Source of the DNA: Longimicrobiales bacterium
Lineage (GTDB): Bacteria; Gemmatimonadota; Gemmatimonadetes; Longimicrobiales; Gaopeijiaceae
DNA: 64,000 nucleotides
Assembly (NCBI GenBank): GCA_965248195.1
Contig: CBDFIQ010000001.1
Coordinates: 1,344,001 to 1,408,000 of the forward strand
Direction: 5' to 3'
The translations under genes were made by a program, and so were the position numbers. How positions within the stretch are numbered: position 1 is the first letter of the stretch; each line of letters opens with the position of its first letter. This document shows, piece after piece, positions 1 through 64,000 of the stretch. A model generated the notes under the pieces. That model saw only the letters and a list, made by a program, of their open reading frames with translations. It made no database searches and was not told the origin of the DNA.

Positions 1-258
1 CGCTTCAATTGCAGCAACTTCTTCCGCCGTGTAGAACTCGCCGGCAACGCCATCGCGCCGCTGCAACGGCGTCCGGGTTGTGTTCGACCAGAACCCCTCG
101 AAATCCGGTTGCCCGTCCGGTGTGCGGGGCACCGTGTAGCCATCGGCCGGACTCGGGTTTGGTACCTGCGCGCCAACCAGGTTGGCCGTCAGTAAAGAGG
201 CTGCAAACAAGGCGGCGGTAATACTGCCTGAAGTGAGAAATCGATGTTTCGTATGCAT
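1..258 (-). CDS. Secreted hypothetical protein (PRTxDGxPD-GxW family), 5' part only; runs off window start
   Basis: Manual translation (frame absent from ORF track): MHTKHRFLTSGSITAALFAASLLTANLVGAQ...YTVPRTPDGQPDFEGFWSNTTRTPLQR; signal peptide; same motif as 274..1101 and 59365..60426. Confidence 0.8.
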   Translation of the reverse strand, partial: MHTKHRFLTSGSITAALFAASLLTANLVGAQVPNPSPADGYTVPRTPDGQPDFEGFWSNTTRTPLQRRDGVAGEFYTAEEVAAIEA

Positions 259-273
259 TCTCTTGTGCCTGGG

Positions 274-1101
274 TTAACGCTCCGGAGTAATCGGCTGTTT
301 GCGGAGGTGGCCGTAAATCAGGTCTTCTACAAACTCCACGCATCTGAATTCCAATATTTCTGCATTCGGTTCGACACGGCGATAGAGGGGCATGCTCATG
401 GTCCAGGGTCGAGTGAACACGTTCGTATCTTCGATCGTTACTTCATACAGCAGTGTGTCCTCGCTTCGCGGCGTGAATCGTTCGATCACATGCAGGGCGT
501 CGCTATGGAAGTTTCCGGCCCGATCGAACCAAGTCTTACCATTGAAGCCCCTGGTATCGACAACCAGCGATTCTCCGTCCCAATTCCCGTTCGACCAACC
601 CATCCAACTGGGGGCGGGCGGCAGGGTGTGGTTCTCCATGTAGATGGTCCGGACCGCGCCAGCGTACTCATGGACTATCATGATGTGCTGCCCGCTCTGA
701 ATGATCTGAAAGGGAAAGGGCATATAGGTGGCGCGCGGCACGCCGGGTAGATAGCACTTGATCTCAGGGTCCAGTTCCAGGCGCCTGGCGAAGTTCTCGT
801 CCCTTTGTGCACGCGCCTCTGGCCGGTACGGAATCGAGCCACCGTCGACGATACCAAGCCCCGCGGGTATTGCGGCACTGGCACCGAGTTCGCGGACCAT
901 ACCGGGGCCTGCAGCATGGGGCTCAATGTCCCAATTAGCGGTGTTGATGGACTGCCAGATGCCGTTCAGGTCGGGATTGCCGTCGCCGGTCCGCGGCGCC
1001 CGGTAGTCCGTCGTCTGCGCTGTGGCAATGGTCGCTCCCAACAACAGACCGACCGCGATGACAACCGTCGCAGTGGCCCATCTTCCAGACCAGTCTTGCA
1101 T
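274..1101 (-). CDS. Secreted hypothetical protein (PRTGDGNPDLNGIW family)
   Basis: Within ORF 274..1377; likely start MQDWSGRW followed by signal peptide; motifs CYLPGVPR, WMGWSNGNWDGESLVVDT, LHVIERFT. Confidence 0.75.
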   Translation of the reverse strand: MQDWSGRWATATVVIAVGLLLGATIATAQTTDYRAPRTGDGNPDLNGIWQSINTANWDIEPHAAGPGMVRELGASAAIPAGLGIVDGGSIPYRPEARAQRDENFARRLELDPEIKCYLPGVPRATYMPFPFQIIQSGQHIMIVHEYAGAVRTIYMENHTLPPAPSWMGWSNGNWDGESLVVDTRGFNGKTWFDRAGNFHSDALHVIERFTPRSEDTLLYEVTIEDTNVFTRPWTMSMPLYRRVEPNAEILEFRCVEFVEDLIYGHLRKQPITPER

Positions 1102-1211
1102 CCCTGATCTCCTCTGGAAACTCGCGGTGTACCTGTCGAGCATAATCCCTGCAAATATGGGCGATGTCAAATGCATCTGGCGCCGGGGCCAGCCCGTGGT
1201 CCTCAGCCTCG

Positions 1212-2798
1212 TCAGCGTGTGGCGCACGAGAAGCTCTCCTCCCTTTTCGGGTCTCCGTTTCCGTCGTAAACGGCCCTCGCGGGGTAGGCGCACAGCGGTC
1301 GGCGCGTCTCCACTTCGCCCTCCGGACCGAATTTGGTCGCAAGCACGTGGTCCGGCGCCTGCCCTTCTTCGACCCACGCTTCAATTAGCGCCATCTTGTC
1401 AAAGACGCTTGGTCCCTCACCACCGCCGCAATGCCCCATACCCGGCGCCATGAACAGACGATAGGAGTCGTGAACTTCCTCGGCACTGCCGACGGATTCT
1501 ACCACACGCTCGTAATACTGGGTTGCGTTCAAGGGTGAGATCTGCGCGTCGCTCCAGCCGTGATACGCGAGCAGCTTGCCGCCCCGGGCGAAGAACGGCT
1601 TGAGGTCGGGATCGAGGGCATTCAGCGTCTCGTCGTCGGTCTCCTCGGCCTTCACGATATCGGTGTCGAAATCGAATCGGTCGATGGTCCAGCTGGGGTC
1701 GCCGTATACCAGATAACGATAAAGTTCGAGCCCGGTGGCGCGTGCGGAATTGGTCCACCCGAGGTCGGTCCAGTTGAGCTCGCTCCCCGGAACCAGACCG
1801 GTAATCTCCCGGTTGGTACTGGGATTCACCGGAGACGTGTACAACATCCGCACGGTCCCGACCTGTGCGGCCGTCAGGCAGGAGCCGTTCTTGGCACCCT
1901 CACATTGGAGGACGGCGGGGTCGAAATCACAACGCTGAGGGCTGTCGATAACGCCGTCCACGACACCATCAGCCGCGTCGCACGCGCTGATTGCCGCCGC
2001 ATGCACAAGCAATCTGTCATCTTCGGAGAGACGGGCGGCTGGGTTGGATTCCAGATACGTGGCGACTCGGAGTGCTCCTGCTGCACGTCCGCTCCAATCC
2101 TGGCCCGGTGCTCCGGCCACGATGCCGTCGAAGTCTTCGGGAAAGGCCTGCGCCATCTTCATCGCCTGGCGGCCACCGGCGGAACACCCGTTCCAATAGG
2201 AGTAGCGGAGATTCTCATCGTAATGAGCCGCGATGACCTCCTTGGTGAGGACAGCCATCAGGTGCAGCGAGCGCCAGCCGAAGTCGACGACCTTCTCGGG
2301 ATGATCGAGACCAAACTCCGCCGTGTTGCCGATATGCCCGGTGTCGGTCGAGCTGGTCGCGTAGCCGTTGGCCAGCGCGGCAGCCATGGATCCATGCCTG
2401 ATCGATCCGCTGAACGCACCGTTCCCGACCGCCTGGTATTTTCCGTTCCATCCCGAAAGCGGCATCCACACCTCGACGGTGATGTTCGAATCGTTCGTGG
2501 GTCGGAGCGTGGCGACCAACCGGCAGAACGCGGGCAAGCCACCGTATGTGCGGGTCACGGAAGCCGCCGACGGCGGGCGACCGCCCGGCGCAACCGGAGG
2601 CGTGAACGCCCCGGTCTCGACGACTTCGGCGCTCGTGACGGTCCCCTCCATAATCGAGAACGAGATCAGATCGTCGCACCACACGTTGTCGGCGCCCTGG
2701 AGCGCTCCCCCTTCCCCACCGACCGGCGCGGAGGCCGCAGTGGCGTCGGTGAGTGTCGTGGCCATGATGGCGATCGGGATCATCAGAAAGCGTTTCAT
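1212..2798 (-). CDS. Tannase/feruloyl esterase family alpha/beta hydrolase
   Basis: Signal peptide; GCSAGG nucleophile motif; HGWSD; PGMGHCGGG. Confidence 0.92.
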   Translation of the reverse strand: MKRFLMIPIAIMATTLTDATAASAPVGGEGGALQGADNVWCDDLISFSIMEGTVTSAEVVETGAFTPPVAPGGRPPSAASVTRTYGGLPAFCRLVATLRPTNDSNITVEVWMPLSGWNGKYQAVGNGAFSGSIRHGSMAAALANGYATSSTDTGHIGNTAEFGLDHPEKVVDFGWRSLHLMAVLTKEVIAAHYDENLRYSYWNGCSAGGRQAMKMAQAFPEDFDGIVAGAPGQDWSGRAAGALRVATYLESNPAARLSEDDRLLVHAAAISACDAADGVVDGVIDSPQRCDFDPAVLQCEGAKNGSCLTAAQVGTVRMLYTSPVNPSTNREITGLVPGSELNWTDLGWTNSARATGLELYRYLVYGDPSWTIDRFDFDTDIVKAEETDDETLNALDPDLKPFFARGGKLLAYHGWSDAQISPLNATQYYERVVESVGSAEEVHDSYRLFMAPGMGHCGGGEGPSVFDKMALIEAWVEEGQAPDHVLATKFGPEGEVETRRPLCAYPARAVYDGNGDPKREESFSCATR

Positions 2799-3065
2799 CG
2801 TTTAACCCTCGTTTCAATGTGGCGTGGCGGCGGCAGGCCTCCGGGCCGTCGGGAGAAATCGCCGCTCGATGGCGTAGCGGCCTGCTAGGGCTGCGTTGAC
2901 GCGGGCGACTGGATCAGACATGGGCGCACTCCAAGATCAGACCGCTGTCAACATCCGAGAGTGGGGCGGTAGGCGCAAGCGGAAGCTTCTAGAACCGATC
3001 CTCTCGAGGCTCTTCGCTTCGAGGGCCTGGCAGGGAGCCCCTTGCCCACGCCCCCTCATCCACTT

Positions 3066-3089
3066 ATATAAAGAAGCACGATATAAAGA
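3066..3089 (+). promoter_or_regulatory. AT-rich direct repeat, candidate PadR operator/promoter
   Basis: ATATAAAGA at 3066 and 3081, directly upstream of the PadR gene. Confidence 0.45.
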
Positions 3090-3130
3090 TCGTCGAGATA
3101 TTAAATCTATCCGTCGCGAAGGGCCGACCC

Positions 3131-3484
3131 GTGACCGAAAAAGACTTCGACGTGCAGGGCTTCGCCCGTGACATCAACGAACTGCTCATCCTCTCCACCC
3201 TCCGCACCGAGGGCAAGCACGGATACCAGATCGCGCTCGATGTGGAAGCGGACAGCAATGGACTGTTCCGGTTCCGCCACGGGACCCTCTACCCGATCCT
3301 CCACCGCCTTGAGGAGGAAGGCCTGATCCGAGGATCCTGGTCGAAGGGAGGGGGCCGCCGGAAGAAAGTGTACTCGCTCACCGGCCCGGGTGAGGGGCAC
3401 CTGAATGGCGAGACGAACAGGGTTCAAGAGATCATGTCCCGCCTCATGCAGGTGATTGGGCACCCCGGCGAGGCTCCGGCGTGA
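3131..3484 (+). CDS. PadR family transcriptional regulator
   Basis: HGYQIA...GTLYPILHRLEEEGLI...RRKKVYSLT wHTH motifs. Confidence 0.92.
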   Translation: MTEKDFDVQGFARDINELLILSTLRTEGKHGYQIALDVEADSNGLFRFRHGTLYPILHRLEEEGLIRGSWSKGGGRRKKVYSLTGPGEGHLNGETNRVQEIMSRLMQVIGHPGEAPA

Positions 3485-4257
3485 ACGGGCCGGTGGCGAG
3501 GGGTTTTGCCCCGGTGCTCCGGGACGTCGAGCGCGGGCTCGCGTTACCGATTCCGGATCGTGTGCGAATCCTGAGAGAGCTTGAATACGATCTCGAGGAG
3601 CTGTGTGCCCGACTCGTGGCGGGCGGCCTATCAGATGACGTAGCCCGTGGCCGCGCCGTCCAGGCGCTCGTGCCTGACAGGGCCACCCTCAATGAACTGG
3701 GGCGGCTGCACACACCCTGGTATCGGCGAGTCACCCGCCATCTGACCGCGGATCGCTTGAGATTCGCCGAGCGTTCGGCCCTGGTCATCGCAACGGCCTC
3801 CGTAGTTATCGTCCAGACCGTCACTCTCTTTCGAGTCGACCTTCTCCGCGACCCATCCCCGTTTCTTTGGCCGGTCCTCGGGCTGGGCGCGCTGCTTTTC
3901 GCGACCGTTACGACGAAGGTCTTCAATCTGTGGATCAAGGGTGATCACAGGACGCCGACCCAAGGTCTCAGCACGATCCTGGCACTGGCCGGAGCGATTG
4001 TCCTGACTGGAATCGGAGGAATGATTTTTGATCTCTACCGTCTGGCCGGAGCCCTCGAAAGGGCGCCCGAATTGGCCGACGTCGTGGCCGGGGCATGGCT
4101 CTTACGCGACCTGACCCTCGTGTCCATATCCATCCTGCTGGCTCTTGGCGGGGGGCTTGCCTGGCTCGTACTGAACCAGTGGCTGAGCCTTGTCGATGGA
4201 GCACGCAGCGATGTGCTCGGGCTGAACCTTGATTATTCTGGGAAAGGAGAAACATGA
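3481..4257 (+). CDS. PadR-associated membrane protein
   Basis: Overlaps PadR stop (GTGA); N-terminal helical domain (RILRELEYDLEE) plus four hydrophobic segments. Confidence 0.75.
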   Translation: MNGPVARGFAPVLRDVERGLALPIPDRVRILRELEYDLEELCARLVAGGLSDDVARGRAVQALVPDRATLNELGRLHTPWYRRVTRHLTADRLRFAERSALVIATASVVIVQTVTLFRVDLLRDPSPFLWPVLGLGALLFATVTTKVFNLWIKGDHRTPTQGLSTILALAGAIVLTGIGGMIFDLYRLAGALERAPELADVVAGAWLLRDLTLVSISILLALGGGLAWLVLNQWLSLVDGARSDVLGLNLDYSGKGET

Positions 4258-4673
4258 TGACTCCGGCTGATCAACTTGCGGCCATATGGAATGACATCGG
4301 ATTCATCCGCTTGCCGCTGATATTTTCGTTCTTGGTTGTCGTCGGGCTCGCCTTGTGGTCGGCGATCAAGCTCTTTAGGCCCCATGCAACGCCTGACCTC
4401 CATACCAAGGCTTGGCTCGACGCGATCCTGTTCTGGGGGGGGTTCGCAACCATATCCGGCCTGCTGGGAACGCTCGTTGGATTCACTATCGCCACCCAGA
4501 GTGTTGAAGCCGCTGGCGAGGTGAACGTCACCCTTATGTGGGGTGGGATCAAAGTGTCCATGCTCGGCTCGCTCTTTGGAGTCCTGATCCTGGCCTTCGC
4601 AGCCCTTCTGTGGTTCGTGCTTCAGCTCCGGTGGCGACTGCTCGTGGCGGACGAAATCGAGAAGGCCGTTTAG
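4254..4673 (+). CDS. Small MotA/TolQ/ExbB-like membrane protein
   Basis: GLLGTLVG...AGEV...GGIKVSM pattern; three TM segments; ATGA overlap. Confidence 0.7.
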   Translation: MMTPADQLAAIWNDIGFIRLPLIFSFLVVVGLALWSAIKLFRPHATPDLHTKAWLDAILFWGGFATISGLLGTLVGFTIATQSVEAAGEVNVTLMWGGIKVSMLGSLFGVLILAFAALLWFVLQLRWRLLVADEIEKAV

Positions 4674-4899
4674 CCGACCTTCTCTGCTTCGTCTGAGTAG
4701 GGAGCTAGAACACTCGCAAATGGACGGAGCCCCGCTTAGGATATATGCGGGATTTTAAGCCTCCGTCTAAGGAATTGGAACCGATGGTAGGTCGCGACGG
4801 CGCGTTCGCCATCATATTGATACAGCCCGGATGGCGTACGAGTACGGCGGTCACATAGGGGTCTAGATCCACGTCGTTCAGCGACTTCGAGGAGGATCC

Positions 4900-6858
4900 A
4901 TGAAACGCCACACCGCAAGCATTTCCCTCCCGCTCGTTCTGCTGACGTATGTGATCACTGCAGCAGTAACCCCCTGGTTGGCGTCGGCTCAGGAGCCGCT
5001 CTGGGGTGGAGCGTTGGTGACTAGGATCGACTCGCTCGCCGAGGCCACGCTTGTCCAGGGGAGCGCGGCAGCCCTGAGCATTGGGGTGAAGCGAGGCGGC
5101 GACCTTCTCCTGGTGAAGGGCTACGGTCAGGCGGATATCGAGAACGATGTTCCGGCAATCGCGGAAACGGTATACCGCATCGGCTCCATCACCAAGCAGT
5201 TCACGGCCGCGGCGGTAATGCAGCTCGTGGAGGCCGGGAAAATCGGGCTCGACGACCCGATCACCAAGTATCTGCCCGACTATCCGACGCAGGGGCACGA
5301 AGTCACGATTCGACATCTCCTCACGCACACATCGGGCATCAAGAGCTATACGGGCCTGGCGGCGTGGAGACCGACGATAAAGTTGGATCTTACCGACGAG
5401 GAGCTCCTGGCCCTCTTCAAAGACGAGCCCTTCGATTTCACTCCGGGTGAGCGTTTTCTGTACAACAACTCCGGGTTCTATCTACTGGGCGTGATCATCG
5501 AGAAGGCCGGCGGCGAGACCTACCGGGAATACCTGAACGCCCATCTCTTCGGCCCCCTCGGTCTGAGGGGCTCAACGTACTGCGATGAGCGACCCATAAT
5601 CCGCGGAAGGGCCGAAGGTTATGCGTTAGTGGGCGGGGAGCTGCTGAACGATGAGTACCTCTCCATGAACCAACCGGGAGCCGCCGGTGCCCTCTGCTCA
5701 ACCGTTCCGGATCTCCTCTCCTGGACCGCGGCCTTGCGAACTGAGCGTGTGGTATCGGCGGCGAGCTACCGGCAGATGACCACGTCCGGGACGCTCGACG
5801 AGGGCTCCACGACGGGCTACGGTTTTGGACTGGTAGTGGGGGACCTGGAAGGGCATCCCAGCGTTTCCCATGGAGGTGGGATCAACGGCTTCAGCACCAT
5901 GCTGGCCCACTATCCGGACGCGGACCTGGATGTGGTGGTCCTCTCGAATACCACAGGTGTTCATCCGGGACGCATCGCCGAACTGATCGCCAAATGGGCT
6001 CTCGGGATCGAGGTCCGCGTAATCGGTGGCACTGGCCGAGCCTTGCCTGTCTGGACAGACCGAGACGGCTCGGAGCAATTGTTAGATCCAGCGCTCATCG
6101 GATTCTTTGAAGCCCCGGCCTTCTCACCGGATGGTCGTAGGGTGGCACTCCAGCGTCAGGTACCAGGCGAGTCGGAGGACATTTGGATCTACGATCTTGA
6201 ACAGAGGACCTTTTCCCAACTGACATTTGGAGACGGCAGGAACCTTCAGCCGTTCTGGAACCCAGATGGCACCGAGGTCGGGTTTTCCTCAAATCGAGAC
6301 GGTCTGTTCGCGCTGTACTCTCGCCCAGCGGATTTGAGCGGTGATGCCCGACTACTGGTCTCAGACCCGGATGATGGCTTGTATGAAGCGAGCTGGACCC
6401 CCGATGGGCAGTCCCTCGTCTACCGTTGGGGTAGTACTACGACCACGGGCAGCCAGGACCTGAGGTCCAGTTCACCCGACCTGGGCAGCGCGCCCGTCGT
6501 AATATCGGGCACTCCGGCTTCGGAAAATTCTCCATCGCTCTCGCCCGATGGACGCTGGGTTGCCTATGCGTCGGATGAGTCCGGCCAGTACGAGGTTTAC
6601 GTCCGCCCGTTCCCAGGTCCCGGAGACCCGTCGTTGGTATCGGTGAACGGGGGCTTTAACCCAAAGTGGGCTCCCAACGGAAGGGAGCTCTTCTACTTGG
6701 GGCCGGATGGGGTGTTTAACGTCGCTACAGTCCGGACAGATCCTGATTTTGCGGTGGAGTCGCACGAGCAACTCGATTCGCGAGCTGGATTCCTACAGGC
6801 GATTATTCGCCACTGGGATCTCACCCCCGATGGCCAGCGTTTGTTGGTGATTGGATAG
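4900..6858 (+). CDS. Serine hydrolase (beta-lactamase family) fused to TolB-like PD40 beta-propeller
   Basis: Signal peptide; SITK (SxxK), LLTHTSG, YNN, HGG motifs; then PAFSPDG/SPDGRW repeats. Confidence 0.88.
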   Translation: MKRHTASISLPLVLLTYVITAAVTPWLASAQEPLWGGALVTRIDSLAEATLVQGSAAALSIGVKRGGDLLLVKGYGQADIENDVPAIAETVYRIGSITKQFTAAAVMQLVEAGKIGLDDPITKYLPDYPTQGHEVTIRHLLTHTSGIKSYTGLAAWRPTIKLDLTDEELLALFKDEPFDFTPGERFLYNNSGFYLLGVIIEKAGGETYREYLNAHLFGPLGLRGSTYCDERPIIRGRAEGYALVGGELLNDEYLSMNQPGAAGALCSTVPDLLSWTAALRTERVVSAASYRQMTTSGTLDEGSTTGYGFGLVVGDLEGHPSVSHGGGINGFSTMLAHYPDADLDVVVLSNTTGVHPGRIAELIAKWALGIEVRVIGGTGRALPVWTDRDGSEQLLDPALIGFFEAPAFSPDGRRVALQRQVPGESEDIWIYDLEQRTFSQLTFGDGRNLQPFWNPDGTEVGFSSNRDGLFALYSRPADLSGDARLLVSDPDDGLYEASWTPDGQSLVYRWGSTTTTGSQDLRSSSPDLGSAPVVISGTPASENSPSLSPDGRWVAYASDESGQYEVYVRPFPGPGDPSLVSVNGGFNPKWAPNGRELFYLGPDGVFNVATVRTDPDFAVESHEQLDSRAGFLQAIIRHWDLTPDGQRLLVIG

Positions 6859-6860
6859 GC

Positions 6861-6969
6861 CGGTACGTTATCGTCCAGAACTGGTTGGAGGGGTTGAAGG
6901 AGCGGGTGCCCAACTGACCCGCAGATCCCCTGGCTTCGCGTCTTCGTGGAAGGCGTGGTGATCGTCGGG
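6861..6969 (+). pseudogene. Two abutting gene remnants: out-of-frame propeller-protein tail and N-terminus of a membrane protein
   Basis: 6861..6917 reads RYVIVQNWLEGLKERVPN*; 6919..6969 reads PQIPWLRVFVEGVVIVG. Confidence 0.6.
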
Positions 6970-7035
6970 AAACTGGAAAACTAGCAGTCGCGCATCAGTC
7001 CCATGCGTAGCTTGAACGCATTCAGTAATATCTCT

Positions 7036-7506
7036 ATGAGCGAGCGTCGGATCATTATTTACGGAAACGCTGGTGCGGGTAAGACGACGATGGCCCGCGA
7101 ACTTCAACGCGAGTGCGACCTACCACTTTTGCTTCTTGACTCGATTGCGTGGTCAGACGGGGTGGTTCGGAGGCCACTGGAAGAAAGCATCAACGATTTA
7201 GCGCAGTTAATATCGGGCCACTCGGAATGGATGCTTGAAGGATGCTATGGCGAACTCGTAGAGGCAGCGTTACCGCACTGCACCGAACTGAGATTTCTAA
7301 ACCCTGGCGTCGCAGCCTGTGTCGAAAATTGCCGCAAACGTCCGTGGGAGCCCGACAAATTCACGTCGCCCGAAGAACAGGACAGGATGCTTGAGGACCT
7401 GATCAGTTGGGTTCGCGAGTATGAAACACGTGAGGACGAGTATGGCTTGGCTCGTCACCGGGCGATTTTCGACAATTTCCAAGAAACAAAGCGGGAATAC
7501 AGCTAA
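7036..7506 (+). CDS. P-loop kinase (shikimate/adenylate kinase-like, topology-modulation protein family)
   Basis: RIIIYGNAGAGKTT Walker A; WMLEGCY; visibly lower GC than neighbours. Confidence 0.85.
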   Translation: MSERRIIIYGNAGAGKTTMARELQRECDLPLLLLDSIAWSDGVVRRPLEESINDLAQLISGHSEWMLEGCYGELVEAALPHCTELRFLNPGVAACVENCRKRPWEPDKFTSPEEQDRMLEDLISWVREYETREDEYGLARHRAIFDNFQETKREYS

Positions 7507-7673
7507 CCCTCCGTCTGTCCGCAATCCCCGCCTGACCGTCTACTGCGAGTATCCCGACACAGACATGGCTCTGCACCGCGTCGATGGGTCAATCATGAGC
7601 CCCCTCTGGCTCGCTGACGACATGCTGTCGGCGTTCAAGCGCATCGACGATCGCTTTCGCCACCATATCAAGC

Positions 7674-7733
7674 GACGGATAGAGCCAGGGAGTGGCCGCT
7701 TCCGTTCTGGAGTGAGACTGTAAGGCGGGTGGT
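7674..7733 (+). repeat. ~60 bp repeat, inverted copy at 10682..10741
   Basis: 20 bp identical core CCGTTCTGGAGTGAGACTGT (7702..7721), with similar flanks. Confidence 0.85.
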
Positions 7734-7896
7734 GGTGGAGTAGTCCTTGATTCTGAGGGTTTGCAGATTATGCCGCTGCGTGCCGCCCCTTGGTCGTCCT
7801 CGGACGAAGACGTCAAACGTCACCTCGGGGGGACAACGACCTTCTTCGCACCGGCAGAACAATGCCTAATTGGGTAACAGGTCTCGCAAGAACGAC

Positions 7897-7912
7897 CGGC
7901 ACGGCCTTTGCT
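7897..7912 (+). promoter_or_regulatory. sigma54 (-24/-12) promoter
   Basis: CGGCACGGCCTTTGCT vs consensus TGGCACG-N4-TTGCW, ~70 bp before ATG 7981. Confidence 0.7.
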
Positions 7913-7980
7913 TAACGACCCAATGCGGATCCTGCATCAGCGGCTGTGTAGAATCACAGATCGACTAGACGGGGGTCATC

Positions 7981-10474
7981 ATGGGTCTCGATAAACGCCA
8001 CGTTGGAATAGTCGGAGTCCTATCCGTCGCTACAGTGTTGGGCCTCGTCGATGCGAGGCCGGCGCATGCGCAGGACCAGGCCGGCCTGGCGGAGCCCGCG
8101 GTGCCAGAGAAGGCGGGCAAGGAGCTGCGAGCGTACCGGATCACCGGGAGCTCGCCTCAGATCGACGGCCGCTTGGACGAGGAGGTCTGGGCAGCCGCCG
8201 ACGCCATCGACGATCTGGTTCAAAATGAACCCGACAACATGGAGCCGCCGACCGAGCGCACGGTGGTGCGGGTGGCTTACGACGAACGCTACCTCTACGT
8301 GGCGGTCTACTCCTACATGCGGGAACCGTCGCAGATCACCACGGGCCTCGGCCGGCGCGACAACCTTCCGCCGAGCGACCAGATTCTGCTCACTTTCGAT
8401 CCCCGCCATGACCATCTCACCGCCTACACCTTTACGACGAACCCGTCGGGGGTGCAGCTCGATCGCACATGGTTCGACGACAACCGTTCCAGCAACGACT
8501 ATAGCGGGGTCTGGGAGGTCGCCACTCAGATCACACCGGACGGGTGGACCGCCGAGTTCCAGATTCCTTTCTCGCAGATGCGGTTCGATGTGCCACCGGG
8601 CGATGAGATGGTGTGGGGCTTCAATGTGCGGCGGAACCTCTACCGCCGCGGTGAGTTCGACCTGTGGGTCCCCACCCCGCGAGGAGCGCAGGGGTTCGTG
8701 TCCCGGATGGGTCACCTCGTGTTCGGCGACCGGCTGTCGCCGCCGCGCCGCGTAGAGTTCCTGCCCTACACGTTCGTCCGACGTGAGGATCTGCCTACAA
8801 CGAGCCGGGAGCATGGAGTAGATGGCGGCGTCGATCTCCGCCTCGGGCTGGGAACGGCGGCCACGCTCTCGGCGACGATCAACCCGGACTTTGCGCAGGT
8901 CGAGCTGGATCCGGCGGTCCTGAACCTGACGGTCTTCGAATCGTTTCTTTCCCGAGAAACGGCCCTTCTTTCTGGAAGACAGCAGGACGTTCCTGCTTCA
9001 GTACCGCCAGTTCCCCGTGTTTCACTCACGTCGGATCGGGCGACGGCCGGGCCGGTTCTCACTCGAGGATGGCGATCGCCTCGTCGACCAGCCCGACCAG
9101 ACCACGATCGTCGGTGCCTCGAAGGTGACGGGCAAAGCTGATAGCTGGACCTACGGTGTGTTAAGTGCGCTGACCGCACGCGAATACGCCACCGTGGACG
9201 CGGTGACGGTCGATGGCGCCGGTACCGAGACGGTGACGCGGCTCGACCGATTGATCGAGCCGCGGACCTCCTACAACGTGGCCCGGTTGCAGCGGGACAT
9301 CCTCGGCGGCTCATCGAACGTCGGTGCGATCGCCACGGCGGTCGTGCGGGAACAAGACGCCGATGCGCTCACCGGCGGCGTCGACTATAACCTCCGCTGG
9401 GGTCGTAATCTTTTCACGTGGGACGGTCACTGGGTGGCGACGCGAGCGCCCTTCACGGACGGCCAGCGCACCGGGTTCGGCGGCGTCACGCGCTTCAACT
9501 ATTTGGGAAAATACGTCGGGTTCTTCGGATTCTTCAACCACTTCAGCCCCAACTTTCAGAACAGGGATCTGGGTTTCAAACAAGGTCGGGTGGACCAGAC
9601 CGTCGCAAACGGGGGAATCGCCTTACGTCAGCCTGATCCGTGGGGGATCTTCCGACGTATCCAACTCTTTGCGGGCGGCGGAGGTAGCTGGAACGGCGAG
9701 CGCATGGCCTTGGGCAGCTTCGTCAGCGCCAGTCTGTCGGCGCAGCTCCGAAACTTCTGGCAGATCAACGCCTTTGGCACTCGCATCTTTCGGGCGCTGG
9801 ACGACCTCGATACCCGCGGCGGGCCACCGATCGTGAAGCCGGCCGAGACATTTCTCGGCTTCAACGTGGGCACCGACACCCGCAAGAGCTGGCGGGTATT
9901 CATGAACGTTTTCGGCAGCCGCGACGAGGAAGGCGGGTGGAACGCACAGATCGGGCCAAACCTTACGCTTCAGCCATCGGCACAGCTTCAGGCGTCCGTC
10001 AGCATGAACTACAGCTTTGGCAAGGACGTCGCGCAGTGGGTCTCCAACGAGGACGTGAACGGAGACGGTGAGACGGATTATGTTTACGGGCGGCTCCGGC
10101 GGGACGTTATCAACGTCACCGGGCGCGCGACCTACGCGTTTCACCGCGACATGACGCTCGAGGTCTTCTTGCAGCCGTTCGTCGCAGTCGGCCATTACAC
10201 CGACATCAAGCGTCTCGCGCGTCCCCGCTCGTTCGAGTTCGAGCCGGCGACCATTCCGTTCAATCCCGACTTCAATCGCAAATCACTCCGCGGCAACATC
10301 GTCTTGCGCTGGGAGTATCTGCGCGGAAGTACGCTCTTTGTCGTCTGGAACATGTCGACTTCTGACGATGCGCGTCCTGGCGAACTTTCGCCTCTCCAAG
10401 ATTTCGGCAGCGCCTTCAGGGCGGACGGCACCCACGTCTTCATGATCAAGCTGAACTACTGGCTCGGTCTGTAG
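7981..10474 (+). pseudogene. CBM9-like/DUF5916 outer-membrane protein split by a +1 frameshift (pseudogene or assembly error)
   Basis: ORFs 7981..9141 and 9017..10474; removing one T at 8944..8946 restores FFPEKRPFFLE, matching FFPEKREFFLE in the intact paralog at 39750; NPDFAQVE motif; C-terminal KLNYWLGL. Confidence 0.85.
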
Positions 10475-10638
10475 TCAGTTGGGGTCTCGATACTCAATGC
10501 ATCCGCAGCGCGCACCCGGACACGTTGTCCAGCCTCAAGGGCATCGACTGAGGATTCTCGGGTCGGGACCGCTTGCGCTGAGCCCTCCGACGGAAGAGCG
10601 AACATCAGCATCATTAGGGATACGATCGTCCTCATCAT
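10456..10638 (-). pseudogene. Truncated secreted-protein N-terminus
   Basis: Signal peptide MRTIVSLMMLMFALPSEGSAQ, ending inside the 3' end of the convergent gene. Confidence 0.4.
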
Positions 10639-10671
10639 GATCCGAACCAGGAGAATCCTCTATACGTCAGA

Positions 10672-10848
10672 TTACGTAGCAACCACCCACCGCACAGTCT
10701 CACTCCAGAACGGCATCGGCAACTCCCGAGGCTCATCCGTCTCGACTTCGAATTCCTCATTCTCAGCCATCATCTTGAGGAACCATGCGTGCGCCTCACG
10801 GGCTGTGTGGTACCCCTGCCACACCAAGTCCGCTTCGGGCTGGGTCAG
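10672..10848 (-). pseudogene. Orphan C-terminal gene fragment containing the second copy of the 7674 repeat (10682..10741)
   Basis: Open frame ...LTQPEADLVWQGYHTAREAHAWFLKMM...EPRELPMPFWSETVRWVVAT*, abutting the YceI stop. Confidence 0.55.
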
Positions 10849-11411
10849 TCCTCGTCCGCGACGGCTTCCGCGTCGATCGTGATGTACACGGTGTCGCCGA
10901 CGACGACACCCCCCCGGTCGATCTTGTCGTTCCAGGACACTCCGAAGTCATGGCGATTGATCTCTGTCTCGGCCAGGAATCCGGCCCGCAGCTTCGGGCC
11001 CTTGTTCACCCATTCGCCGTCCACTTCCTCCCACCATGGCGTCGGCCAACTCCCCAGGTAGCTGACTCGGAGTGGCACTTCATGGGTCACGCCTCGGATC
11101 GTGAGATCACCTCTGACCAAAAAGTCATGGTCTCCGATGATCTCCACACGATCCCCCTCGAACGTGATTTTCGGATGTGACTCGACGTCGAGGAAGTCCG
11201 GAGCACTCAGGTGCACGTCCCGCTCCTGGTCTCCCGTCCAGATGCCCGTCGCATCGATGACCGTCTTCACCGACGACCGCTTCGGGTCGGCCGGGTCGAA
11301 GTCTAGCGTCCCGTGCACGTTCTTGAAGGAGCCTCGCACCCATGTGACCATCATGTGCCGCGTGCGGAACGCTGCTGCTGTGTGACCCGGTTCGAATGTC
11401 CACTTCGTCAT
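10845..11411 (-). CDS. YceI family protein
   Basis: WTFEPGHT, RHMMVTWVRGSF, RDVHL...DFLDVESHPKITF, GDLTIRGVT, INRHDFG. Confidence 0.93.
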   Translation of the reverse strand: MTKWTFEPGHTAAAFRTRHMMVTWVRGSFKNVHGTLDFDPADPKRSSVKTVIDATGIWTGDQERDVHLSAPDFLDVESHPKITFEGDRVEIIGDHDFLVRGDLTIRGVTHEVPLRVSYLGSWPTPWWEEVDGEWVNKGPKLRAGFLAETEINRHDFGVSWNDKIDRGGVVVGDTVYITIDAEAVADED

Positions 11412-11548
11412 TGCATACTCCTTTAGGTGGTTGCGCAGCACCAAGGCTGCGACCGCTGGATACGATCGGCAGTCGAGCAGGTCGCAGACTCCCCACGAGC
11501 ATTCCTATGCTACCCTCGATAAAACGCTGATGCGCGGGCGGTCCCCGC

Positions 11549-12694
11549 TCAGGAGATCTGGACCATCGTTTTGCCAAAGTTCTCGCCGCGCAGCATGCCG
11601 ATAAAGGCGTCCACGGAGCTGTCCAGCCCGTGGGTGACGCTCTCACGATACTTGAGCTTGCCCTCTTTGATCCAGCCCGACATGGTTCGCAACGCCTCGC
11701 CGGCGTCCGGTTGCCGAGCAGCAAGCTCGAAAAAATGGAAGAATCGGAACCCCTCGGTGGAGCCCTCCTCGCCGAGGTCCTTCAGCCCCGCCTCGCGCAG
11801 CCGCTGAAGCGGTGTTGCCTGTTGTTTTTCCCACGGTGCGTTGTTCCTGGCGAGGTTGTATTGGCTCACCCAGCCTGCTACCGGCACGCGGCAACCCGGG
11901 TTCAGCAGCGGGATCACCGCCTCGAGCACTTCGCCGCCAACATTCTCGAAGTAGACGTCGATGCCATCGGGCACGGCAGCCGCCAGCGCGGTGGGAAGGT
12001 CGCCGGCCTTGTAGTCGATGCAAGCGTCGAAGCCGAGCTCGTCGACGACGTAAGCGCACTTCCGAGGCCCGCCGGCGATGCCGACCGCCCGGCAGCCGTG
12101 GATTTTCGCCAACTGCCCGACGACCTGTCCGACCGCACCGCTGGCCGCGCTCACGACCACTGTCTCCCCCGCCTTGATGGTGGCCACGTTGAGCAGGCCG
12201 ACATACGCGGCGTAGCCGGTCATCCCCAGGATGCCGAGCCCCGTAGACGGTGGGCCGAGAGAGCCGTCCCACTTCTCGATGGGCATCGCCTCGTTGCCCC
12301 ACTGCAAATCTTCAGGTGTGCCGACACTGTATTCTTGCCATCCGTAGTAACCCACGACGAGGTCGCCCTCACTCCACCCGTTTGCTCGGCTCTCCACCAC
12401 TTCCGACACGGTGCCACCCACGATGGTGGAGCCTACGCTCCGCTCGTTGTTCATGGCGCCGGAAGCGTCGAGGCCGCGCATGTACGGGTCCAGCGTGAGC
12501 CACTTGGTGTGGAGCAGCATCTGACCCTCGGCGATGGGCGGAACCTCCGCCGTCACCACCTCGAAATCGGAGGGCTTGGGCTCGCCCTCCGGAGTCCTCT
12601 TCAGCACGATCCTGCGATTGACGACCCCGCCGCCTCGGGCACGGTCTTCAACTGGCTCGATCGCGAGTTCTTGTCGCGTCCTGAGTCTGTTCAC
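11549..12694 (-). CDS. NADP-dependent oxidoreductase (MDR, prostaglandin reductase/CurA-like)
   Basis: LDPYMRG, VSAASGAVG, DVYFENVGG, GENFGK; GTG start after GGGAGG. Confidence 0.92.
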   Translation of the reverse strand: MNRLRTRQELAIEPVEDRARGGGVVNRRIVLKRTPEGEPKPSDFEVVTAEVPPIAEGQMLLHTKWLTLDPYMRGLDASGAMNNERSVGSTIVGGTVSEVVESRANGWSEGDLVVGYYGWQEYSVGTPEDLQWGNEAMPIEKWDGSLGPPSTGLGILGMTGYAAYVGLLNVATIKAGETVVVSAASGAVGQVVGQLAKIHGCRAVGIAGGPRKCAYVVDELGFDACIDYKAGDLPTALAAAVPDGIDVYFENVGGEVLEAVIPLLNPGCRVPVAGWVSQYNLARNNAPWEKQQATPLQRLREAGLKDLGEEGSTEGFRFFHFFELAARQPDAGEALRTMSGWIKEGKLKYRESVTHGLDSSVDAFIGMLRGENFGKTMVQIS

Positions 12695-12708
12695 GGTGTT
12701 TGCCTCCC

Positions 12709-13083
12709 TCAGGCGTGCAGATGGAAGACCTTGTTCATGATCTTCCACTCCCCGTCGACTTTTAGCAGCGTGAACAGGTCGGTGTACCGGGAACCAGTCC
12801 AGTTGTCGAGCTCAAGCCGCACGGTGGCGACCGTGCCATTGACGTCGATGCCGGCGATCCGCGCCTGGAGCTCCGTCGCGGGACCGTTCTCGTCGTTCCA
12901 GGCAAAGAGCTGCTGGATGGGGCCGGCGAACAGGTCGGAACCGACATAACCGAAGATGGTCGCGTCCTCGTGGAAGGCGGGTTTCATGTCGTCGCCTCGG
13001 CCGGATTTGGCGCCATCGATGTAGGGCTGGATGGCCTCTGCGATCGCGCCATGTTCAGTCAGGGTGGTAGTTGCAGTAGTCAT
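12709..13083 (-). CDS. NTF2-like / putative lumazine-binding protein
   Basis: AFHEDA, YTDLFTLLKVDGEWKIMNKVFH; RBS AAGGAG. Confidence 0.88.
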   Translation of the reverse strand: MTTATTTLTEHGAIAEAIQPYIDGAKSGRGDDMKPAFHEDATIFGYVGSDLFAGPIQQLFAWNDENGPATELQARIAGIDVNGTVATVRLELDNWTGSRYTDLFTLLKVDGEWKIMNKVFHLHA

Positions 13084-13144
13084 GGGTTTCACTCCTTATT
13101 TAGTGGTGTAAACATCGTGTGTTGTGCGATAGCGGTTATCGCAT

Positions 13145-13363
13145 CTACCACTGTCGCCCTCGATCGACACGTACCAGGTCGGGCAGAATCGGCGCAGCGT
13201 CGTTCGCCATCCTGCGAAACGTCCGAGCGATGTGGAGATCACCTTGCCGCTCTGCCCGTCCCGCGACGCTGAGGAAGATCTCGATTTTCCTATCGGCCGG
13301 GATGATTGGTGCGTCCAGGCCGCGATGGCCTTGCCTGGTGGTCCCGTCTACGATCGTCGCCAT
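13145..13363 (-). CDS. Small hypothetical protein, first gene after a sigma54 promoter
   Basis: 72 aa ORF with RBS AAGGAG. Confidence 0.55.
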   Translation of the reverse strand: MATIVDGTTRQGHRGLDAPIIPADRKIEIFLSVAGRAERQGDLHIARTFRRMANDAAPILPDLVRVDRGRQW

Positions 13364-13408
13364 TTGCCTGTCTCCTTATCAGCTCTAGGGGCGTTTCCCT
13401 TGTCTATA

Positions 13409-13425
13409 GACAAGACGCATGCCAC
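13409..13425 (-). promoter_or_regulatory. sigma54 promoter of the leftward operon
   Basis: Minus strand GTGGCATGCGTCTTGTC (GG-N10-GT variant). Confidence 0.6.
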
Positions 13426-13522
13426 GTAATCCGAGCGCCTGAAAATGGCCCTAATTTGTTTGACTGCTGTTAGTTAGGAGAGGTCGCGTACGCGAGAGTC
13501 CCTAGCGGTTTTGGGGTCGCTA

Positions 13523-13555
13523 CCTCCGAGATTTCGTATGGGGCACGAAATATTG
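13523..13555. promoter_or_regulatory. Enhancer (UAS) palindrome for the sigma54 activator
   Basis: ATTTCG-N9-CGAAAT (13531..13551), same as 16849..16869. Confidence 0.72.
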
Positions 13556-13786
13556 CGTCCGAGGATGCGGGACGGCGTGCGCGGGCACCCGGCAGTCATT
13601 CCTACGCGGCTATCAGCGTGGTGGATCAGGCGTTGGCGGTCTGGTGTGGTTCCTTACTTGCGTTCCACAGCGTAGTATTGCCAAGTAACCCGGGGGGGAG
13701 GAGCACCCCGATCTCTCCGATTGGGAAGTCACAACGCCTTGCTAGAGAGATGACGTGTACATTGCCGATGACGCAGGTAACGTTTC

Positions 13787-14395
13787 ATGAATGATCGGAT
13801 CAGTTTCGGTTTCGGGAACCTGTACGTGTCCACCAGCGACCACATCGCGCACTTTTATCGTAGCGATGAGGAATGGCTCGAGTTGGCCACCGGTTTCTTC
13901 CGCGCTGGGCTGCAATCGGGGGACAAGTGCGTTTGCGTCCTCAGGCCCGGTAACCGGGAGCGAGAGCTGAAGCAACGTCTATCCGGCGACGGAGCACCAG
14001 TGGACGCCGCGCTGGCCTCCGGCCAGTTCACACTCTTCGAGGGCAGGGACGAACCGCGCCTGATGCAGGACGAGCTGACAACGGCCCTCGCGGATGTTCC
14101 CGGCCGCTATCCGCTGCTGCGCTGGGCGGGCGACATGAGTTGGTCGTTGGAGCAGATGCCCGACTCGGAAAAGCTCATGGAATGGGAATCGCACTGCAAT
14201 ACGGTAGAGAGTCCGCCCGCCGTATTCCTTTGCCAGTACGATCTCAGGGCTTTCCTCGGTAGTGTGGTCATGGACGCCATGAATACGCATCCACTGTGCG
14301 TGATTGGGGACGCCATCCATCAGAATCCGTACTATCAGACGCCGGAGGAATTTCTGGCGGAAATGAACCGCCGCTCTCCGACGGCCCAAGCGTAA
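13787..14395 (+). CDS. MEDS (DcmR-type sensory) domain protein
   Basis: DHIAHFY, GLQSGDKC, RWAGDMSW, LCQYD, HP...QNPYY. Confidence 0.88.
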   Translation: MNDRISFGFGNLYVSTSDHIAHFYRSDEEWLELATGFFRAGLQSGDKCVCVLRPGNRERELKQRLSGDGAPVDAALASGQFTLFEGRDEPRLMQDELTTALADVPGRYPLLRWAGDMSWSLEQMPDSEKLMEWESHCNTVESPPAVFLCQYDLRAFLGSVVMDAMNTHPLCVIGDAIHQNPYYQTPEEFLAEMNRRSPTAQA

Positions 14396-14410
14396 CACAC
14401 GTCTCGTCCC

Positions 14411-16699
14411 ATGACCCTCGACCCAATACCAGGCCCCACCGCCGCGCTGGACTTAAAGGACCCGGTATTACGATTCCTGACCGTCATCTCCGAGGTGGGG
14501 GGGGACGCCGAGCGGGCGCGCCTCACGGCGACAGCGATTCCTGCGGCGATCCCGTGTACGCTATGTGGAGTGGCGCTACTGAACGAGGCCGTGGGATCAT
14601 GGAGCCTTGCGCTGGTTCGTGACGGGGCCCTCGTTGACAACACCCTTTCAGTTTTGACGCCAGTGTTCGACTCGGCGTTCGACGCTCCGGCTGTGGTGGT
14701 CAGTGGTAAAGACGGCGACACCCCCGAACCCACCGCCTCGGACGCGATGGCGCAACTGGGCGTGCGCGGACTCGCCGTGGCACCACTCAGGACGCTCCGC
14801 CACCGGGTGGGAGCGATGTTCGTCGCCCGGCAGGGTGACGCATTTTCCGAGGACGATGGCGTTCGTCTGATGTCGTTGGCTGAGTGTGCCTCCATCGGGT
14901 TGGAGAACGCGCACCTCAGTGAGGAGCTCAAGCGCACGGCCGATCAATACAGTGCTCTCTATCACAACACCCCCGTCATGATGCACTCCGTCGACGACGA
15001 CGGAAAACTGATTCGCGTGAACGACTACTGGCTGAGCGTGTTGGGGTACGAACGGCAAGACGTACTGGGGAAGAGCTCGGCTGATTTTCTTACCGAGGCC
15101 TCGCGGAGAACCCTGGTGGAGGTCGTGTTTCCCCAGTTGCGGAAGTCCGGCCAGGTGCGTGACGTCGAGATTCAAATGGTTAAGCGCGACGGTACCATCC
15201 TCGACATCCTGGGCTCGGCGGTGGCACAGTTTGGCGACCATGAGCGAATCGAACAAACGCTGGCTTTCTTTGTGGACGTCACCGAGCGCAAACGCGTCGA
15301 AGCCGCCCTACGGGAAAGCGAAGAACGCTTTGCCGGCCTCTTCCGGTCAGCGATGGACGCCATTGTCATTGTCGACCTTGCCGGCCGGATTATGCAGTTC
15401 AATGATGCCGCCGAGACCGTATTTCGCTGCGCGGCTAGTGAAGCGACGGGGGAGCGCTTTCCCCAGCGCTTCGCAGCCGACGAGTTTCGGCGGATTCTCG
15501 AGGACTGTTTGCGTGAGCGCAAGGGAGATGAAATCACACGCCGATATCTGGTCGCCGCCGGCGGTCTGACGGCCCTGCGCTCTGACGGCGAAGCTTTTGC
15601 TGCTGAGGCGACTATCTCTCAGGTCGATATTCCGGGCGACCCGCTATTTGCCATCATTCTGCGGGACGTCGACGATCGGAAACGCGTCGAAACCGAAATC
15701 CGTCAACTGCGCCAACAATCAGATTATCTCAAAGAAGAGATCAAGACGCATCACAACTTCGAGGAGATCGTCGGCGACAGCCCTGCGCTCCGGAGGGTGC
15801 TCCGATCCGTGGAAACCGTTGCACCAACTTCGGCCACGGTGCTCATTCTCGGTGACACAGGAACCGGCAAGGAGCTCGTCGCACGGGCTATCCACGATCT
15901 CAGTCCGCTTCGCGACAAACCGCTCGTGAAAGTGAATTGTGCCGCGCTGCCTGCCGGTCTCGCAGAGAGCGAACTCTTCGGACACGAAAGAGGTGCCTTC
16001 ACAGGCGCCGTCGCACGAAAGATCGGGCGTTTCGAACTGGCGGACCGAGGGACCATCTTCCTGGACGAGATCGGTGACCTCCCGTTGGATATGCAGGTCA
16101 AGCTGCTCCGAGTGCTTCAGGAGGGTGAGTTCGAGCGGATCGGCGGCACGCGCACGATGACGGTCAACGTCAGAGTCATCGCCGCTACGAACCGGGATCT
16201 CAAGCAGGCTGTGACAGACGAGCGCTTTCGTTCCGACCTCTACTACAGACTCAATGTTTTTCCCGTCACGATGCCCTCGCTTCGGGATCGGAAAGAGGAT
16301 ATCCCGGTGCTCGTGAGTTACTTCGTCGACAAGTACGCGAGAAGGCTCGGCAAGCGCATAGATACCATAGCTGATGGTGTCTTGACGGCTCTGCTCGCAT
16401 ATGAGTGGCCGGGTAACATTCGGGAGCTGGAAAACGTGATCGAGCGGGCCGTTATTCTGACGCCGGGTGCCGCCCTGGAATTTGGCGGCTGGCTGATGGA
16501 AACCGGAGCCGCTCCCAATAATGAAACCGGGATGCTGACCCTCGATGAAGCGCAGCGACAGCACATCATCAAGACCCTCGACTTGACGCGTTGGCGAGTC
16601 GGTGGCGAAAGGGGCGCCGCCAAGCTCCTGGACATCAAAGCGACTACGCTTGCATCCCGAATGAAGAAGCTCGGCATAGAACGCCCGGATTCCCGCTAA
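14411..16699 (+). CDS. sigma54-dependent enhancer-binding protein, GAF-PAS-PAS-AAA+-HTH (FhlA-like)
   Basis: [45 protein letters not shown]...[10 protein letters not shown]. Confidence 0.95.
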
Positions 16700-16840
16700 T
16701 CCGGCGCCGCATCCCCGAACCACCGCCGCCGCGCCACCGCCGCCACGTCACCACCGCCGCGCCATCCTCTGCCCCCGGCGTTCGCTGCTGGATTCAATAG
16801 GCTCCATCGCATGATGGGCCGGTCCCTGACCCGGGTCGAG

Positions 16841-16877
16841 CCTCCAACATTTCGAACACGCAACGAAATATTGGAGG
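16841..16877. promoter_or_regulatory. Enhancer (UAS) palindrome
   Basis: CCTCCAACATTTCG-N9-CGAAATATTGGAGG, 13/14 inverted-repeat match. Confidence 0.75.
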
Positions 16878-16973
16878 TTTTTGTGAACCGTGGCCGCTCT
16901 CCTTGGGTCGAGCCTCTCGGCTAATCCCTTACAACACAAAGACTTGGCGGTTTTGAGCGGCCAGGATCTACCG

Positions 16974-16988
16974 CGGCACGCCTTCTGC
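16974..16988 (+). promoter_or_regulatory. sigma54 promoter of the rightward operon
   Basis: CGGCACGCCTTCTGC (GG-N10-GC). Confidence 0.68.
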
Positions 16989-17073
16989 CAATAGGGGACG
17001 TATGTCGAGATCTACCGGCTCGACATCCATGTGGCACCGAGGCACCGGTGAAACCAGTCGTAGGAGTCATGTC

Positions 17074-17370
17074 GTGCTGCGCATTACGAAGGTCGAGAGA
17101 AGAACCGGCTCAGTAACGTTGATCGTCGAGGGTCCGATTACATCTGAGGATGTAGCCCTGCTGGAACTCGACTGCGTTCGCCTACTCCAGGCCGGCCGCC
17201 GGGTGCGATTGGATCTTGCCGACGTGGACTTCATCGACCACACCGGGGTTGCGGCGCTGAGAGAGCTCATGGCCCGCGACGTCGAGATCGAAAGGACCTC
17301 CCTGACCGTGGAGAGATTGTTGACGAGGGTCACCCGCAGCAATCGGCTGCGCTGCTCTGACCAACCCTGA
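17074..17370 (+). CDS. STAS domain protein
   Basis: VLRIT...LIVEG...LDLADVDFIDHTGVAAL; GTG start after AGGAG. Confidence 0.8.
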   Translation: MLRITKVERRTGSVTLIVEGPITSEDVALLELDCVRLLQAGRRVRLDLADVDFIDHTGVAALRELMARDVEIERTSLTVERLLTRVTRSNRLRCSDQP

Positions 17371-17386
17371 ATCAATGGAGATTCCA

Positions 17387-17896
17387 ATGAACAGTTTGAA
17401 CCTTTTCAACCGAGTAGGCACCGCGGCCGGTCGGTGGGGCATCGTGTTTTTGCTCTTGTGGATCGGCACTTTCAAATTTTCGGCATTCGAAGCGGAGGCC
17501 ATCCGACCCCTAGTGGAGAACAGTCCATTCATGGGCTGGCTCTACGCTGTGTTGAGCGAGCGGGCGGTCTCAATCGTCATCGGGAGCAGCGAGATCGTGG
17601 TCGCGTTGGCAATAGCTTCGCGGCGCTGGTACCCGAGGGTGTCATTCTACGGGAGCCTGGCCGCGGCCGGCATCTTCCTCGTCACGCTCAGTTTCTTCGT
17701 GACGACGCCTGGCACGCTGGCGACGGTTCCGGGCTACCCGCTTCCTGTGCCCGTGGGACCCGGATTCTTCCTGATCAAGGATCTCATCTTGTTCGGGGCC
17801 GCTTTGACGATGGCGGCAGAGGCGGGCAAGACGGCTGCCGTCGTTACGTCGCAGCCCTCGATCGGCGCCGGGTCACCGGTCGCGAAGGCCGCGTGA
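17387..17896 (+). CDS. DUF417 family inner-membrane protein (YkgB/RclC-like)
   Basis: WIGTFKF..FEAEAIRPLVENSPFMGWLY, TLSFFVTTPG, FLIKDL. Confidence 0.88.
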   Translation: MNSLNLFNRVGTAAGRWGIVFLLLWIGTFKFSAFEAEAIRPLVENSPFMGWLYAVLSERAVSIVIGSSEIVVALAIASRRWYPRVSFYGSLAAAGIFLVTLSFFVTTPGTLATVPGYPLPVPVGPGFFLIKDLILFGAALTMAAEAGKTAAVVTSQPSIGAGSPVAKAA

Positions 17897-17967
17897 GTGA
17901 CTCGCAACGAGCGCTCACCGGTGCAGAAAGTACACACACCAACATCCTCAAAGGAGATATACACATC

Positions 17968-18501
17968 ATGAAGACGATAATTTTCCTCGCACTCGCCGGG
18001 GCAGTTCTGACCACCATGCTGGACAACGACGATGCTGTTGGCTACGCGCTGAACGATCTAGAAATGGCTCACGTCACGGTGATCGCAAGCAACATCGACA
18101 TCGGGTACGCACACCTTGCGTTGGCCCTCTCCGAGAGCCCGGACATCCGGGAGTTTGCCGAGACGATGATTCGGGATCATTCCGCCGTCAACGAGCAGGT
18201 GTTCGCGCTCGCCGACAAACTGGGTATTACGGCTCAGGACAACGAGATGAGTCGCCTCCTTCTGGCACAAGCAGAGGAGATCAAGGATGAGTTGAGCCAG
18301 TTGCGTGGCGGCGCATTCGACAGCCGCTACGCCGCGAACGAAGCAGCCTACCACCAGATGGTAAACGGTGTCGTGCAGAACGATTTCATCCCCAATGTGG
18401 TGAACCCTGAAGTGCAGGCTGCGTTCAAGGGTGCCCTTTCGATCTTCCTGGTTCACCAGGAACACGCGGAAGAGCTCGAACGTCAGTTCGGGCCGATGTA
18501 A
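17968..18501 (+). CDS. DUF4142 domain protein (secreted, ferritin-like)
   Basis: REFAETMIRDH, FDSRYAANEAAYH, HQEHA; RBS AAGGAG. Confidence 0.85.
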   Translation: MKTIIFLALAGAVLTTMLDNDDAVGYALNDLEMAHVTVIASNIDIGYAHLALALSESPDIREFAETMIRDHSAVNEQVFALADKLGITAQDNEMSRLLLAQAEEIKDELSQLRGGAFDSRYAANEAAYHQMVNGVVQNDFIPNVVNPEVQAAFKGALSIFLVHQEHAEELERQFGPM

Positions 18502-18864
18502 ATGAGACGAAGCGCAAGGACGTTGTTAGTCGCATGCACGATGCTCCTAACGGTCTTTGGTTTGACGGGAGTCGCCCTCGCCCAGGCGGGCGGGGCGACC
18601 CCGGCAAACGCGACCCATGTGATCGACATCCGGCAGCTGCGATTTCAACCCGCCGTATTGACGGTGGTGCCAGGCGACACGGTGGTGTGGATCAATCGAG
18701 ATATCGTCCCACACGCAGTAAGCGCACTGGACGCCGAGTGGGAGTCGGAAGGCTTGATGACAAATGGATCGTGGCGGCGCGTGGTGACCGGGAAGGGCAG
18801 CGTGGAATACTACTGCACATATCACCCGACGATGCGAGGTACCATCCTCTTGAAGGGAGTGTGA
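18502..18864 (+). CDS. Cupredoxin (amicyanin/plastocyanin-like)
   Basis: GDTVVWINRDIVPH, YYCTYHPTMRG copper ligands. Confidence 0.9.
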   Translation: MRRSARTLLVACTMLLTVFGLTGVALAQAGGATPANATHVIDIRQLRFQPAVLTVVPGDTVVWINRDIVPHAVSALDAEWESEGLMTNGSWRRVVTGKGSVEYYCTYHPTMRGTILLKGV

Positions 18865-18867
18865 TTC

Positions 18868-19518
18868 ATGTTTACAGAAACAAAGACGCGAACGCGGCTG
18901 CTCATCGCGCTTGCGGGACTAGGTTTGGTTACGGCGACGCTACCGTTGTGGCTAGGAGCACGCCCAGCATCTCAAATGACTGAGATCGAGCGAGCCCAGT
19001 TCACCAGCGAGGGTGAAGCCGTTCAACCTGATGATTGGCGGTCCTGGACGTTCATCGGAGCGCCGCTAACCCCGAATGCACTCAACGGCGGCGAAGCACC
19101 TTTCCCGGAATTTCACAACGTATACATCGAGCCAACGGCGTTGGAGGCCTACCAGATGACTGGACAGTTTCCTGAGGGCACTCAGCTCGCAAAGGAACTC
19201 GTCTCAGTGATCTCCGATGCCGCTCATGAGGACGGATCGACAGTGCAGGTGAGCGGTCGAGGCTATTTCCAAGGCGAATTTCAGGGCCTAGAGCTCGCTG
19301 TCAAAGAGTCGAGTCGTTTTCCGGATGAGCCCGGGGGCTGGGCATATTTCAGCTTCGGCCACCACCCGGAGCCATATGCAGAATCGGCCACTGCCTTTCC
19401 GACAGCCACTTGTAATGGGTGCCACCAGGCGAACGCCGCGCAGGATTGGGTATTCGCGCAGTTTTACCCCCTGCTGCGAGGGATCGAGTTCGGTACAAGA
19501 GCGATAGTTACCCATTAA
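18868..19518 (+). CDS. Cytochrome P460 family protein
   Basis: TPNALNGGEAPF, NVYIEP, FPEGT..AKEL, GWAYF, C-terminal CNGCH. Confidence 0.88.
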   Translation: MFTETKTRTRLLIALAGLGLVTATLPLWLGARPASQMTEIERAQFTSEGEAVQPDDWRSWTFIGAPLTPNALNGGEAPFPEFHNVYIEPTALEAYQMTGQFPEGTQLAKELVSVISDAAHEDGSTVQVSGRGYFQGEFQGLELAVKESSRFPDEPGGWAYFSFGHHPEPYAESATAFPTATCNGCHQANAAQDWVFAQFYPLLRGIEFGTRAIVTH

Positions 19519-19531
19519 ACGACAGACTGGT

Positions 19532-19591
19532 GAGGTCCCGAATTAGGTCTCCGGAGTGAATGATTCCGTGGGGACATTGGTTCGGGGCCTC
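19532..19591. other. 60-nt hairpin upstream of a 42-codon ORF (19615..19743)
   Basis: GAGGTCCCGAA...TTCGGGGCCTC outer stem with inner GTCTCC/GGGGAC and GGAGT/ATTCC stems. Confidence 0.5.
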
Positions 19592-19917
19592 CTTGCAACA
19601 TACAGGAGGTGGTCATGTCTTCATCCACACCGGTCGCGACGACCGAGTCGATGTTTCAACCCGCTAAAGTGGGACGCAATAAGACGACTTCGCGTGCCTT
19701 CAGGGCCAGGCGCTTAACCGAGTTCTCGAGCCCTGGTACCTAGGGACGGCGAAGATGAACTCCGAAGTGCTGGTGGAGACTCTAGAATGGATCATGGATG
19801 GCATGCTGACACCGATTCGCCAGGAAAGGTTATTCAAGACGGACGCGTAGGGCCTGCCCTGGACTCCACCGATAGCAGGGGTGAGTCCCTCGAAATCCAC
19901 CGTGTTCCGACCGTATC

Positions 19918-19970
19918 CCGACTACAGTCCGACTGCAGTCCCACCGTAACCCCACCATTAACCCCACCGT
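19918..19970. repeat. Short phased direct repeats
   Basis: CCGACTRCAGT x2 (11 bp period) and TAACCCCACC x2 (19947, 19959). Confidence 0.7.
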
Positions 19971-20159
19971 ACCCGGACCGTAGCGGTACCAACTACCGAC
20001 CTCACGCTTATCAGGCGCCTGAGTAGGGGTCGGAATCACGGCAGGATGCCGGAAAACCTAGATGGATCGCGCGATTTGCCGCCTTCGTGATTCTTCGATG
20101 CCGTGATCTGCCGGGTTCGATCGACAGGACAACCGACAGGACCGACACGCCGGTGATCC

Positions 20160-22976
20160 CTAATCGGCCCGCAGCGCTTCCGCCGGATGGACCCGGCTCG
20201 CCCTTCGTGCGGGCAGCCACGCAGAGGCGAGGGACACGATGATCAACACCACGACGCTTCCGGCTTGCGCACCGAACCCCAATCCATCAACCCCGCGGAT
20301 CCGGGACCCCAGAACCTCCGTAAGCCAGTAGGCGCCGATCAAGCCGCAGCCCGCCCCTATTGCTGCGAAGAATGCCGACTGCCGCAGTACCCTCGCAGCC
20401 GCGGCTTGGCGGGTAGCGCCGAGGGCTCGCCGAACGCCGATCTCTCGGGTGCGGCGTTGAACTTCCTGGGCGAACATGCCGAAAATGGCGGCGATGGCTA
20501 GCACCATCGCGACGATGGCGAAGCCCGTGAGGAGGAAAAGGTAAAAGCGCTGCGGTGCGATTCGCTCCAACCGGTACGACTCCAACGTTCTGGCCTGCGT
20601 TATCGCGATCAGGGGATCCACCTCCCAGACGGCGTCCTGAAGAGCTGTCAACGAGGGTGGTGCCGTAGGATCCGTACGAATGAGGAAGGCAGTCCGGTCT
20701 GCCCAGCCCACCATATCCTCCGACCAGAGTTCGGACCGCTGGTCGATCGGCACATAGACCGTCCTCGGGTTCTGCTCACCAGGCCCGTCGTGGGACACGT
20801 CTTTGACGACCCCCACGATCTCGGCCTGAATCGCCGGGAAATAGGGCGACTCTTCAAAATCGAAGATCTCTCCGAGCGGGTCGTCCTTCCCGAACCCGAA
20901 TTGCGCGAGAGACTCGTTCACGACGACGACGCGGGGTCCGCCCGCACGATCGCCGGGACCGAAGCCGCGACCCTTACGGATCTCGATGCCCAGTGTCCGG
21001 AAGTAGTTCGAGCTGACCCATTTGATGCGGTACCCCCTCGAGGGTCTCCTTGCTCTCGAAGAGGCGCTGTCTTCGGGGAAGATCTGCGCTTCTCGGTTCG
21101 GAAACGGCCGGAAGTACCCCGTGGGCCCCCAGAGTGGCGGGTTGTTCGCGTAAGCCACCTCTTCAACACCCGGTACCGCCCCGAGCCTGTCCGTCACCTC
21201 GTCGATGAAGGCCACATCGCGTGTGCCGATTCGGAACGCATTGGAGACCGAGAGCCATTCCCATTCGGGACTGAGAACCGCCCCAGCTTCGGCGATCGTA
21301 ATACCGGTAGATTGGGCGTATTGGGCTCTAGGGAGTCTCATGTAGAGAGAGGTCACGTCCTCCGGATCGAGGCCCGGATCCGTCGCGGACACACGGGCAT
21401 AGGTCTGGAGGAGCGCTCCCGCCCCCGAGATCAGAATGGAAGCCAGGGTGAGTTGGCCGACGAGAACGAAACCCCGACTTCGCCCCTCCCCGCTGATCGC
21501 CCCGTGAGCCCCCCGCTTGAGATCGCTCACGAGACTCAGCCGAGAAGCCTGGAGCGCGGGAAGAAAGCTGCTCACCACCCAGACTGCCCCCGCGAGCAAG
21601 GCGATCCCGACGAGAACGCGACCGTCCACTCCAGCCAAGTCGAGGCGGGGCACGTCCCAGGGCACCAGCTCCCTCACTCGGGGAAGAAGGACCACGGTGA
21701 TGGCTACAGCGGCGGCGGCCCCGATCCCCGTCAGAATACCGGCCTCGAGCACGAGCTCACGTGCCAGCCGAGCCCGAGAGGCGCCATACGCTGCCCTCAC
21801 CGCCAACTCGCTTCGCCGGCCCAGGGCGCGCGCCAGGAGAAGACCCGCCACGCTCGAACAGACCACGAGGAGGAGCAGACCCACGATTCCCGAGAGCATG
21901 AGAAGGTTCTCACGCCATGCACGTCCTTCGGCGTCCTTCAGCATGGGCCTCACGAGGGCCGTCAGTCCAGCTTGCGTGTCCGGATATGCTTCCGCGAGGC
22001 CCCCCTGTATGCGGTCGAGATCGGCATCTGCGTCCGCAATCGAGACGCCCGGCGCGAGCCGTGCGATCGGCCACAGATCGCCGCCATATGCCCGCCCGGT
22101 CCGGTCCGAGCCCATCGGGTCGTTGATGAAGACATCCCGCCTGGGGCCTCCCCAAAGGGGGAGGTCGAAGTAGTGAAATCCCTCCGGCATGACGCCGACG
22201 ACCTCCGCGGACCCCCCAGCGATGCGGAGTGTCCGTCCGAGAATAGCCGGGTCCGCACCGAAACGCGTGCGCCAGAAATCGTATGTGAGGACGGCTACCG
22301 TCGGAGCGCCGACCGCGTCATCCTCGGGGAGCACTGCCCGGCCCAGCCAAGGCCGCACGCCCACGACGTTGAAGAAGCTCGACTCGACGCGTAATCCGCC
22401 CACGACGTACGGGCGGTTCAACTGAAGGGTCATGGCGCGAGCTTGAGTGGCGGTGATGGCGGTGAAGCTCCGCTGAGACTCCTTCCAGTCCAGGTAGTCT
22501 CGCGGTGCGAGCGCTGGCGTCCTTCCGTCGGGCATCTCCTTCATCACGCTTACGACCCGGTGTGGATCGGGAAAGGGAAGTGGGCGGAGGAGGACGTGTT
22601 CCAGCACCGTCAGGACGGTGGCTCCGGCGCCGAGTCCCAACGCCAAGACTGTGACGGCGAGCATGGCCTGGTGCGGCTGTCGTACAATTCTCCGAAGCGC
22701 TGTTCTGAGATCATCCCAAAGTTCGATGCGCGCCTGGCGCCGAGTGTGGTGGAGGAGCCGGCGTTCGTTTTCGCGATAGCCTCGGTGTCGCCATCGATCG
22801 ACGTCGCCAAAGGCGTGAGTCGCCTTGGAATGGGCCTCCGCCTCGGAGAGACCCGCGGCGATCAGGTCTCGGACCTTGGCCTCGAAGTGGTGTGCGAAGT
22901 CATCGTCCACTTCCGCTCGAGCCTTGTCACGGGCGAACGGATTCCGAAACATCCTCCTGAGCTGACGCGGGCTCAT
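20160..22976 (-). CDS. ADOP/MacB-FtsX duplicated ABC transporter permease
   Basis: Permease prefix domain, LLRPLPFPDP, RRSELAVRAAYGA, RTREIGVRRALGA. Confidence 0.9.
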   Translation of the reverse strand: MSPRQLRRMFRNPFARDKARAEVDDDFAHHFEAKVRDLIAAGLSEAEAHSKATHAFGDVDRWRHRGYRENERRLLHHTRRQARIELWDDLRTALRRIVRQPHQAMLAVTVLALGLGAGATVLTVLEHVLLRPLPFPDPHRVVSVMKEMPDGRTPALAPRDYLDWKESQRSFTAITATQARAMTLQLNRPYVVGGLRVESSFFNVVGVRPWLGRAVLPEDDAVGAPTVAVLTYDFWRTRFGADPAILGRTLRIAGGSAEVVGVMPEGFHYFDLPLWGGPRRDVFINDPMGSDRTGRAYGGDLWPIARLAPGVSIADADADLDRIQGGLAEAYPDTQAGLTALVRPMLKDAEGRAWRENLLMLSGIVGLLLLVVCSSVAGLLLARALGRRSELAVRAAYGASRARLARELVLEAGILTGIGAAAAVAITVVLLPRVRELVPWDVPRLDLAGVDGRVLVGIALLAGAVWVVSSFLPALQASRLSLVSDLKRGAHGAISGEGRSRGFVLVGQLTLASILISGAGALLQTYARVSATDPGLDPEDVTSLYMRLPRAQYAQSTGITIAEAGAVLSPEWEWLSVSNAFRIGTRDVAFIDEVTDRLGAVPGVEEVAYANNPPLWGPTGYFRPFPNREAQIFPEDSASSRARRPSRGYRIKWVSSNYFRTLGIEIRKGRGFGPGDRAGGPRVVVVNESLAQFGFGKDDPLGEIFDFEESPYFPAIQAEIVGVVKDVSHDGPGEQNPRTVYVPIDQRSELWSEDMVGWADRTAFLIRTDPTAPPSLTALQDAVWEVDPLIAITQARTLESYRLERIAPQRFYLFLLTGFAIVAMVLAIAAIFGMFAQEVQRRTREIGVRRALGATRQAAAARVLRQSAFFAAIGAGCGLIGAYWLTEVLGSRIRGVDGLGFGAQAGSVVVLIIVSLASAWLPARRASRVHPAEALRAD

Positions 22977-23329
22977 GATTTGACCCCGGCGGCCACCGAG
23001 GATACCGCACGCTCCATGGCTTTCACGTACCTCTCCCAGTATCGAATCTCATGGTTCAGCCGCTTGGAGCCGGCGGAAGTAAGTTCGTAGACCCTTGCGC
23101 GGCGACCCGTTTCCGTGCGAGACCAGCGAGACTCGATCAGGTTCTTCCGGTCTAACCGGTAGAGGGCTGGGTAGAGACTCCCCTCTTCGACCAGCAGTTC
23201 TTCGCCCGTAACCCCGTGGATCCACTTGGATATGGCGTACCCATGCATCGGTCCCAGGCTGACGGCCTTGAGGACGAGCAAATCCAAGGTACCGCGGATG
23301 ACATCCAGGCCTCGTTTCTCGTCGCTCAT
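22973..23329 (-). CDS. PadR family regulator (acidobacterial type)
   Basis: GTLDLLVLK, MHGYAI, EEGSLYPALYRL; ATGA overlap with the permease. Confidence 0.93.
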   Translation of the reverse strand: MSDEKRGLDVIRGTLDLLVLKAVSLGPMHGYAISKWIHGVTGEELLVEEGSLYPALYRLDRKNLIESRWSRTETGRRARVYELTSAGSKRLNHEIRYWERYVKAMERAVSSVAAGVKS

Positions 23330-23340
23330 CACCATGACCA

Positions 23341-23369
23341 TTAGAAACACCAAGGGTTATGGTTTCTAA
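23341..23369. promoter_or_regulatory. Inverted repeat, candidate PadR operator
   Basis: TTAGAAAC-N13-GTTTCTAA just upstream of the padR start. Confidence 0.6.
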
Positions 23370-23612
23370 TGATAGGACCCGAGTGCCGATCCGCAAGTGC
23401 ATGCCGCACACCGCTCGAAAAACGCGGTCACGGCAGGGCCCTTGCGACGGATTCTAAGTCAGATGCTCGACATAGGGCACGGCAAGTGCGCAAGAGGCGG
23501 CGTGGTGCAGAGCTCAGAGATCAGTCAAATCAGTTGGCGCCATCAAGTCGCTGGCGACCTCCTGCTCATGCAGCGTGAGGTTCGTCACGCCTTCGCCAAT
23601 CGGGTGAGAGAC

Positions 23613-23635
23613 TTGTGTGCCAATTTGTGTGCCAA
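23613..23635 (+). repeat. Direct repeat, candidate integrase arm-type sites
   Basis: TTGTGTGCCAA x2 (12 bp period), ~130 bp before the tRNA fragment. Confidence 0.6.
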
Positions 23636-23761
23636 CTCCGCAAAACGGGGCGAATCTCAGTGGAACGAGGAAAACGTCACTGTTCCCGTAACGCTAATGA
23701 CTGCAACACTTAAGCGACCTTGAACTAACTGAGCCGCACTCCCGAAAACTCGCCGATATGA

Positions 23762-23806
23762 ACTCTTAATCAGTAGGTTCGGGGTTCGAGTCCCTGGCGG
23801 GGCACT
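23762..23806 (+). mobile_element. 3' half of tRNA-Lys(CTT), att-like island boundary
   Basis: CTCTTAA anticodon loop, TCAGT, CGGGG-TTCGAGT-CCCTG T-arm, GCGGGGC acceptor strand; no matching 5' half upstream. Confidence 0.85.
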
Positions 23807-23808
23807 GG

Positions 23809-23837
23809 CGGAAGTCCAGGAACAATCTGGACTTCCG
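23809..23837 (+). terminator. Hairpin downstream of the tRNA fragment
   Basis: CGGAAGTCCAG-gaacaat-CTGGACTTCCG followed by GATTTT. Confidence 0.7.
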
Positions 23838-23943
23838 GATTTTGTGTCCGCGAGTTAGGGGTGAACCCTTATGGTGGCGAGGCGTCCACGGAAAGAGGAT
23901 TGGATCGGCCTGACGCATGGAACCCCGTGGGAAGGGGCCACCC

Positions 23944-25452
23944 TTACGCGATGATGTCGTGAATGACCTCACCCGCGACGTCTGTCAATCGGAAGTCACG
24001 ACCACTGTAGTTGTAGGTCAGCTTCTCGTGGTCGATCCCCATCAGGTGGAGGATCGTCGCGTGTAGGTCGTGGATGTGCACCGGGTTCTCGACAGCCTTG
24101 AAGCCGAAGTCGTCGGTGGACCCATAGGTCATCCCACCCTTCACGCCACCACCGGCCAGCCACACGGAAAAGCCGAAGGGGTTATGGTCGCGGCCGTTCG
24201 TGACGCGACCCATGGCCCCGCCACCCCCGGTCTCGAGGACCGGGGTCCGCCCGAACTCGGTGCCGCACACTACGAGCGTCTCATCGAAGAGCCCCCGCGA
24301 CTTGAGATCCTTGATGACCGCCGCGAAGGCCTGATCGGAGTGCCGGGCGTTGACCCGGTGTTTCATGATGTCGCCGTGGTGATCCCACGGATCCCCTTTC
24401 GCGTAGTAGACCTGTACCATGCGCACGCCCTGCTCGATGAGGCGCACGGCCATCAGACACCCTCGTGCCGTGCTGCCCGGCCCGTAGAGCTGCTGCGTCG
24501 CCTCGGTCTCCTTCCGGATGTCGAAGACGTCGGGAGCCTCGGTCTGCATGCGGTACGCGATCTCCATTGCGTCGATCGCACCCTCGATCTGCTCGTCCTG
24601 TTGTCCAAGGCGCTCCAGGTGGAGACGGTTCAGCCTTTCTACTAGGTCCACCTCTCGACGCTGGTCGTCCAACTCCACTGCGTCGGTGTGGATGTTGGGA
24701 ATCAGGTCGTACGGATCGAAGTCCTCCTCTAGCCGTGGGACCTTGTCAGAAATGAACGTGCCCTGGTGGATCGCGGGCAGCCAGGCGTTGCTCCACAGAG
24801 GCGGCCCGATCACGGTCGGCTGCTCCGGACAGAGCACGACGAAGCCGGGGAGGTTCTCGTTTTCCGTGCCCAAACCGTAGGTGAGCCACGAACCCAGAGA
24901 GGGCCGACCAGGCTGGATATGCCCGGTATTCATCATGAGCAGCGATGGCTCGTGGTTCGGGATGTCCGTCCACATGGAACGAATCAGGCAGATGTCGTCG
25001 ACGACCCCTCCGACGTGCGGGAAGAGCTCGCTGATCGCAGTGCCCGACTCTCCGTAGCGTTGGAAGCTGAACGGCGACTTCATGAGAGCCCCGGTCTTCC
25101 GCTCCGTCTTGACTTCACCCGTCGGAAGCGGCTGCCCGTGGTACCTCTCGAGCTCGGGCTTGGGGTCGAACGTGTCGACTTGAGAGACCCCACCGTTCAT
25201 GAAGAGGAAGATCACGTTCTTGGCGCGCGGCTCGAAGTCGGGCTTCGGAATCAGCCCACCCATCACGGAGCGGATCGGGCTCGCGGCCTCGGCCATCGAC
25301 TCCCCGACCATCTGGGAGAACGCCATCATGCCGAAGCCCGCTCCCATCGTCTTCAGCGCCTGACGCCTGGTCTGCGGGTGGCTGTGGATGATGCCACATC
25401 CGTCGTGATGGCGATGATCGCGTGGGTGATGCCCCTGTGGGTGGCCGGACAT
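23944..25452 (-). CDS. DUF1501 domain protein
   Basis: Tat-like TRRQAL; FLFMNGGVSQVDTFDPKP, WDHH, EFGRTP, GRDHNP, HDLHATILH. Confidence 0.92.
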   Translation of the reverse strand: MSGHPQGHHPRDHRHHDGCGIIHSHPQTRRQALKTMGAGFGMMAFSQMVGESMAEAASPIRSVMGGLIPKPDFEPRAKNVIFLFMNGGVSQVDTFDPKPELERYHGQPLPTGEVKTERKTGALMKSPFSFQRYGESGTAISELFPHVGGVVDDICLIRSMWTDIPNHEPSLLMMNTGHIQPGRPSLGSWLTYGLGTENENLPGFVVLCPEQPTVIGPPLWSNAWLPAIHQGTFISDKVPRLEEDFDPYDLIPNIHTDAVELDDQRREVDLVERLNRLHLERLGQQDEQIEGAIDAMEIAYRMQTEAPDVFDIRKETEATQQLYGPGSTARGCLMAVRLIEQGVRMVQVYYAKGDPWDHHGDIMKHRVNARHSDQAFAAVIKDLKSRGLFDETLVVCGTEFGRTPVLETGGGGAMGRVTNGRDHNPFGFSVWLAGGGVKGGMTYGSTDDFGFKAVENPVHIHDLHATILHLMGIDHEKLTYNYSGRDFRLTDVAGEVIHDIIA

Positions 25453-25480
25453 ATCCGCTCCTAGGAGCTCTCGTCTGACA

Positions 25481-28400
25481 TCAATCGATGAATCGGAATT
25501 CGGCGGCGCTGAACAGAGCCCGGGCGTACTGTACCCATGCCTTCATGGAAGCCCGCCGCGCGGCGAGCTCAGCACGGTCAGTCTCGGCCTTGGCCAGCTG
25601 CTCGGCGTTCCCTTCGTCGTCCGGTTCGGCACTCTCGTCGGGTTCGTCCGTCCCGGCGGCCGTCTCGTCCGCCTCCTCCTCCGCGATCTCCTCCAACACC
25701 TGCTCCAGCCAAGACGCTCGCTGCTCGGTGAGGAACTCGAGTCCGAGCTGGACCTCCTGGTCGGTCACGGCCCGGCCGTACAGAAGCGGGTAGGCGGTCC
25801 CGATCATGTCCCGATCGTTGAAGCTCACGGGCAGGTCGTCGTCCTTGTCTTCTTGGTCGTCGTCGTCTTGGTCGTCGTCCTTGCCTTCTTGGTCGTCGTC
25901 GTCTCGGGCGTCGTCCCCGTCGCCCTCTGCGTCACCCCGGTTGGCAGCGGCCTGCGCCTCGCCCTTGACCTCGGCCACCTCCTCGTCCTTGTCCTCGGCC
26001 ACCTCCTCGTCCCCCGCGGTCTCCGTGGCGAGTCGCTTGACCAAGGCCTCGGCCTGCCTCTGCACGAATGGTGAGTTCATGAAATAGAGGCTTTGCAGCG
26101 GCACGTTCGTGCTGAAGCGCCGCTCGGCGGTCAGGCTCGGGTTCGGGAAGTCGAACGTCTGCAGGTACTCGTTGACCTGGAAACGACTCACCTCGCCGTA
26201 GATCGTGCGTCTGTTGTTCTCGTCGCTCTCCAGCAGCAGCGACTTGCCCCCCACTTTGGCGTCGAGATTCCCGGATACGTGCAGCAGTGCATCCCGAATA
26301 CCTTCCGCCCCCAACCGCTGCCGGTTGAACCGCCAGTAGTACCGGTTGTTGGGGTCGACGTCGTCGAAGGCGGGATTCTCGTCGGCGGACAGCTGGTAGA
26401 CGGACGACAGCATGATGTCTCGATGGAGTTGCTTGATCGACATGCCGTTGTCGACAAAGCGCGAGGTGAGGAACTCCAACAACTCGGGGTTCGTCGGTGG
26501 GTCTCCCGCGAAGCCGAAGTTGCTCGGCGACGGAACGATGCCCGTGCCCAGGTGCCAAGCCCAGACGCGGTTGACGATGACGCGTGCCGTGATCGGGTGC
26601 TCTGCGATGTCCTCGGCGAGTCCGAGCCGGCCGCTGCCCTCATCGTAGCTCGGCGCCTTCTCGTCTAGGACGTGGAGGAAGCTCCTCGGCACCCTCTCGC
26701 CCAGGTTGTTCGGATTGCCGCGGAGGTGCAGGCCGATGTCCTCGATGGCCTCCTCGTCCTTGTCCCTGACGCCCATGACGAACGGGATGTCCGGAAGCTC
26801 CTCCTTCAGCTCCTTGATCTCCTCTCGCGTCGCCTCGACATGGGCCGCCGATACGCGGCTCAGTTGCCGCTCGAGCCCCCATTCGGAGAACCGCAGCAGT
26901 GCCGGCTCCTTGAAGAACGTGTCGATCTCGTAGTCGAGGTCGGTGCGGTAGACGTCGGCGTAGAGGTTGAAGCGCTCCCGCTCCATCGTGTCGAGCTCGA
27001 GCTGATGCTTGTCGAAGAAGCTCTCGAAGCCGTTCGGCATCGGGGTCGATTTCACCTCCTCGAGAGGTGTACCCTTTGCGATGATCTTGCCGTTGCGCTC
27101 CTCGAGCTTCTGCTGCTCGGCGACGATCTCGAGCAGCAGCCTCTGAAAGCCGTCGGCTAGCTCCTGCGCACGCTCCTCGGTGCCCCCCTCGTCGGCGATC
27201 ATCTCCTGCCATGGCACGAGGTAGGGATAGTGCTTCGGCTCGTCGTCGAGGAAGTCGATCCACCGCTCGATCGTCTCGAGGTCCAGTCGGCCCTCGCTCG
27301 CCGCTCGCTCCACCGGGATCTGCTCCTTACCGGTCACCTTCCAGGCGGCCATCATGTACTGCGACGTCTGCAGCGTGAGGACTCGGGAGAGCTGCTCGCT
27401 CTCCGTTCGCATGTATTGCGTGAGACCCTCTTCCAAGCTCTTGATGAACTCCTGGTCGCTCTTGAACTCCGCAGCCGTTGCCGAGTCGGCGACGGGGTAT
27501 TCGTAATACACCGTGTTGTCGAAGATCCCGGCCAACGAGTAGTAATCATGCTGCCCGATCGGGTCGTACTTGTGGTCGTGGCAGCGTGCGCAGCCGACCG
27601 TGAGGCCGAGGAATGCACGGGACGTCACGTCGACCCGGTCGTGTCGCTCGTCGGCTCGCGCGACCGGGGGATCGGCGATGTCGTAGTACCAAGGTCCCTG
27701 GCCCAGGAAGCCCAGGGCCGGTAACAGGTCGTCCCTCTCCGCCTCCGGCATCTGGTCGGCAGCGAGGTGGGCCATGACGAACCTGTCGTAAGGCATGTCG
27801 TCGTTGAGCGCCTTCACGACCCAGTCGCGCTGCAGGTAGCCCATGGGATAGCGCTCCCGCCCGGAACCGCCCTTTGCGAGTCCGCGCGTATCGTCCTCAC
27901 CGAATCGGATCACGTCGAGCCAATGCCGTCCCCACCGCTCGCCATAGTGGTCGGACTCGAGCAGCCTCTCTACGGCTTTCTCGAAGGCGTTCTCTGAATC
28001 GTCGTTGATGAAAGCCTCGACCTCTTCGGGCGTCGGGGGCAGACCGGTCAGGTCGAACGCCGCTCGCCGAATCAACTGACGCCCGTCCGCCGGTCTCACC
28101 GGATGGAGACCCTGCTCCTCGAGTTTGGCCAGCACGAAGCGGTCGATGTCGGTCTTGGCCCACTCGTCCGACGACGGAGTCGGCACCGTCGGATGCGTCA
28201 GCGGCTGGAAAGACCAGAAGGCGCGCTCCTCGTCCGCGATCGCCCGGCGCGGAAGCGCGACCGGGGCCGCCACATCGGCCCATTCGGCTCCAGCGCGGAT
28301 CCACTCCACGAAGCCCTGGATCTCGCGGTCTGTCAGTTGGTCAGCGTTGCGGGGCATCTGGAGATCGTCACTCTCGTGCCGCAAAGCCGCGATCAAGACG

Positions 28401-29023
28401 CTCTGCTCTGGATTCCCGGGGATGATCGCCGGGCCGCGACCGCCGCCCTGCAGCACCCGTTCCCGAGAGTCGAGCCGCAGCCCGCCGCGCTCGTCGTCAG
28501 TGTGACAGGCGAAGCAACTGCGCTCCAGCACGGGCCTCACTCGGTCGACGAAGAGCTGCCCGCCCAGAGACAGACCTTCGTCGGCCACAGCCCTTACGGC
28601 CACCCGATCTTCCTCCGGCCAGAGCGCCTCCATCCTGATCCATTCGGCGAGGCCCTCGATCTCGCGGGGGCTCAACGGCTCGCCGTCTTGCGGCATCTCG
28701 AGATCGGCGACCTCGTGCCGGACGACCTTGATCAGCAGGCTGTTGTCCGGGTCCCCCGGAATGATCGCTGGGCCCGTGCGGCCACCGGCGAGCAACGCCT
28801 CCAACGAGTTGAGGCGCAAGCCACCAAGTCGCACCTCGGCGTGACACCCATAGCACTTGCCAGCCAGCACCGGTCGCACCCGGGTCTCGAAGAACTCGTC
28901 GGTCGACTGGGCGCTGGCGGTGAAGGCCGTGATGACTAGCGCGAGACTGATCGCCGCACCTAATGCGGCGGTCTTCTTCATAAATGAAGTTGGCGGAGGT
29001 TGCATCACGGATTCACCTGCCAT
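25481..29023 (-). CDS. Planctomycete cytochrome c + DUF1549/DUF1553 (PSD1) protein
   Basis: CYGCH, CFACH, CARCHDHKYDP; YGERWGRHWLD; ARVIVNRVW; acidic inserts. Confidence 0.92.
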   Translation of the reverse strand: MAGESVMQPPPTSFMKKTAALGAAISLALVITAFTASAQSTDEFFETRVRPVLAGKCYGCHAEVRLGGLRLNSLEALLAGGRTGPAIIPGDPDNSLLIKVVRHEVADLEMPQDGEPLSPREIEGLAEWIRMEALWPEEDRVAVRAVADEGLSLGGQLFVDRVRPVLERSCFACHTDDERGGLRLDSRERVLQGGGRGPAIIPGNPEQSVLIAALRHESDDLQMPRNADQLTDREIQGFVEWIRAGAEWADVAAPVALPRRAIADEERAFWSFQPLTHPTVPTPSSDEWAKTDIDRFVLAKLEEQGLHPVRPADGRQLIRRAAFDLTGLPPTPEEVEAFINDDSENAFEKAVERLLESDHYGERWGRHWLDVIRFGEDDTRGLAKGGSGRERYPMGYLQRDWVVKALNDDMPYDRFVMAHLAADQMPEAERDDLLPALGFLGQGPWYYDIADPPVARADERHDRVDVTSRAFLGLTVGCARCHDHKYDPIGQHDYYSLAGIFDNTVYYEYPVADSATAAEFKSDQEFIKSLEEGLTQYMRTESEQLSRVLTLQTSQYMMAAWKVTGKEQIPVERAASEGRLDLETIERWIDFLDDEPKHYPYLVPWQEMIADEGGTEERAQELADGFQRLLLEIVAEQQKLEERNGKIIAKGTPLEEVKSTPMPNGFESFFDKHQLELDTMERERFNLYADVYRTDLDYEIDTFFKEPALLRFSEWGLERQLSRVSAAHVEATREEIKELKEELPDIPFVMGVRDKDEEAIEDIGLHLRGNPNNLGERVPRSFLHVLDEKAPSYDEGSGRLGLAEDIAEHPITARVIVNRVWAWHLGTGIVPSPSNFGFAGDPPTNPELLEFLTSRFVDNGMSIKQLHRDIMLSSVYQLSADENPAFDDVDPNNRYYWRFNRQRLGAEGIRDALLHVSGNLDAKVGGKSLLLESDENNRRTIYGEVSRFQVNEYLQTFDFPNPSLTAERRFSTNVPLQSLYFMNSPFVQRQAEALVKRLATETAGDEEVAEDKDEEVAEVKGEAQAAANRGDAEGDGDDARDDDDQEGKDDDQDDDDQEDKDDDLPVSFNDRDMIGTAYPLLYGRAVTDQEVQLGLEFLTEQRASWLEQVLEEIAEEEADETAAGTDEPDESAEPDDEGNAEQLAKAETDRAELAARRASMKAWVQYARALFSAAEFRFID

Positions 29024-29089
29024 AAGCGCACGAACTTGGTATGGCTAACATATCATCTGGACTCGACCGTGGCCAAAGCTCAGTGCCGA

Positions 29090-30859
29090 TCAGGGCCCGA
29101 TCGATACGGCCGCACACGTCGCGTTTCCAGAGCGATCCGCGGCGCACACCTCGAGATCCACCGCCGACGCCGGAACCGTGGCCGACCATAGATACTCGCC
29201 GTACCACGTCATCGGCGTAACGGAGTCCTGCGCTCCGCGGGTCCAGCGCACCTCCACATACTGCCACTCCTCCAGCAGTAACGGGCTCTTTCGATCATGA
29301 ACTCGGGCGCGCACAAGAAATCCCCCGGCGGACGGGCTCGCGCCCGGAATACTCACGACCGGCACAGCCGTATCGGGAGCCAAGCCTCGACCAAAGAAGA
29401 CTCGTTCCTCCACCGCGCCCTCCACTTCTCCCTGTGACTGGACTACGTCGATGCGGCCATCCCCATCGAGATCGCCGATCGCCATGCCTAATGTGCCCGG
29501 GGTCTCCGCGCCCACGAAGACCTCGTTCGCAGTGCGCAGGTTCCCGGTACCGTCGTTGATGAGAAGGCGGTCGGGGCCGGAGAGCGACCCAATGAGGAAG
29601 TCGGCGTCGCCATCCGAATCATAGTCCAGGAACGAGACCATGTTGTCGTCTTCGCCGATGTTGTCGGCAGCTGGCCATAACACGTCGGTCATGTCGCTGA
29701 ATCCGCCCTGGCCGTTATTCATGAAGAGGTGCTCACGCCGGCTCGAACCTCTTCCGCCGACGATGTCACCGTCGTTGGTAGTCACAAGATCGAGGAAGCC
29801 GTCCCCGTCGAGATCCATCGCCTCGAATTCGTAATTGTTCGTGTACTGCGGCAGTCCACGAGCCTCCTCGAACATTCCGCTCCCGTCGTTCGTGAACATG
29901 ACGCTGCCCCCGCAGCGCTTGCACGAAACGAGTACATCGAGGTCGTAGTCGTTGTCGACGTCGACCAGCTCGACCTCCCAAGAAAAGCGAACGAGCGTCT
30001 CCGGCATGCGCGCGGACGTAGCGTCGGTGAAGCGCCCGCCTCCGTCGTTGAGCCACAGGCGAGTGCGTCCTCCCTGGTTCACCATGTTGTTACCGGGGCC
30101 CCAGTCGGCAAGCACCAGGTCGAGATCGCCGTCGCCGTCCACGTCTCCCGGCTCGGCGTCGCCAAGGCTCAAGTCGATCCGAGGCAGATGCGTCGCGGTG
30201 ACCTCCTCGAACGCTCCGTCGCCCACGCCCAGGAAGAGGCGGCTCTGAGTCTGATAGGTCGTGCCGACGAAGATGTCGACATCACCATCCCCATCGAAAT
30301 CTCTCGCCTTGATCACGCGTGAGATATCGGGACGCGGGCCCAGGACGTCGGCGGTGCGTTGTTCGAAACGCTGACCCGGCCCGCGGTTCATGAATACGCG
30401 GTTCGGCTCCGGATCGCCGGGGGTCGAGTAGTCCCCGCCGTTCGCGAACAGGATGTCGAGCCACCCATCACCATTTAGATCGGCGAGTTCGACCTTGTTG
30501 CTCCACTCGGCCGTGGAGTCGAGGACCTCGTCGGTCGCGTCGACCCAAAGGGCGCGTGGCAGAGGACTCGCAGTGCCGTCGAGTCCGACATCGGGCGCAG
30601 GGTTGGCAGGCGTGCAGGTCGACAGGACAGTGGCGACGAGGAGTACAGTGCTCAGGCGCAGCTGGAGGCGCTCGACGTTAATGACGGACTCCGGAGCGAA
30701 GGTCCAGGGCTGCGTAGAAGTTCTCCGAGCAGCATGTGCCATACTCGAAAGCGTTGATAGGGTTGTCAACATGGCTCGCCGGGCCTGATGCCGGCGAGTG
30801 GGACGACACTGATCCGTTGAGTGAACGCCTGGCTTTCCACGCGGCACCGGATCCGGCAA
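29090..30859 (-). CDS. FG-GAP/VCBS repeat protein (true start probably downstream)
   Basis: Repeated DxDGDGDxD motifs; lipobox-like VLSTC. Confidence 0.85.
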   Translation of the reverse strand: MPDPVPRGKPGVHSTDQCRPTRRHQARRAMLTTLSTLSSMAHAARRTSTQPWTFAPESVINVERLQLRLSTVLLVATVLSTCTPANPAPDVGLDGTASPLPRALWVDATDEVLDSTAEWSNKVELADLNGDGWLDILFANGGDYSTPGDPEPNRVFMNRGPGQRFEQRTADVLGPRPDISRVIKARDFDGDGDVDIFVGTTYQTQSRLFLGVGDGAFEEVTATHLPRIDLSLGDAEPGDVDGDGDLDLVLADWGPGNNMVNQGGRTRLWLNDGGGRFTDATSARMPETLVRFSWEVELVDVDNDYDLDVLVSCKRCGGSVMFTNDGSGMFEEARGLPQYTNNYEFEAMDLDGDGFLDLVTTNDGDIVGGRGSSRREHLFMNNGQGGFSDMTDVLWPAADNIGEDDNMVSFLDYDSDGDADFLIGSLSGPDRLLINDGTGNLRTANEVFVGAETPGTLGMAIGDLDGDGRIDVVQSQGEVEGAVEERVFFGRGLAPDTAVPVVSIPGASPSAGGFLVRARVHDRKSPLLLEEWQYVEVRWTRGAQDSVTPMTWYGEYLWSATVPASAVDLEVCAADRSGNATCAAVSIGP

Positions 30860-30904
30860 GTTGGCCCACCCCCCAGAAGCCCTGCCAAGTAAGGAGAAAG
30901 AGAC

Positions 30905-31981
30905 ATGCCGTCCTCCACCCGTTCGATCCTCGGCCCGGTTGTGGTCGCGCTCGCGCTCGCATCATTGATCGCCCCGCAATCCCCGCTCGCGGCGCAGCAG
31001 CCCGCGGCGCCCGTGGGTGCCTACGACGCGTCGCCGTATCTGGGGGAGATCCGTAACACTGTCCTCTATGGAGACATCTGGGAGCGGCCCCAACTTTCGG
31101 CCCGAGACCGTAGCCTCGTCACGGTCGCCGTGACCCAGGCGCTCTACGCGACGAACGAGCTTCGCCTCCACATCGGCAGGGCACTCGACAACGGCGTCAC
31201 GCAGAGCGAGATCGCCGAGCTCATCGCGCACGTGCTGTGGTATTCGGGATTCCCGACCGCGGTGAACGCGGCCCGGGTCGCCGCCGAGGTGTTTGCCGAG
31301 CGCAGCCTCCCGGAGTCCCCGCCGGAGTCGTCGCCGCGGGAACCCAGTCTGGACGATCCCCTTTTCCCTGGCGTCTTTCCCGCCACCCCCTACGTCGGGG
31401 ACCTCCTCAATCTGCTCTACGCCGAGACCTGGGAGCGACCGGAGTTGTCGCTCCGGGATCGGAGCCTCGTGACCGTGGCGGTCGGCACGGCGCTTTATGC
31501 GTCCAGCGAGGTCCGCTTCCACGTGGGTCGGGCGCTCGACAATGGGGTGACCCAGGAGGAGATTTCCGAACTCATCACCCACGTGACGTTCTACTCCGGC
31601 TTCCCGACAGGCGTGAACGCGGCGCGTGTGGCCGCTGATGTGTTCGAACAGCGAGGCCTGCCACTGCCGGACGCTCGGTTCCCCGGCGCTCCTTATCTCG
31701 ATACGCTGATCTCCGGCCTCGTTTACCGCGACACCTGGCCGCGCAGCGAGCTGTCGCTTCGTGACCGCAGCCTCATCACGATCGCCATGACACAGGCCGC
31801 GTACCAAACGGACCAACTCCGCGGTCACCTCGGACGGGGGCTCGACAACGGCATCACGCCGGAAGAGCTCTCCGAGATGATGGCCCATGTGACGCTGTAT
31901 TCGGGCTTCCCGAGCGGAGTGAACGGGTCGCGGTTGCTGGCCGCTGTGCTGCAAGAGCGCGGGATTCCGCTCCCGAACTGA
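30905..31981 (+). CDS. Secreted protein with three tandem carboxymuconolactone decarboxylase (CMD) domains
   Basis: Signal peptide; three copies of W.R..LS.RDRSL.T.A...H.GR.LDNG.T..E..E...HV..YSGFP. Confidence 0.88.
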   Translation: MPSSTRSILGPVVVALALASLIAPQSPLAAQQPAAPVGAYDASPYLGEIRNTVLYGDIWERPQLSARDRSLVTVAVTQALYATNELRLHIGRALDNGVTQSEIAELIAHVLWYSGFPTAVNAARVAAEVFAERSLPESPPESSPREPSLDDPLFPGVFPATPYVGDLLNLLYAETWERPELSLRDRSLVTVAVGTALYASSEVRFHVGRALDNGVTQEEISELITHVTFYSGFPTGVNAARVAADVFEQRGLPLPDARFPGAPYLDTLISGLVYRDTWPRSELSLRDRSLITIAMTQAAYQTDQLRGHLGRGLDNGITPEELSEMMAHVTLYSGFPSGVNGSRLLAAVLQERGIPLPN

Positions 31982-32136
31982 GGCGGCGCGAACCGGTATG
32001 GCCTCTTGAGCGATCAAGGCTAGTATCTGGGGACACGATGGGGGGCCGTTCTGTCTAGGTGCGATGGCTGGATGGGACGAACAGAGGGAAAGAACCGCCG
32101 GGCTATTCATCGGCTTCTCACCTGCGTATCTTTTCG

Positions 32137-32502
32137 ATGATGCGATCGATAATTCCGCTTGTTTGGTGCCTATCGGCGTGCGGCGGTGTTGAACCCGCCT
32201 ACACCATCGAGCTGCTGAACGACTCGCTCCTCGATCCCATTCCAGCAGAGTATCCGGGGTGGTATCTCGACGTAGAATCCTGTCTCGCACAGCTTGGTGA
32301 TTTCGACACGATCACGTGGTACGTGGCCGACGAGGTGTTCCTCAATGGCGAGCAGAAGGCGGGTTTCATCAAGTTCCCCAACAAGATTACCATGTTGGCT
32401 GACGCCATTTACATCCAAAGCTCCGTCAAGCATGAGATGATCCACCATGTACTTCAGCGCACCGGGCTCCACGGCACGGACGTATTCGATAGGTGCTCAT
32501 AG
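32137..32502 (+). CDS. Hypothetical lipoprotein with HExxH motif
   Basis: LSAC lipobox; HEMIH. Confidence 0.65.
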   Translation: MMRSIIPLVWCLSACGGVEPAYTIELLNDSLLDPIPAEYPGWYLDVESCLAQLGDFDTITWYVADEVFLNGEQKAGFIKFPNKITMLADAIYIQSSVKHEMIHHVLQRTGLHGTDVFDRCS

Positions 32503-32563
32503 CTAGTTTCTCCCGATGGTGCGCGGGCAAAGCAGCTTAGGCTTGGCGTTCAGGCGAGGTTGA

Positions 32564-33343
32564 ATGTTCCCGATACGAGACGACAATCCACAGATTCTGC
32601 GGCCGTATGCCACGTACGCTATTGTGGCCTGCAACGCGTTGGCCTGGTTCTACTGGCAGGGTGCGGGCATGGAGCCAGCGCTCTCTACGTCGGTTTGTCG
32701 TCTTGGCCTCATTCCAGGGGAGTTGCTTCAGAGGGTTCCGGCAGGGACTCAGTTCCCCGTCGGGCCGGGCGCGGTCTGCGTCACGGGCGATACTTCGACC
32801 TGGCCGACGGCGATCACGTCGATGTTTCTGCACGGAGGGTGGTTCCATCTCATCGGTAACATGTGGTTCCTCTGGATCTTCGGTAACAACGTGGAAGATG
32901 CGATGGGGCACCTTCGCTTCGTCGGGTTCTACCTGCTGTGCGGATTAGCCGCGGCGGGCCTCCAGATCGCCACGAATCCCGAATCGGCCGTACCGATGGT
33001 CGGGGCTTCAGGCGCGATTGGCGGTGTGATGGGTGCATACGTGCTTCTGTATCCGAGGGTACACGTGCACATGCTCATCTTCATCGGATTCTACATCACT
33101 ACGATTGCCGTTCCTGCGTTCCTGATGCTCGGCTATTGGTTCTTGTTGCAGTTCTTGGGCGGGCTGGGCACATTGGGCGCGCAGGGCGGCGGCGTCGCTT
33201 TTTGGGCGCACATCGGGGGTTTTGCCGCGGGCGCGATCCTGATCGCCTTCTTCCGCAACCCCCGTCTGTTGGCGCGGCATCCCTATTACGGCTGGCGACC
33301 ACAGAGGTCCCCAACGCAAAGCTGGCGGAAAATCTCCAGGTAG
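32564..33343 (+). CDS. Rhomboid family intramembrane serine protease
   Basis: MFLHGGWFHLIGNM, GASG, AHIGGF. Confidence 0.95.
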   Translation: MFPIRDDNPQILRPYATYAIVACNALAWFYWQGAGMEPALSTSVCRLGLIPGELLQRVPAGTQFPVGPGAVCVTGDTSTWPTAITSMFLHGGWFHLIGNMWFLWIFGNNVEDAMGHLRFVGFYLLCGLAAAGLQIATNPESAVPMVGASGAIGGVMGAYVLLYPRVHVHMLIFIGFYITTIAVPAFLMLGYWFLLQFLGGLGTLGAQGGGVAFWAHIGGFAAGAILIAFFRNPRLLARHPYYGWRPQRSPTQSWRKISR

Positions 33344-33560
33344 CGGCAAGTCTCCAGATAGTCGACAGAGGTTGTCGGCCAGGTAGACTGCCCACTCCAG
33401 TCGTCGCGCTACACGCTCATCGGGGCGACGTCACGTCAAGACCGCGATCAGCACAGCAGTCGTTGGTCGCTGTAGCCATGGTGATACCTGTGAGAGGACG
33501 CCGACCCGGGGGAGGCACACCGAGCGGTCCAATGTGAGGGGCGAGTCGCGGCCGGGCAAA

Positions 33561-33588
33561 TCGGGGTTCGAGTCCCTGGCGGGGCACT
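33561..33588 (+). mobile_element. Second 3'-tRNA fragment (28 bp), att-like
   Basis: TCGGGGTTCGAGTCCCTGGCGGGGCACT, identical to 23779..23806. Confidence 0.8.
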
Positions 33589-33776
33589 CGGAAAGACAAG
33601 GGCTCGAACGGGCATGGAGCCGCGAGTGGAAGGCTGGTGCCAGTAAAATAGCGCTGCCGGAGCGTTGGGGACCGTGCGGGCGATCGGAACTCTCCGTATA
33701 ATAGTTTTGAATATTATTGTTGTTGGACGAACGGGTGGGTCGAGGTCACCGTCACCAACTGACCGGAGAGTTTCAG

Positions 33777-35165
33777 ATGAGTGGGACAAAAGGACTTCCG
33801 AATATTTGGGTAGCACTCTTTGGTGCCGTGCTCGCGGGAACGATGGCGTTGCCGCAGGCCGTCGCCGCGCAGGACGTAACCTACGCCGACGACGTTGCAG
33901 TCATCGTTCGGGACAACTGCGTGAGATGTCATCGGGCGGGCACGGCTGCGCCGATGGTGCTCGACACCTACGAGCAAGTAAGGGCGTTTGCGCCATTGAT
34001 CAAGAAGGCCGTGGAGACGCGGACGATGCCACCGGGCTGGTATATAGACCGGACCGTGGGGATCCAGGACTTCAAGAACGACCCGTCGCTCTCCGAGCGG
34101 GAGATCGAGACGATCGTCAATTGGGTGGACTCGGGCACGCCGGCGGGCAATCTGGCTCAGCTGCCGCCGCCGCGGGAGTGGCGGGCAGACCACGAGTATT
34201 GGCAGATCGAACAGGACTTCGATTGGGGGCCACCGGACATGATCATCACGTCGCCACCGTTCACGGTTCCTGCCAATAGCGGGGATCAGTGGTGGGAGCC
34301 GGACGTAGACGTGAATGATGTACTCGACACGCAGCTGACAGAGCGCAGGTGGGTCAGGGCGGTGGAGACGAGGCCCGCGGACACTGAGAGCGGATACGTC
34401 TTTCATCACGCCAACACGTTCCTCCGTAGGGAGGAGGTGGAGGACGTGGACGCCGGTGGGCGGCTTTCCGGCTCCGCGGTCGGAAAGAGAATGGACATGT
34501 ATCCGGAGGATTCCGGCAAGATGATCCTGCCCGACGACAAACTCCACTTTTCGCTGCACCTCTTCCCGATCGGGAGGGAAGTGGTCGACGCGCAAATCCA
34601 GGTGGGCGTTTGGTTATACCCAGAGGGAGAAAGGCCACAGTACTCCACGCCCGATGAGATTTCACACAATTCGGGTGAGGCGCGTGATCTAGGCCTGCCG
34701 CGATACACCGATCTGCTCATTCCGCCCCATGGATACCAGATGCTTCGGGGCAACTTTGTGCTCGAGGAGAACGCGCGGGTTCATAGCATACGCGGCCATA
34801 TGCACCTTCGAGGCGGATATCAGATGATGGAGGTGATCTATCCCGACGGCCGCCGGGAGGTCATCAACAAGATCGACTGGAACCATCTGTGGCACACCAC
34901 GCACATCTACGAGGATTGGGCGCAGCCCCTGTTGCCGAAGGGCACGGTGATCATCGCCACCGCCTTGCTGGACAATACGGCGGACAATCCATCCAACCCC
35001 GACCCTGACCAATGGGTGGTCTACGGAAGGAGGAGCGTGAGCGAGATGGCCCACACCCGTTTCGGGATGACCTACATCCCGGATGAGGACTTCGCAGAGA
35101 TGGTCGCGGAGCGGGAGCGGATCCTGAGGGAGCGGGCTCGGCCCGCCGCCGACGGCGGGGGATGA
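33777..35165 (+). CDS. Secreted cytochrome c + copper type II monooxygenase-like protein, copy 1
   Basis: Signal peptide; CVRCH; MPP.W; FHHAN, HMH and SEM putative Cu ligands. Confidence 0.8.
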   Translation: MSGTKGLPNIWVALFGAVLAGTMALPQAVAAQDVTYADDVAVIVRDNCVRCHRAGTAAPMVLDTYEQVRAFAPLIKKAVETRTMPPGWYIDRTVGIQDFKNDPSLSEREIETIVNWVDSGTPAGNLAQLPPPREWRADHEYWQIEQDFDWGPPDMIITSPPFTVPANSGDQWWEPDVDVNDVLDTQLTERRWVRAVETRPADTESGYVFHHANTFLRREEVEDVDAGGRLSGSAVGKRMDMYPEDSGKMILPDDKLHFSLHLFPIGREVVDAQIQVGVWLYPEGERPQYSTPDEISHNSGEARDLGLPRYTDLLIPPHGYQMLRGNFVLEENARVHSIRGHMHLRGGYQMMEVIYPDGRREVINKIDWNHLWHTTHIYEDWAQPLLPKGTVIIATALLDNTADNPSNPDPDQWVVYGRRSVSEMAHTRFGMTYIPDEDFAEMVAERERILRERARPAADGGG

Positions 35166-35236
35166 CCGAAGGCAGGAGGATGTAGGCGAGTAGGAGGGAA
35201 ACCTGCCCGGAGGGCAGGCAGGGCAGCGGTCCCGGG

Positions 35237-35270
35237 GAGCCCGGCGCGGATTCAGTTCGGCGTCGGGCTC
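35237..35270 (+). terminator. Hairpin after copy 1
   Basis: GAGCCCGGCGC...GCGTCGGGCTC. Confidence 0.55.
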
Positions 35271-35339
35271 TCTGCCATCGCGCTGGCCCCCCGGTCATCA
35301 TGGAAGCCGTCACACGTATTCGTTGTCAGACGTTATTCA

Positions 35340-35870
35340 ATGGGTAAACCCGTGCCCACGATGAACGCCGAGGCACCCATGGTTCAATATTCCGCACGCC
35401 CCGATCTATCCCGGACGCCCCGCGCCGCATCCGTTTTAGCCGCTATCCTCCTCCTCAGCTCGCTGGCTTGCGGCGGCTCGACCGGCCCCGAGGTGGATCG
35501 TTTGGGTGAGCAACGCGCGCTCTGGCAGGCTCTTGGCCTCAACGACTACACGTACGACGTGCAGCGGATCTGCTTTTGCCCCTTCAGGGAGGGAGTCCGG
35601 GTTACCGTGGTGGACGGCGCCGTAGCCGGAGCCACCGACCTGGCGACCGGAGAGGTGTTGGAGCCCAACGAGGAGCAGTGGTACCTGACGATCGACGACC
35701 TCTTCGCCCTCGTGCAGGACGCCTACGACCAGAACGCTCACGAGGTCCAGGTGGAGTTCGATCCGAGCCGTGGGTACCCAACCCGGATCTACATCGACTA
35801 CTCGGAGATGATCGCGGACGCGGAGTTGGGCTTCACGCTTTTGAGTGAGGTCCGGGCGTCGGAAGGCTGA
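35340..35870 (+). CDS. DUF6174-like lipoprotein
   Basis: SLAC lipobox; W.....DYTY...CFC; TIDDLF; FDPSRGYP. Confidence 0.8.
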   Translation: MGKPVPTMNAEAPMVQYSARPDLSRTPRAASVLAAILLLSSLACGGSTGPEVDRLGEQRALWQALGLNDYTYDVQRICFCPFREGVRVTVVDGAVAGATDLATGEVLEPNEEQWYLTIDDLFALVQDAYDQNAHEVQVEFDPSRGYPTRIYIDYSEMIADAELGFTLLSEVRASEG

Positions 35871-36043
35871 CGCTCACCGCCGAAGGCCCCCAGGCCCCTC
35901 GGGCCTCTTCGGTTCGAGTAAGGTGTTTATCCAAGGCATCGAACCTAAAGCCTCGTCATCCCCCAACTGCAACGGTTCCGGAGATCGCTGCGTCAAACAG
36001 TCGGGAAACAGCGATACCCGAGCGCGACACGAGGACCCCGACT

Positions 36044-36583
36044 TTGAGCGAACAAGAACTGATCGAGCGGTCTCGCCAAGGCGAGCACATCGCATTCAGG
36101 GAGCTCTACGAAGCCAACGTCGATCGGATCTACCGCCTGACGTACCGAATGGCGGGTGACGACGATCTGGCTCGGGACTTCACGCAGGAGTCGTTCGTGC
36201 GAGCGTACGAGAAGCTCGACCAGTTCCGGGGGGACGCTTCGTTTTCCACTTGGCTTCACTCGATCGCGGTGTCGGTGACGCTCACAGGACTGAGAAAAAT
36301 CCAGCGGCATCGGAAGAGGGAACGGACGCTCGAAGAGACGCCCTACCTCACCGCATCGGCCACGACGCCGGAGCCGGACTTGGGGCGAAGGCTGAAGGAT
36401 GCGATAGATGGGCTTCCCGAGCTCTATCGGACGGTTTTCTTGATGCACGATCTCGAGGGATACAGCCACAACGAGATCGCCACCGCACTCGAGGTTGCGG
36501 AGGGCACGTCGAAGGCTCGTCTCTCCAGAGCGAGGGCCAAGCTGAGGGATATGCTGGGGGATTTTGCCCAGGAGTACGCGTGA
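36044..36583 (+). CDS. ECF RNA polymerase sigma factor
   Basis: DFTQESF, FSTWLH.I, YSHNEIA..L....GTSKARLSRAR. Confidence 0.95.
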   Translation: MSEQELIERSRQGEHIAFRELYEANVDRIYRLTYRMAGDDDLARDFTQESFVRAYEKLDQFRGDASFSTWLHSIAVSVTLTGLRKIQRHRKRERTLEETPYLTASATTPEPDLGRRLKDAIDGLPELYRTVFLMHDLEGYSHNEIATALEVAEGTSKARLSRARAKLRDMLGDFAQEYA

Positions 36584-36593
36584 GGAGCGACGG

Positions 36594-37385
36594 ATGAACG
36601 ACGATCACTGGAACGACCGGCTCGAGGGATTCCGGGAGCAGTACTACGCTCCCCCCGAGACGCCTCGGGATGACATCTGGCACGGCATCGAAGCCGCGCT
36701 GGAACAGGCGCCGCCAGAGGAGGTCCTCACGACCTTGGGAGAGGTATACCGGCGTCCCGCGGCGCCACGGGACGAGATGTGGGTCGCCATCGAAGCCGAG
36801 CTTGGCGCCGGACGGGAAGGCACCGACATCATCGCCATGGGTCCGGCTCGACGGAGCCCGACCCCAAGCAAGTCGGTCTGGCGTCGGCACTGGACGGTGT
36901 TGGCCACGGCCGCCGCCGCCCTGCTCGTCATGGGCATCGGACTCGGTCGGGTATCGGTGAATCGGTCCGGAACAGCCGTCGAGCCGGCGGAAGCGACCTC
37001 GGCGGAGGTGGCCTCGGCGGAGGTCCGTTCGGGCACGATGCGAGTGGCCGCCGCGGACCATTTCTCCCGGACGGAGTCCCTGCTCACGATGGTGAGCTCG
37101 GACGCACGAGCCGCTAGGGTGGACGCCGAGGTAGGACGGTGGGCGCGGACCCGGCTGCTGCAAACTCGCCTGCTGATGAACTCTTCGGCCGCGCAGGATC
37201 CGATGATCCTCGAGCTGATCGAAGATCTGGAGGTCGTCCTCATGCAAGTGGTTAGGCTGTCTCCCGAACTCGACGGGTCACGGAGCGGTGAGCTCGATTT
37301 GATCACCGAGGGTCTCGAGGACAACGACATCATGCTGCGGATCCGGGCGATTCTGCCCGCGGGATCCATTCAAGCCGGAATCTAG
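36594..37385 (+). CDS. Putative anti-sigma factor (single TM)
   Basis: Directly follows the ECF gene; P..PRD..W..IEA motif twice; TM AAAALLVMGIGLG. Confidence 0.75.
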   Translation: MNDDHWNDRLEGFREQYYAPPETPRDDIWHGIEAALEQAPPEEVLTTLGEVYRRPAAPRDEMWVAIEAELGAGREGTDIIAMGPARRSPTPSKSVWRRHWTVLATAAAALLVMGIGLGRVSVNRSGTAVEPAEATSAEVASAEVRSGTMRVAAADHFSRTESLLTMVSSDARAARVDAEVGRWARTRLLQTRLLMNSSAAQDPMILELIEDLEVVLMQVVRLSPELDGSRSGELDLITEGLEDNDIMLRIRAILPAGSIQAGI

Positions 37386-37393
37386 GAGGAATA

Positions 37394-38764
37394 ATGATGC
37401 CTACGGGCACAGGGGTGGTAATGATGCCTACGGCCACCCAGCTGATAATGACGGGGGTGGCTTTTCTGGCGACGATGGGACCGGCTCCTGCACGGGGAGC
37501 AGAGGCACCCGAGCTGGCGCCGGTCGTGCTCCAGGCAGATCCGGCGGACGATCTCTACCGTTCCGCACGGCGAGCCATCAACAATCGTGAGTTCCGTGAA
37601 GCGGCCCGGGTGTTCAATCGCCTGCGCCGCGAGCACCGGGCTTCGGTGTATGTGGGCGACTCGTACTACTGGGAGGCCTTCTCGCTCTTCCGGACCGGCG
37701 GCAATGACCGCATGGAGCGTGCGCTCGAGTTGCTCGGCACGCAGGCAGAGGATTTCGCGAACGCGTCCACGACCCCCGATGTGCCCTCACTCCGAGTCCA
37801 GATAGAGGGGGCGCTGGCCCAACTGGGAAACCCCGATGCCGGGCGCAGAGTCGCGGAGCAGGCCTCCCAGTCCTGCGAGTCCGAGGATCAGGAGCTCAGG
37901 ACCATGGCGCTGAGCGCGCTTCTCAACATGAACGCGGAGCGGGCAGTGCCGATCCTGAGGGAAGTGCTGGAGAGCCGGGATGAATGCTCGATCGAGCTGC
38001 GCCGCCAGGCCGTGTTCCTGGTCTCGCAGCACATGACCGACGAGACGGTGGACATCCTGCTGGACCTCGCTCACCGGAACCCGGATCCCGACCGCGAGGT
38101 GCGCGAGCAGGCAGTCTTCTGGCTCTCCCAGGTGGATTCGCCGGAGGCCGTCGACGCCCTCGAGGACATTCTCAGGACGTCCGACGATTCCGAGCTTCAG
38201 GAAAAGGCCATCTTCGCGCTCTCGCAGCACTCCGGCGCGCGCTCCACGGACATCCTCAAGGAGTACGCGGAGCGGACGGACGCCCCGCAGGAGCTGAGGG
38301 AGAACGCCATCTTCTGGCTCGGCCAGAGCCCGGGTGGAGGGGAGTATCTCATGGAGCTGTACTCCAGCGTGGATACGGACGCCCTGAAGGAGAGGATCAT
38401 CTTCGGGGTGTCCCAGTCAGGCACGAGGGCCGATGGGGATTGGCTGCTCGAGCGTGCCCTCGACGAGTCGGAGTCGATCGACATCCGCAAGAACGCCCTT
38501 TTCTGGGCGGGCCAGATGGGCATGGACGTGAGCATGCTCGCGGACTTGTACCTGAGCGTCGAGGACCGCGAGATGAAGGAGCAGATCATCTTCGCGCTCT
38601 CGCAGAGCCCGGACGAGCGCGAGGCGGCAGACCAGCTCATGGAGATCGCCAGGAGTGAGGAGGACTCCGACTTGAAGAGGAACGCGATCTTCTGGCTCGG
38701 CCAGATCGACGACCCGCGCGTGGCGGACTTCCTGCTGGAGGTCATCCGCAACGGGGGGGCATGA
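37394..38764 (+). CDS. HEAT repeat protein
   Basis: Repeated RxxAxFWLxQ / KExIIFxLSQ units. Confidence 0.9.
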   Translation: MMPTGTGVVMMPTATQLIMTGVAFLATMGPAPARGAEAPELAPVVLQADPADDLYRSARRAINNREFREAARVFNRLRREHRASVYVGDSYYWEAFSLFRTGGNDRMERALELLGTQAEDFANASTTPDVPSLRVQIEGALAQLGNPDAGRRVAEQASQSCESEDQELRTMALSALLNMNAERAVPILREVLESRDECSIELRRQAVFLVSQHMTDETVDILLDLAHRNPDPDREVREQAVFWLSQVDSPEAVDALEDILRTSDDSELQEKAIFALSQHSGARSTDILKEYAERTDAPQELRENAIFWLGQSPGGGEYLMELYSSVDTDALKERIIFGVSQSGTRADGDWLLERALDESESIDIRKNALFWAGQMGMDVSMLADLYLSVEDREMKEQIIFALSQSPDEREAADQLMEIARSEEDSDLKRNAIFWLGQIDDPRVADFLLEVIRNGGA

Positions 38765-38799
38765 TGAGACGCGGCCTCGAGTAGGCACCCCCGGCTAGT

Positions 38800-39472
38800 T
38801 CACCGTGCGTCAAGCCATGCTGTGAGCTTTGATCTTTCGCGGACCAAACCATCCTGATTGAAGTGGTGAACACAATAATGCGCCCATGAATCTTCGAACG
38901 CCATTTCCAGATCACCCGTCACCGAGGGTCGTGCCCAGTCCGATTTCTGCGTAGGTAAACTCGAAACTGCCACTAGGGCGTGCCAGCGCAACGTGGAACG
39001 GTTGGCCGTTAAACTCGTTGATTATCGGTCTGCCGCTGCTCGTCATGATGCCCGGTATATCAACCCTTGCGGTTCTCAGTTCCCAGTTCGCTTCGAGACC
39101 TATCGGAAGAAACAATGTCTCGCAGAATTCCGAGCATGTGGACGCGAATACGGAGAAAAAATTGCTCAATGGTTCGCATGCGCCGCCCGAGACGATTGTT
39201 TCAAGTGCAACCCGTTGGGCCTCATCCGCGCGTTCGTCGATAACGATCAGGCGCTTTCCGTTTCCCTCCGCGATTTCCCCGGGCCACTTGTACAGCCCCG
39301 CCCACTTCAGCCCAGGGAGCGGCGTATCGTTGAAATGGCCTTCAGCGAGGTTGCCGACGAAGGCCGACTCACAATAGCCGTAGGTGCTCGCCAAGTTGAA
39401 CTGGCAACCGCAATTCACAGCGCAATTGCAGTTATCATAAGTTTCGCTCTTGAACAGCCATTGATCAGCCAT
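38800..39472 (-). pseudogene. DUF1326 family protein split by a +1 frameshift
   Basis: N-terminal NCNCAVNCGC; extra base at 38926..38928 gives premature GDG*; C-terminus VTGDLEMAFEDSW... continues in ORF 38800..38991. Confidence 0.75.
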
Positions 39473-39749
39473 CTCGCAGATCTCCTCTAAGCCGTCATTT
39501 TGGGTAGGGTCAAGAGGATATGGTGGGACGTAACTGCTGTCCAGGACGACTTCCGTGGAGACCTGGGCGCGCTCCGGAATCAGACTGCGTTCAACATCCG
39601 AGAGCGGGCCGGTAGGCGCGAGCAGAAGCCCAGAATCCGGAGGAGGGCTTTCGGCCGTCGCCCTCATCCTATCTCTTGATGGCACTCGGTCGAGGCTGCA
39701 TTTCAGGCCGGGAGCTACAACTGGGAGGTCGCCGCAAGTGGGGTGGTGC

Positions 39750-42035
39750 ATGAGACGTCGCGGATATCTCGCCGGTTGGACTGCCACAGTCCTCCTTTCT
39801 CCGGCTGTTGCGAGCGCTCAGTCGATCGAAATCCACGGTCCGCCGGCCCCCACGGGCCGAGAGGTCGTCAGCTGGGACGCCGAGGGAAGAGCCACGGTGC
39901 GGGCGACCCGCGCACTGGTGCCCATGTCGATCGACGGGGTTCTGGACGAGCCCTTCTACCGCTCGACCGCCTCGATACCGAACCTCAAGCAGAGTCTGCC
40001 GACGCCCGGCGCGGAGCCGGCGGAGCGCACGGAGACGTGGATCGGATTCGACGACAACAACATCTATGTCGCCGCACGCCTCTGGGACTCAGCACCGGAG
40101 ACCGAGTGGACCGCGAACGAGATGCGGCGCGATGCGAGCACCATCCGGACGAACGACAACTTCGGAGTGTTCCTCGACACCTATTACGACCGTCGCAACT
40201 CGATCGGGCTCTACGTGACCCCGGTGGGCGGCTTCACAGACCTGCAGATGACGAACGAGGGCAGCCCCAATTTCGACTGGAACGCCGTCTGGGACATCCG
40301 CACGGGTCGCTTCGATGGTGGCTGGACCGTGGAAATCGCGATCCCCTTCAAGTCGCTTCGTTATCGAGCCATCCGAGAGCAGGTCTGGGGTTTGCAACTG
40401 CGGCGCTTCCACGTGCGCAACAACGAATGGAGTCACCTCACGACGCTTCCGTTGTCCGTCACGGGAAACGGCCCTTCGGCCATCTTGCGGATGTCGATGT
40501 ATGGAACGCTCGTCGGTGTCGAGGCGCCGGGGGCCAGCATGAATCTCGAAGTGAAGCCCTACGTGGTCTCCGGGCTCCAGACGGATCGGACCGCCAATCC
40601 CGTCGTGGACAACGAGACCCACGCCAGGGCGGGCCTGGACGTCAAGTACGGGATCACGGAGAATCTCACCGCCGATCTCACCTTCAACACCGACTTCGCG
40701 CAGGTCGAGGTGGACGAGCAGCAGGTCAACTTGACGCGCTTCAGCCTCTTCTTTCCCGAAAAAAGGGAGTTCTTCCTCGAGAGCCGGGGGAACTTCGAGT
40801 TCGGGAGGGGCGGGAGCAGGGGCGGCTTCGGTGGAGGCGGTGCTCCGACATTGTTCTACAGCCGACGGATCGGGCTCCAGAGTGGCCGGCTCATCCCGAT
40901 CATCGCCGGGGGGCGCGTGACGGGGAAGGTCGGCGCGTTCGACATTGGGCTGGTCAGCTTACAGACCGACGACGAGCCGAACGTGAGCGCCGAGTCGACG
41001 AACTTCAGCGTGGTGAGAGTTCGCCGCGATGTGTTCGCCCGCAGCAGCATCGGGGTCCTCTTCGGCAACCGGTCCGCCTCGCTGGTCTCCAGCGGCGCGA
41101 ACCAGACCTACGGCGCGGACGCCTCGTTCTCATTCCTTCAGGACGCTTATCTATCGGGGTACTACGCCGGGACCGCCACGGAAGGCCTCAACGGGCACGA
41201 CCAAAGCTACCGGGCGCAAATGAGCTATGACGGTGATCTCTGGGGGGCGCGGCTCGACCATCTGCTGGTGGGTGACGACTTCAATCCGGAGATCGGGTTC
41301 GTGCGACGTGGCGGGTTCCGGCAGTCCGCTGCCTCCGCCTACTGGAGTCCCCGTCCCGGGGTCCGTTGGATACGGCAGCTCAGCTTCTCGGGGAGCTTCG
41401 ACTATTTCGAGAATGATCGGGCCGGGTTCGTGGAGAGCCGCAATGGAGGCGGGCACTTCAGCATCGAGCTCGAGAACAGTGACCGGTTCTTCGCGGGCGT
41501 ATCCGACAGGTACGAGAACCTCCCGGTGGCTACCGGGATTTCTGGCGCCACGATCCCCGCCGGCCGGTACTCGTTCCGTGACGTTCAGGTGGGCTACACC
41601 TTCGGCTCGCAGCGACGAATTTCTGCCGGGCTATCGGTGCGCCGGGGCACGTTCTACACGGGCGAGATCACGTCGGTTAGCCTGAGTCGCGGTAGGATCG
41701 AAGTGCTGCCGCAGCTGTCCGTCGAACCAGGTATCACACTCAACTGGCTCGACCTCCCGGATCAGCAGACGTTCGCCGGCGAGTTCAATCAGCACGTGGT
41801 CACGACGCGCATCACGTATAGTTTGACGCCCCGCACCTTCTTGAGCGGCCTCGTGCAGTACAATTCGCGGGGCGACCTGCTCAGCGGCAACTTCCGTCTG
41901 CGCTGGGAGTGGGCTCCCGGCAGCGAGCTCTTCCTGGTCTACACGGAGGAGCGCTTCACGGAGACCCTCGACCGATGGGGGGACTTGGAGAACCGAGGCC
42001 TGGTGATCAAAGTGAACCGGCTGCTGAGGTTCTGA
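39750..42035 (+). CDS. CBM9-like/DUF5916 outer-membrane protein (intact)
   Basis: IDGVLDE, EIAIPFKSLRY, NTDFAQVEVD, FFPEKREFFLE, LFYSRRIG. Confidence 0.9.
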   Translation: MRRRGYLAGWTATVLLSPAVASAQSIEIHGPPAPTGREVVSWDAEGRATVRATRALVPMSIDGVLDEPFYRSTASIPNLKQSLPTPGAEPAERTETWIGFDDNNIYVAARLWDSAPETEWTANEMRRDASTIRTNDNFGVFLDTYYDRRNSIGLYVTPVGGFTDLQMTNEGSPNFDWNAVWDIRTGRFDGGWTVEIAIPFKSLRYRAIREQVWGLQLRRFHVRNNEWSHLTTLPLSVTGNGPSAILRMSMYGTLVGVEAPGASMNLEVKPYVVSGLQTDRTANPVVDNETHARAGLDVKYGITENLTADLTFNTDFAQVEVDEQQVNLTRFSLFFPEKREFFLESRGNFEFGRGGSRGGFGGGGAPTLFYSRRIGLQSGRLIPIIAGGRVTGKVGAFDIGLVSLQTDDEPNVSAESTNFSVVRVRRDVFARSSIGVLFGNRSASLVSSGANQTYGADASFSFLQDAYLSGYYAGTATEGLNGHDQSYRAQMSYDGDLWGARLDHLLVGDDFNPEIGFVRRGGFRQSAASAYWSPRPGVRWIRQLSFSGSFDYFENDRAGFVESRNGGGHFSIELENSDRFFAGVSDRYENLPVATGISGATIPAGRYSFRDVQVGYTFGSQRRISAGLSVRRGTFYTGEITSVSLSRGRIEVLPQLSVEPGITLNWLDLPDQQTFAGEFNQHVVTTRITYSLTPRTFLSGLVQYNSRGDLLSGNFRLRWEWAPGSELFLVYTEERFTETLDRWGDLENRGLVIKVNRLLRF

Positions 42036-42115
42036 CTGAGGCTTCTTCAGCCCGTCTCACCAGGGACTGGCCCGCGCCATTGCTGTTGCAGTGTGGCGAC
42101 TGGAGCCGCCCCGCA

Positions 42116-42215
42116 GCTTCATCCACGCCCCCCACGAGGGGGGGGCGACCAATACGAGCAACAAGGCCATCACCAAGGCACCGTTTCAATCCACGCCCCC
42201 CACTAGGGGGGCGAC
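42116..42215 (-). CRISPR. Type I-C mini-array: 2 repeats, 1 spacer (33 bp)
   Basis: Repeat 1 (42183..42215, minus) GTCGCCCCCCTAGTGGGGGGCGTGGATTGAAAC; spacer 42150..42182 GGTGCCTTGGTGATGGCCTTGTTGCTCGTATTG; repeat 2 (42116..42149) GTCGCCCCCCCCTCGTGGGGGGCGTGGATGAAGC. Confidence 0.93.
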
Positions 42216-42229
42216 TACTGCGTACACGC

Positions 42230-43084
42230 CTACTTCTCCAGCACCGTAACCCCATCAGGAATCCGGCTACCGTCCAGACTCACGTCGTAGTCGGCGTAGG
42301 ACCGAGGCACGTCAACGCCCTCCCGCTTCTGGATGATCAAGGCCTCGAACAGCTGGTGGGACGGCGCATTACCCAACGCGTCATCGTGCTCGAACACGAG
42401 GAGACGCCATTTGGCCATACTGCCTGGTGGACGGGCAGCCGACTGATCGAACTGGAACGCTCTATCGAGGGCCTGCCAGACCAGCTCGAGGTCCTCCTCG
42501 TCAAACCCCGTCTGATCCGCCAGGAAAGGATTCACGAAGCCGTGCGCCCGGTAGATGGCGTAAGGTACCGTGAACTTGCGGCCCATCGTCCGCTCCTTCT
42601 CCAAGTCCTTCACATTCGTCACGGAGCTACGCGTGATCGCATGCTCACTAGTTACGATCGGGTCGATCGACCGGGCGAAGGAAAGCTGAACCGGCCCACG
42701 GACCTGCCCACAGTTCACCTCAGTGCTCATCACTGCGCCAAACGTGCGGATGTCAAAGAAGTTGTGGCACATGAAGTCGGTGAGTGCCTGCGCCTTCTTC
42801 TGGTCCTTGGGGAGTCTCCTGGAGACCGGCTTCTCCCCAACGTGTTCGTATGCACGCTCATGGGTGTTGTTGAGCACGGCCTTGTCGGTGAAGTAGATCT
42901 CATGCCGCGGCTCGCTCGTTTTCGTGAGCGCCACGAAGTTACGAATCTTCCGCTTGAGGCAAACGTCGGTCACCAGTCCCTGCCCGGTCTCCGCGTCGAT
43001 GCGGGGGAGGTTCCCGGCATCGGGGTCCCCATTGGGGTTGGCATCGGTTACGTCGAACACGAAAATGAAGTCGTAGCGCTTCAT
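42230..43084 (-). CDS. cas7: Type I-C Cas7 (Csd2)
   Basis: NPNGDPDAGNLPRID, TDVCLKRKIRN, FFDIRTFGAV, GQVRGPVQ, TMGRK. Confidence 0.97.
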   Translation of the reverse strand: MKRYDFIFVFDVTDANPNGDPDAGNLPRIDAETGQGLVTDVCLKRKIRNFVALTKTSEPRHEIYFTDKAVLNNTHERAYEHVGEKPVSRRLPKDQKKAQALTDFMCHNFFDIRTFGAVMSTEVNCGQVRGPVQLSFARSIDPIVTSEHAITRSSVTNVKDLEKERTMGRKFTVPYAIYRAHGFVNPFLADQTGFDEEDLELVWQALDRAFQFDQSAARPPGSMAKWRLLVFEHDDALGNAPSHQLFEALIIQKREGVDVPRSYADYDVSLDGSRIPDGVTVLEK

Positions 43085-43467
43085 GCGGCTGAGTTTGCTT
43101 CCGAGTTTTCGTTGCTCCTTCGCTTTGTGTAGAGAGCTCTCGTCTGGTGGTAGTACCCGAGGGCAAACAGGCCCTGTTCGTTGAGATTGAAATGAGCCGG
43201 AAAGCCATCGAGAGGATCGAGCACTTCCTGAAGGAGTCGCTCTCGGTTTGTTCGATGACCCCCATCCAGCTTCGCTAGATGGTGCTGGTAGGTGCGTAGC
43301 AAACGTGGGAAGACCGTACGGGGCATCGCCGCCGCCGAGCTGTAATAGCTGCCTCGGATCGTGTTGTTCAGCTTTCGGCCCAGGGCGTCCTTTTGAGTCT
43401 TCTCGATGGCCGCGAACGCTCGACCGAGCCGATACGCCGGGCTGGTGTTCTCCAAGTCCAGGCTCAT
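43081..43467 (-). CDS. cas11: Cas11 small subunit translated from an internal start in cas8c
   Basis: In-frame ATG (MSLDLENTSPAYRLGR) preceded by CAGGAGGTGAGT. Confidence 0.75.
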   Translation of the reverse strand: MSLDLENTSPAYRLGRAFAAIEKTQKDALGRKLNNTIRGSYYSSAAAMPRTVFPRLLRTYQHHLAKLDGGHRTNRERLLQEVLDPLDGFPAHFNLNEQGLFALGYYHQTRALYTKRRSNENSEANSAA

Positions 43468-44877
43468 ACTCACCTCCTGGTGTTTGTTGCGGACGAGGTA
43501 CCCCTTGAGGACACAGGCACGGGGGTAATTGATCAAACGGTCGGTGTGGATTCGTCGAACTACGGCGCTGAACAGGCCCTGGGGATACGGGACGCCCTGA
43601 AGCACGGCCCGAAGGAGTGGGCCGGCAAGAACCGGAGGGATCTTCTCTCGGTCCGGCTTGCCCTGCTTGGTCGGACAGGTCTGGTCCAACAACATGCCGT
43701 ACGACGGAAATTCCGGATCCGCCCGTCGTTTTCCAGAAGCGGGCTGGGGCTCTGTGCCGCTATCATCGTGATGCTTCTTGAGGTTGTCGAGGAGATCGCG
43801 CACTGTACCCTGATGAAAGGACCGCACCGATATGCGAGCCGCATTCGGTGCGAGTCCCAACAGATAAAAGCCGGTTCTATCGGGGTCCTCATCGAGGGCT
43901 CCGTACCCACGTCCCGAGCGTAGAGCCCTCAAGAACATCTCGAACCTCGACTTCATGGCCTCGTCCTGAACGTCGCCGCCACTCGAACCGCGGCGGAGGT
44001 ATTGCGCGAGGCAATCCTCGACGGCACTCGGCTTGTCCGTCCAGAACACCACCGTGGTGGCTCCGAGTTGGATGCGGTGCTTGTCCCGCATCGGGCCTTC
44101 GAGAAGGGCGTTGAGGCCCGTGGCATACCGGAAAGCAGCTGATTCGGAGACGGGTGCGTTGTGGCTCTGCGTTTTGCCGAAGGACTCGTAAGCCCCTTCG
44201 TTGAACGAGACGAGGGTGGCGCCTGCGGACTGTGCGCCCGCTACGCCCTTGATCTTCGGGGAATGCGTCTTGGCCACCGGGCCGTATTCACCGGTAACGA
44301 GGCACTGGGCCTCAAAGTCCTCGGACCTTTCCTTCGTGTGGCTGGCCCACCAGGCTCTTACTTCCGGCACGTCATGGACGTAGCCGAGGTCGCCTTGGAT
44401 CTGGAAAACGCCGAACCCGGTGTTGGTGTGCTCCAGCACCGGAAACTGAGCAACGACATCATGGCCCGCAGCGGGATTCCAGTTGGTCAAGAAAGCACAC
44501 ACCGCAGAAAAAGTCGGCGCGTCGATCTCGGTATTCAGTCGGAGGTGCCGATCCCGAAACCCTTCGAAGGCTCTTAGCGCACGGGCACGCTTCTTGGGAT
44601 CGGCATCGTACCCCAGGAGGTAGGCCGTGTTGTCCCAGAGGAAACCGGGGTTGATTCCCGATCCGGAAGACTTCGCCTGCCCGGGCACGAGGACGCGTTG
44701 GGGGCGGAGCTTGCCCGCTTCGTTCTGCCGCGCGTCCTGAATGTCGAAGAGAGTCCCGTCGGGCCGCAGGACGATCTTGAAAGTGATCTTCTGCACGCTG
44801 TGGCCGAATGGAGGGATTTTGTAAGTGGTATCTTCGCTCAAACGATCATAGAGCGCGACCAGTGACTGTAGGATCAT
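43081..44877 (-). CDS. cas8c: Type I-C Cas8c (Csd1)
   Basis: MILQSL..LY, FLWDNTAYLLG, CLVTG, LVSFN..A.ESFGK.Q..NAPV, LGLAPNAARISVR, GLFALGYYHQ. Confidence 0.97.
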   Translation of the reverse strand: MILQSLVALYDRLSEDTTYKIPPFGHSVQKITFKIVLRPDGTLFDIQDARQNEAGKLRPQRVLVPGQAKSSGSGINPGFLWDNTAYLLGYDADPKKRARALRAFEGFRDRHLRLNTEIDAPTFSAVCAFLTNWNPAAGHDVVAQFPVLEHTNTGFGVFQIQGDLGYVHDVPEVRAWWASHTKERSEDFEAQCLVTGEYGPVAKTHSPKIKGVAGAQSAGATLVSFNEGAYESFGKTQSHNAPVSESAAFRYATGLNALLEGPMRDKHRIQLGATTVVFWTDKPSAVEDCLAQYLRRGSSGGDVQDEAMKSRFEMFLRALRSGRGYGALDEDPDRTGFYLLGLAPNAARISVRSFHQGTVRDLLDNLKKHHDDSGTEPQPASGKRRADPEFPSYGMLLDQTCPTKQGKPDREKIPPVLAGPLLRAVLQGVPYPQGLFSAVVRRIHTDRLINYPRACVLKGYLVRNKHQEVSMSLDLENTSPAYRLGRAFAAIEKTQKDALGRKLNNTIRGSYYSSAAAMPRTVFPRLLRTYQHHLAKLDGGHRTNRERLLQEVLDPLDGFPAHFNLNEQGLFALGYYHQTRALYTKRRSNENSEANSAA

Positions 44878-44880
44878 GGC

Positions 44881-45609
44881 TCAGGCCCTGGCGCTCTCGA
44901 GCGCCGGGACGTCGAGCACACCGTCCTGCAATATCGCTCGGAAAAATCGCGGCTGAGCTGTCACCCGCCGTCCCTGACTGGACTCGATGACGGCACCTTT
45001 TGGATCCGGAATGAAAAGGTGATCGTGGAACAGGAACCCCAGATCCTTTGCGCCCCTCAACTCCGTGGGACACCCAGGAAACGAATCAAGGAGCTCAAAG
45101 CTCGCAGGGAACTCCCTGCACCCCAGGTAGGGGTGATGGAAGTACTGTCCCTTCCTGCCACGTCGCTTGAAGGTGTCCAGGTGCTTGGCCTCGGGGTTCG
45201 TTGTCCCAGCCTCCCCCTTGTCCGTCAGCTCCACGTGTGCCTGGATTCCGTAGGACACGTCCCGAAGTAGCAGGGCGGCTCTCTGCTGGCGGTGTTCGTC
45301 AACGGCCATGCCCAATCGCCCAGCACCAGCTTTCATTGCCGCCTCGACGCCAGACTTGCCCCGCATGGGGATCTTCGCGTCGATCTCGTTTCGCCGAATC
45401 TGCGTGCGCCGGATGGGAGCCAACACATGAATCCGGTCAACGACCCACCGCATTTCCGGTTTCCAGTAGATCGCCTCGAGAATGCCACGTGCCGCGCTGG
45501 GGGTCAGGATGTCGTAGGAAACCCGCTCCACTTTCATTTCAGGGCGGTTGAACGAAGCCAGATCCCCCCAAACCCTCAATCGCACGCCATAGGCCATACT
45601 GGACCCCAT
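44881..45609 (-). CDS. cas5: Type I-C Cas5 (Cas5d, crRNA-processing); alternative start 45597
   Basis: FNRPEMKVERVSY..TPSAARGILEAIYWKP, LLRDVSY, AKH..F.RR..KGQ.FHHPYLGCREF. Confidence 0.97.
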   Translation of the reverse strand: MGSSMAYGVRLRVWGDLASFNRPEMKVERVSYDILTPSAARGILEAIYWKPEMRWVVDRIHVLAPIRRTQIRRNEIDAKIPMRGKSGVEAAMKAGAGRLGMAVDEHRQQRAALLLRDVSYGIQAHVELTDKGEAGTTNPEAKHLDTFKRRGRKGQYFHHPYLGCREFPASFELLDSFPGCPTELRGAKDLGFLFHDHLFIPDPKGAVIESSQGRRVTAQPRFFRAILQDGVLDVPALESARA

Positions 45610-45699
45610 TCCCTCATCATCCCCACCACCCCGTCGTCACATGGTCGCCCGCACGTGGTCTCCTCCCGTCGCCGCGGTGGGGCCGCTTACGAGGGGATA

Positions 45700-45715
45700 C
45701 CTACTAAGACGTAGG
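45700..45715. promoter_or_regulatory. Palindrome upstream of cas5
   Basis: CCTAC-TAAGAC-GTAGG. Confidence 0.35.
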
Positions 45716-45897
45716 GAAGGACGGGAAAGTTGCAGGAACGGGTCGAGGAGGGGCGGCTGCGGCGCGCCCGGCTAGAGGATGCTAGTCCCTCAGCTTAGTG
45801 CGGGAGCAGGCGGGATCGGGGACCTAGAGGCTCTACTTCACAGGAATTGCTGCAGTCGTGGCCAACAGGTCGTAGAGGATGGACATCTGGCAGTTCA

Positions 45898-47244
45898 TTA
45901 CCCTCTGAACGTAATGGGGACTTCGATCCATACGGCAACCGGCTCGGTTCCGTTCATAGCCGGGGTGAACCGCAAAACGTCCGCGACCCTGAGGGCAGCT
46001 TCGTCCAACTGCGCCCGGCCTGAAGTCCGGGAAACTCTCGCGTCCCCGACCACGCCGTCGTCGGAAATGAAGAACCAAACCCTCACCGTCCCACCGATTC
46101 CGGCATCCCGAAGCGCAGCGGGATACTCCCGCATCAGGGCTGCCTGGACCTCTTCCCGGTTTGTGATCTCCGGCCGGACGGTCATAGGTGTGAACACAGG
46201 ACCCGCCTGGACTGCCGCCGCGTCTCGCGACTCCACCTGAAGTGGCTCGGGGCTTGTCGTGGGCGCCGACTGACTCGCTGGCGGCTCGACCTCGACGATT
46301 GGCGGGTCCGCTTCTCCCGCCACCGGACTCGTCGGGGGGGCCATGGGCGGATCCACAGCACACGAAGCCACCACGAGCAGTGCTGCGAGCAGTGTCAGTC
46401 CGACGGTACGCGTGTACCGGGGGTCGCGAGTGTCGGTCATGGCAAGGATCCTCTGTTCGATCGATGGGATCGGGCGAGCGAAAGCCAGCGCGCTCAACCG
46501 TGAGGCCGTGCCTCGAGCGCCGATCTCAACAAGAAGCCTGGCGTACCGCTTCACGTCCGCCAATCGGTTAAGGACGCGATGGTCACAGTCGATCTCGATG
46601 GCCAGGCGAAGCCGGTGAACCTGCCACCAGAGAGGGAGGTTCCACGGAAGGAGCGTCAGAAGAAGAAGAGAGAGGCCTGCCAGGCGCGTATCGCCCGCGT
46701 TACAGTGCTCCCCTTCGTGCTGGAGCATCAACTCTTGCTCCCGCGGTGGCATGCCAAACGCCCAGCGCGGCATCACGATCACCGATCGGATCCATCCCAC
46801 GACGCCGGGGCCGAGGTCTTCCGAAACCAGAACGTCCCGGCCATGGAGTTCCGACGGCGTCCAAGTGGACCGGTCCGACCGAAGCCGCAGGTGGGCCCGC
46901 AGGAGGACCGCGGCAACCGCAAGAGTCAGCACCACCCAGCCTGCACCGAGCAGCGTGTCGAGGCCAATGCCGGAGGGTGACGCATCCGCCAACCGCGTAA
47001 TGGAGCCGACGACGGGGATCAGAAGAGCGTCGAGTGGAGTGGAGACGACCGTGCCAAGTGGGAGCGCAGAGGCCGGCGGACGTAGGATCGCGACGAGCGT
47101 ATAGCCGAACGACCCGGCCATCGCTCCAGCCCAGATCCAACGCGTGGGAAAAGCGAACACCCGAACGGCGCGTTCGAAGGCCCACGCCGCTAGTCCCAGA
47201 AGAAGGCTCACGCTCATCACATAGACCATCAGGCTCAATAGCAT
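45898..47244 (-). CDS. M56 family (BlaR1-like) metallopeptidase with TonB C-terminal domain
   Basis: HEGEH, PWNLPLWW...EIDCD, RILAM; C-terminal YPAALRDAGIGGTV...LDEAAL...FTPA. Confidence 0.92.
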   Translation of the reverse strand: MLLSLMVYVMSVSLLLGLAAWAFERAVRVFAFPTRWIWAGAMAGSFGYTLVAILRPPASALPLGTVVSTPLDALLIPVVGSITRLADASPSGIGLDTLLGAGWVVLTLAVAAVLLRAHLRLRSDRSTWTPSELHGRDVLVSEDLGPGVVGWIRSVIVMPRWAFGMPPREQELMLQHEGEHCNAGDTRLAGLSLLLLTLLPWNLPLWWQVHRLRLAIEIDCDHRVLNRLADVKRYARLLVEIGARGTASRLSALAFARPIPSIEQRILAMTDTRDPRYTRTVGLTLLAALLVVASCAVDPPMAPPTSPVAGEADPPIVEVEPPASQSAPTTSPEPLQVESRDAAAVQAGPVFTPMTVRPEITNREEVQAALMREYPAALRDAGIGGTVRVWFFISDDGVVGDARVSRTSGRAQLDEAALRVADVLRFTPAMNGTEPVAVWIEVPITFRG

Positions 47245-47633
47245 CAGTCTTCCTCCCCTTCCGAGCCCTCACCCAGACGCTCGTCGACGAGTTGGCGCAG
47301 CCGGTGGAGTTCCCGTTCGTCCATGCCACGGTCGGAAACGAGTTGGACCAGGAGCAACTCTGGCGAGCCCTTGAATACCTTCTTCACGAGCCGCCGTAGC
47401 TCCCGCCGGCCTGCCGCCGTCCAGTCCACGAGAGCGTAGTAACGGTAGGCCCGCCCCTCCGCCTCATGCCGCACATACCCCTTCTCCCTGAGCGTCCTCA
47501 GCACGGAGAGCACCGTCGTGTAGGCGAGGGGATCGCCCAATCGCTCCTGGACCTCTGCGACCGTTGCGGAGTCCAGATCCCAGAGGATGGACATCACGTC
47601 CAGTTCGCGGGGTGTGAAGGTGTCCGGCGGCAT
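47244..47633 (-). CDS. BlaI/MecI/CopY family repressor
   Basis: RELDVMSILW, LAYTTVLSVLRTL.EKG, GRAYRY. Confidence 0.95.
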   Translation of the reverse strand: MPPDTFTPRELDVMSILWDLDSATVAEVQERLGDPLAYTTVLSVLRTLREKGYVRHEAEGRAYRYYALVDWTAAGRRELRRLVKKVFKGSPELLLVQLVSDRGMDERELHRLRQLVDERLGEGSEGEED

Positions 47634-47646
47634 GATCCTACCCTTG

Positions 47647-47709
47647 TTACGGGAATTCTAGTAGCAACATGGGGATTGCCTCCGTCCCTGTCAACTAGAA
47701 AACCCGTAG
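47647..47709. promoter_or_regulatory. Paired candidate BlaI operators
   Basis: TTACGGGAATTCTAGTAG (47647) and inverted CAACTAGAAAACCCGTAG (47692), 14/18 match; TTGACA on minus strand at 47689..47694. Confidence 0.6.
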
Positions 47710-47741
47710 ATGGATTCTCAACACACATCGATTACCACGCA

Positions 47742-47870
47742 GAAATCCCCAGCCTCATCGCCGCTGTGGAGACCCACCCGGATGCGCCCTACAGTTCCAT
47801 GATAGAAGTGCTGGATGCGCTCCACTCCGCAAACGCCGAGCGTATCTCGCTCCAGATGCTGGAGAACTAG
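47742..47870 (+). pseudogene. ExbD-like C-terminal remnant
   Basis: IAAVETHPDAPYSSMIEVLDALHSANAERISLQ*, with no N-terminal TM segment. Confidence 0.6.
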
Positions 47871-47967
47871 GGGAGGCGCGATCAGAGGCGGCGGCATTTT
47901 CGAGGCTGAATGCTAGCATCCCCCGCTCGTTTGAAGGAAATCCAGCCGTAACTGCGTACATTCAGGT

Positions 47968-48885
47968 ATGCCTGCCCCTGTTATTTCGGTCTCTCATCTG
48001 GGAAAGAGCTACGGGTCCACCGTTGCCATGGACGATGTATCGCTTGAGATCCACAAGGGTGAGATCTTTGGCCTGATAGGTCCGAACGGCGCGGGGAAGA
48101 CGACTACGATGGAGTGTGTGGAAGGCCTGCGGAAGGCCGACAAAGGCACGATTTCGGTACTGGGCCTCGATCCGCGACGAGACGCCACTGCGCTTCAGCA
48201 TCGGATCGGCGTCCAGCATCAGGAGGCGCAACTCCAGAAGCGGATCAAGGTTTGGGAGGCCGTTGATCTGTGGTCCGCGCTCTACTCGCACGTTGTCGAC
48301 ACCGAAGCACTCCTGGCTCGACTCGGTCTCGAAGCCAAGCGGAACGCCTGGTTCATGACGCTCTCAGGAGGCCAGAAGCAGAGACTTTTTATTGCGTTGG
48401 CCATGATCCACGATCCCGAAGTGCTCTTCCTGGACGAGGTGACCACGGGACTCGATCCGCAGGCTCGTCGCGCTATCTGGGGACTGATCACGGGCATCCG
48501 GGAGCGCGGCAAGACGGTCTTCCTTACCACACACCTGATGGAGGAAGCGGAACGCCTTTGCGACCGCGTGGCGATCATCGACCACGGCCGGTTGGTCGAG
48601 GTCGGGACACCGGCGGACTTGGTCGAGAAGCACTGCCCGGAACGGGGTGTGGTGTTCACGAGCGTCGGGACCGGCGCGGCCGAGTGTTTGGCTGGGGTAC
48701 CTTCAGTTGTATCGGCGGCGAGTGAGGGGCGCACCCACACGCTTCGGGGCGAGGGTGACGACTTCGTGACCGACGTCATCAACTTCATTGCTCGCGAGGG
48801 CATTCGGGTCGAGGGGTTCCGTACAGAGATTCCTACTCTTGAAGACGTTTTCCTGAAGCTCACTGGCCACGGAATCAGGGACTGA
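47968..48885 (+). CDS. ABC-2 transporter ATP-binding protein
   Basis: GPNGAGKTT, LSGGQ, LFLDE. Confidence 0.95.
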   Translation: MPAPVISVSHLGKSYGSTVAMDDVSLEIHKGEIFGLIGPNGAGKTTTMECVEGLRKADKGTISVLGLDPRRDATALQHRIGVQHQEAQLQKRIKVWEAVDLWSALYSHVVDTEALLARLGLEAKRNAWFMTLSGGQKQRLFIALAMIHDPEVLFLDEVTTGLDPQARRAIWGLITGIRERGKTVFLTTHLMEEAERLCDRVAIIDHGRLVEVGTPADLVEKHCPERGVVFTSVGTGAAECLAGVPSVVSAASEGRTHTLRGEGDDFVTDVINFIAREGIRVEGFRTEIPTLEDVFLKLTGHGIRD

Positions 48886-48888
48886 CCG

Positions 48889-49632
48889 ATGCTGAACGGA
48901 TTCTGGAAGCTGACTTGGGTCGAGACCAAAGTCTTCACGAGGGAGCCGATGGGATTCGTGGTGAGCCTCGCCCTGCCGGTGATCCTCTTCATCCTTCTGG
49001 GGCGGTCCATGAGCTTCGGCCAGCTGGAGACCACCCCCGCGGCTCAGGCTCCGTTCAACCTGCCGATCCTGTTCGCGCTCATCATCGCCCTCCAGGCGGT
49101 AGCTTCGCTCGTCGTGATCATCTCGATCTACAGGGAAGGAGGGATCCTCAAGCGCCTCCGGGCCACGCCGCTTTCCCCCGTGACGATCCTGAGCGCTCAC
49201 GTGTTCGTCAAGCTCGCCTTCACGTTGGTCAGTTTGGGGCTTCTGGTCTTGGCCGGGCGGCAGTTCTTCCCCGGTGCGATGGACGTGCACTTGCCCAGCT
49301 TCACGGCGGCTCTCCTACTGAGCACGCTGAGCATTCTCTCGCTCGGCTTCGTGATTGCCAGTCTCGTTCCCACGGCTCGGTTTGCCCGGCCGATCGTTGC
49401 GGGATTCCTTTATCCGATGATCGCGTTGTCGGGTCTGTTCTTTCCCGTCGAACGGCTCCCGTCCCCGCTTCAGGTCGTCGCGCAGGGGCTCCCCACCACA
49501 CACGCCGTCTCGCTCATGCAGGGGATCTGGGACGGCTCGGGTTGGGGTGCGCACTGGGGGAGCGTGGTGGGGTTGATTCTCGTGTTCGGGGTTTGCACCG
49601 GGCTTTCGACGAAGGTCTTTCGTTGGGAGTGA
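48889..49632 (+). CDS. ABC-2 transporter permease
   Basis: YREGGILKRLRATP, LSGLFFP; six TM segments. Confidence 0.92.
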   Translation: MLNGFWKLTWVETKVFTREPMGFVVSLALPVILFILLGRSMSFGQLETTPAAQAPFNLPILFALIIALQAVASLVVIISIYREGGILKRLRATPLSPVTILSAHVFVKLAFTLVSLGLLVLAGRQFFPGAMDVHLPSFTAALLLSTLSILSLGFVIASLVPTARFARPIVAGFLYPMIALSGLFFPVERLPSPLQVVAQGLPTTHAVSLMQGIWDGSGWGAHWGSVVGLILVFGVCTGLSTKVFRWE

Positions 49633-49790
49633 CTCCCGCGGCCAATGCCGTACCAGAGCAGTAGGTCCGGAAAGCACTCCTTTCGCCTCGTCCGCGGGTC
49701 GGTTACAATACGTACGTGAGGCTACCGCAGTTGTTCGGCGACGCGAAGCGCGCCTGTCGAACAACTGTAATTGGGAGAAGAGGCAAGGCG

Positions 49791-50732
49791 ATGCAACGAG
49801 CCCGTTTTGTAGCGATAGTCGTGGTTCTGGGCGCCACGTTCGGCGCGGAATCCTGGCAGCCACTGGAAGCTCAGGACCCGGCGGATTGTCGGACCCCGCG
49901 AGCGTCTTGCGACGGCTTCGATCGTTTTAGTCTATTCCCCGCGAACACCCCGACTTGGTCGCCGCAGATGATCCGCGATTCAGGCCGGCCGATCGTGCCC
50001 GTCTTCGAAGGTTGGTTTCAGAATGAGGACGGCACCTACACGCTCTCCTTCGGCTACGCCAGCATGAACCTCGAGGAAGCGCTCCACATCCCGCTTGGGC
50101 CGGACAACTTCATTGAGCCGAGCGAGTTCGACGGGGGCCAGCCCACGTACTTCAAGGAAATTCACCGGCGCATTCGCCGGCCGTGGAACAGTTTCATGAT
50201 CACGGTTCCCGCGGACTTCGGAGATCAACGCGTCGTCTGGACACTGCGAAATCACGGGCAGACGTATTCCACCCCCGGGCACGTGATGTCTCCCCACTAC
50301 ATCATAGAGAACCCAATAGCGCCTGCGAGGTACCTGCAAGGGACCGCCAGCGGCTACGCGCCGCTGCTCCGTTTCGACCCGGCCGATCCTTGGGTACAAG
50401 GCCTCGGCGGGACCCGGACGGGTCCGCTCACCGCGAGAGTCGGCGAACCACTGGCGATCTCTGCCTGGGTGAATTCGGGCGAAACACTGTACGAGGGGCC
50501 AGAGAGCTGGCTGTACTGGATGCACTATTCAGGGCCCGGCGAAGTGACTTTCAGCGAAGACGAGGTCGAAGTCCCATTAACTGAGGGCGAGGGAATGGGC
50601 ATGACGAGCGTTACATTTAGTGAAGCGGGGGATTACGTGCTGCTCGTGCAGTCGATCGAAACCCTCCGTAACAGCTTTGAATACCATTGTTGCTTTACCA
50701 ATGGGTGGGTCGAGGTCACCGTCACCAACTGA
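49791..50732 (+). CDS. Secreted hypothetical protein
   Basis: Signal peptide; PVFEGW.QNEDG...SFGY, IPLGPDNFIEP; C-terminal CCFTNGWVEVTV. Confidence 0.8.
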   Translation: MQRARFVAIVVVLGATFGAESWQPLEAQDPADCRTPRASCDGFDRFSLFPANTPTWSPQMIRDSGRPIVPVFEGWFQNEDGTYTLSFGYASMNLEEALHIPLGPDNFIEPSEFDGGQPTYFKEIHRRIRRPWNSFMITVPADFGDQRVVWTLRNHGQTYSTPGHVMSPHYIIENPIAPARYLQGTASGYAPLLRFDPADPWVQGLGGTRTGPLTARVGEPLAISAWVNSGETLYEGPESWLYWMHYSGPGEVTFSEDEVEVPLTEGEGMGMTSVTFSEAGDYVLLVQSIETLRNSFEYHCCFTNGWVEVTVTN

Positions 50733-50746
50733 CCGGAGAATTTCAC

Positions 50747-52129
50747 ATGAGTAGAACGAAAGGTCTTCCGAATATCTGGGTAGCGCTCGCAGGCGCCGTG
50801 CTCGCTGGAACGGTGGCGTGGCCGCAGGCCGTCACCGCGCAGGACGTAAACTACACCCGCGACGTTGCACCCATCGTTCAGGAGAACTGTGTGAGGTGTC
50901 ATCGGGCGGGCACGGCTGCGCCGATGGTGCTCGACACCTACGAGCAAGTAAGGGCCTTTGCGCCATTGATCAAGCACTCGGTGCAGACGCGGACGATGCC
51001 ACCGGGCTGGTATATCGACCGGACCGTGGGGATCCAGGACTTCAAGAACAACCCGGCGCTCTCGGATCAGGAGATCGAGACGATCGCCAGTTGGGTGGAC
51101 TCGGGCATGGCGCCGGGCGACCTGTCGCAGCTGCCGGCGCCGGTTGAGTGGCGGGCAGACCACGAGTATTGGCAACTCGAGCAGGACCAGGGTTGGGGGC
51201 CACCGGACATGATCATCACGTCGCCACCGTTCACGGTTCCCGCCAATAGCGGCGATCAGTGGTGGGAGCCGGACGCAGCCCTAACTGATGTAATGGACGC
51301 GGAGCTAATAGCAAACAGGTGGGTCAGGGCGGTGGAGACGAGGCCCGCGGACTCTGAGAGCGGATACGTCTTTCATCACGCCAACACGAGTCTCTTTCGG
51401 CTCGATGACGACGAACGGCGCGGGGGGCTTTCCTCCTCCGCGGTCGGAAAAAGAACGGACATGTATCCGGAGGATGCCGGCAAGCTGATCCGGCCCGGCG
51501 ACCAGATCCACTTTTCGATGCACCTCTTCCCGATCGGGAGGGAAGTGGTCGACGCCATGATCCAAGTGGGCGTTTGGCTCTACCCAGAGGGAGAAGAGCC
51601 AAAGTACGCCACGAACGACGAGACTTCACACAATTCGGGTGAGAGTCGTGATCTAGGCCTGCCGCGATACACCGATCTGCTCATTCCGCCCCATGGATAC
51701 CAGATGTTGCGTGGCAACTTTGTGCTCGAGCGGAACGCGCGGGTTCATAGCATACGCGGCCATATGCACCTTCGAGGCGGGTATCAGATGATGGAGGCGA
51801 TCTATCCCGACGGCCGCCGGGAGGTGATCAACAAGATCGACTGGAACCATCTGTGGCACACCACGCACATCTACGAAGATTGGGCGCAGCCTCTGTTGCC
51901 GAAGGGCACGGTTATCATCGCCACCTCCTTGCTGGACAATACGGCGGACAATCCATCCAATCCCGACCCTGACCAATGGGTGGTCTACGGGAGGAGGAGC
52001 GTGAGCGAGATGGCCCACATCCGTTTCGGGATCACCTGGATCCCGGATGAGGACTTCGAGCAGATGGTCGCCGAGCGGGAGCGGCTCCTGAGGGACCGGG
52101 CCCGGCCCGCCGCCGACGGCGGGGGATGA
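50747..52129 (+). CDS. Secreted cytochrome c + copper type II monooxygenase-like protein, copy 2
   Basis: Close paralog of 33777..35165; CVRCH, FHHAN, HMH, SEM. Confidence 0.8.
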   Translation: MSRTKGLPNIWVALAGAVLAGTVAWPQAVTAQDVNYTRDVAPIVQENCVRCHRAGTAAPMVLDTYEQVRAFAPLIKHSVQTRTMPPGWYIDRTVGIQDFKNNPALSDQEIETIASWVDSGMAPGDLSQLPAPVEWRADHEYWQLEQDQGWGPPDMIITSPPFTVPANSGDQWWEPDAALTDVMDAELIANRWVRAVETRPADSESGYVFHHANTSLFRLDDDERRGGLSSSAVGKRTDMYPEDAGKLIRPGDQIHFSMHLFPIGREVVDAMIQVGVWLYPEGEEPKYATNDETSHNSGESRDLGLPRYTDLLIPPHGYQMLRGNFVLERNARVHSIRGHMHLRGGYQMMEAIYPDGRREVINKIDWNHLWHTTHIYEDWAQPLLPKGTVIIATSLLDNTADNPSNPDPDQWVVYGRRSVSEMAHIRFGITWIPDEDFEQMVAERERLLRDRARPAADGGG

Positions 52130-52151
52130 CCGCAGGCAGGAGGATGTAGGC

Positions 52152-52189
52152 GAGAGCCCGGCGCGGATTCAGTTCGGCGTCGGGCTCTC
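52152..52189 (+). terminator. Intrinsic terminator-like hairpin
   Basis: GAGAGCCCGGCGC...GCGTCGGGCTCTC then TGATTTT. Confidence 0.6.
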
Positions 52190-52301
52190 TGATTTTCTGC
52201 CCGCTGAGCTATTTCCCGCGCTCGCTCTTGGGATGGTGAGGTCAGCGCGCTTGCAGCGCCGGTTAGGGCGCTTGCAGCGCCAGACGCCTTAGACGCATCT
52301 T

Positions 52302-54140
52302 GTGCTTCATGATCGATCCCGTGTCCCTTGTGAATGCAACCGCTTGAGACGCTCGTCAAAGTATCTCGTCTCCGCCTTCGTAGGACTGGCCGCCGGACTC
52401 TGCGCGATCGCGGGGATGGTGTTGGGTCCCGGCCGCGGGTCCCTCATGACGGTGCCTCCGGTGGCGGATCCGGGCTGGCCGGGGGAGTGGGCACCCGCCC
52501 TTGTTCCTGCCTCCGCCGGGCAGGAATTAGCCTTTACAAGTTTGCTGGGCCTCCTAACAGTGGCGCTTCTGCTAGCTGCCGGCGCCGCCCTGGTATGTGG
52601 TGTCCTGCTCCTGGCGGAGGAGCGCATTGCTGCGACGCGGTCCGTGGCCATCGAGTCTGCGCTTGGCATCGATCGATGGCGTCTTACGCTCCAGCTCGTG
52701 CGGGATGTCGGAGTCCGGGGGCGTAGGGCCGGTGTTGTGGCGCTGGGCGTGGTGCTTTTTTGTGGCCTCGGCATCCGGGTCACCTGGCCGGCCCAGGTGC
52801 TCGGATGGTCTTGGCTCGATGGGGCGTTGACGTTCGGCGCGGTCGTGGCTGCCACGGGGGTCGTAATCGCGACAGCGGTTCTTCCCGGACTCGCGATCTG
52901 GAGGCACAGGCGGCTATTTCTTTTCCTTTCTCGGCAAAGCTCCAGCCTACCGGATCGAGGGGAGTCGTTCGGGCGGGACGTAGCGGTGGTCTGCCAGATT
53001 GCCGTCGCCGTCTCGGTACTCGTGTTGATCGGTGGGCTCGTCGGCTCGAGTCCGGAGCGCGCTGGAGTGGACGCTCTGGGAGAAGACACGATCGCAATCC
53101 CGGTGGAGGTTGCGGCGTCCACCCCGGCGCCGTCGCGTACCCGGCTGTACGAATCACTCCTGGCTGGGTTGGCAGAGCGGCCCGACGTCGAGGCGGAGAG
53201 CATCGCTAGTTCCGGTGCGCTGCTTGGCTTGGGAGCCAACGGTGTGGTGGTGGCTCAATGCGGGCGATGCATCATCGGGTTGATTCCTGTGCCCTTCCTG
53301 AACGCCACGGCCGACCATCACGCGGTGGGGCCGGGCTTCTTCGGGTTGGTCGGCTATGAAATCGTCAGCGGTCGTGAGTTTACGCCTGCCGATGTCTTGG
53401 GCTCCGACCGAGTGGCGATCGTCAACAGGAGCTTTGCCAACAGGTATTTCGAGCGGGGGGATCCGCTCGGGAGAGGCATCCAGGTCGGCGGCCCGCGTGG
53501 AGATTGGTTCGACGTCATCGGCGTCGTGGAGGAGCCCCGGGCCGTGGCGATGGGGGCGCGGTCCTCACAACGGCCGACGCTATATCTGTCTGCGCTCCAG
53601 GTGCCTCCGACCCGGGCCACCTTGATCGTCCGGCCGAGCTCTTCCTCGGCCGCGGACGTTGAACGCCTGGCTGCTCTGATACCTCTCGGTGTGGCTTCAG
53701 GCCCACCGAGTACGGTTGCCAACATCCGGAGGACGTCCTGGGCTCCTCTTTCATGGCTGAGACAGGCGCTCCTGGCCGTGGCGGCTATCGCCCTTTTCGT
53801 TGTGGTGGCCGCGGTGCGAGCGGTGATGCGTGTGTCGGTGGAGCGTACCGCAGCAGAGATCGGCCTTCGCATGGCCGTCGGGGCCACCCCCGCGAGAATC
53901 AGGGCACTCGTGATTCGTCGATCCCTCAATCGTCTCGGCTGGGGTACCGTTATCGGCCTTTTCTTTGGGCTGGTTTTCTTGGGCAGACTCCAGCTCGTGA
54001 TCCCGGAAATCTCGCCTCCACCGATTGAGTGGGTTTTGGTCTGGACGTCGTTCCTGTCTCTCGTCGCGGTGTGGGGCGCCTGGGGCCCGGCCAGGGATTC
54101 GGCGAGCCAAGACCCTGCCCGGGTGCTATCCAGGGGATAG
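52302..54140 (+). CDS. FtsX/MacB-like ABC permease (start uncertain)
   Basis: VGPGFF...GREFT..D, AIVNRSFA, EIGLRMAVGA. Confidence 0.8.
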   Translation: MLHDRSRVPCECNRLRRSSKYLVSAFVGLAAGLCAIAGMVLGPGRGSLMTVPPVADPGWPGEWAPALVPASAGQELAFTSLLGLLTVALLLAAGAALVCGVLLLAEERIAATRSVAIESALGIDRWRLTLQLVRDVGVRGRRAGVVALGVVLFCGLGIRVTWPAQVLGWSWLDGALTFGAVVAATGVVIATAVLPGLAIWRHRRLFLFLSRQSSSLPDRGESFGRDVAVVCQIAVAVSVLVLIGGLVGSSPERAGVDALGEDTIAIPVEVAASTPAPSRTRLYESLLAGLAERPDVEAESIASSGALLGLGANGVVVAQCGRCIIGLIPVPFLNATADHHAVGPGFFGLVGYEIVSGREFTPADVLGSDRVAIVNRSFANRYFERGDPLGRGIQVGGPRGDWFDVIGVVEEPRAVAMGARSSQRPTLYLSALQVPPTRATLIVRPSSSSAADVERLAALIPLGVASGPPSTVANIRRTSWAPLSWLRQALLAVAAIALFVVVAAVRAVMRVSVERTAAEIGLRMAVGATPARIRALVIRRSLNRLGWGTVIGLFFGLVFLGRLQLVIPEISPPPIEWVLVWTSFLSLVAVWGAWGPARDSASQDPARVLSRG

Positions 54141-54148
54141 TCGTCGCA

Positions 54149-55165
54149 ATGGGCCTTTGCTTTTCCTTCCCTCGTTGGCGGATCGGAAATAGGAATCGAA
54201 CGTGGGTTACTACGCTCTGTCTCGTCACAGCCGTAGCCGGCGCCTGCACGGAGCCAAGCAACGCACGGGGTTGGGAGTGCGTCGCGCCGGCCAACGCCGG
54301 CGGGGGGTGGGACCTCACGTGTCGGTCGGTCGGTCGCGTCTTCTCCGAGTTGGGCCTATCACCTGGTCTCGTTCGCACGACGAATCTGCCTGGTGCCGGA
54401 GGTGGGGTCGCCTTCGCCCGGATGGTCTCGCAGCGCGGTGACGATCCGAACGTCCTGATCGCGGCGAGCCCTTCGACCACTCTTCGGCTCGCGCAGGGGC
54501 AGTACGGCCCGCTCACCGTGGACGATGTCCGGTGGATCGGGGCGCTCGGCGCCGAGTACGGCGTGTTGGCCGTCGCCGCGAACGCACCTTTTCGGACCCT
54601 GGACGACCTCTTGGCCGCGTGGCGGCGGGATCCGGCGAGCGCCGTCGTGAGCGGCGGCTCGGCGGTCGCGGGTCAGGACCACATGAAGGTGCTGCTGCTC
54701 GCTCACCGCGCCGGGATCGACCCCCGTCGTATACGTTACGTGCCCTTCGACGGAGGCGGCGAAGCGATGACAGCACTCCTAGGGGACTTCGTGCAAGTCT
54801 TTTCGGGCGAAGGGTCCGAGGTGGAAGGGCAGGTCGACGCGGGACGACTGCGCGTGCTCGTGGTGCTTTCTCCGGAGCGACTCGAGGGTCCGCTAGCTTC
54901 GGTGCCCACAGCACGGGAGTCCGGTATCGATGTCACCTGGGTGACGTGGCGCGGCTTCTACGTACCGGGTGAGATCGACGACGGGCAGTACGATCGCTGG
55001 GTCGACGTCCTGGATCGCGTCGGCCAGTCGAATGCTTGGGAGGAGGCTCGGGCGGTGACCCGGCTGCAGCCGTTCTTCCTTGTCGGGGACGAGTTCGCCG
55101 CGTTCGTGCGAGCGCAAGTCGGGGACTTCCAGGAGATGTCGCGGGAGATCGGCTTGATCCCATGA
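54149..55165 (+). CDS. tctC: Tripartite tricarboxylate transporter substrate-binding protein
   Basis: APANAGGGWDLT.R, NLPGAGG, YVPFDGGGEA, WRGF. Confidence 0.9.
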   Translation: MGLCFSFPRWRIGNRNRTWVTTLCLVTAVAGACTEPSNARGWECVAPANAGGGWDLTCRSVGRVFSELGLSPGLVRTTNLPGAGGGVAFARMVSQRGDDPNVLIAASPSTTLRLAQGQYGPLTVDDVRWIGALGAEYGVLAVAANAPFRTLDDLLAAWRRDPASAVVSGGSAVAGQDHMKVLLLAHRAGIDPRRIRYVPFDGGGEAMTALLGDFVQVFSGEGSEVEGQVDAGRLRVLVVLSPERLEGPLASVPTARESGIDVTWVTWRGFYVPGEIDDGQYDRWVDVLDRVGQSNAWEEARAVTRLQPFFLVGDEFAAFVRAQVGDFQEMSREIGLIP

Positions 55166-55599
55166 CGAGGGATCGCGTTCCCGGCCTTCTGCTGGCTATC
55201 GCTGGTGCGGCCGCGGGGCTCGAGGCCACGACCTTCGACGTCAACTTCATGACGGATCCGGTAGGGCCCAAGGCGCTACCGTACCTCGCGGCGCTCACTC
55301 TGGTTTTCGCGGGCCTCCACGCAGCGGCGCGGCCGCAGAGCGATACCCGTTGGCCGTCCCGGCAGATGTTCTGGAAGCTCGCTGGAGCGACGGGTGCGTT
55401 CCTGCTGTACGCGGTCGCGCTCGGGTTTCTTGGGTTCTTCCTCTCTACGACGCTTGTCGTCGCAGCGCTTTCGCACCTGTATGGGGCCTCACCTCGGCGC
55501 GGCGTCCCCGCCGCCGCGCTGCTTTCGGCCGGGCTCTTGCTGCTTTTCGTCCAGATTCTGGCACTTCCCTTACCGATCGGTGAGCTGTGGATTCGCTGA
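55162..55599 (+). CDS. tctB: Tripartite tricarboxylate transporter small permease
   Basis: DPVGPKALP, LGFFLST, L.LPLP.G. Confidence 0.88.
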   Translation: MTRDRVPGLLLAIAGAAAGLEATTFDVNFMTDPVGPKALPYLAALTLVFAGLHAAARPQSDTRWPSRQMFWKLAGATGAFLLYAVALGFLGFFLSTTLVVAALSHLYGASPRRGVPAAALLSAGLLLLFVQILALPLPIGELWIR

Positions 55600-57101
55600 G
55601 CCACCTCGCCGGGGGCTTCGCCATCGCCCTTCAGCCGTTGAACCTGGGACTGGTGTTCGGTGGCGTGTTGGTCGGGACGTTCGTCGGAATGTTGCCGGGA
55701 ATCGGGCCGATCAACGCGATCGCGATCCTCATCCCGATAACGTTTACCATGGGCCTCCCGCCAGAATCCGCGCTGATCCTGTTGGTCGGCATCTACTACG
55801 GATCGCAGTATGGAAACTCCATCAGCACGATCCTCCTCAATGTTCCGGGAACCGCATCGGCAGTCGTCACAGCGATCGACGGGTACGCGCTGACCAGGGC
55901 AGGCCGGGGAGGGCCTGCGCTGGCGATGGCGGCGGTCGCATCGTTCGTTGGAGGGACCTGCTCTGTTTTCGCCCTCGTGCTCTTCGCCCCTGTGCTCTCC
56001 GGCTGGGCAATCCGCTTCGGGCCGGCCGAATACTTCGCACTCATGGTCTTCGCCTTCTCGGCGCTCTCGAGCTTTTCGGGCGGCAGCTTGATTCGCGGCC
56101 TCGCTGCAACCGCCTTCGGCCTCTGGCTCGCGACGGTGGGGCTGGACCCGAACAGTGGGATCCCTCGTTACACATTCGGGCAGGTTCAACTCCTCGACGG
56201 CATGGACTTCGTCGTCGTGACGATCGGCCTTTTCGCCGTAAGCGAAGTCCTGCACCTCCTCGAGGAGACCGAGCGCGGCCAGGAAGTCGTCGCCACTTAC
56301 GGGAGCGTCATGCTCACGATCGGGGAGCTCGGCCAGTCTGCCTGGTCGATGATCCGGGGCAGCGTGCTCGGCTTCCTGGTTGGCGTCCTGCCGGGAGCGG
56401 GCGGCACGATCGCCTCCTTCCTGGCGTACAGCACGGAGCAGCGGATCGCGGGCCCGGAAGGTCGTTTCGGTCAAGGAGACATGCGCGGGGTTGCCGCGCC
56501 CGGTGCTGCGGACAACGCCGCCGCGAACGGGGCGATGATCCCGCTTCTCACGCTCGGCGTGCCGGGGAGCGGCACGACAGCCGTGCTGCTCGGAGCCCTC
56601 CTCGGCCTGGGCATAACACCCGGACCGCTGCTGATTCAAGAGCAGCCCGACATCTTCTGGGGCCTCGCAGCGTCCATGTACGTCGGAAACGTCCTCCTGC
56701 TGCTCCTCAACCTCCCCCTGGTCGGGATCTTCGTCCGGGCGCTGACGCTGCCCCGGTGGTTCCTAATCCCAGGCGTCGCCGCACTCGCCTTCGTCGCCGT
56801 GTACGCCGTGAACGGTAGCTCGTTCGACCTCGTCCTGATGACGCTCTTCGGGGTCGCCGGGTACCTCATGCGCAAGCTCCACTTCCCCCTCGCTCCGGTC
56901 GTGCTGGGACTTGTGCTCGGGCCCCTGATGGAGAGGAATTTGCGTCGCGCCATGGCTTTGTCGGGCGGAGAGTGGAGCGTACTCTTCGATTCCGGTATCG
57001 CGATCACGCTCTGGGGTCTCGCGCTGGCGAGCCTCGTGCTCCCCACCATCCTCAAGCGGTGGTCGAACGATAGGCCCGCAGACGCTTCGCGGCTTGGCTA
57101 G
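55587..57101 (+). CDS. tctA: Tripartite tricarboxylate transporter large permease
   Basis: GMLPGIG, YYGSQYG, NVPG, LTLGVPGS, PGP. Confidence 0.95.
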   Translation: MDSLSHLAGGFAIALQPLNLGLVFGGVLVGTFVGMLPGIGPINAIAILIPITFTMGLPPESALILLVGIYYGSQYGNSISTILLNVPGTASAVVTAIDGYALTRAGRGGPALAMAAVASFVGGTCSVFALVLFAPVLSGWAIRFGPAEYFALMVFAFSALSSFSGGSLIRGLAATAFGLWLATVGLDPNSGIPRYTFGQVQLLDGMDFVVVTIGLFAVSEVLHLLEETERGQEVVATYGSVMLTIGELGQSAWSMIRGSVLGFLVGVLPGAGGTIASFLAYSTEQRIAGPEGRFGQGDMRGVAAPGAADNAAANGAMIPLLTLGVPGSGTTAVLLGALLGLGITPGPLLIQEQPDIFWGLAASMYVGNVLLLLLNLPLVGIFVRALTLPRWFLIPGVAALAFVAVYAVNGSSFDLVLMTLFGVAGYLMRKLHFPLAPVVLGLVLGPLMERNLRRAMALSGGEWSVLFDSGIAITLWGLALASLVLPTILKRWSNDRPADASRLG

Positions 57102-57125
57102 TTCGACCTAAGCACCCCCCGCTGC

Positions 57126-57566
57126 CTACCGCCTGCAGCTGCTCTCGGCGGGCGTCAAGAAAGAGAGGTCGTACTTGAGCGTGCCCCCCGGCTCGAGTCT
57201 GACCCGCCAGTGCAAGCTCTCCCCTAAGTGAACCGGCCAGGCGAGCTGCGAATCCATCCCGACCGGATCGAACTCGAGCATGACTTTTCCGACCGCTTTT
57301 GGAATCGGTATACAATTGCGGCCACCGGTGGCCGTTCCCAGCCTGAAGCCGTTCAGACGGACCGCGATGTGATCGCCCGAGGCGTTCTCCACGAGAAGCG
57401 TGGGGATCCGCGAGTCGGAACGGCTGGTGCGGTCCAGTCTCGAGATCGGAGCCGAGCCCTCATCCCTCCCGGGGAAACCTTCCAGGCGGGCGGATCCTCC
57501 GGCTGTTGCGCACGCGCTCGAGAAAAAGATCAGGTACACTGCCAGTGGGACTCCACGTCCACTCAT
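57126..57566 (-). CDS. Hypothetical lipoprotein
   Basis: RBS GGAGG; hydrophobic N-terminus with SSAC lipobox. Confidence 0.6.
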   Translation of the reverse strand: MSGRGVPLAVYLIFFSSACATAGGSARLEGFPGRDEGSAPISRLDRTSRSDSRIPTLLVENASGDHIAVRLNGFRLGTATGGRNCIPIPKAVGKVMLEFDPVGMDSQLAWPVHLGESLHWRVRLEPGGTLKYDLSFLTPAESSCRR

Positions 57567-57808
57567 CTTCCACCTCCCTGTTGTCCCTGCGCCCATTCAG
57601 GGGCGCTTCGATGCCCGGGTCCCCCGACCCGGTCAATACCAGTACGAGCTCGATACGCTCGCGGGGTTGCACGAGTGGACCCGCGACCCAAGGCTCGGAT
57701 GCTCTTCTTTCCCCCACTTCATCGTCGTCATCCTCCCAGACGGTCACCCAGTCGCCACGTGGTCTCGGACCCACTCGTGCTCCCAAAGCTCCTCACTTGC
57801 AGACCCGC

Positions 57809-57833
57809 CATTGTATCGGTACATTGTATCGGT
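57809..57833. promoter_or_regulatory. Candidate MocR operator direct repeats
   Basis: CATTGTATCGGT x2; further ATTGT/ACAAT motifs up to 57916. Confidence 0.65.
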
Positions 57834-57908
57834 TAATGTTGGATATTGTGTCGGGTCAAGAACCGTATATGCGGTACATTTCGCTGTCAATAGGCGAGGA
57901 ATATTACC

Positions 57909-59309
57909 ATGACAATGTGGAAGCCAGAGATCGAAGACGGAGCTCCGCGCTACATCGCCATCGCCGACGCGATCGGGCGTGACGTGGCCGGCGGCGTCCT
58001 GGCTGAAGGGACGCGGCTTCCGACGCATCGCGAGCTCGCGGAGGCGCTCGGGATGTGGGTGGGGACCGTGACCCGAGGGTATGCCGAGGCGCAACGCCGC
58101 GGACTCACGGCCGGTGAGGTCGGCCGTGGAACCTTCGTCCGCACCCGGCCGGAGCCCGAGGACTTCGGCTGGCGCGACGCCGCCCAGGAAGATGCGGGGA
58201 GCGGAGTGATCGACATGAGTCTCGCCTGCCCATGGGTCCCGCCCGACGGTGAAGAGGGCCGACTGCTAGCGCAGACGTTGACGCAGGTGGCGGCGTCCCG
58301 ATCCCTGGACGAGCTGATGTGTTACGAGGCCTCGTCAGCGCTTCCCCGCCACCGCGCCGTTGCGGCGAAGTGGCTAGGTGAGTTGGGGCTACCTGTCTCG
58401 CCCGAAAGGATCGTCGTCACGAACGGGGCCCAGCACGCCATGACGGTTATCCTGGCGGCGCTGCTGCGGGCAGGAGACACGCTGATGACGGCCGAGCTGA
58501 CGTATCCGGGGCTCAAAGCGGTGGCGCAGATGCTGGGTCTCAACGTCCGCGGCGTGCCCATGGATGACGAGGGCATCGTGCCCGACGCGCTCGACACCAT
58601 GTGCGCGGAGTCACCGGCGCAGGCCCTCTATTGTGTTCCGACTATCCAGAACCCTACCGGAGCGACGATGTCGGAGGAGCGCCGAAGGAGTGTCGCCGAA
58701 GTCGCACGAAAACACGATCTGATCGTCGTCGAGGACGAGATTGACGTGGCGCTCGCGGATGAGCGCATCACGCCGATCGCCACATTCGCGCCCGAGCGCA
58801 CGCTGCACATCACGACGCTCACCAAGTGGGCCACGTTCGGTCTCCGTATCGGATTCATCGCCACGCCGGAGGGAGCGGTCGAGCGGATCCGCTCGGGAGT
58901 CCGGTCGAGCCTTTGGATGCCGGCACCGCTCATGACCGAGATTGCCACACGCTGGATCACGGACGGTACCGCCGAGCGGCTGGCCCAGCGCAAACTCGAG
59001 GAGCTCGAGGCGAGGCACGAGATCGTGCGCGAAGTGCTGGGGCGCCAAAGCGTCGACGCCCACCCACGCTCGCTCCACGTCTGGGTCCACCTGCCGGAGC
59101 CGCTTCGGAGTGACGAGTGTGTCGCACAGGCCAGGCAACGCGGTGTGTTGATCGCTGGGGCGGAGGCCTTCGCCGTCGGGCGCGACGTACCGCACGCCGT
59201 GCGAGTCTCCATCGCTGCCGTGCCGCATCGAGAGGACGTTCGGCGGGGCCTGAATGTCCTCGCGGAGATCCTCGATGGTATCACCGACCCGTGCGTCGAG
59301 ATCCTGTGA
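57909..59309 (+). CDS. MocR/GntR family PLP-dependent regulator
   Basis: RLPTHRELA...GTVTRGY, GEVGRGTFV; aminotransferase domain QNPTG, IVVEDE, LTK...GLRIG. Confidence 0.93.
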   Translation: MTMWKPEIEDGAPRYIAIADAIGRDVAGGVLAEGTRLPTHRELAEALGMWVGTVTRGYAEAQRRGLTAGEVGRGTFVRTRPEPEDFGWRDAAQEDAGSGVIDMSLACPWVPPDGEEGRLLAQTLTQVAASRSLDELMCYEASSALPRHRAVAAKWLGELGLPVSPERIVVTNGAQHAMTVILAALLRAGDTLMTAELTYPGLKAVAQMLGLNVRGVPMDDEGIVPDALDTMCAESPAQALYCVPTIQNPTGATMSEERRRSVAEVARKHDLIVVEDEIDVALADERITPIATFAPERTLHITTLTKWATFGLRIGFIATPEGAVERIRSGVRSSLWMPAPLMTEIATRWITDGTAERLAQRKLEELEARHEIVREVLGRQSVDAHPRSLHVWVHLPEPLRSDECVAQARQRGVLIAGAEAFAVGRDVPHAVRVSIAAVPHREDVRRGLNVLAEILDGITDPCVEIL

Positions 59310-59364
59310 GTCGCGCCTCCAGAAAGAGAAGGTGGGCGAGGGCGTTCAAGCTGCTCACCTCCGT

Positions 59365-60426
59365 TCAGCGCTGGTTTCGAGCCGCCTGTCTTTCTTGGTA
59401 ACGTGCGCCGCGAAGGATGTTCGAGAGAGCGTAGTTTCCCTCATGACACGCATACTCGTAGAGCACGTCCTCGAACTTTCTGAAGTCCATCTCGCCGCCC
59501 CACAGCTCGGTGTACGTGGTGGGATCGTCGATCGTGAACTCGTAGTTGATGATTCTCTCGTCGACGCGGGTGAAGCGCTCGATCACCTTCAATTCGTCCG
59601 TGGGGTAGATCCCACGGAGTGTGTGAAGGGGATGGAAATTGGTGGTCTCGACCACGAGCGTATTACCCTCCCAGCGACCCCAGGAATCGCCCATCCACGG
59701 ACGCACGTAATCGGGCAGCGGTTCTCTCTCTAGCTTGATGATCCGTGCGTCGTGGACCACCTCGGCGTAGATCAACACGTAGTCCGCCGTCTGCACGATC
59801 GTGTAGTTGTTGTTGTAGCCGGCGTTCGGCAGCATGGGCGGCCCGGCGTTCTGGTCGAACAACAGACATCGCTCGATCAGTGGTCGAAGCTCGGGGTGGT
59901 CGAACTGCCCGAACTGGCCCCTGAACTCGCCGCGCTCCTGCTCGCGCCGGCGCCCCTCGGGGCTGAGCTGGGGCCTGCGGCCGTCGGGCGGAACCGTGAT
60001 TATCGAGCTTCTGGGCTCGCCGTTGACGACCACCACCTGGCCACCCCGATCGTAGTAGATCTCGTTGTAGCTTCGGCCGATTCGGCCGGTTATCGGCGGT
60101 GGGGGGCGGTTCGGGTCGCTCGGCTGGGAGCCCACCCTGACCCGTTCCGCGAACCTGCCCTCGATCGTCTCGACCTCTTCCGGGGTCAAGACCGCGCCTT
60201 GACCTTGGGGTCGCTCCATAGGGGTGAGCGTCCCGTTGGTCCAGTTTCCTTGGAGGTCCGGATGACCATACGGAGTCCGAGGTACGACCCAACGTTGAGC
60301 CGCGGCGGGGGAGTGAACGCCTGCCGCAGCGGGGGAGAGAACGCCTGCCGCAGCGGGGGAGAGAACGCCTGCCGCAGCGGTCGCAAGGCACAGACCAAGA
60401 AGCGAGGTCGAGTATCGCGTGCCCAT
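59365..60426 (-). CDS. Secreted hypothetical protein (PRTPYGHPDLQGNW family)
   Basis: TPMERP, ERCL, HDARII, WMGDSWGRWEGNTLVVETTNF, YEYACHEGNY. Confidence 0.85.
   Translation of the reverse strand: MGTRYSTSLLGLCLATAAAGVLSPAAAGVLSPAAAGVHSPAAAQRWVVPRTPYGHPDLQGNWTNGTLTPMERPQGQGAVLTPEEVETIEGRFAERVRVGSQPSDPNRPPPPITGRIGRSYNEIYYDRGGQVVVVNGEPRSSIITVPPDGRRPQLSPEGRRREQERGEFRGQFGQFDHPELRPLIERCLLFDQNAGPPMLPNAGYNNNYTIVQTADYVLIYAEVVHDARIIKLEREPLPDYVRPWMGDSWGRWEGNTLVVETTNFHPLHTLRGIYPTDELKVIERFTRVDERIINYEFTIDDPTTYTELWGGEMDFRKFEDVLYEYACHEGNYALSNILRGARYQERQAARNQR
60305..60380. repeat. 24-bp in-frame tandem repeat x3 in the signal-peptide region
   Basis: GCGGGGGAGWGAACGCCTGCCGCA, encoding AAAGV(L/H)SP. Confidence 0.9.
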
Positions 60427-60601
60427 CTCACGGCCCTCCAGTCGCTGGGATTCCTACGTGGGATTCCCGCTCATGAACTCTGCCACAATAGCCCTTGGCA
60501 CACGACTTCGCTCGTCGAGGTCCCGAGTGAGGCCCCCTCCGTTGATGGAGCCGGGTGCCGCCTTGGACGTGGAGAGCGACGCGCTCCCGACCCTTCGCGT
60601 T

Positions 60602-62548
60602 CTATCGAAGGCTCAAGGCGATGAATTCCGCGTGACCGTTCGCCTCCCCGACCGCGACGACGACGTACTGCCTCCCGTCTGCCATGTAGGTCATCGGAGC
60701 CCCGGAGGTGCCGGCCGGTAGCTCCATTTCCCACAGCACCTCCCCGGTGTCCTTGTCGTAGGCCCGAAACATCTTGCCCCCGGCGAACCGGGGCATCGCC
60801 ACCATGCTCGGTGACCCCTCTCCGATGAACAGCAGCGTCTTGGTCAGCAACGGAGCGGGCCGACCGGGGACACCGAGCTTGGGGAGGTCGAGGCCCTGCA
60901 GCGCCTCATGGTCGCGAGGACCCTCACCGTTCGGCACCATCCACACGTGCTCGCCTCTGTTGAGGTCGATCGCCGTGATGCGACCCCACGGCGGCTTCAC
61001 GATCGGCAGCCCTTGGGGCCCCTGCACGCTCCGTGGCGGTCCTCTCACGTAGCGGAAATTCGACGAATCCGGGTCTGGCTCGACGAGTGCCGCCACGATC
61101 GGTGCGGTAATAGACGGCACGTAGAGAATCTGCGTCTCGGGGTCGACGGCCGCACCGTTCCAATCCGCGCCACCGACCCAGCCGGGCAGCTGAACGGTCC
61201 CCTGGGTGGCGTCCGCTTCGTCGCCGCGCACGGACGGGGGTGTGAACAGCGGCCCATACACATAATCATTGAGGATCTCGATCGCCTCGGCACGAAGCTC
61301 AGGAGTGAAATCGACGAGGTCGTCAGCCGTGATGCCCTGCCGCTCGAAAGGCGCAGGCTTGGTCGGAAACGGCTGCGTGGGCGAGGTGCGCTCGCCCTGA
61401 ACGGTCGACTGAGGGACCGCCCGCTCTTCGATCGGCCACACCGGTTCTCCAGTGAGGCGGTCGAACACGTAGGCGAAGCCTTGCTTGGTGACCTGCACCA
61501 CTGCCTTGATCGGTCGCTCGTCGACCGTGATGTCGACCAAATTTGGCGCCGCGGGGTTGTCGTAGTCCCACAAGCCGTGATGAACCATTTGGAAGTGCCA
61601 CACACGCTGACCCGTCGCGCATTGGAGAGCGACGAGACTCTCGGCGAAGAGGTTGTCGCCAAGTCGGTGCCCTCCGTACCAGTCGTTCGTCGGGGTGCTC
61701 ACGGGCAGATACACGTAACCCAGTTCCTCGTCGGCGCTCATCAGCGTCCAGACGTTGGCATTTCCACTGTATTCCCACGACCCACCCTCCCAGGTCTCGT
61801 TTCCGACATCTCCCGGCTGAGGAACTGGGTTGAATCGCCAGCGTAGCTGCCCGGTGTTGACGTGGTAGCCCCTCACGTACCCGGGCGTCATCTCCTGCCG
61901 GGTGGGGTTGTCGGACATCGCGGCTCCCACAATGACCACGTCTCCACAGACCAGCGGAGCGGCATTCCAGCGGTACTGCTCGATCAGCGGCCCCATGTCT
62001 CGACGCAGATCGACTTTTCCATCTTCACCGAATTCTCGATGCAGCCCACCGGTCTCGGGATCGAGAGCGACCAAGTGCTCGCCACTGACCAGAAGGAGTC
62101 GCTCCCGGGACCCGTCCGTCCAATACGCAAGACCGCGTGTGGCCCGCGCTCGCTCTCCACCCGTCCCCTCGGCCAGGGAGTTGTAGACCCAAAGCGTCTC
62201 TCCGGTGACCGGATCGATCGCGGCCGCCTGGCCGAGATTCGTGCTGGTGTACAGCGCGTTCCCCACCTTCAGTGGCGTCGCCAACAGGAGGTTGTTGAAT
62301 CTGAGCTCGGGATTTTCCGCCTGACGCTGATAGTCCACCGACTCCCACCTCCAGACCACTTGGAGATTCTGCACGTTGGTCTCGTCGATGGCGTCGAGGG
62401 ACGAGTATTTGGTGCTACCGGCGTCTCCGCCGTAGCTTTGCCACTCCCCGTTCTGAGCGCCCCGTTGGCCGAAGGCAGGCGAGGCAGGCAAGGCCACGCC
62501 AAGCACTGCCATCCACAGAATCGATCGTCTCAGAAGCTGTCGCACCAT
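60602..62548 (-). CDS. PQQ-dependent (quinoprotein glucose dehydrogenase-like) dehydrogenase
   Basis: W.SYGGD..STKYS, WHFQMVHHGLWDYD, TKQGF, PPWG, PMTY..DGRQYV. Confidence 0.93.
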   Translation of the reverse strand: MVRQLLRRSILWMAVLGVALPASPAFGQRGAQNGEWQSYGGDAGSTKYSSLDAIDETNVQNLQVVWRWESVDYQRQAENPELRFNNLLLATPLKVGNALYTSTNLGQAAAIDPVTGETLWVYNSLAEGTGGERARATRGLAYWTDGSRERLLLVSGEHLVALDPETGGLHREFGEDGKVDLRRDMGPLIEQYRWNAAPLVCGDVVIVGAAMSDNPTRQEMTPGYVRGYHVNTGQLRWRFNPVPQPGDVGNETWEGGSWEYSGNANVWTLMSADEELGYVYLPVSTPTNDWYGGHRLGDNLFAESLVALQCATGQRVWHFQMVHHGLWDYDNPAAPNLVDITVDERPIKAVVQVTKQGFAYVFDRLTGEPVWPIEERAVPQSTVQGERTSPTQPFPTKPAPFERQGITADDLVDFTPELRAEAIEILNDYVYGPLFTPPSVRGDEADATQGTVQLPGWVGGADWNGAAVDPETQILYVPSITAPIVAALVEPDPDSSNFRYVRGPPRSVQGPQGLPIVKPPWGRITAIDLNRGEHVWMVPNGEGPRDHEALQGLDLPKLGVPGRPAPLLTKTLLFIGEGSPSMVAMPRFAGGKMFRAYDKDTGEVLWEMELPAGTSGAPMTYMADGRQYVVVAVGEANGHAEFIALSLR

Positions 62549-62551
62549 GGT

Positions 62552-62614
62552 GTGTCCCTCTACACGGTAGCGGCCTTCTAGGGCTGCGTTGAGGCCGGTG
62601 ACTGGGTCAGTCAT
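62552..62614 (-). pseudogene. In-frame Ser/Thr kinase N-terminal remnant
   Basis: MTDPVTGLNAALEGRYRVE, breaking off before the Gly-rich loop. Confidence 0.55.
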
Positions 62615-62778
62615 GGCGGACAAGATGCGTCTATGGCGTGTCGGGTGGCAAGAAGATACCCCCACCACCAGCGCGCGAGAAACTCCATACGCGGGGCTTT
62701 TGCCACGGGCTGCTGGCAGGCATCTTGGGCCTCTACTCGCCGCAACGTTTCTATCGTGTACAGGGGAGGACATTCACC

Positions 62779-64000
62779 ATGCCTGCATCGATGACCCGGC
62801 GTCAACTGATTCAGGGACTCGCCGTCATGGCACCGGCAGCGGCGGTCGTGACCAGCAGACCGGTCGGTCGGTCGCTGATGGCAGCCGGCATCGGTGCACC
62901 TGCCGCCCTACAGACCAATGAGATCGGACCGCTGGCCGCCGACGTGCTGCCGGACGGTGTTCGTTCACGATTCGTGGACAACATCAACGGTCTCCGTGTC
63001 CATGTGCTGGAGGCCGGTTTCGAGGGAAGGGGCCGACCAGGCCTGCTGCTGCTCCACGGCTTTCCCGAGCTGGCCTACAGCTGGCGGAACGTGATGGTGC
63101 CGCTGGCCGAGGCCGGGTATCACGTCATGGCACCCGATCTACGAGGGTACGGGCGCACGACCGGATGGGATGACGACTACGACGGCGACCTCGCCTCGTT
63201 CCGGCGGCTGAACGTCGTTCGCGACGTACTGGGGCTCGTCTCCGCCTTCGGGTATCGCTCGCTGCCGGTGATCGGGCACGACTTCGGTTCGCCGGTCGCT
63301 GCCTGGTGTGCCATCGTGCGGCCCGACGTGTTCACCTCGGTCGCCTTGATGAGCGCGCCCTTCGGCGGAACCGCGTCGCTGCCCTTCGACACAGCCAACA
63401 ATCCGCCGCCCCCGTCGTCTCCGGGCTACAATCTGGCCACGGAAATGGCCAGACTCCCGCGTCCGCGCAAGCATTACCAGCAATACTACAGGACTCGCGA
63501 GGCCAACGAGAACATGTGGCACCCGCCCCAGGGGCTGCATGCGTTCATCAGGGGCTACTACCACTACAAGAGTGCCGACTGGTCCGACAACAGGCCCTTC
63601 CGGCTCGCGTCGCGCACGGCCGCTGAGATGGCTCAGATGCCCACCTACTACATCATGGATCTGAGCGACGGCATGGCTGAGACCGTAGCCAAGAACATGC
63701 CTGATGCGGCCCAGATCGCTGCAAACACGTGGCTGCCGGACCGCGAGCTTCAGGTCTATACCGAGGAGTATGGCCGCACCGGTTTCCAGGGCGGTCTGAA
63801 TCACTATCGATCGGGCGGTATCGGCGCCCCGGAGCAGCAGCTCTTCGCGGGCCGGACCATCGATCAGCCGTCGCTCTTCATCGCGGGCGCGAGCGACTGG
63901 GGCAGCTATCAAAACCCGGGCGCGCTGGAGCGGATGCAGAACGAGGCCTGCACCGACATGCGGGCCGTGCACATGGTGGACGGCGCCGGTCACTGGGTGC
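62779..64000 (+). CDS. Alpha/beta hydrolase (epoxide hydrolase-like) with Tat-like signal; runs off window end
   Basis: Manual translation: MPASMTRRQLIQG...LLHGFPELAYSWR...APDLRGYG...GHDFG...GAGHW. Confidence 0.9.
   Translation, partial: MPASMTRRQLIQGLAVMAPAAAVVTSRPVGRSLMAAGIGAPAALQTNEIGPLAADVLPDGVRSRFVDNINGLRVHVLEAGFEGRGRPGLLLLHGFPELAYSWRNVMVPLAEAGYHVMAPDLRGYGRTTGWDDDYDGDLASFRRLNVVRDVLGLVSAFGYRSLPVIGHDFGSPVAAWCAIVRPDVFTSVALMSAPFGGTASLPFDTANNPPPPSSPGYNLATEMARLPRPRKHYQQYYRTREANENMWHPPQGLHAFIRGYYHYKSADWSDNRPFRLASRTAAEMAQMPTYYIMDLSDGMAETVAKNMPDAAQIAANTWLPDRELQVYTEEYGRTGFQGGLNHYRSGGIGAPEQQLFAGRTIDQPSLFIAGASDWGSYQNPGALERMQNEACTDMRAVHMVDGAGHWV

Follow-up and report, generated by a model that had tools for sequence, protein, structure and literature searches.

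On its minus strand, the locus carries cas5c, cas8c with an internal cas11c start, cas7 and a repeat-spacer-repeat unit, and it lies in a window of 64,000 nt, the whole stretch of DNA analysed here. The three cas genes had been described in the initial annotation as uninterrupted and tightly coupled, and their coordinates bear this out, with 3 bp between cas5 and cas8c and an ATGA overlap between cas8c and cas7. The first gene, cas5c (44881..45597), encodes the pre-crRNA endonuclease subunit and matches Pfam Cas_Cas5d (PF09704, E 7e-39) and NCBIfam Cas5c (TIGR01876, 153 bits; cut-off 85). Its product matches the Desulfovibrio vulgaris Cas5c structures PDB 8dex and 7kha (E 3e-64), and the IYWKP and KH motifs noted earlier are both present and align with these structures; we take the residues of both motifs to be catalytic. 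The gene had originally been extended to an upstream ATG at 45609, but although the gene itself is real, a start at ATG 45597 is more likely because most related Cas5 proteins are 238 aa long (13 of the 14 further proteins listed in the 90% cluster).

The large subunit gene cas8c (csd1; 43081..44877) matches Pfam Csd1 (PF09709, E 3e-164), NCBIfam TIGR01863 (475 bits, cut-off 219) and PDB 8dej_I (E 6e-111). Within it, a reading frame for Cas11c spans 43081..43467: Cas8c residues 472-588 align with the PDB Cas11c chain 7kha_K (124 aa), and the ATG of codon 471 follows CAGGAGGTGAGT, in which AGGAGG is the ribosome-binding site. This start methionine is kept in the 11 closest of 23 aligned relatives, and Cas11c is predicted to be made from the internal cas8c start, as is characteristic of type I-C. 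The backbone subunit gene cas7 (csd2; 42230..43084) matches Pfam Cas7 (PF05107, E 5e-99) and NCBIfam Csd2 (TIGR02589, 356 bits, cut-off 182). Thus, the type I-C effector genes for Cas5c, Cas8c and Cas7/Csd2 are present; all three products are canonical in length and domain matches, and none carries an inserted domain. The earlier proposal that these genes suffice for a targeting complex is in line with the subtype-specific family matches and the AGGAGG-preceded Cas11c start, and the set should be enough for a complete Cascade including Cas11c.

An array of two repeats and one spacer had been placed 14 bp past the cas7 stop, and we find it there on the minus strand, from 42215 to about 42116. 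At the 14-nt linker (42216..42229), about 10 of 15 positions match the sequence past the cas7 stop of L007, the closest complete relative, where cas4 begins. This likeness is suggestive only, and the linker is possibly a scar of the cas4 start. Repeat 1 (R1; 42183..42215, 33 nt) is an intact I-C repeat that shares 31 of 33 nt with the L007 repeat, the two differences falling in the loop, and it scores 29.4 bits against Rfam CRISPR-DR9 (E 0.0016), under the gathering score of 45. Folding and the L007 comparison give it the stem-loop and the 11-nt 3′ handle ending ATTGAAAC of I-C repeats, and it would provide the crRNA with its 11-nt 5′ handle. The single spacer (42150..42182, 33 nt) reads GALVMALLLVL in frame. 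Repeat 2 (R2; 42116..42149) has two extra C in its stem and a degenerate 3′ tail with an intact hairpin, and the hairpins of both repeats fold. The reference copy of R2 lacks one T in its tail; in the related contigs X7, X8 and X9 one additional base restores TGGATTGAAGC, and the two extra C are missing from X8 and from part of X7.

Upstream, the operon is flanked by an M56-TonB gene and a BlaI-like repressor gene, and downstream by a convergent DUF5916 gene, so that, as the initial annotation had stated, no cas3 precedes cas5 and no cas4, cas1 or cas2 follows. We searched the genome (G000; 4.86 Mb in 2 contigs, 91.8% complete) by tblastn with I-C Cas3, Cas4, Cas1 and Cas2 queries from four relatives and obtained no match at E<=1e-3, while the control queries Cas5 and Cas7 found matches at 75-76% identity in the same search. 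Neither Cas3_HD (PF18019) nor Cas1 (PF01867) had any match in the genome, and cas3_core (TIGR01587) gave only two weak helicase matches of 26 and 23 bits, below the cut-off of 102. A second copy of the repeat or any other CRISPR-like array was likewise not found in the genome. The locus therefore has neither the Cas3 and Cas4-Cas1-Cas2 proteins nor the leader-bearing multi-spacer array of a complete I-C system, which supports the view that it is not an adaptive immune locus.

The window contains 58 called ORFs of at least 80 aa, and among the 50 sent to Pfam no transposase, integrase, TniQ or HNH family was found, in agreement with the absence of Tn7, integrase and HNH genes reported before. 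The TniQ and TnsA/B/C genes that would accompany a nuclease-less Cascade in a Tn7-like CAST were thus not seen in these 50 ORFs, and TniQ had no match in the whole genome, where the TniQ control matched nowhere either. Which genes flank the locus varies between related species, and none stands out as a conserved partner. In the intergenic region upstream of cas5 (45598..45897, minus strand), 45734..45619 duplicates the sequence in front of a DUF5916 paralogue: it aligns over 119 positions with G000:C1:141010-141128, directly 5′ of that DUF5916 gene, at 86% identity. The segment probably holds the promoter or 5′ region of the operon. A sigma-70 scan of the intergenic region returned no promoter-like site, and related contigs show several indels there whose lengths are not multiples of 3.

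Contigs of about 98% identity from four other studies span both junctions of the reduced locus: record 17 of X8 reaches from DUF5916 past the array into cas5 (41273-45286), and record 12 of X7 and record 27 of X9 run cas8c-cas5-M56-TonB without cas3. Because both junctions are bridged, the reduced layout is common to related strains and is not an assembly gap. The comparison used DNA-type contigs; in RNA-type runs, a share of only 0.07-0.17 of the sequence words was present. The locus is restricted to one species-level clade, with cas8c absent from all 11 other species of the genus and present in 1 of 36 genomes of the family. Full loci in close relatives had been named as the sign of a recent deletion remnant; none of these 11 species has one, and near-identical strains share the reduced form. 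Some copies are disrupted. Among nine Cas8c proteins of at least 90% identity, three have the C-terminus replaced past about residue 534 and one is frameshifted in its last codons, one related Cas5 ends early, at 135 aa, and one related Cas7 has a foreign N-terminal extension; 13 of 14 Cas7 and 13 of 14 Cas5 among the other listed cluster members are full-length. Related I-C loci with a usable upstream flank keep cas3 in 33 of 35 cases. Other I-C loci in decay were also seen: L014 lacks cas4 and cas1, and in L020 cas3 is missing and cas5 is truncated.

The substitutions listed between the cas genes and the ~98% identical contigs comprise 16 synonymous and 5 non-synonymous changes (n=21), which corresponds to a pN/pS of 0.10 on this listed subset (binomial P 7e-7). 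A dN/dS near 1 had been proposed as a mark of lost function, and the pattern is far from neutral. A rougher whole-gene pN/pS, based on ~24 amino-acid differences against ~2% nucleotide divergence, would lie higher than that of the listed subset, at ~0.15-0.25. All three listed cas8c indels (+15, +9 and +9 nt) are multiples of 3, and the terminal branch has a length of 0.31 compared with 0.30 for the complete sister locus, without acceleration. Judged by these sequence comparisons, the cas genes have been under purifying selection since the strains split, which points to some function of unspecified kind.

The spacer derives from a SusC-like TonB-receptor family that occurs throughout the genus: it copies the signal-peptide region and has 13 homologous family members within the genus, none of them a perfect match. 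It is thus self-derived rather than taken from a phage or plasmid. Only one site in the genome combines a TTC with a seed of at least 11 nt (G000:C2:635277-635312). This candidate target lies in codons 14-24 of one of the organism's own receptor paralogues (635280-635312), on a different contig from the cas operon, and has a TTC PAM followed by 17 perfect PAM-proximal nt; its 7 mismatches are all confined to the final 16 nt (Fisher P 0.003, post hoc). Two of the 7 are at every-sixth positions, which do not pair in type I Cascade structures, and the R-loop could be less stable because of the five PAM-distal mismatches that remain effective. Since several of the mismatches are synonymous, the match may be plain homology to the family member from which the spacer was copied. 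The crRNA has the coding-strand sequence, so its pairing partner would be the template strand, at +40..+72 of the ORF. Near the operon (38000-50000) there is no PAM-flanked target, and the only other 8-nt seed match, at 44153, follows ACG. The closest overall matches lie in G006, a different species of the same genus, with 4 mismatches and a TTC PAM but a mismatch at seed position 3, and a search of 150 other genomes from the family with a seed-anchored spacer pattern gave no match.

From established type I-C biochemistry we infer how such a locus would work, including crRNA production, binding and repression. Transcription from the borrowed DUF5916-type 5′ region would run through cas5c-cas8c(cas11c)-cas7 into the repeat-spacer-repeat unit, and Cas5c would cut at the base of each hairpin, so that one crRNA results, composed of the 11-nt R1 handle, the 33-nt spacer and the R2 hairpin. 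Cas5c, Cas8c, Cas11c and Cas7 would assemble on this single crRNA into a complex that binds TTC-flanked DNA and forms an R-loop without degrading it, as no Cas3 was found in the genome. Because the receptor gene on C2 holds the only PAM-plus-seed site, the most likely activity is RNA-guided binding at C2:635280-635312, which would damp transcription of the receptor/partner gene pair. In the accessible part of one report, CRISPRi at TTC/TTT PAMs is achieved by an I-C Cascade that has no cas3 (PMC10865793). For type I-E inside transcribed regions, the accessible text of another describes repression only by guides to the non-template strand, or to the template strand near the polymerase footprint (PMC4288209). 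A natural CRISPRi-like regulator, one of the roles suggested initially, thus remains plausible yet unproven, given a best target on the template strand with 7 PAM-distal mismatches.

We give roughly even chances to the reading that the locus encodes a selected, non-cutting Cascade with a fixed guide, which probably acts as a DNA binder or regulator. Distinctly less probable, though the strongest competitor, is that the locus is what autoimmunity left behind: a complete I-C system took up a self spacer from a TonB receptor, the survivors lost cas3, with cas4-cas1-cas2 and the rest of the array lost separately or in the same period, and the locus is now functionless and slowly decaying. A self-derived spacer from a genus-specific family, a linker whose likeness to the L007 cas4 start fits an in-place deletion, and a sporadic locus absent from 11 of 11 other species of the genus would all be expected from such a history. 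Altered or truncated proteins (4 of 9 Cas8c cluster members, one Cas5 and one Cas7), the decay of L014 and L020 elsewhere, and a target geometry that is poor for repression according to the accessible text of PMC4288209 point the same way. In contrast, the selection that followed the loss (16 of 21 listed substitutions synonymous, listed cas8c indels in frame), the preserved ribosome-binding site and start of Cas11c, and a branch not accelerated relative to the complete sister locus argue against a functionless state. Moreover, R1, spacer and R2 hairpin are exactly what one mature crRNA needs, and contigs of four further studies have the same reduced layout.

Purifying selection implies a function without saying which, and the Cascade could instead recruit an effector that has escaped recognition and is encoded at another place (perhaps a nuclease or helicase, or some different partner) or serve a non-repressive role such as recombination or DNA marking. 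Other Cas3-less type I systems have HNH fusions or Mu/Tn7 transposases as partners, and an incomplete I-C without Cas3 has been described (accessible part of PMC10910872). However, we consider this unlikely: the recruitment in trans suggested initially found no effector to go with it, as no HNH, TniQ, transposase or integrase family was found among the 50 scanned ORFs of the window, TniQ is without a match in the genome (as is its control), Cas8c, Cas5 and Cas7 are canonical without an inserted domain, and the varying neighbours reveal no conserved partner. Competition between mobile elements, another early suggestion, is unsupported, with no mobile-element context and a self-derived spacer. 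That the guide is aimed at receptor alleles arriving by transfer from related bacteria, and not at the cell's own gene, would fit the 4-mismatch, TTC-flanked sites in G006, but it seems very improbable, since those sites are mismatched at seed position 3, none of 13 family members is perfect, the 150 other family genomes lack a match to the seed-anchored pattern, and binding without a nuclease would not remove incoming DNA.

With canonical type I-C, as in D. vulgaris and the Gemmatimonadota MAG locus L007, the present locus shares Cas5c, Cas8c with internal Cas11c and Cas7 (75%, 63% and 76% identity to L007 for Cas5c, Cas8c and Cas7), the 33-nt repeat ending ATTGAAAC and a candidate target with a TTC PAM, but it lacks cas3, cas4, cas1, cas2 and a leader and has one spacer only. 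Like the CreA (CreTA) and CreR mini-arrays (Shmakov et al. 2023, PMC10120712, accessible portion), it has a two-repeat unit beside cas genes and a guide that partially matches a cellular target, next to a PAM and in the PAM-proximal part, and Cascade is expected to act by itself. Those units, as far as that text goes, sit beside normal arrays within complete Cas3-bearing loci and are directed at the promoter of the cas genes or at a neighbouring toxin or cargo gene (PMC10120712), whereas here the unit is the only array, there is no Cas3, no local target was found and the candidate is a distant receptor gene. The incomplete I-C of PMC10910872 (2023) is also a Cas3-less effector for which DNA binding without cleavage is predicted; unlike in that system, cas5 and cas8c form two genes here, and the accessible part of that paper devotes one sentence to Cas3-less I-C, with no guide, target or selection test. 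Engineered CRISPRi, with E. coli I-E deleted for cas3 (PMC4288209) or Neisseria lactamica I-C without cas3 (PMC10865793), uses the same parts, Cascade and crRNA, and represses transcription at PAM-flanked sites; in the accessible text of both, spacers are perfect and directed to promoters or the non-template strand, while the natural match here is partial and on the template strand. In the Myxococcus xanthus dev operon, whose DevT/R/S resemble Cas8/Cas7/Cas5, Cascade-type proteins negatively control cellular genes, but this is an eight-gene, self-repressing CRISPR-Cas, and the accessible part of the preprint describes no self-derived single guide (bioRxiv 10.1101/2023.07.26.550624).

It is rather doubtful, but conceivable, that nuclease-free Cascades have been domesticated recurrently, each with a single self-derived, hard-wired guide, and make up a class of heritable, RNA-guided switches for outer-membrane proteins, namely nutrient receptors that, we speculate, may be used by phages as well. 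The present type I-C case from Gemmatimonadota, directed at the start of a SusC-like TonB receptor gene, would be one of them, and the BlaI/BlaR-type sensor pair ahead of the operon might set its expression. Natural Cas3-less type I systems are known mainly with a replacement partner such as transposases, HNH or DinG, and crRNA-like guides with a regulatory role are known from complete immune loci. Purifying selection, a receptor-derived sole guide and a reduced form kept across strains would, if all true, make a chromosomal I-C Cascade that has neither nuclease nor adaptation genes a different case. As an I-C CRISPRi module, the locus is compact and naturally tuned, and the guide with its partially matched target is a directly testable pair that bears on the long-standing question whether self-targeting spacers are regulation or accident. 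If true, a CRISPR effector would be fully convertible into a sequence-specific cellular DNA-binding factor.

The locus lies on the minus strand, in the order cas5c (45597 or 45609 to 44881), cas8c (44877 to 43081) and cas7 (43084 to 42230). The products match the Pfam families Cas5d (E 7e-39), Csd1 (E 3e-164) and Cas7 (E 5e-99), and all three score well above the cut-offs of the type I-C specific NCBIfam models. Their reading frames are free of interruptions; cas5c and cas8c are 3 bp apart, cas8c and cas7 overlap by ATGA, and 14 bases past the cas7 stop begins a 33-nt repeat (R1, 42215 to 42183), followed by a 33-nt spacer (42182 to 42150) and a second repeat (R2, 42149 to about 42116). The uninterrupted, tightly coupled operon with a two-repeat array described in the initial annotation is real, and its coordinates are unchanged. 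D. vulgaris Cas5c structures align to Cas5 (E 3e-64), which retains the IYWKP and KH motifs, whose residues we take to be catalytic. Cas8c carries an internal Met471, preceded by AGGAGG, at the position where the solved Cas11c chain starts to align. Since Cas5c, Cas8c and Cas7 are present together with this internal Cas11c start, all four Cascade subunits are encoded.

R1 and R2 each form an 8-bp G-C hairpin. R1 differs from the repeat of L007, the closest complete relative, in two loop bases only; its match to Rfam CRISPR-DR9 is sub-threshold (29.4 bits, E 0.0016). The reference R2 differs in homopolymer length, with two C too many and one T too few, so these differences could be assembly errors. 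On related contigs from three public sequencing runs (X7, X8, X9), R2 is near-perfect (window about 42120 and 42138). An 82-aa ORF spanning the array, which was sought to read the spacer in relatives, had no entry in the protein collection.

The genome assembly comprises two contigs totalling 4.86 Mb and is rated 91.8% complete. Type I-C Cas3, Cas4, Cas1 and Cas2 queries, drawn from four related loci, had no tblastn match in it at E≤1e-3, while control Cas5 and Cas7 queries of the same origin matched at 75–76% identity. Family searches of the genome for Cas3_HD and Cas1 returned nothing, and that for cas3_core yielded two weak generic-helicase matches below the cut-off. No cas3 remnant was seen upstream of cas5 by tblastn or by eye, and neither a second site for the repeat nor a CRISPR-like array was found anywhere in the genome. 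The absence of cas3, cas4, cas1 and cas2 noted earlier for the locus thus extends to these genome-wide searches. The same annotation had recognized no Tn7, integrase or HNH gene in the 64 kb, and indeed no transposase, integrase, TniQ or HNH family was detected by Pfam in 50 of the 58 ORFs of at least 80 aa called in the window.

Conservation analysis of Cas8c in 37 loci from species-representative genomes gave a best identity of 63%, to L007, which has the canonical layout cas3-cas5-cas8c-cas7-cas4-cas1-cas2-array; in 33 metagenome loci, identity was at most 59%. Cas3 is encoded in 33 of the 37 loci; of the other four, the upstream flank is missing in two (L012, L030) and 10 kb long in two (L020, L042). 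No cas8c was found in the other species of the genus (0/11), and one of 36 family genomes carries it. At these identities, the collections offered no near homologue with its surroundings for the comparison proposed in the initial annotation. Synteny in the genus is limited to a BlaI/M56-TonB gene pair and, separately, DUF5916. In two genomes of the genus (G005, G006) the orthologous BlaI/M56-TonB pair is followed by unrelated genes, so that neither an empty site nor a cas remnant can be defined. Together with the cas8c counts, this indicates that the locus is confined to one lineage. A compositional sign of recent transfer was looked for and rejected (GC 60–61% in the cas genes, 61–65% in their neighbors).

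Among the related loci, a second Cas3-less type I-C locus was observed in a Magnetococcales MAG (L042:9273-13200), where cas5, cas8c and cas7 lie between an upstream histidine kinase gene and a downstream AAA_13 gene. Its array directly follows cas7 and comprises at least seven repeats with short spacers, the stems all differing and the GCGGATTGAAAC handle being retained. The L042 branch (0.60) has twice the length of its complete sister's (0.27). The sister's Cas3 has no match in the L042 genome, which encodes a Cas1 elsewhere. A Cas5-Cas8 fusion in L042 was rejected, as cas5 is in another frame. Two further loci are reduced in other ways: in Persicirhabdus sediminis (L014), cas3-cas5-cas8c-cas7 is accompanied by a cas2 remnant and an array of 8 repeats, cas4 and cas1 being absent, and a Planctomycetota MAG (L020) has cas4-cas1-cas2 and an array, with no cas3 and a truncated cas5.

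The 116 nt directly upstream of cas5 are a copy of the upstream region of a DUF5916 paralogue (86% identity), placing the cas operon behind a borrowed 5′ region. A sigma-70 promoter scan upstream of cas5 found nothing, although the consensus may not apply to this phylum. On the other side, cas7 is followed by a 14-nt linker that matches the start of cas4 in L007 at about 10 of 15 positions, which hints at an in-place deletion. A BlaI-like repressor, an M56-TonB sensor and a DUF5916 gene seem to form an arrangement that recurs in the genus (window 45598-45897; G000:C1:141010-141128, in the genome of the window; G005:C1:698950-699672), and the cas operon adjoins the BlaI/M56-TonB pair, behind the copied DUF5916-type upstream region. 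In the contigs from X7, X8 and X9, about 139 additional nt lie shortly before the cas5 start (window about 45605). In addition, a ~70-bp element at the start of the DUF5916 region (window 39560-39631) recurs at about 30 other places in the genome (75–96% identity) and in other species of the genus (about 86–96%). It has no Rfam match, is not a tRNA, and could represent either a small repeat element or a conserved 5′ leader.

The stretch is present in 21 public runs from nine studies: in full in three runs of one study, probably its source, with 0.44–0.55 of sampled words in fifteen runs of six other studies, and with only 0.07–0.17 in the RNA-type runs X19-X21. For strain comparison, contigs of four runs from four studies were aligned to the stretch. 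One contig, which differs in 85 letters, covers 41273-45286: it extends from the 3′ end of DUF5916 across the array, cas7 and cas8c and enters cas5. Two others join cas8c, cas5, the intergenic region and M56-TonB without cas3. As these bridging contigs come from other studies, the reduced layout is older than the lineage split and not an assembly artefact. The 21 cas-gene substitutions listed comprise 16 synonymous and 5 non-synonymous changes, a pN/pS of 0.10 (binomial P 7e-7 against site proportions). Among the indels listed, the three in cas8c measure +15, +9 and +9 nt and the intergenic ones mostly 1–2 nt. Proteins in the 90% clusters differ at about 9 (Cas8c), 8–9 (Cas7) and 6–7 (Cas5) amino acids, which, set against about 2% nucleotide divergence, roughly suggests a whole-gene pN/pS nearer 0.15–0.25. 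The dN/dS analysis initially suggested was uninformative against L007, because dS was saturated (at least 2 or not computable). In a concatenated Cas5+8+7 tree, the terminal branch is 0.31, compared to 0.30 in L007.

Nine Cas8c sequences share at least 90% identity. Five of them keep their full length and the same termini, one is frameshifted in its last codons, and in three the shared sequence gives way at about residue 534 to unrelated residues, so that Cas11c is cut too. The N-terminus is also replaced in one of the three. The 3′ end of cas8c has likely undergone an insertion or rearrangement. In the other 90% clusters, one Cas5 is truncated to 135 aa, and a foreign stretch extends the N-terminus of one Cas7, joining about 30 nt before the start (altered proteins of the three clusters: P0018, P0020, P0021, P0019, P0012, P0032). 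In a relative about 90% identical, Cas7 (P0004) and Cas5 (P0026) are encoded on one 7,554-nt contig.

Read in frame, the spacer encodes GALVMALLLVL. In its own genome it has three partial matches flanked by TTC, each in the signal-peptide region of one of the paralogous SusC-like TonB-dependent receptors with CarboxypepD_reg, Plug and barrel domains; a fourth paralogue (C1:1422885) matches at 25 of 33 positions behind CTG instead of TTC. Across 13 family members from 12 genus genomes, mismatches to the spacer range from 4 (G006) to 13, several being synonymous, and none is a perfect match. This homology indicates that the spacer was copied from a member of the receptor family while spacer acquisition was still possible. 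Searches for phage, plasmid and viral protospacers gave chance-level matches only (E 0.3–1), with no exact 25-mer in viral contigs. The candidate target is a paralogue on contig C2 (ATG at C2:635241), in a receptor gene pair at C2:635241-640039. No site in the genome other than its 635277-635312 combines TTC with a seed of 11 nt or more: TTC and 17 perfect PAM-proximal bases are followed by 7 mismatches, all in the distal 16 nt (Fisher P 0.003 against an even spread, in a post hoc test). Two of the seven fall at every-sixth positions, which do not pair in type I Cascade structures. Some of the paralogue sites are mismatched at seed positions 3 and 7. In 150 further genomes from the family, the seed-anchored pattern gave no match. 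A search around the cas operon for an autoregulatory target found none.

None of the four paralogues in this genome has a stop codon under the guide; in another genome of the genus (G010), one has an in-frame TAG under the equivalent site (70%-identity alignment). A paralogue at G000:C1:292233-295179 is seemingly frameshifted about 53 codons past its guide-like site, and the two tandem receptor/partner gene pairs flank a receptor fragment of 247 aa (G000:C2:640247-640990).

The locus shares the effector set of a complete type I-C system and lacks two of its defining features, Cas3 and the adaptation module. It also differs from CreA/CreR-type elements, whose target is local and which reside inside a complete locus. 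A Cas3-less I-C system as a possible DNA binder is mentioned in one sentence of PMC10910872; there Cas8 and Cas5 are fused, whereas here they are separate genes. In the literature passages searched, we came across no account of a chromosomal I-C locus that lacks Cas3 and carries a single self-derived guide.

The predicted crRNA, of about 65 nt with an 11-nt 5′ handle and the R2 hairpin at its 3′ end, has the sequence of the coding strand and so would pair with the template strand at +40 to +72. In a type I-E study, repression from this orientation was confined to the vicinity of the polymerase footprint (PMC4288209). Alternatively, the locus could be a remnant of self-targeting, which we regard as possible but rather doubtful. 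The altered Cas8c, Cas5 and Cas7 in near-identical strains are evidence against constant maintenance. The initially proposed fixed-guide, non-cutting DNA-binding module retains a complete Cascade with no cas3 found; the template-strand geometry counts against it, and for the predicted Cascade a selected DNA-binding or regulatory role appears about evenly balanced. At sites flanked by TTC or TTT, a type I-C Cascade functions as a repressor when cas3 is absent (PMC10865793), and known regulatory mini-arrays act via partial, PAM-proximal matches (PMC10120712). A non-cutting single-guide Cascade is therefore the best-supported reading; it would bind DNA without cleaving it, and its likely site would be the receptor gene.
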